Source: an uncultured bacterium
GTDB taxonomy: Bacteria > Zixibacteria > MSB-5A5 > JAABVY01 > JAHJOQ01
DNA length: 64,000 bases
NCBI GenBank assembly: GCA_965369655.1
Contig: CBDUQR010000003.1
Coordinates: 32,354-96,353, forward strand
Reading direction: 5' to 3'
The position numbers and the translations under genes are program-made. The notes beneath the pieces are model-generated. The model had not been told where the DNA came from. It saw only the letters and a list, made by a program, of their open reading frames with translations, and searched no databases. The stretch's first letter is position 1. Each line of letters starts with the position of its first letter. This document shows, in pieces, positions 1 through 64,000 of the stretch.

Positions 1-276
1 ATCGTGTCTGATGACTACGTGGCGATCAACGTTGTCGGGGTAATCAGAGCGGCAGACATGTCCGCCTCTGTGCCGGCACCGGAGATTCCTGCTGAGCTAA
101 TGGATACAAGTTTTGACTCTCTCGTGATTGACGAATCGAAAACCGGTGGTAAACTCCTGTTCAGGCTGGCTGAATGCGTGACCGGTATTGTGATACACGA
201 AAAGGTGAAAAACCATCTCATAGAGAAAGGTCTCGATTCACTCGGATTTATCGAACCCGAAAACTGGATGTCTTAG
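1..276 (+). CDS. Imm11/DUF1629-like immunity protein, 5'-truncated by window edge
   Basis: C-terminal pattern Y..INVVG....D...S ... LFRLAE....IVIHEKVKNHL...GL..L.F resembles Imm11/DUF1629; lies next to a TIGR02270-like gene. Confidence 0.5.
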   Translation: MVSDDYVAINVVGVIRAADMSASVPAPEIPAELMDTSFDSLVIDESKTGGKLLFRLAECVTGIVIHEKVKNHLIEKGLDSLGFIEPENWMS

Positions 277-336
277 ATGCGTTGCTCAACCTGATACTGT
301 GTATAGTTCAGTTGAGCCAATCAAGATATTGATCCA

Positions 337-1602
337 ATGAACTTACCCGCTGAGAATACCGCGTTCGCTCGTCGTCTCTACGGCGATCATATCGAGGAGA
401 TCGAATTTCTCCTCGCGCAGAGGATTGGTCTGTTCCATGATCCTGAAATCATGTGGCCGGATATCGCCGAGTTCGAAGAACGACTCATGGCTCATGTCGA
501 CGGCATGGTGTTAGGCGGCGAAGCAGCCGACGAGATTGCAATCGGGCTGCTCGACGATGACGACATCGACATTGTGCGCGGTTCGGCATTCACACTCGCA
601 TACTCCGAACAAACATCCGCGCTGGAAGCGGTCATCGACAGAATGATTCATGCGAGTGACGAAACGCTGCCCGCTTATGTCGATGCCCTGAAACACCCAC
701 CGAGCAATCTAATCGCGACTCTGCTTTCTCATCTATTAGAACATGACCGCCCGGAAGTGCGGGCTGCGGCAGTGGAAATTCTCGGCTATCGCCGCGAAGG
801 AGATCCGGAACACATCGCCGCAATGCTCGACGACAGTGATAACCACGTTGCCCGGCAGGCCGCTATTGCGATCCGCCGTCTTCGATATGAGAAAGCCACG
901 GACAGACTGGTTGCGATACTCGACTCGGCAGACACATCCGTAGCTATCGAAGCCGGTTTTGCGCTGATGACGTTCCAATCGCCCGCAGGCATCGATTGGT
1001 TGCGTGCAACCTGCTCGGCTGCTCACCAGGATTCAGGCAAGGCAGCCATATACCTTGCACTCGCCGGCAACCTGAGAGATGCCGAGAGCATCGTTGGAAC
1101 CGATTCCGGAATGACGTCGGATGGTCTCGGGGCACTCGGAATTATCGGTAATCCATCCTCCTTTGACAATCTGATTCAGGCAATGAATTCCGACGACGAT
1201 TCCATCCGCCTCGCAGCCGCCGAGGCGATATATCTGATCACTGGTGCCGGATTGATCGAGGAGTATACTCATGTCGAAGAGTGGATCGGCCCCGATGAAT
1301 CCGAGATCGAGACGGATGAGACGACATTGACCAGAGTCTCCACTTCGCCTGACGCATGGTCAGCCTGGCTCAGCGAAAACGGCGAGAATTTCACACGTGG
1401 GCAGAGATGGCGAAACGGCAAACCCTTTGCAGAGTCACTTCTCGTATACGAGATTGCCGATCCCAGGTCGCGCTGCGATCGACGACAGCATGCGTATCTC
1501 GAACTGCTCGTGCGAGGAACATGCGATGAGCCATTTGAGGCCGACTGGTTCATCTCGTCACAGAACATAGCGATTGCGCGGATTAGAGACATTCACGGCT
1601 GA
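337..1602 (+). CDS. HEAT-repeat protein, TIGR02270-like (secretion/effector-locus associated)
   Basis: N-terminal H.EE..FL..QR...EERL.AHVDG, several HEAT repeats (EVRAAAVEILG, IRLAAAEAIYLITG), C-terminal RWRNGKP. Confidence 0.65.
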   Translation: MNLPAENTAFARRLYGDHIEEIEFLLAQRIGLFHDPEIMWPDIAEFEERLMAHVDGMVLGGEAADEIAIGLLDDDDIDIVRGSAFTLAYSEQTSALEAVIDRMIHASDETLPAYVDALKHPPSNLIATLLSHLLEHDRPEVRAAAVEILGYRREGDPEHIAAMLDDSDNHVARQAAIAIRRLRYEKATDRLVAILDSADTSVAIEAGFALMTFQSPAGIDWLRATCSAAHQDSGKAAIYLALAGNLRDAESIVGTDSGMTSDGLGALGIIGNPSSFDNLIQAMNSDDDSIRLAAAEAIYLITGAGLIEEYTHVEEWIGPDESEIETDETTLTRVSTSPDAWSAWLSENGENFTRGQRWRNGKPFAESLLVYEIADPRSRCDRRQHAYLELLVRGTCDEPFEADWFISSQNIAIARIRDIHG

Positions 1603-1658
1603 ATCAGGACACCGGCTATCAGATTGAATTCGTTGATACGCCATATCGATAGTAGTTC

Positions 1659-2648
1659 TCAACTTATGTGATCGGGTGACTCTCGCCCCAGATACTTCAC
1701 TCGCGCATCTGTCATGTTGCCGCCCTGAGCGGTCCAGTTCGCAATCGCTCTCTCTCCGCCACCCATGAAAATATCGATGTGATAGTCATTGATCCCGCCG
1801 CCGGTGTCGTCAGCTCTCCTCACGCCAACCCGCTCGATGTTGACCCAGTGACCTGATGGAATTATCTTCGGATCCACAGCAATCGAGACTCCCTCCACAA
1901 CAGGCCGAAACGCGCCGCCCAAACCGTAGTCAAATTTGGCATTCTCCTGTTTGGTTATGCGGCGGAAACCATCCTCCCATGCGAGGTCACGCGGATTGAT
2001 GATCCTGATGTATTGACCGTCTGATGTCTGCCCCGATCCCTGCATACAGACGCCTTTTCCGGAAAAGAGAAAGTCATCCTTGTGCCGCTCATGAAGCCCG
2101 CGTGCATCGACCAGCTCGCCTCGAAAGTCATCCTCATGGCAGACATTGTAGGCTGTGACATAAAACGCACTCTCATACCAGGCTTTGTCGAAATCGACCT
2201 GCAGTGGGCTGTGTTTGAATTCTGCGTACGGTGCAGTCAGTCGGAACTCATGGATGCCACCTTCGCGTGACTCGACCCTGAACGATGTCTTTCCTGTTGA
2301 GTCTGACGATTCGGGCTGTGTGATGCTGTCGGATGCGACATTCGACAGAGCCGACACCTGAACACCCTGCATCGGGGAGCCGTTTCGGGTAATGGTCACC
2401 GCAATATCGATGCGTCTGAGCAGACTGTGACTTTCCACTCTCGAATCGGCCGGAATCAGCGGCAGACCTTCTCGATACGATTTATCCACTGCCATACGAG
2501 CGAGAACTGCTACCGATTGCTCATCACTCGATTCTTTCGATGGACCACCGAGCAGACGAGCAATCAGCTCGATGATCGGCTTCAAGACAACCCACAGGCA
2601 GCGATCAACCGTCTCACCAGCGGCACGCAATATTCTCAACCTCGCCAA
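1659..2648 (-). CDS. Ig-like domain + 3D (Asp-Asp-Asp) domain protein, putative peptidoglycan lytic transglycosylase
   Basis: 3D motif IAVDPKIIP.G...RADDTGGGI..YHIDIF and upstream VTAY; preceding beta-rich Big_1-like segment. Confidence 0.75.
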   Translation of the reverse strand: MARLRILRAAGETVDRCLWVVLKPIIELIARLLGGPSKESSDEQSVAVLARMAVDKSYREGLPLIPADSRVESHSLLRRIDIAVTITRNGSPMQGVQVSALSNVASDSITQPESSDSTGKTSFRVESREGGIHEFRLTAPYAEFKHSPLQVDFDKAWYESAFYVTAYNVCHEDDFRGELVDARGLHERHKDDFLFSGKGVCMQGSGQTSDGQYIRIINPRDLAWEDGFRRITKQENAKFDYGLGGAFRPVVEGVSIAVDPKIIPSGHWVNIERVGVRRADDTGGGINDYHIDIFMGGGERAIANWTAQGGNMTDARVKYLGRESPDHIS

Positions 2649-2722
2649 TTTCCATCATCTTTCCCCCAGACCGAAATATGATACCTCAACTTCCGGATTC
2701 CAAACCGCATAAGAAATGACAC

Positions 2723-2751
2723 TTGACACCGCATTCGGTTAAGGTTATAAT
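2723..2751 (+). promoter_or_regulatory. Consensus sigma70 promoter of oadGAB
   Basis: TTGACA (2723-2728), 17 bp, TATAAT (2746-2751). Confidence 0.85.
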
Positions 2752-2858
2752 TCAGCCTTTGTTGACCGAGTTCATGCACTGAAATACAGAAGATGCGTGC
2801 CTACATTCGAGGCACCTGTCACAACCACAAGACCAAATAGCTGCGGGAGTGTTTCCTT

Positions 2859-3071
2859 ATGGACATCACTGAGCTTCTCTTAGTCTGCGTATCAGCATTC
2901 GCCGCAGTTTTTGTACTGCTTTCGATACTTGCGGTACTCATGCGACTGATACTGGTCGTATTCCCCGCGAGAGAACAGCAGGGAGATGCGGCAGTGATTG
3001 CGGCTGTTTCGACGACAATGGCCGCGCTTTATCCCGGAACACGGATAACCAGGATCGAGGAGATCAAATGA
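2859..3071 (+). CDS. oadG: Na+-transporting decarboxylase gamma subunit
   Basis: Small single-TM protein with AVIAAV motif; stop overlaps start of the alpha subunit. Confidence 0.75.
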   Translation: MDITELLLVCVSAFAAVFVLLSILAVLMRLILVVFPAREQQGDAAVIAAVSTTMAALYPGTRITRIEEIK

Positions 3072-4930
3072 TTTTCACCGAGCAGAAAAAGACAATCCGC
3101 GTAATGTTCACCCCGTTTCGGGATGGGCTGCAAAGCTCATTTGGCGGAAAAGTTCGCCTGCAGGATTTCCTGCCTGCGATGGTTTACGCCGCCAAAGAAA
3201 CGGGAATCCATCACTTCGAATTCGGAGGCGGCGCTCGCTACCAGGCTCCGTTTTTCTATCTCGGAGAGGATCCGTTCGAGACGATGCAGAAGATCAGGGA
3301 TGCGGTTGGCCCGGAGCCCGATCTGCAGATTCTCACTCGTTCAGTCTCAGGTGTAACCCTTACGACCCAGTCAATCGAAGCACTGACTCTCCAGGCCCAG
3401 CTGATGAAAAAGTATGGCACGACCTGGGATCGCAATTTCGATTACATGAACGATACCGACAACCTGATCAACACCGGCAGGCCGATAGTCGATTCCGGCA
3501 TGCACCACCAGGCCTGCATCGCCATGATGGGTCTGCCGTTCCATTCAGACAAAGTCCATACTGCAGAATTTTATGTGAACATCGCGAAGAAGCTTCTCGA
3601 AAGCGATATTCAGATCGACAGTATCTGCATGAAAGATGCGAGTGGTACGACCGATCCCAAAACATGCTATGACACCGCGGTCGGCCTGAGAAAGATCATG
3701 CCTCCCGAAATGCCGCTCTGGATGCACACTCACGACACTGCCAGCATGGCGGTCGCCTGCTATATGGCGGGCATCGCGGGCGGCGTCGATGGAATCGATC
3801 TGTCGGTGAGACCTCTCGCAAGCGGCACTGTCCAGCCGGATGTCCGGTCAATGGCGCACGCTCTCAAGGGTACCGGCTACGATCTCGATCTCGATCCCGA
3901 CAAGATGCAGACGATCGAAGATATGCTCAACGAGTCGATGAAAGATTACGCATTCAACCCGGCCACGACCACTCCCGATGCGCGTGTAGTTGGATTCCCG
4001 ATGCCGGGCGGCGCGATCGGTCCAAATGTACACATGATGGTGAAATCGGGCGTGATACATAAGTACGGCGATGTGCTCGCTGAGTTCCCCGTTGTCGTGG
4101 AGGCCGGAGGCGCATGGACATCGGTGACGCCCGGAAGCCAGCAGTACTGGCTGCAGGCGTTCAACAATGTTCTCTACGGGCGCTGGGATAAAATTGAAGC
4201 GGGCTATGGCCGAGCGGTGCTCGGCTATTTCGGCAAGACGCCATTGCCGCCTGATCCTGAAGTCGTTAAAATGGCGTCGAAACAGCTTGGACTCGAGCCG
4301 TTCGACGGTGATCCGCTCGAAGCAGCCCCCAGGAATATCGAACCAGCGAAGAAGGCGCTCGAAGAGCGCGGATTGTCCACTGACGAGAAGAATATCTTCC
4401 TGGTGGTCAGCGCGATGGTGCCCGGAAAGAAAATGGAAACCAACGAAGGCATCAGACTCCTGACAGGCAAACCGAAAATCGACGTACCCCTGAAGAAGAA
4501 AGAAGAACCAAAACCGGCTTCGGTAGCTGCAGCGGCAGTGAATCCCGGACAGGCGGCCGCAATCACAGGACCTGTCACATCACGATGCGTTGTCGATGAA
4601 GGCGGCTCGATCAGAACATTCACAGTTACAATTGAACCGACTGGCGCAGTCGCTTCGGCAACCGCTACGCAGACAATCGCCGCCGCCCCCGCTGCTCCGC
4701 CTGTTTCCGGCGGCACAAAAGTCATGTCGAGTTTTGCCGGTTTGGTTGAGGTTGTCGATATCCTCGTCAAAGTCGGAGATACTGTCAGCAAAGGCCATGT
4801 CATCGCGGCAGTCGAGGCGATGAAAGCGAAGCATGATATCAAGTCGCCATGTGACGGCAAGGTGACATCTATTGATGTCGCGATAGGCGACGAGATTGAT
4901 TCAACCAAACCGATCATGACCATCGCTTAG
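3068..4930 (+). CDS. oadA: Oxaloacetate decarboxylase alpha / carboxyltransferase with biotinyl domain
   Basis: RDGLQS, KDASG, HTHDT, VTPGSQ motifs; Ala/Pro linker; EAMK biotin site. Confidence 0.9.
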   Translation: MIFTEQKKTIRVMFTPFRDGLQSSFGGKVRLQDFLPAMVYAAKETGIHHFEFGGGARYQAPFFYLGEDPFETMQKIRDAVGPEPDLQILTRSVSGVTLTTQSIEALTLQAQLMKKYGTTWDRNFDYMNDTDNLINTGRPIVDSGMHHQACIAMMGLPFHSDKVHTAEFYVNIAKKLLESDIQIDSICMKDASGTTDPKTCYDTAVGLRKIMPPEMPLWMHTHDTASMAVACYMAGIAGGVDGIDLSVRPLASGTVQPDVRSMAHALKGTGYDLDLDPDKMQTIEDMLNESMKDYAFNPATTTPDARVVGFPMPGGAIGPNVHMMVKSGVIHKYGDVLAEFPVVVEAGGAWTSVTPGSQQYWLQAFNNVLYGRWDKIEAGYGRAVLGYFGKTPLPPDPEVVKMASKQLGLEPFDGDPLEAAPRNIEPAKKALEERGLSTDEKNIFLVVSAMVPGKKMETNEGIRLLTGKPKIDVPLKKKEEPKPASVAAAAVNPGQAAAITGPVTSRCVVDEGGSIRTFTVTIEPTGAVASATATQTIAAAPAAPPVSGGTKVMSSFAGLVEVVDILVKVGDTVSKGHVIAAVEAMKAKHDIKSPCDGKVTSIDVAIGDEIDSTKPIMTIA

Positions 4931-4942
4931 GCGCTGCAGCAC

Positions 4943-6070
4943 ATGGATACAATAATAGAGCTACTCAGGCAGTCCGGCTTTTCCAACATATCGTTTGGGA
5001 ATCTGGCGATGTTTGCCATTGCCGGAACTCTCATCTATCTTGCGATAGCGAAGAATTATGAGCCAATGCTTCTGATACCGATCGGATTCGGCGCGATGCT
5101 CGCGAACCTCCCTATGGCCGACATGGGATCTTACGGCCAGGGCCTGATGGGGCTGATATATAAGACGGGAATCAAGACTGAGCTTCTCCCGCCGATTGTA
5201 TTCCTCGGTATAGGAGCCCTGATCGATTTCCGTCCGCTCCTTGGGCGTCCTCTCACGTTCCTGCTTGGCGCAGCAGCTCAACTCGGTATTTTTATCGCGG
5301 CGATAGGAGCCGCATGGCTGCTCGGATTCTCATTGAAGGAAGCAGCCAGTATCGGCATTATTGGAGGCGCCGACGGTCCGACCTCGATATTCCTTGCGTC
5401 GCAACTCGCACCGCACCTTCTCGGACCGATAGCGGTTGCAGCATACAGTTATATGTCACTCGTACCGATTATCCAGCCGCCGATAATGCGTATGCTGACA
5501 TCTAAGAAAGAACGTGCGATAGACATGCCACAGGCCAGGCCTGTCTCAAGGACGGCGGTAATCCTGTTTCCGATCGTTACCGGTATTGTGGCTTGTCTCG
5601 GTATTCCGTCGAGTGCTCCACTCATCGGGATGCTTATGTTTGGCAACCTACTGCGCGAATGCGGTGTGACAGAGCGCCTGCGCAAAACTGCGGGCGGCTC
5701 ATTGATAGATATCGTTACGTTATTTCTCTGTCTTGTGGTCGGAGCCACAATGGATGCCGTGCATTTCCTGAACCTCGCAACAATCAAGATACTCCTGCTC
5801 GGAGCAGTTGCATTCTCGTTCAGCACTGCGGGCGGAATTATGCTCGCGAAAATCCTGAACATCTTTCTCGCAAAAGGAAAAAAGATCAATCCTTGCATCG
5901 GCGCGGCGGGTGTGTCAGCTGTACCGATGGCGGCGCGCGTCGTACAGAGATTCGTTTCGGATGAGACTGACGGCAGAGTCAATCCGCTGATGCCTGCTAT
6001 GGGACCGAATGTCGCAGGCGTAATCGGATCGGCCGTAGCGGCGGGAGTATTCCTGACGCTGCTGTCATAG
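4943..6070 (+). CDS. oadB: Na+-transporting decarboxylase beta subunit
   Basis: IGIIGGADGPT, AAYSYMSLVPIIQPP, AGVSAVPMAAR, AMGPNVAGVIGSA. Confidence 0.95.
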   Translation: MDTIIELLRQSGFSNISFGNLAMFAIAGTLIYLAIAKNYEPMLLIPIGFGAMLANLPMADMGSYGQGLMGLIYKTGIKTELLPPIVFLGIGALIDFRPLLGRPLTFLLGAAAQLGIFIAAIGAAWLLGFSLKEAASIGIIGGADGPTSIFLASQLAPHLLGPIAVAAYSYMSLVPIIQPPIMRMLTSKKERAIDMPQARPVSRTAVILFPIVTGIVACLGIPSSAPLIGMLMFGNLLRECGVTERLRKTAGGSLIDIVTLFLCLVVGATMDAVHFLNLATIKILLLGAVAFSFSTAGGIMLAKILNIFLAKGKKINPCIGAAGVSAVPMAARVVQRFVSDETDGRVNPLMPAMGPNVAGVIGSAVAAGVFLTLLS

Positions 6071-6147
6071 CTGAGATGCACAGATAACACAATCGAAAGG
6101 CAACAGTCGAGTAGAGCCCTTTAGCGGTTCTGCCGCTCTTCCTGAAT

Positions 6148-6205
6148 GGCAGAATCACTCCGTTTCGCTTCCCTTCGCAGGGCTCAGGACTTCGCGGATT
6201 CTGCC
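6148..6205. repeat. REP-like hairpin with CCTTCG..GCTCAGGA insert
   Basis: GGCAGAATC...GATTCTGCC arms enclosing cccttcgcagggctcagga, a module also seen at 21129, 22148, 33217, 61743 and 61841. Confidence 0.55.
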
Positions 6206-6401
6206 CGTCTGCTACCCTCTCCCAGTTTTCAAGATGTCGAGACCGCGCGGGTTTCAACATGCTCGACTCAACTCTGTTTCATTCCGAATAATGTAATCGC
6301 GCAATAGTCCGATAAGATATTTAGTGCCAAAGGGGGAGGGCAAGTACGTCCGACAAGAAGCATCTGCCGGGCGGACAGCGAATTATGCTATTCGGGAGCG
6401 A

Positions 6402-8132
6402 ATGATGAACCGTCGCATCGGCGATATTCTGATCGACAAAGGATTGATCACCGACGAAACCCTCCAGCAAACTCTCGAAATCCAGAAACAGACCGGCAAG
6501 AAACTCGGTCAGGTCCTGGTAGATGAGCGATATATCACCGAGAATGATCTTGCCGAAGCGATCTCCGAGCGGCTGGACATCCCGAAGATGTCGCTCGAAA
6601 ACATCGTCATCGATCCGGAGTTGATGCAACTTGTCGGCTGCGATCTGGCGAAGCGTCATCAACTCGTCCCGGTGTTCAGGCTCGGCAACACTCTGACCGT
6701 AGCTATGTCGGACCCGATCAATGTCATTGCGGTAGATGAACTCAGATTCCTTACCAAGCACAAGATAAACAGGGTAGTTGCAACACATTCCGATATCAGC
6801 TCAGCGATCGAGGAGCATTACTCGGTCAGAGATTCACTCGACCAGGCACTCGAGGATGCTACCCGACAGAAAGAATCTGAGCTGCTGGACATGGCTGGCG
6901 GTGATGTTCGCGACGAAACGCTCGCAGGTGAGGCGCCTGTAATCAAGTATGTCAATCTTCTCATAGCACAGGCGGTTAGTAACCGGGCGTCCGACATCCA
7001 TATCGAGCCGGACGAGAAGAGCGTCAGGATACGGTATCGAGTCAACGGATTGCTTCAGAAGGAAGGTAGCCCGCCGAAAGCGATTCAGTCGGCATTGATT
7101 ACGAGACTTAAGATCATGGCTGAGATCGACGTCTCAGAGAAACGGGTACCACAGGACGGCAGATTCACATTCAACTGGGGAAGCCGGACTGTCGATGTTC
7201 GACTCTCGACACTGCCGACTATTCATGGCGAGAAAATCGTCATGCGTCTGCTCGATCGAAGGAACCTGCTGCTTGGATTGGAGAATCTCGGATTCAGCGA
7301 TAATGTACTCCGGGGATTCCAGAGCATAACTCGCAAGCCTGAAGGGTTGATCCTGATTTCGGGTCCGACCGGATCGGGCAAAACGTCAACACTTTATGCC
7401 GTGCTTGACGAAATCAACTCCATCGAGAAAAACGTGATTACCGTTGAAGATCCGGTCGAGTATAACCTGCCCGGCATCAATCAGGTGCAGACCAACGAGA
7501 AAGCCGGTCTGACATTTGCGAGTTGCCTGAGGTCTATCCTGCGGCAGAATCCGGATGTGATAATGGTCGGCGAGATCCGCGACGCCGAGACTGCGGCAAT
7601 GGCTATCCGATCTGCAATGACGGGACACCTGGTCTTATCGACGATACACACTAACGACGCTGCCGGAGCTGTTACTCGCCTCAACGACATGGGTATCGAA
7701 AGCTTCCTTCTGGCATCGAGTCTGTTAGGAGTTCTTGCGCAGAGACTGGTTCGCGCGGTCTGCCCATCTTGCAAGACTGAGGATACTGTTCCGTCTGCTC
7801 TGCTGAATGACCTCGACATCCGTGAGGGTAAAGACGCAACGTTCTATCAGGGTGTCGGGTGCGATGAGTGCCACATGACTGGCTATCGGGGCAGAATGGG
7901 TGTATTTGAGTTCCTGCCTGTAACTAACAAGATCAAGGATCTCATACTGGCTGATAGTTCGTCCGGTCAGATCATGACTGCTGCAGTGGCCGAAGGCATG
8001 GTGACGCTGTACCGTGATGCCCTGAGCAAGGCGTTCGATGGCAAGACAACCTACCGAGAAGTACTCCGGGTCAGCCAGCGTGGCGAAAAACCAGTACGGA
8101 GCAGAGTGAATGCCGCAACAGTACAAGTATAA
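6402..8132 (+). CDS. GspE/PilB/MshE assembly ATPase with N-terminal MshEN c-di-GMP-binding motif
   Basis: RIGDILIDKGLITDETLQQTLEIQ..KLGQVLV tandem motif; ASDIHIEP, GPTGSGKTST, LRQNPD, GEIRD, TGHLV, CxxC pairs. ORF is open from 6324; ATG at 6402 has a GGGAG RBS. Confidence 0.93.
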   Translation: MMNRRIGDILIDKGLITDETLQQTLEIQKQTGKKLGQVLVDERYITENDLAEAISERLDIPKMSLENIVIDPELMQLVGCDLAKRHQLVPVFRLGNTLTVAMSDPINVIAVDELRFLTKHKINRVVATHSDISSAIEEHYSVRDSLDQALEDATRQKESELLDMAGGDVRDETLAGEAPVIKYVNLLIAQAVSNRASDIHIEPDEKSVRIRYRVNGLLQKEGSPPKAIQSALITRLKIMAEIDVSEKRVPQDGRFTFNWGSRTVDVRLSTLPTIHGEKIVMRLLDRRNLLLGLENLGFSDNVLRGFQSITRKPEGLILISGPTGSGKTSTLYAVLDEINSIEKNVITVEDPVEYNLPGINQVQTNEKAGLTFASCLRSILRQNPDVIMVGEIRDAETAAMAIRSAMTGHLVLSTIHTNDAAGAVTRLNDMGIESFLLASSLLGVLAQRLVRAVCPSCKTEDTVPSALLNDLDIREGKDATFYQGVGCDECHMTGYRGRMGVFEFLPVTNKIKDLILADSSSGQIMTAAVAEGMVTLYRDALSKAFDGKTTYREVLRVSQRGEKPVRSRVNAATVQV

Positions 8133-9327
8133 GGTCAGGGACAAGTCGGGCGCGCTGATCACCGGTACGGTGAGAGGCGAAGACACAGCCTCGGTAGAGA
8201 CTTATCTCGAATCGCTCGATCTGATTCCGATCAAGATAACACCTCAGCGCGATTTCTCGATACGCAAGATCCTCCTTATCGGCGGATCGAAGCCACGGAT
8301 TGATGATATTGTGCTCATTACGAGAAAAATGTCGACACTCTACCGTGCCGGCATTCCGATCCTGAAATCCCTCGAGATAATTGCCGAGCAATACGAAGAA
8401 GTCATGCTTGGCACTATCCTCCTGTCAATTAGGGATGATCTGGAGCGTGGAGAGCACCTGTCTGACTGCATGGCAAAATACCCTAAAGTGTTTTCGCGCA
8501 TCTACGTGTCGAGCGTCAGGGCGGCTGAGGCGTCTGGAAAACTCGACATCGTTCTCGACAGTCTTGCCGAATCTATGGAGCAGGACCTCGTCACGCGTGA
8601 AGAGGTCAGGAAAGCCCTGAGATATCCTGTTACAGTTATGATAGCCATCTCGATCGCGTTTATTGTATTGACCACGTTCGTTGTTCCGAAATTCACCCAG
8701 TTTTACGGCTCCTACAATACCGAATTACCCGCACCGACACGGATCATTATCGTCATCAGCGACGTATTGAGAAATCTCTGGTATATGCTCCTTCCGGGCG
8801 CCGTCTTTGGCATCTTCGGCCTGAGGAAATTAGTAAAACAACCCGCAATGAGACCCTATGTGGATTCGTTCCTGCTGAAACTTCCGGTTGTCGGAAACCT
8901 GCTGGTCAAGACTGCGCTGTCACGGTTTTCGCATATCCTGTCGGTGCTGGTGGCATCGGGGACCCCTCTTATCCAAAGTCTGGAGATAGTCAGGGACGCA
9001 GTCGGGAACCATGTGATCAGCAGCGAAATAGGCAGGATGAGTAACGGAATGCGAGAGGGACGCAGTCTGGCCGAATGCAGGCATCACATGAAACATTTCC
9101 CCAAGCTTGCCATTTCTCTGATGCATGTCGGTCTCGAATCGGGTTCGCTCGAAATGACCCTGAAAGAAATCAGCAGATTTTTCGATCGAGAGGTCCACTA
9201 TACGTCGAGCCGACTCACCAGCATGTTGGAGCCATTTGTCCTGATCATTGTGGCTGGTATGGTCCTGGTTCTCGCTCTTGCCATATTCCTGCCAATGTGG
9301 AATTTAATATCCGTGTTCAAGGCGTGA
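8110..9327 (+). CDS. GspF/PilC/MshG inner-membrane platform protein
   Basis: AGIPI..SL, E.SGKLD, ALRYP, GLESGSL, MLEP motifs; three TM segments. Confidence 0.93.
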   Translation: MPQQYKYKVRDKSGALITGTVRGEDTASVETYLESLDLIPIKITPQRDFSIRKILLIGGSKPRIDDIVLITRKMSTLYRAGIPILKSLEIIAEQYEEVMLGTILLSIRDDLERGEHLSDCMAKYPKVFSRIYVSSVRAAEASGKLDIVLDSLAESMEQDLVTREEVRKALRYPVTVMIAISIAFIVLTTFVVPKFTQFYGSYNTELPAPTRIIIVISDVLRNLWYMLLPGAVFGIFGLRKLVKQPAMRPYVDSFLLKLPVVGNLLVKTALSRFSHILSVLVASGTPLIQSLEIVRDAVGNHVISSEIGRMSNGMREGRSLAECRHHMKHFPKLAISLMHVGLESGSLEMTLKEISRFFDREVHYTSSRLTSMLEPFVLIIVAGMVLVLALAIFLPMWNLISVFKA

Positions 9328-9331
9328 TCGT

Positions 9332-9358
9332 TCAACTCCAAGTCCAATATGCCGATAT
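9332..9358 (+). promoter_or_regulatory. Putative sigma28-like promoter of the major pilin
   Basis: TCAA-N15-GCCGATAT about 45 bp before the pilin ATG (9403); AGGAG RBS at 9390. Confidence 0.45.
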
Positions 9359-9402
9359 GCTGAGTGTAAGAATGGCTGCATGTGAAAAAAGGAGTAACTA
9401 CT

Positions 9403-9832
9403 ATGAAGAACTTCAGGAAGAAGCTTGACGCAAAGGGCTTCACCCTCATCGAGTTGGTAATCATCATCGTGGTTCTCGGCATTCTCGCCGCAGTGGCCAT
9501 TCCCGAAGTATCAAAACATTGCGTCCGAAGCGAGGGAATCATCCTGCAAGGGTTCGCTTGGCTCGCTCCGCAGCGCAGTATCGATCTGGTATGCCAAAGA
9601 AGCCGCCAGTGGTGTTGCCAATCCGACCTATCCACCAATCGATTCGCTGAGAAAGATCGGAGTCGTGATGGACAAGAGCATACCATCGAATCCTTATCAG
9701 ACGAATGCCGGAGACTATATCGTGGTCGGTAAGACCAAGGGTAAGATCGTTGGAAAGAAAGGCGGCTGGGCCTACAAAGAGAGTACTGGTGAAATCTGGC
9801 CCAATACCAGCGGCTCCGGAGAGAACAATTAG
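9403..9832 (+). pseudogene. Major type IV pilin (MshA-like) with a +1 frameshift at 9502-9504
   Basis: KGFTLIELVIIIVVLGILAAVAIP; removing one C from ATTCCCGAAG gives IPKYQNIASEARESSCKGSLGSLRSAVSIWYAK...GGWAYKESTGEIWPNTSGSGENN*, stop at 9830-9832. Confidence 0.85.
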
Positions 9833-9857
9833 TAAGTCAAACTCGAGGATTTTCAAT

Positions 9858-29512: not shown

Positions 29513-30661
29513 TTAAGCTTCCTCGAGTACTTCGAAAATGTCCGGCGCCACGTATTTCTTGGGACGTACACTCTTTTGGGATTCTTGGAGAATGCCAACC
29601 TCAACAAGCTTGGAGACCGCTGTCTTGACAGTTGGATAACTAACATTCCAATGGTGGCTAAGCTCTGATATCGACACTACAGGATTAAGAAAAAGTTCTT
29701 CCATGGCTCGTATAGTATTTTTCGGCAACCTGCTTCCCTCGAGCTTTTCTAAATAGTCTAAACGTAACTTAATCAACTTGTCCGACAAGTCGGTGGCATG
29801 ATCTGCTTGAGTAATGATTGCCCTGAGAAAAAACTCAATCCACTCTCGCCATCGGCCCTCCCTGCTGACCGAAAGGAGATGGCTGTAATACTCATTGCGA
29901 TGCCTTTCAAAAAACGCACTCAAATAAAGCAATGGCTGTGAAAGGTATCCCCGTGAGCATAGGAATAATGCAATCAACAGTCGTCCAATACGTCCATTCC
30001 CATCAATAAAAGGATGAATCGCTTCGAATTGATAATGCATGAGAGCGCATTTGATCAACGGGGATTCATCTGATACGTCGTTCATGTACTTCTCCCAGTC
30101 TGAGATAGCATCTTTCATCTCAGCAACTGGTGGAGGAACATACGTGGCATCTTTCAGCAAACAGCCGGGTGATCCAATCCAGTTCTGTGTGGTTCGGAAT
30201 TCGCCGGGATATACTTCACAGCCCCGCACGCCTTGAGTCAGGATTTCGTGTATGTCCCGAATCAAGCGACCACATATTGGGAGCTCTTTGATTCCTTCCA
30301 ACCCTGCTTCCATTGCCCGAATGTAGTTCCTGACCTCCTTCACATCACTGTTTACTCCAGAGACTCGAGAAGTTGCCTCGTCGAAGTATACATCGCTCAG
30401 CGTAGCCTCAGTACCTTCAATGCGCGAACTGAGCACCGCTTCGATTCTTAAGAATGGTCCTATGAGAAGATATGGGTTGGGTAAATGCTTTCCCACACCT
30501 GAGAGCAATCCTAACTTACGATCCGCCTCAGAGAGAAGAGCGACAAGATCGCTGTCATAGTCAAGCTTGGGAGGCAGGGGATTAGGAATGAATGCCCAAT
30601 ATTTAGCAGGTGTTTTTACAACTCTACCTGCTCCGCTTGCTTTGAAATCCTCAGGGTTCAT
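29513..30661 (-). CDS. Fic-family AMPylase (class II) with C-terminal winged-HTH
   Basis: Catalytic HPFIDGNGRIGR; N-terminal inhibitory SSRIEG; C-terminal SISELSHHWNVSYPTVKTAVSKLVEVGIL. Confidence 0.92.
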   Translation of the reverse strand: MNPEDFKASGAGRVVKTPAKYWAFIPNPLPPKLDYDSDLVALLSEADRKLGLLSGVGKHLPNPYLLIGPFLRIEAVLSSRIEGTEATLSDVYFDEATSRVSGVNSDVKEVRNYIRAMEAGLEGIKELPICGRLIRDIHEILTQGVRGCEVYPGEFRTTQNWIGSPGCLLKDATYVPPPVAEMKDAISDWEKYMNDVSDESPLIKCALMHYQFEAIHPFIDGNGRIGRLLIALFLCSRGYLSQPLLYLSAFFERHRNEYYSHLLSVSREGRWREWIEFFLRAIITQADHATDLSDKLIKLRLDYLEKLEGSRLPKNTIRAMEELFLNPVVSISELSHHWNVSYPTVKTAVSKLVEVGILQESQKSVRPKKYVAPDIFEVLEEA

Positions 30662-30747
30662 CGGTAATTCCCCTCATTCAGATCTGACTCTGTTTCAAGA
30701 GCACTCTCAGACCTGATTCTATTCAGCAAAATTTGAAATGCTGCCAC

Positions 30748-30999
30748 CTTTAATCCATATTAATTGGATTAAAGAAAAATACTATTACCTTTAATACAAA
30801 CTAATTGGATTAAAGAAAAATGTCAAAACCTTTAATATGAATTGGTTGAATTAAAGAAAAACGCCGGAATCTTTAATTCAAATCAAACCAATTAAAGAAA
30901 AAAATGTAACCTTTTATTCAAGAAAATTAAATTAAAGAAAAGTGCTAAAACCTTTAATTCAAATCAACTGAATTAAAGGGAACTGCAATAACCTTTAAT
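30748..30999. repeat. Phased array of six 27-bp palindromic units CTTTAAT-N13-ATTAAAG plus one half-unit, 41-bp period
   Basis: Units start at 30748, 30789, 30830, 30871, 30911, 30952 and 30993 (half); A-rich 13-14 bp linkers. Confidence 0.92.
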
Positions 31000-31165
31000 T
31001 GAGAAATAACCTGTTGTATTACTCAATAGACTGCCTAATATCATATATAACAGACAATTACGACATCATCACTTGCATGCAGATTGCCAGGAATCACCCG
31101 CCAGCAACTGCAAATCCATAACCAACTGCACCACAATATGATATGGCCAGATTGTTCGCCGCTCT

Positions 31166-32983
31166 TTACTTTCCCGCTAACTCCACAAACGGCTCGACAT
31201 CCGCCAGCATGCGGTCGACTGCTGCTGTCCAGAAATCATCTTTGGTCAGGTCGACTCCGAGATGTTTCTGTGCAAGGTCTTCGGTCGTCATCGAACCGGT
31301 ATCATGCAACAGCGCGTGGTACTTCTCGAAGAACCCTTTGCCTTCAGTCTTTGCCCGATCATAGACTCCGCCCGCAAACAGAAATCCGAACGTATACGGG
31401 AAGTTGTAGAACGGCAGTCCGGTCAGGAAGAAATGCAGCTTCGATGCCCAGAAGAGTGGATGATATCCACTTTCGTCGAGCGTATTTCCAAACGCTTTCT
31501 TCTGCGCATCGACCATGATCTCATCGAGCCGTTTTCGAGACACAATGCCATTCTTCCGCTCTGAATAGAAAGCCTTATCGAAGATAAACCTCGCCTGCAG
31601 ATTGCAGAACATCACATGAGTCCGCTGCAGCTTCTGATCGAGCAGCATCAATTTCTGATCCGGATCGCCCGCTTCATTGAATGCCGCGTCGGTCACAAGA
31701 AGCTCATTGAAAATCGACGCTGTCTCTGCGAGATTCGCCGGATACTCCGCGGCGAAATACGGAACATCTCTCAGCACCCAGGTGTGCCAGGCATGCCCAA
31801 GCTCATGCGCCAGGGTCATCATGTCGCCGAAGGTATCGAGATATGTCATGAATATGCGGCTCTCTTTGACCGGACCAAATCCGGTACAGAATCCGCCACC
31901 AGCTTTGCCGGATCGATTCTCGGCTTCAATCCATCTCTTGTCGAACGCCATCTGCGAGAATTCCGCCATTTCGTCGGAGAATCCCCCAAGATGTTTGACG
32001 ATGAACTTCTTCGCTTCATCCCAACTCATCTTCTGGTCTGATTCTCCGACCGGCGCCGATTGATCGAACCAACTGAATTTGTCGATTCCAAGCAGCTTTT
32101 TTTTCGTCTCGATGTATCGCTCTAAGCGAGGCACACCCGCAGCAACGGCATTCCACATGGCATCGATAGTCTCCTCTTTCAGCCGCCCCATGACGAGTGG
32201 TTCATACAGGATCGAATCCCAGTTTCGATTGCTGTAGAGCGACAACCTGAAACCTGCGAGAGAGTTAAGAGTCATAGCTGCGTATTCGGCGCGCGTTTCC
32301 CATGCCGCTTCGAGTTTCTCGAACGCCTGCTTCCTGATCGATCTGTCGGAACTGTCCATCTTGCTGGCGAGCTGCCCGAGCGAGATCTCGGTTGTTTTTC
32401 CATCCTCGTCGAAATCGACACGAAGATCCCCCGCCATCTTATCGTAAAGCCGGTTCCAGGCATGGTAACCGCTCACGGCTAATTCGTTCGCAAACGCCTC
32501 GAATTCCTCGGACATCTTCTTACGAGCGTTTGTGCGGAGTTCATCCAGCGAAAAACGAATCCCGGACAGCTCGGGATCATCGAGAAGCGCCGCCCATGCC
32601 GCATCATCCTGTCTGCGAGCATACGATTCGATCCGTGTCTGGAGTTTGTACCAGTCAGATATGAGAACATCGATCTCCTGTTTGATCTGCAATGCCGGCA
32701 TGTCATCGACATTCTGCGCAGTGAGACATTCCGCGAATGCAGCCACGAGTTCGATATCCGTCACAAGCCGCTGATATTCCAGAATTGCCGACCTGCACTT
32801 ATCGCTTTTGGAATGCTCCAGTTTATCGGGTAGCTGCGCAAACTGTTCAGCGGCTGCCGCGAGATCCTTTTTCAGTTTCTCACGGTAGTCAGAGAATTCT
32901 TTCGAGCCGGAACCTCCCGGAAAAATCGAATCGAGATTCCACCGCATAACGAGAGCGACATTTTCAGAAGCATCAGAACTCAT
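31166..32983 (-). CDS. M3 family oligoendopeptidase (PepF-like)
   Basis: W.LDSIF N-terminus, GGFCT, TLAHELGHAWH (HExxH), LAETAS.F.E, FYNFPYTFG. Confidence 0.93.
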   Translation of the reverse strand: MSSDASENVALVMRWNLDSIFPGGSGSKEFSDYREKLKKDLAAAAEQFAQLPDKLEHSKSDKCRSAILEYQRLVTDIELVAAFAECLTAQNVDDMPALQIKQEIDVLISDWYKLQTRIESYARRQDDAAWAALLDDPELSGIRFSLDELRTNARKKMSEEFEAFANELAVSGYHAWNRLYDKMAGDLRVDFDEDGKTTEISLGQLASKMDSSDRSIRKQAFEKLEAAWETRAEYAAMTLNSLAGFRLSLYSNRNWDSILYEPLVMGRLKEETIDAMWNAVAAGVPRLERYIETKKKLLGIDKFSWFDQSAPVGESDQKMSWDEAKKFIVKHLGGFSDEMAEFSQMAFDKRWIEAENRSGKAGGGFCTGFGPVKESRIFMTYLDTFGDMMTLAHELGHAWHTWVLRDVPYFAAEYPANLAETASIFNELLVTDAAFNEAGDPDQKLMLLDQKLQRTHVMFCNLQARFIFDKAFYSERKNGIVSRKRLDEIMVDAQKKAFGNTLDESGYHPLFWASKLHFFLTGLPFYNFPYTFGFLFAGGVYDRAKTEGKGFFEKYHALLHDTGSMTTEDLAQKHLGVDLTKDDFWTAAVDRMLADVEPFVELAGK

Positions 32984-33207
32984 GGCTTTCTCCCTGGCAA
33001 TTTTACCACAGCGGCCGTTCCGCTGGACATAGAGGTCAAATAAAACAACTATTTTTCAAGAGTATATAACATACGGATGGCGGTTTTTCAAGCCGTTACT
33101 GCTGTCAGCGGACTTGATGTGGTTGTTTTATATGTCCTGGTCTCCAGCAGATTGGCGTTCCGCAGCAGGCCAAGCCTGTCAGCGACCGAAAACCCGACTT
33201 CCAGATT

Positions 33208-33256
33208 GGGGCAGATCCTTCGAAGCTCAGGACTTGCGAGGACGTCTGCCGCCCAC
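33208..33256. repeat. GTGGGCGGCAGACG-type REP without MITE (empty site), with CCTTCG..GCTCAGG insert
   Basis: Reverse complement gtgggcggcagacgTCCTcg..cctgagcttcgaagg.tctgcccc; single TCCT. Confidence 0.7.
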
Positions 33257-33577
33257 TCATAGCACTCATCCGGGCAACTACAGAGCAATGGATCAAGGTC
33301 ATTCTTTGCACAGGTTGGCGTGACGTACTAAGCGACTCTTGTCTCATTCCGATACACTCAGCAAGGTCCAGACATCGTTGCACGGTATGATCGGTCCTGG
33401 ACCAGCACAGCAGGGATTGCTTACGCGTTCGATCAGGATCGAACAAGAGTCGACTCGGAAGAGAAATTCTCCGCACTCGACACAGAATACCTCAACAAGC
33501 TGAATCTGACCGACAAACTCAAACACCTGCAACGCATGTCCGCAGCCGGTGTGGCATAAGCTATATTCTCACGAATA

Positions 33578-34456
33578 TCAGAGTGACATGAGTATCAGTA
33601 CAGTCGCAAACCAGAGCAGCACATTGACGAGCAGCGGCAGATCGGTGAGCAGGACTCGCGACGGCGAGCCTCCTTTTTCCTTCTTGTGGATCAGATAGAG
33701 ATACCTGAATATCCCATACACCACGAACGGCACGGATATTTCGAGATGCTCAACCCCGAGTTTCTGTTCGACTTCAGGTGAAAGAGTGTAAAATGTATAG
33801 GCGATGACTACGGAAGCCGTGACAACAGAAGTCATCTGATCGAGGAAATAGACCGAATAATGTTCCAGAATTGCCCTGTGTTCACTTGCCGCCTCCTTGA
33901 GTGATTCCAGCTCGTGCCGCCTCTTTCCGAAGGCGAGAAACAACGCCAGAAGAAACGTACAAACAACCAGCCATGAGGATATCGGCACGGAGATAGCAAT
34001 ACCTCCGGCGATCGCCCTCAGGACAAATCCCCCCGCAATCGTCATCACATCGACTATAACAATATGCTTCAGGACAATCGAATAAAGGATATTCAGCACA
34101 GCATAACAAACAAGCAACACCAGTGTTTGCGGATTCAGGAAAATCCAGGCGGTCAACATTGCGCCTGCCATGAAAAGAGCCGACAGAACGATGGCAGTAC
34201 TGCGAGGGACAACGCCGGATGCAATCGGACGATTCGACTTTGTCGGATGAACCCGGTCTCTTTCATAATCGAGAACATCATTGAACAGATAGACAGAGGA
34301 CGAGGCGAGACAGAATAATCCGAACAGGATGATCGATGATTCGATCAGTTGAAGATCAGTGAAGCTCTTTGAGAAAACCAGCGCTCCAAAGACGACCAGG
34401 TTCTTGGTCCACTGTTCGGGTCTGAGGCTCCGGATCAACCCTGTCGCAAAGTTCAT
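33578..34456 (-). CDS. UbiA-family prenyltransferase, decaprenyl-phosphate phosphoribosyltransferase type
   Basis: RP.QW.KN, Y.FND..D...DR.HPTK..RPIASG, LK.I...DV, KRR.E. Confidence 0.88.
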   Translation of the reverse strand: MNFATGLIRSLRPEQWTKNLVVFGALVFSKSFTDLQLIESSIILFGLFCLASSSVYLFNDVLDYERDRVHPTKSNRPIASGVVPRSTAIVLSALFMAGAMLTAWIFLNPQTLVLLVCYAVLNILYSIVLKHIVIVDVMTIAGGFVLRAIAGGIAISVPISSWLVVCTFLLALFLAFGKRRHELESLKEAASEHRAILEHYSVYFLDQMTSVVTASVVIAYTFYTLSPEVEQKLGVEHLEISVPFVVYGIFRYLYLIHKKEKGGSPSRVLLTDLPLLVNVLLWFATVLILMSL

Positions 34457-34480
34457 GGATACAAGATACCGACTGAGTGT

Positions 34481-35122
34481 TTAGAACGGCAAGCTGTTTT
34501 CTATCGACTCGTGAATTGATGCCAGGAAGTCCTGGAGTATCGTATCCGCAGCAGCTTCATCCGGGCCGCGCACATTGACCACAAGTCGGATCAGAGCCGC
34601 ATCTGTCGGCCTGAGTCGCACCGAGTTGAGAACAAGGTCGAACTTGAGGGCATACTCATTGGTCAGAACACCTGATCTGGTCCTGAACCAGTAATAGACT
34701 ACCTGTCGCATCTTCTTGTTGCCGATCACAACACGATTGACCGAGAACTCCTGTCCGTTTATCTCAATATCGTGCGGACTCGATTCGAGAATACCCCAGC
34801 CGCCTCCGGGAAGGCAGTGTTTCGGCGAATGAATCTGCGAGCCATACTTCTGATCATCAAAGTAACCTATGAACAACGATGCTTCAGCTCCATCCGGTCT
34901 GCGATATCGCCTCGAGGTCGTACTGGTCGCCTTGAGAACCTCGAGAGTGAAATCGGACAGCGCATACTCGGTACCGTCCCAGCCGTCGATCTCGAGTGGA
35001 ATCACAGAGAAGTCCGACGGTCTCTCCGGATGCACGCGAACATAACGGAGCATGACAGTCAGCGCTCCTGCAACCAGAAGCAATCCGATTACTATGTAGT
35101 ATCTATAGGCAGACTTTTCCAT
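34481..35122 (-). CDS. epsI: Exosortase-associated protein EpsI
   Basis: P....GW.G, HSPKHCLPGGGW, YYWF, DAALIR; follows exosortase. Confidence 0.88.
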   Translation of the reverse strand: MEKSAYRYYIVIGLLLVAGALTVMLRYVRVHPERPSDFSVIPLEIDGWDGTEYALSDFTLEVLKATSTTSRRYRRPDGAEASLFIGYFDDQKYGSQIHSPKHCLPGGGWGILESSPHDIEINGQEFSVNRVVIGNKKMRQVVYYWFRTRSGVLTNEYALKFDLVLNSVRLRPTDAALIRLVVNVRGPDEAAADTILQDFLASIHESIENSLPF

Positions 35123-35958
35123 CTCAGAATAGAACTCACTATCAAAAGCATTATCATCGAGAACAGAAACACCAGCATTCCGGCCATCTCGTGCAGCGTT
35201 CCCTCAACGAATTTCTCACTGATCGCGTATGTCCCGACGGTTGTGAAGATTATCCTTACGACATTCCCGAGGATTGCAATCGGAATCGTAGACAGAAACA
35301 GAACCACCGCTTTCGTTCGGTTGTCCTGAGTGAAATAGGCCATCAGCGCACCCAGCGCAAGAAGCGACATTATCGATCTGAGGCCGCTGCAAGCCTCCGC
35401 GACCTCAAGCGCCTGCCCCCCCGGCAGATACAGCACATTTCCGAGCCTCACAAGCGGCAGACCGATCAGGCTCACAGCAGACGATGCAATCTGTGATGCG
35501 AAAAGCTGCATCGGGAAAGTCAGGGAATAGTAAATAACATACGGTATCGGAATCATAAACAGCAAAAATGCAAATGCAAACCAGATTCGCTTGAAAACTC
35601 GAGTGCCGAAAAAGCAGAGCGCAAGTGATGAGAGCAACAGCACAAAGGAAAACCGTACGCTGAAGTATTCGGCTCCCGCCGTACCGATTATGAATATCAG
35701 CAGCGCTGCCAATATCCCTGCAAATCCGACATTGCTCCACTTGACGGGAAGTCTCGATATCTCCGCTCTCTGTCGCCAGATGAACCAGATCGACACCGGG
35801 ATTATCAGGAAGCCGTGTGAATAGTTGGAATCTTCGTACCAATCCAGCACGAGGTCTTTCAGAACGGGCAGATATATCAGAAACACAAGTCCCAGTATCA
35901 GGTAGAGCCTGCGGTCGATTCCTGGCTGATTCTCTGCGATTGCAGCAGATTGGGACAT
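35092..35958 (-). CDS. Exosortase (EpsH family)
   Basis: YSHGFLI, VAEACSGLRS (Cys), NVVRI (Arg), LHE..G (His). Confidence 0.93.
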   Translation of the reverse strand: MSQSAAIAENQPGIDRRLYLILGLVFLIYLPVLKDLVLDWYEDSNYSHGFLIIPVSIWFIWRQRAEISRLPVKWSNVGFAGILAALLIFIIGTAGAEYFSVRFSFVLLLSSLALCFFGTRVFKRIWFAFAFLLFMIPIPYVIYYSLTFPMQLFASQIASSAVSLIGLPLVRLGNVLYLPGGQALEVAEACSGLRSIMSLLALGALMAYFTQDNRTKAVVLFLSTIPIAILGNVVRIIFTTVGTYAISEKFVEGTLHEMAGMLVFLFSMIMLLIVSSILRWKSLPIDTT

Positions 35959-35965
35959 AGTGGTA

Positions 35966-36919
35966 TTAGCTGGCCGGCGCCTTTTCAGGAATCCTGCTCC
36001 TGAAATATTCGATCGTGCGCCTTAATCCTTCCCTGAAATCGACAGTGATCTCGAACCCGAGTTCCTTCTCCGCCAGAGATATGTCTGATCCCGAGTGCCT
36101 GATATCGCCCTGTTTCTCCGGTTTGAACACCGGTTCCACATCAACACCGAGCAGTTCTTTGAGCACTTCGAGCAGATCGAACAGGGTGAACCGAACTCCA
36201 CCCGCGATATTGTAAACTTTGCCGGCCACATCCGGCGCTTCAGAGGCAAGAAGATTCGCGGAAACCACATTGTCAACATAAACGAAGTCTCTCGACTGCA
36301 GGCCATCACCGAAAATAACAGGCTGTTTGGATGTCAGAAGAGCATTCATGAACTTCGGGATCACAGCCGCATAATCGCTGGCCGGATTCTGGTTCGGACC
36401 GAATACGTTGAAGTACCGCAGTACGACTGTCTCAAGGCCGTACAATTCATAGTATATTCGGCAATAATCCTCGCCGACGAGCTTGGCTGCCGCATACGGA
36501 GATAATGTCTTCAATTCAGACTGTTCCGTCTTGGGCAGATCGGCAAGATCACCATAGACCGCCGATGAGGACGCGAACACGAATCGCTTGATTCCCGCAA
36601 CCCGTGCTGCTTCCAATAGATTTATAGTACCGGATATATTGACTTCGGATGACCCGACCGGATCTGCGACCGAGAGCTCGACGGAAGGAATGGCCGCCTG
36701 ATGGAAAACGATGTCGACCCCCGACATTGACCGGGCGACTGCGTCAGAATCCCTGATGTCTCCCTTAATCAGCTCGATCTTACCTTTGATCCGCGAGATG
36801 TTCTCCATCCGCCCGGTGGAGAAATCGTCTAAGATTCGGACAGTCTCGTCACGATTTACAAGCTCGGCAACGATGTTCGAGCCTATGAACCCGGCTCCTC
36901 CGGTCACCAAGTATTTCAT
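35966..36919 (-). CDS. NAD-dependent nucleotide-sugar epimerase/dehydratase
   Basis: TGGAGFIGS, SSSAVYG, YAAAK, RYFNVFGP. Confidence 0.93.
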   Translation of the reverse strand: MKYLVTGGAGFIGSNIVAELVNRDETVRILDDFSTGRMENISRIKGKIELIKGDIRDSDAVARSMSGVDIVFHQAAIPSVELSVADPVGSSEVNISGTINLLEAARVAGIKRFVFASSSAVYGDLADLPKTEQSELKTLSPYAAAKLVGEDYCRIYYELYGLETVVLRYFNVFGPNQNPASDYAAVIPKFMNALLTSKQPVIFGDGLQSRDFVYVDNVVSANLLASEAPDVAGKVYNIAGGVRFTLFDLLEVLKELLGVDVEPVFKPEKQGDIRHSGSDISLAEKELGFEITVDFREGLRRTIEYFRSRIPEKAPAS

Positions 36920-37128
36920 CTATGTACCTTTAGTTCGAGTCTTTTTGTAAGTATCGACCAAAACTGTCAGCTTTTGAGCGCTTGATCACAGATTAGCCGG
37001 AATGAGAACAGACGACACAGATTCTGACCCGCAAACGGCGTTTCCGGCATGATTCTGAACAATCGCCAGGATTGATCGTTCCCCATGCATGCCCAGCTTA
37101 CAGCATCAGAGAGCATTACGCAGGCATG

Positions 37129-39642
37129 TCAGCTTTCGTCTGTGGCCGATTCATCGCCCGCTTCGCCATTATTTTCAGCTTGTGGCGCATCCGCATCGCC
37201 GTTCTGAGAACCGTTGTTTCCTGTCACAACTCTGGCTACGTCGACAACTGTATCGCCCTCGTCGAGATTTATGAGTTTTACGCCCTGCGTAGCACGGCCG
37301 ATGGATCGAATCTGCCTTATCGGTGTGCGAATGATGATTCCATTCTGCGTTATGATCATCAACTCGTCATTGTCGACAACCTCTTTTACAGCAACGACTT
37401 CGCCATTCCTGTCGGATGTCTTGATGTTGATTATGCCTTTTCCGCCTCGGTTCGTGACGCGGTAATCGTCGACGGCTGATCTCTTGCCGAATCCATTCTC
37501 TGTCACGGTCATAACCCAGGATTGACGCTTGATGACCACCATCGATACAACGTAGTCATCACTCTCGAGGTTTATGCCCTTGACGCCGTATGCAGTACGT
37601 CCCATCGCACGGACTTTATTCTCCGGGAATCGTATCGCCTTGCCGAGACGGGATGCGAGCACGATCTCGTTGGTACCGTCGGTGATCGAGGCGTCGATCA
37701 GCTCGTCTTCACCCTTGAGTATTTTGATCGCGATAATGCCGTCGCGTCGCGGGTTCGAGAATGCCGTCAGCTCGGTTTTCTTGATCTGACCATTCCTGGT
37801 AGCCATGACCACAAAATGACCCGGCTCGAATCGTCTCACCGCCTGGAATGCGCAGATCGATTCGCCATCGGAAAGCTGAATCATATTCGTAGCATGCCGT
37901 CCCTTGGCAGCTCGGCCACCGACAGGAATCTCGTGCACTTTTATCCAGAAACATTTCCCGAACGATGTGAAGAACAGGATATAATCATGCGTCGATGCAA
38001 TGAACAGGTGCTGGATGAAGTCGTCATCTTTTTTGTCCATCCCGATCACACCGCGCCCACCCCGATGCTGTTTGTGGTATGACGATATCGACAGCCTCTT
38101 GATATGGCCGCCGTGTGTGATCGTAATGGCCATGTCTTCTTCAGCAATCAGATCCTCGAGCGACAGCTCTTCTTCTTCGTCTGTGATCAGCGTCCGACGC
38201 TCATCGCCGAAGCGATCTCTGATTTCATCGAGTTCCTCGCGAATCAAACTCATGCGCTTCGGATATGACGCCAGGATGTTCTTGAGCCGCTCGATCGTCT
38301 GGATCAACTCGAGGTATTCCTGTTCTATCTTGTCGCGTTCGAGTCCGGTGAGGCGCTGCAGGCGCATATCGAGAATAGCCTGAGCCTGAATCTCGCTCAG
38401 CTTGAATTCCTTCATCAAGCCCTGTTTCGCGTCGGCGGGCGTCTTCGACGCCCTGATCAGCGCAATCACGGCGTCGATATTATCAAGGGCGATTTTCAAT
38501 CCTTCGAGTACGTGCGCCCGTTTTTCGGCCTCGTCCAATTCGTATTTCGTGCGACGAGTAATAACTTCGTGCCGATGCTTCAGGAACTGTTCGAGAATTG
38601 TCCGCAGGCTCGTACGCCTCGGAATACCGCCGATCAATGACAGCATGTTGACGCCGAACGTCGTCTGCATCTGCGTATGCTTGAAGAGCTGATTCAAGAC
38701 AATAGTCGCTTGGGCATCGCGACGCAACTCGACGACAATCCGCATACCGTCGCGGTCCGATTCATCCCGCAGATCGGTGATACCTTCGAGCTTTTTCGCG
38801 CGAACAAGATCTGCAATCTTTTCGAGGAGATTAGTCTTATTGACCTGGAACGGTATCTCGGAGACGATAATGAATTCCTTGCCGTTTTTTTGCTTTTCGA
38901 TATTTACCTTCGCTCGCACGATGATTCGCCCCTGACCTGTCAAATGGGCGTCACGGATACCATCCCTGCCATAAATAATCCCACCGGTCGGGAAATCGGG
39001 ACCGGTGACAATCTCCAGAAGTTGTTCGTCCTCGACCTCCGGGTCATCGATTATCTTAGTCAATGCATCGCAGATCTCGGTCAGATTATGAGGTGGGATG
39101 TTCGTCGCCATTCCGACTGCGATACCTGATGATCCGTTGCAGATAAGATTCGGAAACTTGCCCGGGAGAACGACAGGTTCGTCCCGCGTCTCGTCATAGT
39201 TCGGCTGGTAATTAACCGTGTCTTTCTTGATGTCCGCCAGCATTTCCATCGCGATAGGCGTAAGACGAGCCTCTGTGTATCGCATCGCCGCCGCGTTGTC
39301 GCCGTCGATCGAGCCGAAATTCCCCTGGCCATCGACAAGTGGGTACCGCATAGCGAAATCCTGCGCCATTCTCACCAGTGTCGGATAGACTACCTGCTCG
39401 CCGTGAGGATGATAGTTGCCGGATGTGTCGCCGGCGATCTTGGCGCACTTACGGTATGGTCGTCCCGGCGCAAGATTCAGGTCGTTCATCGCGATCAGGA
39501 TTCGCCGGTTGGATGGTTTCAGTCCGTCGCGAACATCAGGCAGCGCCCGCGCGGTAATGACGGACATCGAGTAGTCGAGATAACTCGACTTCATTTCCTC
39601 TGCGAGAGGCTGACTTAGAATATTCTGCCGATCACTCACCAT
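37129..39642 (-). CDS. gyrA: DNA gyrase subunit A
   Basis: [24 protein letters not shown] (catalytic Tyr), GyrA-box QHRGGRG. Confidence 0.98.
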
Positions 39643-39671
39643 GATTTATATCCTTGATACATTCAGTGTTC

Positions 39672-40592
39672 TCAATTAGACTCACCTTTCCCTGGTGGTT
39701 GCCAGGGAGTACCATCTAGTAATTCATCTGGGTGCTCAATCCACTGATTGATTTCACGAAACCAAATTTCAAACTCATGATCCTCTTTCAAATCTGTTTC
39801 GCTCAGTTTTGCTAAACTGGATGAGAGCATCTCATGGTATTTTGGATTGACTTGCGAGAAGAGAGCATATTTCCGCGCAAGACAATGGATACCGTCCAAC
39901 GCTAACCGCACGAGGTTTCTAAACGGGATTTCCTCAGGTTTAATTATCGGAGACCGTGTTATAATCCAGATGGACATTGTCCAGTGTTTAATGGCTTCCA
40001 ACGCATAATCTATTTTCTCTTCATCTCTTTGGCTTACCTTGGATGCGACGAGGATGGCCGCTTGGATATGATGATCCTGCGCCGAGAACATTAGTTTCAA
40101 AGTCCCCTCACTGTCAGTGAACTGCTTTTCAAGCTGTGTCTGCATTTGCCTATATTCGTCGCGCAGTTCCTTCTGCAACTGCTCAAGTGCTGACCCTAGC
40201 TCCGTGCGATATTCTTCTCTCAATTTCTGTTGATAATTTTTTAGCATAAGTCGAAATATTGCTAAATATGAAATGCCCACAAAAGTTAGCAGTCCAGCAA
40301 CGAGAATGCTCGCATACCAAAGAACCTTTGTCATGTAGTCTTCTTGGTTTCGAAGAACCAAATCTGTCTGGCTGCGTTGCGTATCAAGAAGGTGTCCAAG
40401 AAACTCGGCTTTGATTGAATCAGCGACAGACTGAGCGATCCAAACCGTATCCTGCTTCACAACTACAACTGTATCCGCTTCCCCCTTCGCCGTTGGTTGC
40501 GTAAGGAGGAACAGTGCCAGAAGCAGTGTGATGTATAAGGTCAGTTTACCGACTTGTCGTCCCCGCGAAGGCGGGGAACCATTGTATGACAT
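39672..40592 (-). CDS. Hypothetical membrane protein (signal peptide, TM, coiled coil)
   Basis: Long ORF (open to 40688); hydrophobic LYITLLLALFLL segment, internal TM, Q/E/K-rich coil; start uncertain and inside a REP. Confidence 0.55.
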   Translation of the reverse strand: MSYNGSPPSRGRQVGKLTLYITLLLALFLLTQPTAKGEADTVVVVKQDTVWIAQSVADSIKAEFLGHLLDTQRSQTDLVLRNQEDYMTKVLWYASILVAGLLTFVGISYLAIFRLMLKNYQQKLREEYRTELGSALEQLQKELRDEYRQMQTQLEKQFTDSEGTLKLMFSAQDHHIQAAILVASKVSQRDEEKIDYALEAIKHWTMSIWIITRSPIIKPEEIPFRNLVRLALDGIHCLARKYALFSQVNPKYHEMLSSSLAKLSETDLKEDHEFEIWFREINQWIEHPDELLDGTPWQPPGKGESN

Positions 40593-40632
40593 TCGATTGT
40601 TGGAATGGATTCCCGCATGCGCGGGAATGACA
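40556..40632. repeat. CGTC-type REP doublet downstream of the GIY-YIG gene
   Basis: gtcgtccccgcgaaggcggggaacc ... ggattcccgcatgcgcgggaatgac. Confidence 0.85.
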
Positions 40633-40684
40633 GGACTGAAGCTCTTGACAGTATTAAAGCTCCCATTGCAACAGGAAGTGTGCT

Positions 40685-40987
40685 TCATGCCCCAGAACCT
40701 CCCGTAATCTCAATGTACAGATCTTTCCACTCGGGATTCATCTCTTCGATGAGATTGATCTTCCACTGACGATTCCACTTTTTCATCTGCTTCTCACGAA
40801 TGATCGCTGCGTTGACATCGGAATGAGTCTTATAATAAACCAACTTGTGAACGCCATATCTTTTTGTGAACCCGTCCACTACATCAGACTTATGCTGATG
40901 CACGCGCTTAACAAGGTCACTGGTAATCCCAATGTACAGTGTTCCGTACGTTTTGCTTGTGAGGATGTAAACATAGTACTGCGACAT
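40685..40987 (-). CDS. Stand-alone GIY-YIG nuclease
   Basis: YYVYIL...GTLYIGITSDL..RV.QH....FT.RY.V.KLVYY....AI.REK..K.W.R.WK..LI. Confidence 0.93.
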   Translation of the reverse strand: MSQYYVYILTSKTYGTLYIGITSDLVKRVHQHKSDVVDGFTKRYGVHKLVYYKTHSDVNAAIIREKQMKKWNRQWKINLIEEMNPEWKDLYIEITGGSGA

Positions 40988-40997
40988 TGCTTTCAGA

Positions 40998-41252
40998 TGG
41001 ATTCCAGCTTCTGCCGGAATGACACCTCGTATTCATATCACGAACAACAAGCCTCGTTATTCAGCCACATCACCCGACCTGTCTTCCCCGCGGAGGCGGG
41101 GAACCATTACACGACGCGCGCTAGAGACAATGGATTCCCGCCTTCGCGGGAATGACAGCAAGAGCAACGGGAATGACGGCAAGAGCGGTAGGAATGACAT
41201 CAAGAGCGGCGGAAATGACATCAAGAGCGATAGTAATGGTTTAGAGGGTAAA
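40998..41252. repeat. CGTC-type REPs plus 4-5 tandem 21-bp units upstream of the GIY-YIG gene
   Basis: REPs near 40998, 41081 and 41131; units gggaatgacagcaagagcaac, gggaatgacggcaagagcggt, aggaatgacatcaagagcggc, ggaaatgacatcaagagcgat from 41148. Confidence 0.85.
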
Positions 41253-41260
41253 TACATCAT

Positions 41261-43523
<2,263 letters not shown>

Positions 43524-43633
43524 CGTAAGAATCCCCGTAAACTATTATTATAAATGAAATTAAACAAATCGGCAAGCAAAATATCACCCGATTTCGAGGA
43601 TTCTTCACGTATAAGATATTGTATAACAATGCC

Positions 43634-44761
43634 TTACGACTGCGGAGTATACATGGCCACTCGTCCAGAGTCAACCATGAGTATAGTTTCAAATATACTT
43701 AAGTCTCTGATGTCTCCCAACTTAGATGTCGTCATCATCACCTGCGAAAGCCCTGGCAGAAGAGAAAGAAGGCAATCGAGACGATTTCTGTCGAAATCTG
43801 AGAATATCTCGTCGAGCAGCAGGATCGGAGTCTCGTCGCAGTTGTGTCTGATGTACTCGCAGAGGGCGAGTTTGACCGAGAGTACCACAGTCTTGACCTG
43901 TCCCTGAGAGGCAGAATTTCTGCAGTCCTGGCCGTGAAGCCTGAAAATAATATCGTCTCTGTGGGGGCCATACATGGACTGCCGCATGGCGAGCTCCCTG
44001 CCGCGACGTGACTTCAGTTTCTCGCTCAGACACTCCGTAGAGTACTCATCCAGTTTTGGAGAAGCTTCATAACAGATCGTCAGGGCTGAATCGGACTCCG
44101 ACATCTTCTGATGGTATTCTCCGGCAAGTTTCATAATCTCTCGGATAAACAGACTGCGTGTTGCATGTATATCGACTGCGATTTCGATCAGCTTCTGATC
44201 CCACACCTGCAGAAGCTCCTCCCCCTCCATTGCACCGATCGAGTCGTAGGCATCTCCGAGTTCTTTCAGCAGGGCATTTCTCTGGGCGATCACTTTCTTG
44301 TATTCCCACAACTGAGAGATATACCCTCGCTTGACCTGGGCGATCGATATGTCCAGGAATCGTCGCCTGATGGTTGGCGGGCCATAGACTAACTCTACAT
44401 CTCCCGGACCGAATGACACAGCCCGAAATCTTTCATATAGCGAGGCTACGCGTTTCTCTACAACGCCGTCTATCTTGATATGTCTTTTCTCGCCCGGTCT
44501 GTACGCAACTTCGACCGTAACCGGCTCTTCGAATATTAGACCCGTACCGGCTATGCGAAACAGATCTGAATCGTGACACTTGATTGCCTCGTCCGCTGCG
44601 CTGCGAAATGACTTAGCCGTGCAAAGATAGTAGATCGCTTCGAGCAGATTAGTTTTCCCTGCCCCGTTCAAACCAAATATCAGATTCGAACCTGTGGCAA
44701 AATGTACAATCTGCTTATCAAGATTTCGGAATCCGGTTATGTCAAGCGAATCCAAATGCAA
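43634..44761 (-). CDS. recF: DNA replication/repair protein RecF
   Basis: FRN, G.NGAGKTNLLEAI, RRRFLD, GPHRDD, SQGQ, LLLDEI.S; probable TTG start at 44761. Confidence 0.95.
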   Translation of the reverse strand: MHLDSLDITGFRNLDKQIVHFATGSNLIFGLNGAGKTNLLEAIYYLCTAKSFRSAADEAIKCHDSDLFRIAGTGLIFEEPVTVEVAYRPGEKRHIKIDGVVEKRVASLYERFRAVSFGPGDVELVYGPPTIRRRFLDISIAQVKRGYISQLWEYKKVIAQRNALLKELGDAYDSIGAMEGEELLQVWDQKLIEIAVDIHATRSLFIREIMKLAGEYHQKMSESDSALTICYEASPKLDEYSTECLSEKLKSRRGRELAMRQSMYGPHRDDIIFRLHGQDCRNSASQGQVKTVVLSVKLALCEYIRHNCDETPILLLDEIFSDFDRNRLDCLLSLLPGLSQVMMTTSKLGDIRDLSIFETILMVDSGRVAMYTPQS

Positions 44762-44802
44762 ATCTGTCTCATTGATGTTTGCGGGCCAGTTCTCAGTATC
44801 AG

Positions 44803-44828
44803 TAAAAAGCCCGCCTTGGGCGGGCTTA
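44803..44828 (-). terminator. Intrinsic terminator after dnaN
   Basis: Minus strand aagcccgcc-caa-ggcgggctt followed by T-run. Confidence 0.75.
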
Positions 44829-44856
44829 GCCATATCTTGTAACAATTGTTACATCT

Positions 44857-45966
44857 TTACTCAGCAAGTCGCAGCGGCATGATCAGACAAAGATAATCCT
44901 CGGTTCGGTCAGCAGAGAAAACAATTCCAGCAGAGACAGGTGACGATAATTCAAACACAACCTCATCGCTGTCCATCTGTTTGAGAATCTCTTCTATGTA
45001 TGTCGCGTTGTAACCGAGTTCCATCTTCTCATGCTTATATTCACAGGTCAATTCTTCCTTTGCTTCCCCGCCAAGGTCGACATTGGTCGCCGACAGGACC
45101 ATCTTGTTCTTGCCGATCGAGAGTTTCACCTGATGAGTAAGGGAATTAGAAAGTATCGACACACGCCTGACAGCAGACATCAGTTCATCTTTCTGGATCA
45201 CGAGCCTCTTATCATTATCAAGTGGAATCACCTGATCGAAATTCGGGTATGGTCCCTCAAAGAGCTTGGATGAGATTACACTCGGACCAACTCTGAACAT
45301 TATATTCTTTTCGCCGAAGACTACTCCGATCTCCTTTTCATGTTCGGCAATCAGTTTGACCACAGCGTTCAGTGCCCTGGGCGGGACGATCAAATCATCA
45401 GCCAGGCCGCGCAATTTGGTATTGTCAATGGCGATCTTTGCCAATCTGTGTCCATCAGTGGCGACCATAACCATCTTATCGCCCGAAGTTTGCCACAAAA
45501 CACCGTTTAGAGCCGGGCGTGATTCATCCTGGGAAACCGCAAAAGATGTCTTGCGGACCATATTTACAAAATCCCCAGCGGGCAAGCGTATTTCTTTTGC
45601 AGTATTGTATTCCGGAATGCGAGGAAACTCATCACCAGGAATTCCGGATATCTTGAATTCTCCTGTCTTAGTCAGCATCACCAGTCTGTTCTTATCAGCA
45701 CTTACAGTGATCTCTGTCTCCGGCAACTCCCTGATAATATCTGTCAATGTCTTGGCATGTACAGTTAGTGATCCCGCTTCTTCGACCTTCATCTCAAGAA
45801 CAGTAGAAATTGATATTTCCAGATTTGTTGCCGCAAACATTATCCCCGCATCGCGCGCCTCGATCAGTACATTCCCCAGAATCGGTAATGCGGATTTAGT
45901 TGGAACTGCTCCGAGAACAATATTCAGGAATTCAAAGAGTTTGGACTTTGCTATCTGGAACTTCAT
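44857..45966 (-). CDS. dnaN: DNA polymerase III beta clamp
   Basis: LPIL.NVL, ATNLEI, R..LNGV, VATDGHRLA, G.YPNF..VIP, LIMPLR. Confidence 0.97.
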   Translation of the reverse strand: MKFQIAKSKLFEFLNIVLGAVPTKSALPILGNVLIEARDAGIMFAATNLEISISTVLEMKVEEAGSLTVHAKTLTDIIRELPETEITVSADKNRLVMLTKTGEFKISGIPGDEFPRIPEYNTAKEIRLPAGDFVNMVRKTSFAVSQDESRPALNGVLWQTSGDKMVMVATDGHRLAKIAIDNTKLRGLADDLIVPPRALNAVVKLIAEHEKEIGVVFGEKNIMFRVGPSVISSKLFEGPYPNFDQVIPLDNDKRLVIQKDELMSAVRRVSILSNSLTHQVKLSIGKNKMVLSATNVDLGGEAKEELTCEYKHEKMELGYNATYIEEILKQMDSDEVVFELSSPVSAGIVFSADRTEDYLCLIMPLRLAE

Positions 45967-46209
45967 CGTTGACTCCTAAGACTATCCACAGTTCTTTTAG
46001 TATCTAAGATCATATATGAATATAATATAATAATCATAATGGTGTTGAATATATTAACAACTGTTGTAATGTATTCTCATGCTGTAAATTACCTGAGTCC
46101 AATATTGTTGACAATATTGGATAGTAATCACCAATCAACTCAACCTGTATACATATAACAAATTGATAATACAAATTCAACCCTTTTCAACATTACAGTC
46201 CACAGCGAT
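45967..46209. other. oriC part (dnaA-dnaN intergenic): DnaA boxes + AT-rich unwinding element
   Basis: CTATCCACA at 45982-45990 next to AT-rich tatatgaatataatataataatcataat; further degenerate boxes (tgttgaata, tgttgacaa, ttttcaaca). Confidence 0.8.
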
Positions 46210-47580
46210 TCAGACATAAAGTGAGTCTATCAACTGATCGATTCTGAGTTTGAGGTTCACATCTTTTTTCATCATACCAACGATAGTTTTATGCGCATGT
46301 ATTACAGTTGAATGATCCCTGCCTCCGAAAGCAACTCCGATTGTCTTCAGAGAAGAGTCCGTGAGCATTCTGCAAAGATACATGGCGATCTGACGAGCCA
46401 GGGCGACTTCAGCGGTCTTTTTTCTGGCGTGCATCATTTCAGGACTGAGATTGTATGACTGAGCCACACGTTTCTGGATTTCTTCGATGCTGACCGACTG
46501 CTTTGCATGCGGCAGTGAATCCTTCAACACCTGCTGGGCAAGATCGACTGTAATTTCGCGTCCGCGAAGTGAAGCATATGCCAGGAGTCGGGTAAGACAG
46601 CCCTCGAGAACCCGAATATTGCTCGTCACAGAATCCGCAATGAATGTGAGCACATCGCCGGGTACCTGAGTACCATCAGTTTCTGACTTCTTACGAAGGA
46701 TTGCGATCCTTGTTTCCAGCGATGGAGGCTGAATATCAGTAACAAGTCCCCATGAAAAGCGTGAAAGAAGCCGTTCTTCAAGACCCTTGATGTCTCTTGG
46801 TGGACGGTCTGCAGTTAATACAAGCTGCTTGCCGTTCTGATGCAGAGTATTGAAAGTGTGGAAAAACTGCTCCTGAGTCGATTCTTTTCCAGTGAAAAAC
46901 TGAATATCGTCAATGATAAGCATATCTGCTGAGCGATAGCGACTCGTGAAACTAGTGACTGACCGAGTCGTGATAGAATCGATGAAATCGTTGGTGAACT
47001 TTTCCGATGTGACATAGATGACCTTCGCCGATGCGCTGTTATCGACCATGTGTTTACCAATAGCCTGTGCCAGGTGTGTCTTGCCTAATCCGACCCCTCC
47101 ATAGATAAAAAGTGGGTTGTATCTGGTGCTTCCGGGTGCCTTGGCGACTGCAAGACTTGCGGCATATGCAAACTCGTTGGAATCTCCGACGACAAAGGTA
47201 TCAAACCGGTATCTCTCAGAAAAACTGGAGTTCACCTGCGGTCGGGCAGCTACCTGATGTTGTGGTTGAACAGGCGTCTTTTCAAGCTCTGCTTCGTCCT
47301 CGAATATATCTGTTTGAGCCGCAGCCTGTGACGGACAGACTACGAACTGATATGAGCAGTCCATATCTGTGACAGATCTCAGTGCGTCGACTATCAAGTC
47401 GCCATAGTGCTCCTGGAGCCAGTCAGCAACGAACCTGTTCGGTACCCCGATATGGATATCTCCGTTATCCCCGCCAACGGCGGTGGTAGGTTTCAGCCAA
47501 GTGAAAAAGCTTTGCTTTGTCACCTTTCTGGACATGAATGATAGACACTCGGACCATATCCGGCTTTGGTCGACAGACAT
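46210..47580 (-). CDS. dnaA: Chromosomal replication initiator DnaA
   Basis: YNPLFIYGGVGLGKTHL, DDIQF, QEQFFHTFN, RQIAMYL, GGRDHSTVIHA. Confidence 0.98.
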   Translation of the reverse strand: MSVDQSRIWSECLSFMSRKVTKQSFFTWLKPTTAVGGDNGDIHIGVPNRFVADWLQEHYGDLIVDALRSVTDMDCSYQFVVCPSQAAAQTDIFEDEAELEKTPVQPQHQVAARPQVNSSFSERYRFDTFVVGDSNEFAYAASLAVAKAPGSTRYNPLFIYGGVGLGKTHLAQAIGKHMVDNSASAKVIYVTSEKFTNDFIDSITTRSVTSFTSRYRSADMLIIDDIQFFTGKESTQEQFFHTFNTLHQNGKQLVLTADRPPRDIKGLEERLLSRFSWGLVTDIQPPSLETRIAILRKKSETDGTQVPGDVLTFIADSVTSNIRVLEGCLTRLLAYASLRGREITVDLAQQVLKDSLPHAKQSVSIEEIQKRVAQSYNLSPEMMHARKKTAEVALARQIAMYLCRMLTDSSLKTIGVAFGGRDHSTVIHAHKTIVGMMKKDVNLKLRIDQLIDSLYV

Positions 47581-47589
47581 CTTGTCCCC

Positions 47590-47830
47590 CAATGTATTTA
47601 TTAACATCTGTGGAAAACTGTAACCTTAAAGCTCTCAGTCAGTTGTATACCGCGGTGTATGCCGGGCCACAGGTTTATCCACAAAGAGTAACATGAAACA
47701 GACAGAACCATCGTAATTTGTACGAACTTTCAATCAGTGACTGGTGTTATCAACACGTTGTTAACATATTAGCAATCAACAAGTTCTGAGGATAAACTTG
47801 GCGGAATCGGAGCCAAATGTCAAGAACTTG
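47590..47830. promoter_or_regulatory. DnaA-box cluster / dnaA promoter region
   Basis: Perfect TTATCCACA at 47675-47683; TGTGGAAAA at 47609; TTATCAACA near 47747; TGAGGATAA near 47787. Confidence 0.8.
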
Positions 47831-47970
47831 GTGAAAAAAAATAGCGAGTCAGAAGTCCATTGACTGCAATGGCTTACAAGGGCATTACTTCGTAGACATC
47901 CTCGGGCTGGTTTCCGGTTGGGTGCAAATAGCTATTATTCCCTGATGACATAGACGTTTATTGAGAACTC

Positions 47971-49017
47971 CTAAAACGTGTCGAGTATTTCAGTACAGAT
48001 GTGACGATATGGGTCGGCTACATCGCCGTCAGGACCGTCGAAGAGAGACTTGCCGCTATCGGCATGTTCTCGGATCGATTTGAGGAGCGGAACCTCGCCG
48101 AGGAATCTCGTGCTGATCTTTTTAGCGAGTTTGTGGCCCCCCTGCTGGCCGAATATGTACTCCTTACTACCATCGGGAAGGAGATAGTATGACATATTTT
48201 CTACGACGCCCAGTACCGGAATATTAGTCTTTTTCGCCATTGCGGCCACTCTGCTGGCGACTTCCGCCGCTGCCGGCTGAGGTGTGGTAACGACTATCAT
48301 CTGCGAATCGGGCAGCTTCTGGCTGATCGTAATGCTTACATCGCCCGTACCGGGAGGTAAATCCATCAGGAGAATATCCAGTTCTCCCCAGACAGTGTCG
48401 GTGATGAATTGGGAGATGGCCTTGTGCAGCAACGGACCTCTCCAGACGACCGGTTCACCTTCAGGCACAAAAAATCCCATTGAGACAACCTTGATGCCAT
48501 CCTGTTCTGCGGGGATTATCATATTGTCTATGATAGTCGGATCTGAGTCGATGCCGAGCATTCCTGGGACGGAAAATCCGTACACATCGGCATCCAGCAC
48601 GCCGACTCGCAGCTTCTTTTCTGTAAACGCTCGTGCGAGATTTGCGGTGATCGTCGATTTGCCGACCCCACCTTTTCCGGACGATATTGCGAGAATATGA
48701 TCGGCGATGTGCTGGACCTTTTCTTCGCTCGGTTCGCCGAGAATCTGCTTGCGAATATCTGCTCTCTCCTGTTCGTTCATGGAGCCGAATTCGACTCGCA
48801 CCTCGTCGATACCGTCAAGCTCAGAGACTGCCTTCGATACGTCATCGCTAATCCGTACTTTGAAAGGACATCCGGGAATAGTCAGCTTAATTTTGATTAC
48901 TGCCAGTCTGCCCGTAACCTGTATATCCTCGACCATTCCGAGGTCAACTATGGATTTGTGCAGTTCGGGGTCTTCGACCGGCTTCAACGCCTGCAGGATT
49001 TCATCTTTCGCAACCAT
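47971..49017 (-). CDS. Mrp/ApbC/NBP35 ATPase with N-terminal DUF59 domain
   Basis: V.DPEL...IVDLG, TIPGCP, SGKGGVGKST, DADVYG.S, WRGP, DLPPGTGD, ENMS. Confidence 0.93.
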   Translation of the reverse strand: MVAKDEILQALKPVEDPELHKSIVDLGMVEDIQVTGRLAVIKIKLTIPGCPFKVRISDDVSKAVSELDGIDEVRVEFGSMNEQERADIRKQILGEPSEEKVQHIADHILAISSGKGGVGKSTITANLARAFTEKKLRVGVLDADVYGFSVPGMLGIDSDPTIIDNMIIPAEQDGIKVVSMGFFVPEGEPVVWRGPLLHKAISQFITDTVWGELDILLMDLPPGTGDVSITISQKLPDSQMIVVTTPQPAAAEVASRVAAMAKKTNIPVLGVVENMSYYLLPDGSKEYIFGQQGGHKLAKKISTRFLGEVPLLKSIREHADSGKSLFDGPDGDVADPYRHICTEILDTF

Positions 49018-49426
49018 CTTTTTCCTCTTCTTTCTTTGAAGTAACCAGATCTTGAAGAGTCGTAGACTCCAGAATGTTGTCGACCGCGTCCTGAAACTTT
49101 TGCCAGATGGTCTTCAGTGAGCAATCCTCAGCGATCTCGCACTGCGGAATGCCAACGAGGCATTCATAAGCCACTATGGGACCCTGAACCGCATCGACGA
49201 TAGCCTTGAAGGTAATCTGGTCCGGTCTGCCGCTTAAGATAATTCCCCCGCCATACCCTCGCGAAGTCCTGACGATTCCTGCTCTGGCGAGATCACTCAG
49301 TATGTGCGGAAGGAATTTCGGCGGGATACACTGACTCTCCGCGATCTCTTCCGATCTCATCAGGTTGTTCGTCCTGGCGAGCTCTGCCAGTGCCCTTATT
49401 GCGTACTCAGTCCGGTTCGAAAACAT
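49001..49426 (-). CDS. Rrf2-family transcriptional regulator with three C-terminal Cys
   Basis: EYAIRAL..LA, L..IL..L..AG.V...RG..GG, ECLVGIPQCEIAEDC. Confidence 0.9.
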   Translation of the reverse strand: MFSNRTEYAIRALAELARTNNLMRSEEIAESQCIPPKFLPHILSDLARAGIVRTSRGYGGGIILSGRPDQITFKAIVDAVQGPIVAYECLVGIPQCEIAEDCSLKTIWQKFQDAVDNILESTTLQDLVTSKKEEEKDGCER

Positions 49427-49547
49427 AATAACGCATAACTCAATCTACGATCACATATTTGCCGCGTGAAGATAACACATGAATCCGTGATGTCAACGAC
49501 TTTTGGAGGGGTTCGCGATGCGAAAAGAGCCGGACTACTTCAACGGG

Positions 49548-49912
49548 TTACTCGACCTTGTTTTCCTGTTCTCTCGTAATGCTTTCGAGCGACTGATCGA
49601 GATTCTTATTCGGGAGTATAATCTGCATTACAGCTTTCTCAATCGCCTGGGCTACGTTGTCCACGAAAACAAACTCGATGTCGTTCCTGATTTCGTCGGG
49701 GGAGACGGACCCATCTCTTTTTCGTTGAGAGTGGGCAGGAATATCTTTCGTATGGATGATCTGTGAGCTCCAAACGCCTTTTCCTCGATTCCTTCGACCG
49801 GGTAGATCTTTCCGTGCAGGGTTATTTCACCGGTAAATGCGAAATCGTGATGTACGGGCATCTCAGTCAGCAGCCAGATCCGCTCGATAGGGTTGAGGTC
49901 GGGTGAGTTCGG
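49548..49912 (-). pseudogene. Lon protease C-terminal relic fused to an IS630-transposase fragment
   Basis: PNSPDLNPIERIW runs in frame into LLTEMPVHHDFAFTGEITLHGKIYPVEGIEEK; a frameshift near 49700 continues PDEIRNDIEFVFVDNVAQAIEKAV to a stop at 49548. Confidence 0.75.
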
Positions 49913-50072
49913 TCAGTCGAATCTTATCTCTGTATATATCAGCCTGCATCATATCGCTGTAGTACTCCTGATCGGTGCATAAAGTGCATGCGACTGTCGT
50001 CGTGAAAATAGTATCGGAGCACTATCGTGTCCAGGGAATCCTGCCATCTGTGTCACGATTCTGATGCGTTGA

Positions 50073-50636
50073 TCAACTTGTCTGCAGGACTTGAGGAACA
50101 CGAACAATGAGCTTGAAGCCGGGGTGTCCGTTGTCAGATGGTATTACTTTGAGGCGTAATCTTCGCTTCAAATTGACGAACGCAAATCGCTCGGCGCTCG
50201 ATTTCAGCAGTTCTATGACATTGTTTGCTGCATATGCGAGGTCATCTAAGCATCTCGGTTCAAATTCTATCAGGCTGTAATCGTCGATTACCTTGATCAT
50301 CGGTTCACCAGGATCCTGAGCAAGAAAGTCGGATACTGAACTGCCGTCGCACTCGTTCAGGTTCTTGATCACCCTGATTTTTGATGTGCCGGGTACTGTC
50401 CGTTTCAGTATCTTGGAAGGCACTCCCAACCCCAGTATGAAGCTCGAAAGCGATTGTGGAAGTGGTATGGCCATGATAGGAATAGATTTCATCACAATCC
50501 GTATGTCATCTTTCTGACAGTGCTGAGCCAGCATAAACTTAATTGTCTCTGTCACCTCACGGATGTCATCGATTGAGACGATGAGATAATGGATAGTTTG
50601 CGGCTCGCCGTATAGTTCTGATACTTGAGTGTCCAT
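50073..50636 (-). CDS. Hypothetical protein
   Basis: 187-aa ORF with ATG filling the interval; no family recognised. Confidence 0.55.
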   Translation of the reverse strand: MDTQVSELYGEPQTIHYLIVSIDDIREVTETIKFMLAQHCQKDDIRIVMKSIPIMAIPLPQSLSSFILGLGVPSKILKRTVPGTSKIRVIKNLNECDGSSVSDFLAQDPGEPMIKVIDDYSLIEFEPRCLDDLAYAANNVIELLKSSAERFAFVNLKRRLRLKVIPSDNGHPGFKLIVRVPQVLQTS

Positions 50637-50750
50637 AGTGCTTATCAGTAAATATCGGCAGTCTGTCGCAAAACTTTTGCGCCGTGGAGGAACGCTTTGA
50701 AAATCGGGTCAAAACAGTCGCATTCCGGTGTTTCTCAGATCGGGTACAAA

Positions 50751-50785
50751 CGAAAAGGCCGCCTCTGCCTTAGCAGAGACGGCCA
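50751..50785 (-). terminator. Intrinsic terminator after the PorV-like gene
   Basis: Minus strand ggccgtctctgc-taag-gcagaggcggcc-ttttcgttt. Confidence 0.8.
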
Positions 50786-50803
50786 GTTCGGAAACAAGTC
50801 ACC

Positions 50804-51706
50804 TTACAGGTCGAATGTCAATCCTATCCTGTGATTTTCGCCGAAGGCATCTCCCTGTTCGGAGATGTAGGCGTAATCAAGACTATACTTATTGGCGACC
50901 TTAAGGCCTGCGCCAAGCGTGAATTCACCATTGTTGACGCCGCCACGAACGGCAGCAAAGTAATCCTCCGCGAATTGGTAGGAATACTCGGCGCCGATAC
51001 GAAGTTTGATCTCAGACTTGTGCTGGATCTTCTCGATGTCGACGGGAACGGTAAATCCTTCGACCGGGAACAGGGCCACACCGACACGGAAAGTGGCGGG
51101 TACGGTCTTGTCGAGCTTGGTTCCGAGATCGGACGCGGTTACGCCGAGATTCATCATCTCACTGATGGCGTATCTGACGCCCGCATCGAAACCGACGCCG
51201 GTCTTAGTATAGGTGTCATACTTCTGGTAGGCAACTTTGAAGTTGAATCCAACCATCAGATTTTCCATCTGATTGCCGTACGACATGATGAAGACGTGAT
51301 CGTTAGCATCGAAATTCTCCGGTACGGAGGTCTTCGTCTCACGTTTTTCAATATCGCCGGTCCCGGCATTCAGCCAGGAGAACCCGAGCGCACCGAACTC
51401 GAACTGCCCGGCAAATGCCAGGTAGTTGTACTTCCGGTCGCAGTCCATGTTAGATGCGATCATGCTTGAGAAGGAGAACTTCTCAACCTGTGACAGGCCG
51501 GCTGGGTTCCAATAGCCTGCTGTAGCATCATTTGCTACGGCAACGTAGGCGCCACCCATTGCAAGCGCGCGCGCCCCCACGCCCATGCGCATCATCGGCA
51601 TAGCGTGGTTGAATTCAGTGGCTATGGCAACCTGCGAGCAACCCACCACCAGCAGGATGAAAAGCGCCAAACTCAAAGTCGGCGTCTTTCTTGAGTTTCG
51701 TTTCAT
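50804..51706 (-). CDS. PorV/PorQ-family outer-membrane beta-barrel
   Basis: Signal peptide; GVGARALAMGGAYVAVANDATAGYWNPAGL; alternating beta-strands; C-terminal HRIGLTFDL. Confidence 0.88.
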   Translation of the reverse strand: MKRNSRKTPTLSLALFILLVVGCSQVAIATEFNHAMPMMRMGVGARALAMGGAYVAVANDATAGYWNPAGLSQVEKFSFSSMIASNMDCDRKYNYLAFAGQFEFGALGFSWLNAGTGDIEKRETKTSVPENFDANDHVFIMSYGNQMENLMVGFNFKVAYQKYDTYTKTGVGFDAGVRYAISEMMNLGVTASDLGTKLDKTVPATFRVGVALFPVEGFTVPVDIEKIQHKSEIKLRIGAEYSYQFAEDYFAAVRGGVNNGEFTLGAGLKVANKYSLDYAYISEQGDAFGENHRIGLTFDL

Positions 51707-51772
51707 TGTTCAATCACCCTTCGCTAAAGGTTTCCGCAGGACCGGGGGATTATCCCCGGCCCTGCTGGTGAG

Positions 51773-54700
51773 CTACTTTCCTATGACAGCAATCTTGACG
51801 ACTTTCGGGTCCTTATCCGGAGCCGTACAGTATGCAAAATAGATACCGTTGGCGACGCGCACACCGTCGTTTGTAGTCCCGTACCAATTGACCTCGCCAT
51901 CAGTACTGTTGAAGGTTTTCACCAGTTCACCACCAAAGTCGTAGATCTTGATGGTGATTGCATCATTGCCCTTGAGTCCAGGGTTGATTGTGGTGAAACC
52001 ATCCACGGACGGATCAAACGGGTTCGGGTAGTTGTACGGATCGCCCGCATCTGTAGCCTCGCCGGGACCGTATGCAGACCATGTCCGCTCACGCGAATTG
52101 CCTACGTTATCGGTAGCGACGATTCTTGTCCGGACACCGCTGGTCTTGCAGTATCTCAGGTAACCGCCATCGAGAATGTACTCGCCGGCTCCGAGATCAC
52201 CGTCAGCTTCGGAGATGAGAACATCGTCCTCATAAACGAAGACTTCGTTGATACCCGAACCGTCGTCGGCTATAGAGATCAAGACCGGACAATCATTCGG
52301 CAGCGCATCGAATTGCGACCACTGCGTCTCGCCATCGGCAAGGATCACCGGACCGTCGTAGTCGACAGGCAAGTACTGATCCCATGGATGTGCCGTATTG
52401 CCTACACAATCGTGTATGCCATGATCCCTGAGATAGTACTCATCCCAGTCACCATAAGCAACCGGATCGCCGGTGCTATAGTAGTCAGACCTTTCGCCTC
52501 TCACGCCATCGTAGACAGCGACGATGATTCCGCGTTCATCAGCGAGTTCGTAGTGAGTCGTTATCGTCACTATGCCGGTCACATCATCATAGTAGTAACC
52601 GACCTGACCCGGGAAGAACGTGCCAATGAAGAAGAGGTTGTCATCCTGGTTTGGACGCGCTGAGTTGGTGTCGTTCTTTTCAACTGCTATGACGTCGACG
52701 AAGACCTCATCCCAATCGATGCCGGATTCCGAATCCGATATGCTGAAAGTGATAGTCGGGTTCTTTCCTACATAGTAGTTATCAAACACGACAACCGGCG
52801 GAGTACAATCGACGTTGAACGTCCAAGTCGTATCATTCCACGCGCCCTGGTTGTTCTTCGCCTCAATGTACAGAGTATTCACACCACATTCAAGCGGCGG
52901 TGCGCTGTACTCGCCACCTTCCTCGTACTCATCATCATAGTCGCTCGTCATGTAGATATCGAGCAAGCCACTAACGGCATCCCAGTGCGTATACCATCTG
53001 TCAGCATCGCCACCGGTCTCCCAGTTGTGGATAGTGATGCCACCAATCTTGATGACAAAGCGATCATCATCGATCTCGGTGAACTCGTGAGTTGTGATGT
53101 GTAAGGTGAACTTGGGCGTCAATCCGTCTTGAACCGGACTGGTGTAGCAAACCTCTTCATCATCGCAACACCACGGATAGGCGTCGACTTCAAAGACGAC
53201 ATCGCCAGGCGTCGGATCTACCTGCTGGGCAACTGCAAAGATGCCGTACAAGCAATCGGACGAGAACTGAACAGTGTGATTCTCGGTGTCGAACCACGCA
53301 TCAGCGCTCAAATTGAAGATGCCGTCGGATTCCCATACACCATAATAGGGATCCCACTTGAGAACTGCGAGTTCAGAAGCGGGCAGATCTATGGAAAGAT
53401 CGTACGACATTTTAATCTGGGCGTAACGGTTGTAACCGAAGCAGCAACCGCTCGATGTAATAGCGGTCAGATCGTCACCGCCATCGGTCTTAGGCGCCAA
53501 GTCTAACTCGTAGCCGCAGCCGATGTAGTTGACGTATATTCCACCGTTGTGGTTTGCAACCGGTACCCAGTCATCCTGAGGCTCGCCTGATCTCGGTAGC
53601 CAGGTTTCCATGATAACCATACAGCCGCTGTGATCGCCGTCGGGCAGACCCACTGTGACTGTGCCGCCGTTGCCTGTGTAGGTCGAGGGCAGATCATCCC
53701 AGTACGTGAATGTCTGGATCATGGTCATGACCGCGCCGGTACCGTCAGCGGAACCAACGAAGTAGATCGAGTAGCCGCCGCAGATAACGTCGTAGTCAGG
53801 ATGGACATCTTCCTGGAAGACTGAGTCACCCGGCGAACTCGGATTGAGATCAACGGCCTCGTAGACGAAACCAGGAGGATCGTTGAAATCAGTCTGATAC
53901 ACCGCGAGTGCGACCGGCTCGTTTGCTGACGGAGCGGTCACACGGAGAACACCCTCGAAGATGTCATTCTCGTAGTTCTTCAGAACGACGAGATCTTTCA
54001 GTTCGCCATCGACGAATGTCAGACCACCTTCGCCATCAGCTGTACCGATGATCAGTATGGCCGTCGCCTCGTTCGAATTGGTTCCATCCGAGGCGAGCAG
54101 GCGGAAGTTATGAGTTCCGCTGATCGAGGATGCGTTGAACTCGGTCCACCAGTAATTGCCTGTCGCAACAGCGCCGGTTCCGATACCGATCCATGCGTCG
54201 CCGTCCTGGTACTGGAAGAGTACCTCTGTGGCGTCACCAGACCAGTCATAACCATACAGCCTGTTACCATAGTATCCAATCACGGAAGTGACCGGAGGTG
54301 TCTGATCGGTAATGTAGCCGTTGACCGGACCAAACGTGGTCATGTTACCGACCAGATCCCAGGCGTAGAAGTAGAACCTGTACGTGCCTTCGGGAAGACC
54401 GGAGATGTTGAACGAACTTGTCTGCTCGCCATCAGTCGCCGGATCAACCGTCTGGTAGTACATAGCGGATCCACTACTGTTTCTCAATTCGAACGCGACC
54501 TTGACGATGCCGGAGTTGGCGCCGCTCCAGGAACCGTTGTCCTGGAACTCTCCGAAGAGTTCGGCGACCGGCATGCACGCGTTTAGATCGAGAGCCGGAT
54601 CGTTGTTAGCTTCAACGTCCTGTTCACAGATCATTGTCGCGGCAATCGTCGGATTGGTCTCGTCGTTGTACAGTGTCCAGAAGTCAGAATCGACGAATCT

Positions 54701-57700
54701 TCCGGCGCGGTTGTAAGCGCGCACTCTGTAGTGGAATGATCCGTCGCTCGTGATCGTGTCTGACCACATTGCATTGTATGGCGGGTAGTAATCTCTCGAC
54801 CAGGTGTGCCATGTACCCGAAAGAACACTCTTGTACATGAACAGCACCGAGTCGATCGGTATATCCGGATTATCGTGTGATGCACTTGCCACGAATATGG
54901 TGTTGTGCCCGATAAAGCCGGAATCTGACACGGCCGCGTTGCTCGGCAATGTTACGCTTTGCAACGTAGCGTTCGGCCGTTCATTAGCGATGAAGATCCT
55001 GGTCGAAACCGGATCCGTATCGACGTTGAACGATGAATCGGTCAGAACCGCTCTCACCCAGACCCAGCCGTCCGGAACCGCACCAAGCGTCTGCCAGTTA
55101 GCCGGGAAATTGCCAGTCACATCATATGATGTGGCGATTGTGTCCCAGGTCGATTCACCTTCGATCTGATACTCATATGTCACGGAGTACATATTGTACG
55201 CATTCAGAGCGCCGGCGGTCAGTGAGATGTTACCCCAGTAGTAGTTCTGCCACAAGAGGCTCGTGATAACTGCCTGGTTGGCGTTGACGTCAAGAATCGT
55301 GATCTTGATCGTGTCAGTCACAACCGGCCTGTTGAGCACATCGAGCTTCTCGACGACGATCCAGGCTACAGTGAACCTGTTCATAATGTCATCGTCAGTG
55401 TACAACCCAAGTGTGTATGGATTGAACGTGGCAGTGTACCACGGATCTGCTGCGCCCTGTGCCACCCATGTGACAGTGCCAGGATTCGCAGGCAGCCATC
55501 CGTACCTGATGCTCGCAACCTCTACGCTATCCGACATCGGGATCGTCTGCGACCAGACGGTAATATCCACATCTTTCGGAGCATAGACTTCGCCGGTGCC
55601 TCCCAGCTTGGTCGATGGCGTGTAGAATGTGACACCATTCGCCTCAAACTGGTTGAAGGCTATCGGAGCCGCCATGTTGTCGACAAACCATCTCTTGTCA
55701 GAGTGGTGGTTGCTACTGGTTGGATCGAACGTGTTATCATCGAAGAATCCGTCATCATCCCAATCCCACATCACGTTGTTGGTGATGTCGGTTGCGATAA
55801 CTCGGAAATCCCAGAAGATGTTGCTCGTCAGACCAGCGGTGTTGTACCCGTACCAGACGTATGTACCTTCGTCTGTAGCGGGTCCCATTTCACCGATTAG
55901 CGTGTAATTAGCGAATACATCCGGATCGGTCGTCTTCCTGACATATAGTTCGAGTTTCGAGAAGTCGTTAAACGCTTCCTGAATCTCGGCGTGGAAGTCG
56001 ACCATACCGGCAAGTGTCGGTACACCGTTGACATCCACAGCCTGCACACACGTCAGGACGATATCCGTCGCAAACGCATCAAGATAGACCGTGATGTATG
56101 GCGTCGCCTGGGTGTTATTCAGGTTATCAAAGAATACCGCGCGAACGAGGACGGTGTCGCCGTCAACGAACGCCATGTTATTCCAGTTTCCCTGGAAAGT
56201 GTCACCCATCGCGGGCGCCGTCTGAATATCAAACACATTGAACGCCGACTCGCCATTTGTCATGTAGTCGGAGAACAGTGCGTGCTCGAATTCGACACGG
56301 GTAACCGGTGACGGATCATATGCCCAATTGTTCACTCTCGCCCAGACATTGAGCGGACGCAGAGTGGAGTTCATCTTGCGAACTCTCTGACCGTCGATCG
56401 GGAAAATAATACCGGCTGACGGGGCGGTGGTGTCGGGAGCACAGGCTGCGAACGAGAACGCCGCGGTGTTGCCATCGTCTCGCGTCACCCTGATCCATAC
56501 CGTGTTTGTGCCCTTCCAGAAATTGGTCGCGTTCATGTAGAACGTGAAGGGCATTGTCGCGACATCTTCATAGTAATTGATTCTCTGCGTAGCGTCGCCG
56601 AGAGTCGTGTGGAAGACATCGACCGTGAAAAGATTGCCGGGAGTGAAATTCGAAACAGCAATCTCGACGATGTTCATCGTGTCGAGAGTGACATCGAATC
56701 CACAGCCGCTCTGTGGAGAGACCGCACCGTTGACCGAAATCAGCGATGCCGGAAGTCCCACATAAAACCATGTGAATTCAAACGTATCACAAACGAGCGC
56801 CTGATCCCAGGTCTGGCCGTTGCCGACCGTATCGAGACCAACCGTCATCGCCTGATACAAATCCTCAGCCGGAGCGCCCGGGAAGAGCGGACTCATTGTA
56901 CCATTTGTGATCGTGAAGATGAACTGTAGTCCGCCACCCACACGATTCATCATGCTCATGAACTTCCAGTCTCCGGGAGTACCGGTGCCAACGTCCTTAT
57001 TGCGGACGTACAGCGAACATGCAGCGATGTCGAGATCGCTCGTCTGAGCGTAGATTGGCAGTGGTGATGAGAAGCCGCCGAATGCATGGGCTGCGTCCGG
57101 AGCGTTGATGCAAATTGCCGGTGGCTCGCAATCGGCGGTGGCTGACACACGAATTGTATTCCATTCGCGATTGTCACCCTTGTCGATCACGCGCACTATG
57201 AACTGATATGTCGTGCCGTGAACCGGAACGACTGTGCCGTCGGTAGTCCAGATAGTGGCCGGATAGTCGGCAGTACCGAGCGTATCCGTTGTCGTATCGG
57301 CAACATCCCAGCCGTCACCGCCATCCCAGAAAATAACGTACAGACTGTCGTCCGTGCCGTCAGTCGGGTGAGCAGTCCAGTTCAGCTCTAACGTGCAGTT
57401 GGCTCTGGCAGTAGCCCAGAGATTCACTACACCGTCAGGCGGGTCGGTGTCGACCTTCTGAGTGATTGCTGGCGAAGTCACGGCAACACTGTTACCGGCG
57501 TGGTCATAGAGAATGAGATCTACCGTGTGCGTTCCCGCAGGCGCATTCACCTGCATGTCGCTCGGCAACACAGTATGTATATACTGATAGATCTTCCAGC
57601 CGTGTGTCGTCGAGTCTGTCGCGCACTGTTCCGCGTTGCCGCCCAGACCGTTGTTGTATAGATCCAACTCGACAGGGCAGGGCCAGAACAGCGAATCCTG

Positions 57701-59224
57701 CGTGAGGGAAGCGTCGACAACGAGTTCGACCTGATCGTAGAAATTGATCACGTTGTTTGAATCGAGATCAAGTTCACGCTCGTAAGTCACTACCGGCGGA
57801 TCCGGAGGAACAAGATCGACTGCGAACGTTGTCGAATCCTTGGCAAAGTCGAAATTGCCTGCGTTGTCCTGCGCCGTCACCCAGAGAGTACACGGAGATG
57901 TGCTGTCGGCGTTGACGTCCAGACCGGTGTTAGATTGAATCAGCTCAAGTCTGAGTTCCCATCTGTTGTCACCGGCCGGGTCGGTCATAGCGAGATTGCC
58001 CCAGGTCGTATGCCAGTTAATCATGTTAACTGCTATGGCCTCAATCTCGCCGTACGAGTTGCTCGTCATGTAGGAGAAGACAACGATCGAGTCGCCGATA
58101 GCGGCTGTACCGTCACCGTTCTGATCCCACAGAAGCTCAACCCAGACGCCGTTGTCGGACACATTGTCGAACAAAGGCTGCTGGTTGTCAATGAGATGAT
58201 TGAAGACAACCTCTTGCGACGCCGTGTTGCCTACTGAGTCTTCTCCTATGACAAATACCGAATAGAAGCCGGAGTTGACGTCCAGCGGTACCGATGTCAC
58301 AGAGGTCTCCGGCAAGCGTTGAGTAATCCTGAACACGTCTCCGACCTGAGTATCATCGCTTTGCGACGCTGTTCCACCGAATGCTCTCATATCGGTGGTG
58401 ATCTTCTCCAGGGTGTCTAACGTAACATTGCTCTGTGCCCAGATTTCAATCGAATCCTGGAGGTTGATGACACCCGCTTTGAAGAAGTCGTGCCCGGAAA
58501 TCGGGAAGGTGTAGTCTGCCGTGAAATCCGGCGGCCTGGTGTCTAAACGGAGCGCTCTACCATCGTTGTCGATGCCATACTCCGTTGTCATCAGGCTCGT
58601 ATAGCGCAACGTATCGGTGAGAGCCTGAGGAGCGTATCCGCTCTGTGCAGCCCTGAGACTTGCACGATGGAACTGCAGACCAGCCTTCAGGTCATCGTAG
58701 GTCAGATCGACATTGGCATCGTCGATATCAACCTCGAAGTAGTAGAACACTGTGTCGCCGTTCGGGATGGTGTCGTTGATGTTTGCGAATAACAACGAAT
58801 CATTCTCTGAGAATGGCGTTGACACAGGATTGATCGTCACCGTCTTCAGCAGAGTAGGACTCGTTAGGTTGTTGTTGTAGGAGCGGTAGAGCGAAATGCT
58901 CTTGAACATGTTCTCCTTATCATTATAGGAGAACACCATGATAGAGTTGAGCGTGTCCTGTGCGCCGGTGCTGTTCAGGACCATAAACCTGAACGCCATA
59001 ACATCGGTCGATACCGCCGACACCGCTTCAATGGTGTCCGACGAATCGCACACAACCAACTCCACCGTCAGACTCGCGTCGTCGGTAAAGGCGTCGCTGG
59101 TTATGGTCGCAAGCGACAGATCGTTACCGCCTCCTCCGAGCGAAAGGTCTCCCTGCGCCCAGGCGCTGCCGGAGAGCATTAACCCGGCTACAAGGAGAAA
59201 AAGAAAGGTGCGAACGTATTTCAT
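51773..59224 (-). CDS. Giant (~2,480 aa) secreted multi-Ig/FN3-like protein with FlgD-Ig/T9SS-type C-terminal domain
   Basis: Signal peptide MKYVRTFLFLLVAGLMLSGSAWA; repeated D..GN and DxxPP linkers; terminal YNYPNPF...IKIYDFGGELV....W.G....G..VANGIYF...KIAVI. ORF is open to 59335. Confidence 0.85.
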   Translation of the reverse strand: MKYVRTFLFLLVAGLMLSGSAWAQGDLSLGGGGNDLSLATITSDAFTDDASLTVELVVCDSSDTIEAVSAVSTDVMAFRFMVLNSTGAQDTLNSIMVFSYNDKENMFKSISLYRSYNNNLTSPTLLKTVTINPVSTPFSENDSLLFANINDTIPNGDTVFYYFEVDIDDANVDLTYDDLKAGLQFHRASLRAAQSGYAPQALTDTLRYTSLMTTEYGIDNDGRALRLDTRPPDFTADYTFPISGHDFFKAGVINLQDSIEIWAQSNVTLDTLEKITTDMRAFGGTASQSDDTQVGDVFRITQRLPETSVTSVPLDVNSGFYSVFVIGEDSVGNTASQEVVFNHLIDNQQPLFDNVSDNGVWVELLWDQNGDGTAAIGDSIVVFSYMTSNSYGEIEAIAVNMINWHTTWGNLAMTDPAGDNRWELRLELIQSNTGLDVNADSTSPCTLWVTAQDNAGNFDFAKDSTTFAVDLVPPDPPVVTYERELDLDSNNVINFYDQVELVVDASLTQDSLFWPCPVELDLYNNGLGGNAEQCATDSTTHGWKIYQYIHTVLPSDMQVNAPAGTHTVDLILYDHAGNSVAVTSPAITQKVDTDPPDGVVNLWATARANCTLELNWTAHPTDGTDDSLYVIFWDGGDGWDVADTTTDTLGTADYPATIWTTDGTVVPVHGTTYQFIVRVIDKGDNREWNTIRVSATADCEPPAICINAPDAAHAFGGFSSPLPIYAQTSDLDIAACSLYVRNKDVGTGTPGDWKFMSMMNRVGGGLQFIFTITNGTMSPLFPGAPAEDLYQAMTVGLDTVGNGQTWDQALVCDTFEFTWFYVGLPASLISVNGAVSPQSGCGFDVTLDTMNIVEIAVSNFTPGNLFTVDVFHTTLGDATQRINYYEDVATMPFTFYMNATNFWKGTNTVWIRVTRDDGNTAAFSFAACAPDTTAPSAGIIFPIDGQRVRKMNSTLRPLNVWARVNNWAYDPSPVTRVEFEHALFSDYMTNGESAFNVFDIQTAPAMGDTFQGNWNNMAFVDGDTVLVRAVFFDNLNNTQATPYITVYLDAFATDIVLTCVQAVDVNGVPTLAGMVDFHAEIQEAFNDFSKLELYVRKTTDPDVFANYTLIGEMGPATDEGTYVWYGYNTAGLTSNIFWDFRVIATDITNNVMWDWDDDGFFDDNTFDPTSSNHHSDKRWFVDNMAAPIAFNQFEANGVTFYTPSTKLGGTGEVYAPKDVDITVWSQTIPMSDSVEVASIRYGWLPANPGTVTWVAQGAADPWYTATFNPYTLGLYTDDDIMNRFTVAWIVVEKLDVLNRPVVTDTIKITILDVNANQAVITSLLWQNYYWGNISLTAGALNAYNMYSVTYEYQIEGESTWDTIATSYDVTGNFPANWQTLGAVPDGWVWVRAVLTDSSFNVDTDPVSTRIFIANERPNATLQSVTLPSNAAVSDSGFIGHNTIFVASASHDNPDIPIDSVLFMYKSVLSGTWHTWSRDYYPPYNAMWSDTITSDGSFHYRVRAYNRAGRFVDSDFWTLYNDETNPTIAATMICEQDVEANNDPALDLNACMPVAELFGEFQDNGSWSGANSGIVKVAFELRNSSGSAMYYQTVDPATDGEQTSSFNISGLPEGTYRFYFYAWDLVGNMTTFGPVNGYITDQTPPVTSVIGYYGNRLYGYDWSGDATEVLFQYQDGDAWIGIGTGAVATGNYWWTEFNASSISGTHNFRLLASDGTNSNEATAILIIGTADGEGGLTFVDGELKDLVVLKNYENDIFEGVLRVTAPSANEPVALAVYQTDFNDPPGFVYEAVDLNPSSPGDSVFQEDVHPDYDVICGGYSIYFVGSADGTGAVMTMIQTFTYWDDLPSTYTGNGGTVTVGLPDGDHSGCMVIMETWLPRSGEPQDDWVPVANHNGGIYVNYIGCGYELDLAPKTDGGDDLTAITSSGCCFGYNRYAQIKMSYDLSIDLPASELAVLKWDPYYGVWESDGIFNLSADAWFDTENHTVQFSSDCLYGIFAVAQQVDPTPGDVVFEVDAYPWCCDDEEVCYTSPVQDGLTPKFTLHITTHEFTEIDDDRFVIKIGGITIHNWETGGDADRWYTHWDAVSGLLDIYMTSDYDDEYEEGGEYSAPPLECGVNTLYIEAKNNQGAWNDTTWTFNVDCTPPVVVFDNYYVGKNPTITFSISDSESGIDWDEVFVDVIAVEKNDTNSARPNQDDNLFFIGTFFPGQVGYYYDDVTGIVTITTHYELADERGIIVAVYDGVRGERSDYYSTGDPVAYGDWDEYYLRDHGIHDCVGNTAHPWDQYLPVDYDGPVILADGETQWSQFDALPNDCPVLISIADDGSGINEVFVYEDDVLISEADGDLGAGEYILDGGYLRYCKTSGVRTRIVATDNVGNSRERTWSAYGPGEATDAGDPYNYPNPFDPSVDGFTTINPGLKGNDAITIKIYDFGGELVKTFNSTDGEVNWYGTTNDGVRVANGIYFAYCTAPDKDPKVVKIAVIGK

Positions 59225-60048
59225 TCGACAACCCCCTGCAGTAGGTTGTAAGGTTACTGGTTTCTTTTCCGTCATTGGGTTTTGGTTCATAGGCTTGGTG
59301 CCTACCTCCTTTCCTCTCTTAACTCTTAGTTTCATATATTACTTCTTATCTATTCTTAAACTTCAGTTCGAAAAACCGTGTGAACAAAAAAGCACAAACT
59401 CGTCACGGTATCATTATTAAGATCGAACATAACCTCTGCTGTTCGTTCTCGCGTTTGGGAAGATCAATTATAAACTGGAACCAGAAGGTTCTCTTCCCTG
59501 AGCGATAGGTTGCAATCCATTAGAGACGCAAAAGACCCAGCCGTCGGGGATACCAATCGAACTCCCCGATGCCGAGTGTACTGCTCGTTCTCCCTATCTC
59601 TCTTTAGCCAAAAAGCCTAATAACCTAATTCAATCAAACCGGTTCATCCATTCATCCGGCAAATTATCGGCGCAAAGTAAATCCAACGTTACCAAAAAAG
59701 CAAGTTCTTTTTTTCACACCTTTCAAAGTGTTCATTGGCACTTGCACCGAAATTTTCGGAATTCTATCAAGTTGTTGATTCTTTGTCAAGTAATAAAATG
59801 CAAACCTTTCACTTATGAACGGCAGTTAAACCATTCTTGTCGATTCCGACTTTTAACTGACTGTCTCACACACAATCGTACGTCCGCGCTACTGTGGAAC
59901 AGTGCGCCGCCGCACATATCATCTGCGACCATCGCTTGTACCAACTCATGTATATAAAGCATGGTCATTTAGTCTATCGGCACGCCACTTCAGATATTTA
60001 GTTTCATTTTGTAACAACATGCTCGCAATGAATCAATTCTCAGCCGGG

Positions 60049-61464
60049 TCATATCACGTCCGATGGGACTGCTTCGGCCTTATCCCGCTTTCGCAGGAGA
60101 GATATTTTCAGGAGCGGTGGCGTCACCAGCGTGGTAATCATAACCATTATTACGACAGCCGAGTATGTGGAGCTTGAGACTATGGGTACGCCCGCCAGAG
60201 CAAGGCCCGCGCCGATCTTCGCGAAAATGAGACCGACCTCGCCTCGCGGTATCATGCCGAGTCCGACAGCAAGCTTGTTGGTATCTTTATCCCAGACTCC
60301 GAGCGAACAGACTTGTTTGCCGATTATAGCCGCAGCCGTGAGCACAGCCGCAAATCCCAGGATGCTCGGATCGGAGAAAGTCGTGAGATCGACCAACATC
60401 CCCATTCGGACGAAAAAAATCGGCACCAGGAAAAGGGCTATCGGTCGGATAAGGTCATCGAGACCGTGCTCGCCTCTTTCGACATAGCCGCGGTAATGGA
60501 CGTCATCCATGATCAGCCCGGCAGCAAACGCTCCCACGATGGCTGCGAGGCCTATTTTCTCGGCGAGGAATGCGAGCAGGAAACAGATGGAAAGCGCGAT
60601 AGTCAGCAGCACGCCTGTCGCTTTCACCCTCAGTCCGAATTTCATTATCTTTGGCACGAGGTACGAGCCTAATATCAACGCGCCCACAATGAAGCCGACA
60701 GCTTTCAAGATTGATATCAGAATCGTGCCGGAGTCAATTCCTTCCGTACCGGATCCGGCAGCGCTGATCAGGCCGGTTATAACCGACAGCACTATCAGCC
60801 CCATGATGTCGTCGATGACCGCAGCTCCGAGGATTATCTGACCTTCCTTGCTCTTTACCTTATTGATGTCTCTTAGCACTCGCGCGGTTATGCCGACTGA
60901 AGTTGCGCAAAGAGTAGCGCCGATGAATACGTGCGTATAAATTGATTCAGCCGGCAGGAACCATGCCGCAACTCCCCATCCGAGAAAGAACGGAACGATC
61001 ACTCCAAGCGCAGCCACTACGAAGGCTGACGCGCCGACAGCGAGCATTTCCTTGATGTTGGTCTCCAGCCCGACCTCGAAGAGCAAAAGCATTACGCCGA
61101 TCTCTGCCAGCACTTCGAGCGGAACATTCTCCTTGAGGAATTCAAGGCTATCTATCCCGATAAGTGCGAGATTGCCAATTATTACACCGATTATCAGCTC
61201 CCCGAGGACCGCCGGTTGACGGAAACGCTCAAAAGCATCCCCCCCGATCTTAGCCGTCACAAGCAGTATAATCAGTGCAAACAACACCGGTACGACCACG
61301 GATTCCGGATGACCGCCGCCTGACGCGTGTTCGCCGCCGGCAGTCTCGTGTATCGCTTCGCTGACTGTTTGTGGATGACTGTCGGGTTCGGAATAGACTG
61401 CATTACTGGCGATCGCGACGATCACCACCAGGAGCGCTGTGAATGTGATGAACGATCTTCTCAT
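60049..61464 (-). CDS. Cation:proton antiporter (CPA2, NapA/KefB-like)
   Basis: P.VLGELI.G..IG, LLFEVGLE, ATSVGIT, AAVIDD, GAFAAG, PIFF..MG, PRGEV; His-rich N-terminal extension. Confidence 0.92.
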   Translation of the reverse strand: MRRSFITFTALLVVIVAIASNAVYSEPDSHPQTVSEAIHETAGGEHASGGGHPESVVVPVLFALIILLVTAKIGGDAFERFRQPAVLGELIIGVIIGNLALIGIDSLEFLKENVPLEVLAEIGVMLLLFEVGLETNIKEMLAVGASAFVVAALGVIVPFFLGWGVAAWFLPAESIYTHVFIGATLCATSVGITARVLRDINKVKSKEGQIILGAAVIDDIMGLIVLSVITGLISAAGSGTEGIDSGTILISILKAVGFIVGALILGSYLVPKIMKFGLRVKATGVLLTIALSICFLLAFLAEKIGLAAIVGAFAAGLIMDDVHYRGYVERGEHGLDDLIRPIALFLVPIFFVRMGMLVDLTTFSDPSILGFAAVLTAAAIIGKQVCSLGVWDKDTNKLAVGLGMIPRGEVGLIFAKIGAGLALAGVPIVSSSTYSAVVIMVMITTLVTPPLLKISLLRKRDKAEAVPSDVI

Positions 61465-61768
61465 GCCTAATCTCACACCTTGTGATATGACACCACATAG
61501 TCCGATTGTGAATCGCGAACAAACAAGCAATTGCAGATTCGATTGCAAGTTTTTTTATTTCCGCGCCCACAGAACGCAGTCGATCGAATTATGTGCAAGC
61601 CTGTTTTAATCTATATCGGTTACGGGAGGACAAAATGATGCGAATAGTTTCGATTCACTCGTGCTCGTCGTAGCTGTGCTCCGACGAAATGCGCAGAGGC
61701 ACAGCCTCTGCGCGTACAAGAATCGTACAGTGGGCGGCAGACCCTTCGAAGCTCAGGGCAGACGTCCT

Positions 61769-61994
61769 GAGGTTGTCCCAAAAGACTCGAAAAGTAGGTG
61801 GTCATGCTTGCGAAAGAAAGTACGGTCATTCCCGCGAAGGCCCTTCGCTTTGCTCAGGATATCACGGGAATCTATTGAGTACGTAATCGTTAAATAGACT
61901 CCCGCCTTTCCCTCAGGATCGGGATCAGCGACCGACGCGGGAGTGACAGAGTCAGCTTCTCGCTTGAGTTAATTAGCACTTACGGGACAACCTC
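61769..61994. mobile_element. Intact 226-bp MITE (copy C) inserted in a REP loop with TCCT target duplication
   Basis: ggcagacg-TCCT-[GAGGTTGTCCC...GGGACAACCTC]-TCCT-cgtctgcc. Confidence 0.88.
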
Positions 61995-62147
61995 TCCTCG
62001 TCTGCCCCGTTGAATCTGTAACTGCCGGCCACAGAATGCGTTGAATGGGCTGTTGACTATATCAGTCACAGGAAGACAAGATTGTGCGATAGTTTTATTA
62101 CAATAATATATATATAGAGAAAGATCGTTGTCTCCGTCGCTGCCTGA

Positions 62148-64000: not shown

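What the first reader, a model, noticed from the sequence alone, without database searches (positions are those of the whole stretch)
30748..30999. Helically phased 41-bp palindrome array directly upstream of a Fic-wHTH AMPylase
Seen: 13 heptamer half-sites alternating CTTTAAT and ATTAAAG about every 20-21 bp (two helical turns). They form six 27-bp units with variable 13-nt cores and 13-14-nt A-rich linkers, ending about 85 bp before the Fic start codon. One half-site has a single mismatch. Units 1 and 6 have 10-bp perfect stems. Heptamers and spacing are conserved while the interiors diverge, which argues for selection rather than simple slippage. Established: class II Fic proteins carry an (S/T)xxxE(G/N) inhibitory helix; this one also has a C-terminal wHTH. 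Inference: a Fic-plus-array module in which the enzyme polymerises cooperatively on its own centromere/iteron-like array, coupling autoregulation or activity to DNA binding. The alternative is that the array is transcribed into repeated hairpin RNAs, as in type III TA antitoxins or dual-repeat guide arrays. I know no description of either for Fic.
Basis: partly seen in the sequence, partly recalled or inferred. Interest (0 to 1): 0.8.

Follow-up and report, generated by a model that had tools for sequence, protein, structure and literature searches.

The report
Amplified self-operator array of a Fic enzyme
The repeat array is a six-fold tandem amplification of the DNA site at which SoFic-like Fic AMP-transferases most likely bind through their own DNA-binding tail to shut off their own gene; such self-repression is already published for related Fic enzymes, but an array this long is unusual.

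Summary
Window 30746-30999 is a 41-bp tandem array of 6.2 copies. It carries 12 exact CTTTAAT/ATTAAAG heptamers plus one with a single mismatch. It ends 86 nt upstream of a minus-strand class II Fic-wHTH gene (29513-30661).

The array is not an isolated oddity. The core ATTAAAG-N14-CTTTAAT-N13-ATTAAAG recurs in at least 120 stretches from species genomes of many phyla, archaea included. In 77 of those 120 it lies directly upstream of a Fic homologue.

Across 75 homologues from the window's phylum, operator words track the wHTH domain and not the Fic core. Proteins paired with this heptamer share a recognition helix of the form [ST]xP[TS][VA].

The usual operator has 3 half-sites (111 of 120) and never more than 4. 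This locus has 13. The heptamer columns are conserved (1 of 84 mismatches) while the other columns drift (40 of 161).

Self-repression through palindromes is published for CccR. Binding to its own promoter is published for SoFic, and DNA-stimulated activity for CbFic2. I therefore rate this a new variant of a known kind: an amplified self-operator.

Binding, repression and cooperativity are inferred, not shown.

The parts
29513..30661 (-). Class II Fic AMP-transferase gene (382 aa) with N-terminal Fic_N, Fic core and C-terminal wHTH; SoFic-like
   Evidence: ORF. Pfam Fic_N PF13784 scores 86.7 bits and Fic PF02661 76.1 bits, both above cut-off. TrmB-type wHTH PF01978 scores 20.9 bits, below its 25.6 cut-off. 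phmmer to SoFic 3eqx gives E 5.6e-40 over residues 26-375; to CccR 7xux, E 1.2e-15.
29981..30016 (-). Fic active-site motif HPFIDGNGRIGR (residues 216-227)
30413..30430 (-). Inhibitory-helix motif SSRIEG (residues 78-83), of the form (S/T)xxxE(G/N) and N-terminal to the Fic motif (class II)
   Evidence: The class definition is as quoted in PMC9755527.
29516..29698 (-). C-terminal wHTH region (residues 322-382); predicted recognition helix SYPTVKTAVSKL at residues 341-352 (window 29606-29641)
   Evidence: Alignments; coordinates.
30662..30747 (-). 86-nt spacer between the array and the start codon; holds GAGGGG a few bases before the ATG and no heptamer
30746..30999 (.). 41-bp-period array: 13 half-sites (12 exact, 1 with a mismatch) forming six CTTTAAT-N13-ATTAAAG palindromes plus a seventh lone half-site at 30993-30999
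30748..30774 (.). Unit 1, nearest the gene; 10-bp perfect arms
   Evidence: (I17)
30789..30815 (.). Unit 2
30830..30856 (.). Unit 3
30871..30897 (.). Unit 4; the linker that follows is one base shorter
30911..30937 (.). Unit 5; its left half-site is CTTTTAT (one mismatch)
30952..30978 (.). Unit 6; 10-bp perfect arms
30798..30826 (-). Best sigma-70-like promoter candidate on the Fic strand: TTGACA-17-TAGTTT (9 of 12). It lies inside the array, with units 2 and 1 over and downstream of it. Weak, a candidate only.
   Evidence: The stricter scan found nothing on this strand.
29447..31178 (.). About 1.73 kb (Fic gene plus array) with no DNA counterpart in the same-genus genome G001; synteny resumes on both sides
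   Evidence: blastn; Fic not found in G001

Best explanation
The array is a tandem amplification of the self-operator of a SoFic-like class II Fic AMP-transferase. [quoted passage not shown] Fic dimers sit on the palindromes and repress transcription of their own, potentially toxic, gene. The common form of this operator has three half-sites (ATTAAAG-N14-CTTTAAT-N13-ATTAAAG) just before the start codon. Here the 41-bp module has been multiplied to 13 half-sites, enough for about six dimers spaced roughly two helical turns apart. This would make repression tighter and probably cooperative. Shown: the sequence, its link to Fic genes across phyla, the covariation with the wHTH, and the constraint on the heptamers. 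Inferred: binding, repression, cooperativity, and which pair of half-sites one dimer holds.
For: 1. Linkage within the phylum.
- A three-half-site pattern hit 4 of 284 other genomes of the phylum, with 0 hits for the backwards control.
- In 3 of those 4 the hit lies directly upstream of a Fic_N-type gene.
- The unit CTTTAAT-N13-ATTAAAG (at most 1 mismatch) lies within 350 bp upstream of 14 of 80 Fic loci of the phylum, the own locus included.
- The backwards control scores 0 of 80, and no unit occurs in the remaining 229,943 bp of those loci.

2. Linkage worldwide.
- 82 of the 120 hold a Fic homologue. In 67 the pattern lies 0-400 bp upstream of the extrapolated start, and in 10 more it abuts the start (-6 to -1).
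- 114 of 130 pattern instances have exactly the 14-then-13 spacers of this array.

3. Covariation with the wHTH.
- Over 75 loci, shared upstream 8-mers correlate with wHTH identity once Fic-core identity is controlled: partial r 0.31, with 0 of 999 permutations as high.
- The reverse partial correlation is 0.07.
- In 50 complete Fic proteins found through the DNA pattern alone, the recognition helix reads [ST]xP[TS][VA]: P in 50 of 50, T or S in 47 of 50.
- Relatives with other helices (PFNSVK, TYMAAQ, AFTTAQ, TWPTAK) carry other palindromes.

4. Constraint on the heptamers. Heptamer columns show 1 mismatch in 84, other columns 40 in 161 (Fisher p 1.6e-7).

5. Published biochemistry on homologues. 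CccR footprint, EMSA, ITC and reporter; SoFic binding to its own promoter, which needs the dimer.
Against: - No binding or expression data exist for this protein.
- No convincing promoter was found. The best candidate scores 9 of 12, and the stricter scan found none on this strand.
- In the usual layout the operator abuts the start codon. Here 86 nt separate them, so the geometry of repression may differ.
- 16 of 120 worldwide hits have at least 1300 bp on both sides and no Fic gene. Two of these are coding-sequence coincidences in Flavobacteriaceae.
- The closest full-length relatives (52-58% identity) use a different half-site, so the match of helix to heptamer rests on a few residues.
- Related loci are not independent, so the statistics overstate the case.
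- A palindrome array also folds well as RNA (z -5.5).
Confidence: 0.8

Rival explanations
1. The array is the same operator, but its amplification has no function. Replication slippage multiplied the 41-bp module, only one or two proximal sites matter, and the rest are passengers.
For: Operator duplications occur sporadically elsewhere in the family. The highest count of any one 7-mer in 198 Fic upstream regions is 3-4 in 134 of them, with a tail of 7-10 in seven loci. L234 has a 72-bp unit repeated 2.5 times. No relative shares the 13-site form: 0 of 120 worldwide loci exceed 4 chained half-sites.
Against: The units have diverged (mean pairwise identity 0.53 in the interiors, 0.61 in the linkers), yet 83 of 84 heptamer positions and the 13/14-nt spacers are intact. 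Passengers should have decayed evenly. The array is identical in contigs of three samples of one study.
Confidence: 0.2
2. The array is a DNA scaffold that controls the enzyme rather than only the gene. Binding many dimers side by side drives dimerisation or oligomerisation and so switches AMPylation or deAMPylation, or sequesters the toxin.
For: In CbFic2, DNA binding induces dimerisation and stimulates (de)AMPylation (PMC10628234, passages). SoFic AMPylation needs the dimer (abstract and passages). Thirteen in-register sites exceed what simple repression needs.
Against: Nothing in the sequence tests this. One chromosomal array holds about 6 dimers, a small sink. CccR's regulatory and toxic activities were reported to be independent.
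Confidence: 0.12
3. The array acts as RNA. It is transcribed as a 5' leader, or by read-through from pepF, into repeated hairpins that act as an antitoxin-like or translational regulator, as in type III toxin-antitoxin systems.
For: It lies on the same strand as, and upstream of, a toxin-like gene. No terminator-like site lies between pepF and the Fic gene. The RNA fold is -64.3 kcal/mol against -40.3 for shuffles, z -5.5. In many relatives the third half-site supplies AAAGGA 5-11 nt before the start codon, so a hairpin could mask a ribosome-binding site.
Against: The same 7-mer, not merely pairing, is kept in 120 loci of many phyla and tracks the wHTH helix. Stems defined only by pairing would drift through compensatory changes. 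No Rfam family matched (best E 0.43, all below gathering scores). Fic is not an RNase of the ToxN type. Any palindrome array folds well as RNA.
Confidence: 0.06
4. The array is an iteron or centromere of a mobile element, for replication or partition, and only happens to lie next to Fic.
For: Helically phased repeats. The Fic-plus-array segment is strain-specific.
Against: The neighbours are housekeeping genes (pepF, pgsA, cinA). No tRNA lies in 25000-36000. The motif occurs once in the genome. Elsewhere it accompanies Fic genes.
Confidence: 0.02

Closest known systems
CccR of Yersinia pseudotuberculosis (PDB 7XUX; PMC9755527)
   Same: A class II Fic with a C-terminal HTH. The dimer binds an inverted repeat at its own promoter and represses its own gene. 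Shown by footprint, EMSA, ITC and reporter (passages read).
   Different: Its operator is AGATAATCAT-N26-ATGATAATCT, two half-sites only. The dimer is back-to-back and the protein is secreted by a T6SS. It is a distant relative of this protein (E 1.2e-15). Here there are 13 half-sites with 13/14-nt spacers.
SoFic (SO_4266) of Shewanella oneidensis (PDB 3EQX; bioRxiv 10.64898/2026.07.09.737422)
   Same: The closest solved homologue (E 5.6e-40 over residues 26-375). The dimer binds the 100 bp upstream of its own start codon.
   Different: The passages I read define no operator sequence, and the supplement with the DNA fragments is closed. No repeat array is reported. Its target, EF-Tu, is known; the target here is not.
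CbFic2 of Coxiella burnetii (PMC10628234)
   Same: A class II Fic-wHTH. DNA binding induces dimerisation and stimulates (de)AMPylation. It is a precedent for coupling activity to DNA.
   Different: Random DNA was used and no specific operator is known. It is a host-directed effector.
Canonical three-half-site Fic operator found here and in scan note e1-1538737
   Same: The same heptamer, the same 14/13 spacers and the same position upstream of a Fic gene, in 77 of 120 worldwide loci.
   Different: It has 3 half-sites (111 of 120) or 4 (7 of 120), carries the extended flanks CTT...AAG, and abuts the start codon. The window has 13 half-sites, lacks those flanks and sits 86 nt from the ATG.
Type III toxin-antitoxin systems such as ToxIN (recalled, not read here)
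   Same: A tandem array of ~36-41-nt repeats directly upstream of a toxin gene on the same strand.
   Different: Those repeats are near-identical RNAs processed by an RNase toxin, with a terminator before the toxin gene. Here only the heptamers are conserved, the toxin is a Fic enzyme, and no terminator was found.
Plasmid iterons and parC-type centromeres (recalled)
   Same: Phased repeats that can load many copies of one DNA-binding protein.
   Different: No replication or partition genes nearby, a chromosomal housekeeping context, and a motif tied to Fic genes.

Membership tests
Class II Fic AMP-transferase, SoFic-like (Fic_N + Fic + wHTH) | Fic active-site motif HxFx(D/E)GNGRxxR | tested here: met
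   HPFIDGNGRIGR at residues 216-227; Pfam Fic PF02661 scores 76.1 bits against a cut-off of 24
Class II Fic AMP-transferase, SoFic-like (Fic_N + Fic + wHTH) | Inhibitory motif (S/T)xxxE(G/N) on the same chain, N-terminal to the Fic motif | tested here: met
   SSRIEG at residues 78-83
Class II Fic AMP-transferase, SoFic-like (Fic_N + Fic + wHTH) | N-terminal Fic_N domain | tested here: met
   PF13784 scores 86.7 bits against a cut-off of 26.7, residues 41-122
Class II Fic AMP-transferase, SoFic-like (Fic_N + Fic + wHTH) | [quoted passage not shown] | tested here: met
   The sequence match to SoFic 3eqx runs to residue 375 of 382. The Pfam TrmB hit is below its cut-off (20.9 against 25.6 bits). 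No structure was predicted.
Self-repressing Fic-HTH regulator (CccR type) | Palindromic operator upstream of its own gene | tested here: met
   Six palindromes at 30748-30978. The same motif lies upstream of homologues.
Self-repressing Fic-HTH regulator (CccR type) | Operator sequence matched to the protein's own HTH | tested here: met
   Partial Mantel r 0.31, 0 of 999 permutations as high; recognition-helix motif shared by 50 of 50 proteins with this operator. This is comparative evidence only.
Self-repressing Fic-HTH regulator (CccR type) | Operator overlaps the -35/-10 boxes | tested here: inconclusive
   Only a 9-of-12 candidate promoter inside the array; none found by the stricter scan
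Self-repressing Fic-HTH regulator (CccR type) | The protein binds the operator and lowers its own transcription | not testable with these tools
   Needs EMSA or footprinting and a reporter assay
Type III toxin-antitoxin (ToxIN-like) | Toxin is a ToxN/AbiQ-type endoribonuclease | tested here: not met
   The gene is a Fic enzyme
Type III toxin-antitoxin (ToxIN-like) | Near-identical tandem repeats followed by a terminator before the toxin gene | tested here: not met
   Units match at 72%, with interiors at 0.53 pairwise identity. No terminator-like site in 30662-31165.
Known RNA families (Rfam 15) | Match at the gathering score | tested here: not met
   Best hit scores 25 bits against a gathering score of 55, E 0.43
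Plasmid iteron or centromere | Adjacent replication or partition genes | tested here: not met
   ORFs in 27000-35000 are pepF, Fic, pgsA, pgpA-like, cinA and a UbiA-like protein. Only four of them were run against Pfam.

The most novel reading that the evidence does not exclude
The 13-site array is a loading platform on which six or so Fic dimers assemble side by side into a nucleoprotein filament. Because dimerisation and DNA binding switch catalysis in relatives (SoFic, CbFic2), occupancy of the array would set both transcription of the gene and the balance of AMPylation against deAMPylation. The result would be a DNA-templated switch, or sponge, for a toxin that has no separate antitoxin.
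Probability: 0.12. Interest if true: 0.75.

Novelty: new variant of a known kind. Interest (0 to 1): 0.45.

Why it matters
Fic enzymes of this architecture are very widespread, and how the cell keeps them in check is still being worked out. This locus, read with its relatives, gives three things.

- A concrete operator consensus, conserved across phyla, for a large SoFic-like subfamily. For SoFic, the passages I read narrow binding only to 100 bp.
- A natural pairing of recognition helices with half-sites. This makes the DNA code of the Fic wHTH testable by helix and operator swaps.
- An extreme natural case, 13 sites against the usual 3. With it one can ask whether these enzymes bind DNA cooperatively, and whether DNA occupancy feeds back on catalysis.

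If the amplification only tightens repression, it is a modest variation on a known theme.

Tried and rejected
- **Tandem repeats upstream of homologues.** Tandem Repeats Finder on 730 bp upstream of 13 homologues from 40 relatives found no comparable array. This at first looked like a refutation. It was overturned once the heptamer itself was searched, because the usual operator is too short and irregular for that tool.
- **DNA similarity.** The intergenic region matched nothing in 40 relatives.
- **Rfam.** At permissive E-values only chance-level hits appeared.
- **CRISPR.** Rejected. The conserved parts are 7-mers at a 41-bp period, not 23-47-nt repeats with spacers. Cas genes were not searched for.
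- **Promoter and terminator scan.** One plus-strand promoter-like site, and one terminator-like site inside the Fic ORF. Neither is informative.
- **Expression.** No RNA holder was listed among the public runs, so expression could not be examined.
- **Earlier notes of this scan.** Nothing near this place.
- **Literature.** Searches were (Fic with winged helix, AMPylation, DNA binding; Fic domain with helix-turn-helix and autoregulation; Fic with AMPylation and wHTH; CccR with Fic). (Fic with CTTTAAT, matched anywhere) was uninformative, because 'fic' matches inside other words. One search used Fic protein, operator, tandem repeats and autorepress. I found no paper describing this operator consensus or an amplified array.
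- **Limits of the literature check.** The library lacks most subscription journals. Supplements are closed. The SoFic DNA fragments (its Table S2 and Fig. S2) and CccR's Supplementary Fig. 13 might bear on this. The SoFic preprint's reference list is not held, so I could not see which works its citations 7, 15 and 33 are.
- **Dimer geometry.** Not modelled. The tools return no coordinates, so the distance between wHTH domains could not be compared with the 20-21-bp spacing.

Full report
**What is there.** Window 30746-30999 is a tandem array with a 41-bp period, 6.2 copies, 72% matches and no indels. It holds 12 of the window's 15 exact CTTTAAT/ATTAAAG heptamers. Shuffles of the window give 4.9 on average, and none of 100 reaches 15. 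A thirteenth half-site, CTTTTAT at 30911, has one mismatch. The half-sites alternate in orientation every 20 or 21 bp. They form six palindromes, CTTTAAT-N13-ATTAAAG, joined by 13-14-nt linkers.

The gene next to the array is on the minus strand (29513-30661). The array is therefore upstream of it, 86 nt from the ATG. The array is real DNA. A contig from a second sample of the same study covers 30740-31119 without a difference, and contigs from a third sample cover 30654-30989. X1 may be the window's own source.

**The gene.** The 382-aa product has Fic_N and Fic domains above Pfam's cut-offs, and a sub-threshold TrmB-type wHTH hit at the C-terminus. It carries the active-site motif HPFIDGNGRIGR and the class II inhibitory motif SSRIEG. 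Its closest solved relative is SoFic of Shewanella oneidensis (3eqx, E 5.6e-40, residues 26-375). CccR (7xux) is a distant relative (E 1.2e-15; the identity of 7XUX was confirmed).

**Context.** The palindrome pattern occurs nowhere else in the 2.99-Mb genome. The same-genus genome G001 has no Fic match. Its DNA aligns with the window up to 29446 on one side and from 31179 on the other, on two different contigs. The Fic gene and its array thus form a strain-specific segment of about 1.73 kb between pgsA and pepF. No tRNA gene lies nearby.

**The decisive result: the heptamer travels with Fic genes.** My first test found no tandem repeat upstream of 13 homologues. I then searched for the heptamers themselves. 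The pattern CTTTAAT-N13-ATTAAAG-N13/14-CTTTAAT hit four other genomes among 284 of the phylum, with zero hits for the backwards control. In three of the four it lies directly before a Fic_N-type gene. The fourth, L026, has no Fic gene beside it.

I then collected 80 Fic loci from 79 of the 285 genomes. The 27-bp unit, with at most one mismatch, lies within 350 bp upstream of 14 of the 80. The backwards control scores 0 of 80. The unit occurs nowhere in the other 229,943 bp of those loci.

They come from Proteobacteria, Acidobacteria, Planctomycetes, Verrucomicrobia, Cyanobacteria, Melainabacteria, Dehalococcoidia, Saccharibacteria and Nitrosopumilus archaea, among others.
- 82 of the 120 hold a Fic homologue in the fetched stretch.
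- In 67 the pattern lies 0-400 bp upstream of the extrapolated start, and in 10 more it abuts the start.
- In 5 the pattern lies elsewhere relative to the gene.
- Of the 38 without a detected Fic, 22 have the pattern within 1300 bp of an end of the fetched stretch. The other 16 are testable orphans. Two of those are coding-sequence coincidences in Flavobacteriaceae, and most of the rest look like genuine solo operators.
- 114 of 130 pattern instances have spacers of exactly 14 then 13 nt, as in the window.

**Covariation with the DNA-binding domain.** Nearly every homologue has palindromes upstream, but the half-site differs by subfamily:

| Half-site | Recognition helix (where read) |
|---|---|
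| CTTATTGCAGGAT | PFNSVK |
| TTATTATACTTTT | TYMAAQ, THLSAQ |
| GAAAATAGC | AFTTAQ |
| TATCAAAATA | TWPTAK |
| AAAGTAAAATAT | not noted |
| GTTTACATCT | not noted |

Over 75 loci (five with truncated proteins were dropped), the sharing of upstream 8-mers correlates with wHTH identity after controlling for Fic-core identity. The partial r is 0.31, and 0 of 999 permutations reach it. The reverse partial correlation is 0.07. Among pairs below 60% core identity the figures are 0.21 and -0.04.

L007 illustrates this. Its core is 58% identical to the window's protein, but its wHTH and its operator both belong to another group.

I also took 50 complete Fic proteins recovered solely through the DNA pattern (52 were found; two outside 340-440 aa were dropped). 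In them the start of the recognition helix reads [ST]xP[TS][VA]: P in 50 of 50, T or S in 47, V or A in 42. The window's protein has SYPTV. Relatedness inflates all these statistics, but the direction is consistent.

**Why this locus is unusual.** In the 120 worldwide loci the longest chain of alternating exact heptamers is 3 in 111 loci, 4 in 7 and 2 in 2. The window has 13 half-sites.

A motif-blind count gives the same picture. Over 198 Fic upstream regions, the commonest non-trivial 7-mer occurs 3-4 times in 134 of them. The window leads with 12, ahead of a tail of amplified operators such as L071, L060, L061, L256 and L009. None of 67 metagenomic homologues with enough upstream DNA has a comparable array.

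The units are old. Interiors average 0.53 pairwise identity and linkers 0.61, yet the heptamers average 0.98. That is 1 mismatch in 84 heptamer positions against 40 in 161 elsewhere (Fisher p 1.6e-7). The heptamer columns were defined by the external consensus, so this test is not circular.

Compared with the canonical operator (cTT-ATTAAAG-gAaAa.Gc..TATc-CTTTAAT-AAcg......cTT-ATTAAAG-g), the window's units have lost the outer CTT/AAG flanks. They keep a T-run before CTTTAAT.

**What is already known.** CccR is a class II Fic with a C-terminal HTH. It protects AGATAATCAT-N26-ATGATAATCT at its own promoter and represses its own gene, and it needs the dimer to do so (PMC9755527, passages). Dimeric SoFic binds the 100 bp upstream of its own start codon (bioRxiv 10.64898/2026.07.09.737422, passages). 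DNA binding induces dimerisation of CbFic2 and stimulates its activity (PMC10628234, passages). I read that note only after reaching the same reading, and my own scans bear it out.

**Mechanism, with its open points.** The most likely reading is that Fic dimers bind the heptamers through their wHTH domains and repress the gene. The amplification then gives about six dimer sites, roughly two helical turns apart. Four points remain unresolved.
- It is unclear which pair of half-sites one dimer spans. Both the N13 and the N14 pairs are conserved. Relatives such as L006 and L009 keep CTTTAAT-N13-ATTAAAG with variable linkers.
- The promoter has not been located. The best candidate, TTGACA-17-TAGTTT at 30798-30826, lies inside the array and scores only 9 of 12.
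- Cooperative binding is untested.
- It is not known whether DNA occupancy affects catalysis.

The RNA-hairpin reading is less likely. The same 7-mer, not mere pairing, is conserved across phyla and tracks a protein helix. It is not excluded, though. The array folds well as RNA, and in many relatives the third half-site overlaps a likely ribosome-binding site.

**Verdict.** The finding is an amplified variant of a known kind of self-operator, with a useful comparative by-product: an operator consensus and a pairing of recognition helix with half-site for SoFic-like enzymes.

Noticed in passing
L120, L123, L127, L128, L132, L154, L178, L184, L201-L203, L208, L214, L219 (genome contigs) and L026: Solo copies of the canonical Fic operator with no Fic gene within 1300 bp on either side. 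They may be remnants left after loss of the gene, or sites that regulate something else.
   Followed up: partly
L184 5689-5736 with tRNA-Asp at 5744-5820; L188 3148-3195 with tRNA-Val at 3309-3383: Operators lie a few to about 110 bp from tRNA genes. This hints that Fic cassettes insert at tRNA loci in some genomes.
   Followed up: partly
L125, L145, L166 (Nitrosopumilus-type archaeal records): The same three-half-site operator lies before archaeal Fic genes. The first in-frame ATG lies inside the operator, so the third half-site would be coding (gap -22). This may mean a leaderless transcript or a later true start.
   Followed up: no
G000 contig C72 6461-7555 (L024): The genome has a second Fic-wHTH paralogue (43% identity). 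Its upstream palindromes use TTTAAAA/TTTTAAA, not CTTTAAT. This would keep the two regulators insulated from each other.
   Followed up: partly
window 31173: A 776-nt contig of run X3 matches 31173-31292 (2 differences) and then continues with unrelated sequence exactly at the edge of the strain-specific segment. It is probably a co-occurring relative without the Fic cassette.
   Followed up: no
L071 upstream region; L234 137-316 of its upstream stretch; L058, L060, L009: Other Fic subfamilies also show duplicated operators. L071 has a repeated GTTTACATCT...AGATGTAAAC block, L234 has a 72-bp unit repeated 2.5 times, and L058 and L060 have five or more CTTATTAAA-type sites. Operator amplification recurs in this family.
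   Followed up: partly
window 30993-31030: The distal end of the array runs into a different palindrome, ATTGAG-N18-CTCAAT, which overlaps the thirteenth half-site. Its meaning is unknown.
   Followed up: no
upstream regions of 79 phylum Fic loci: The hexamer CTTATT/AATAAG is present upstream of 56 of 79 homologues, against 6 of 79 inside the genes. It forms the outer flank of half-sites whose inner parts differ. It may be the part of the site read by a conserved element of the wHTH.
   Followed up: partly
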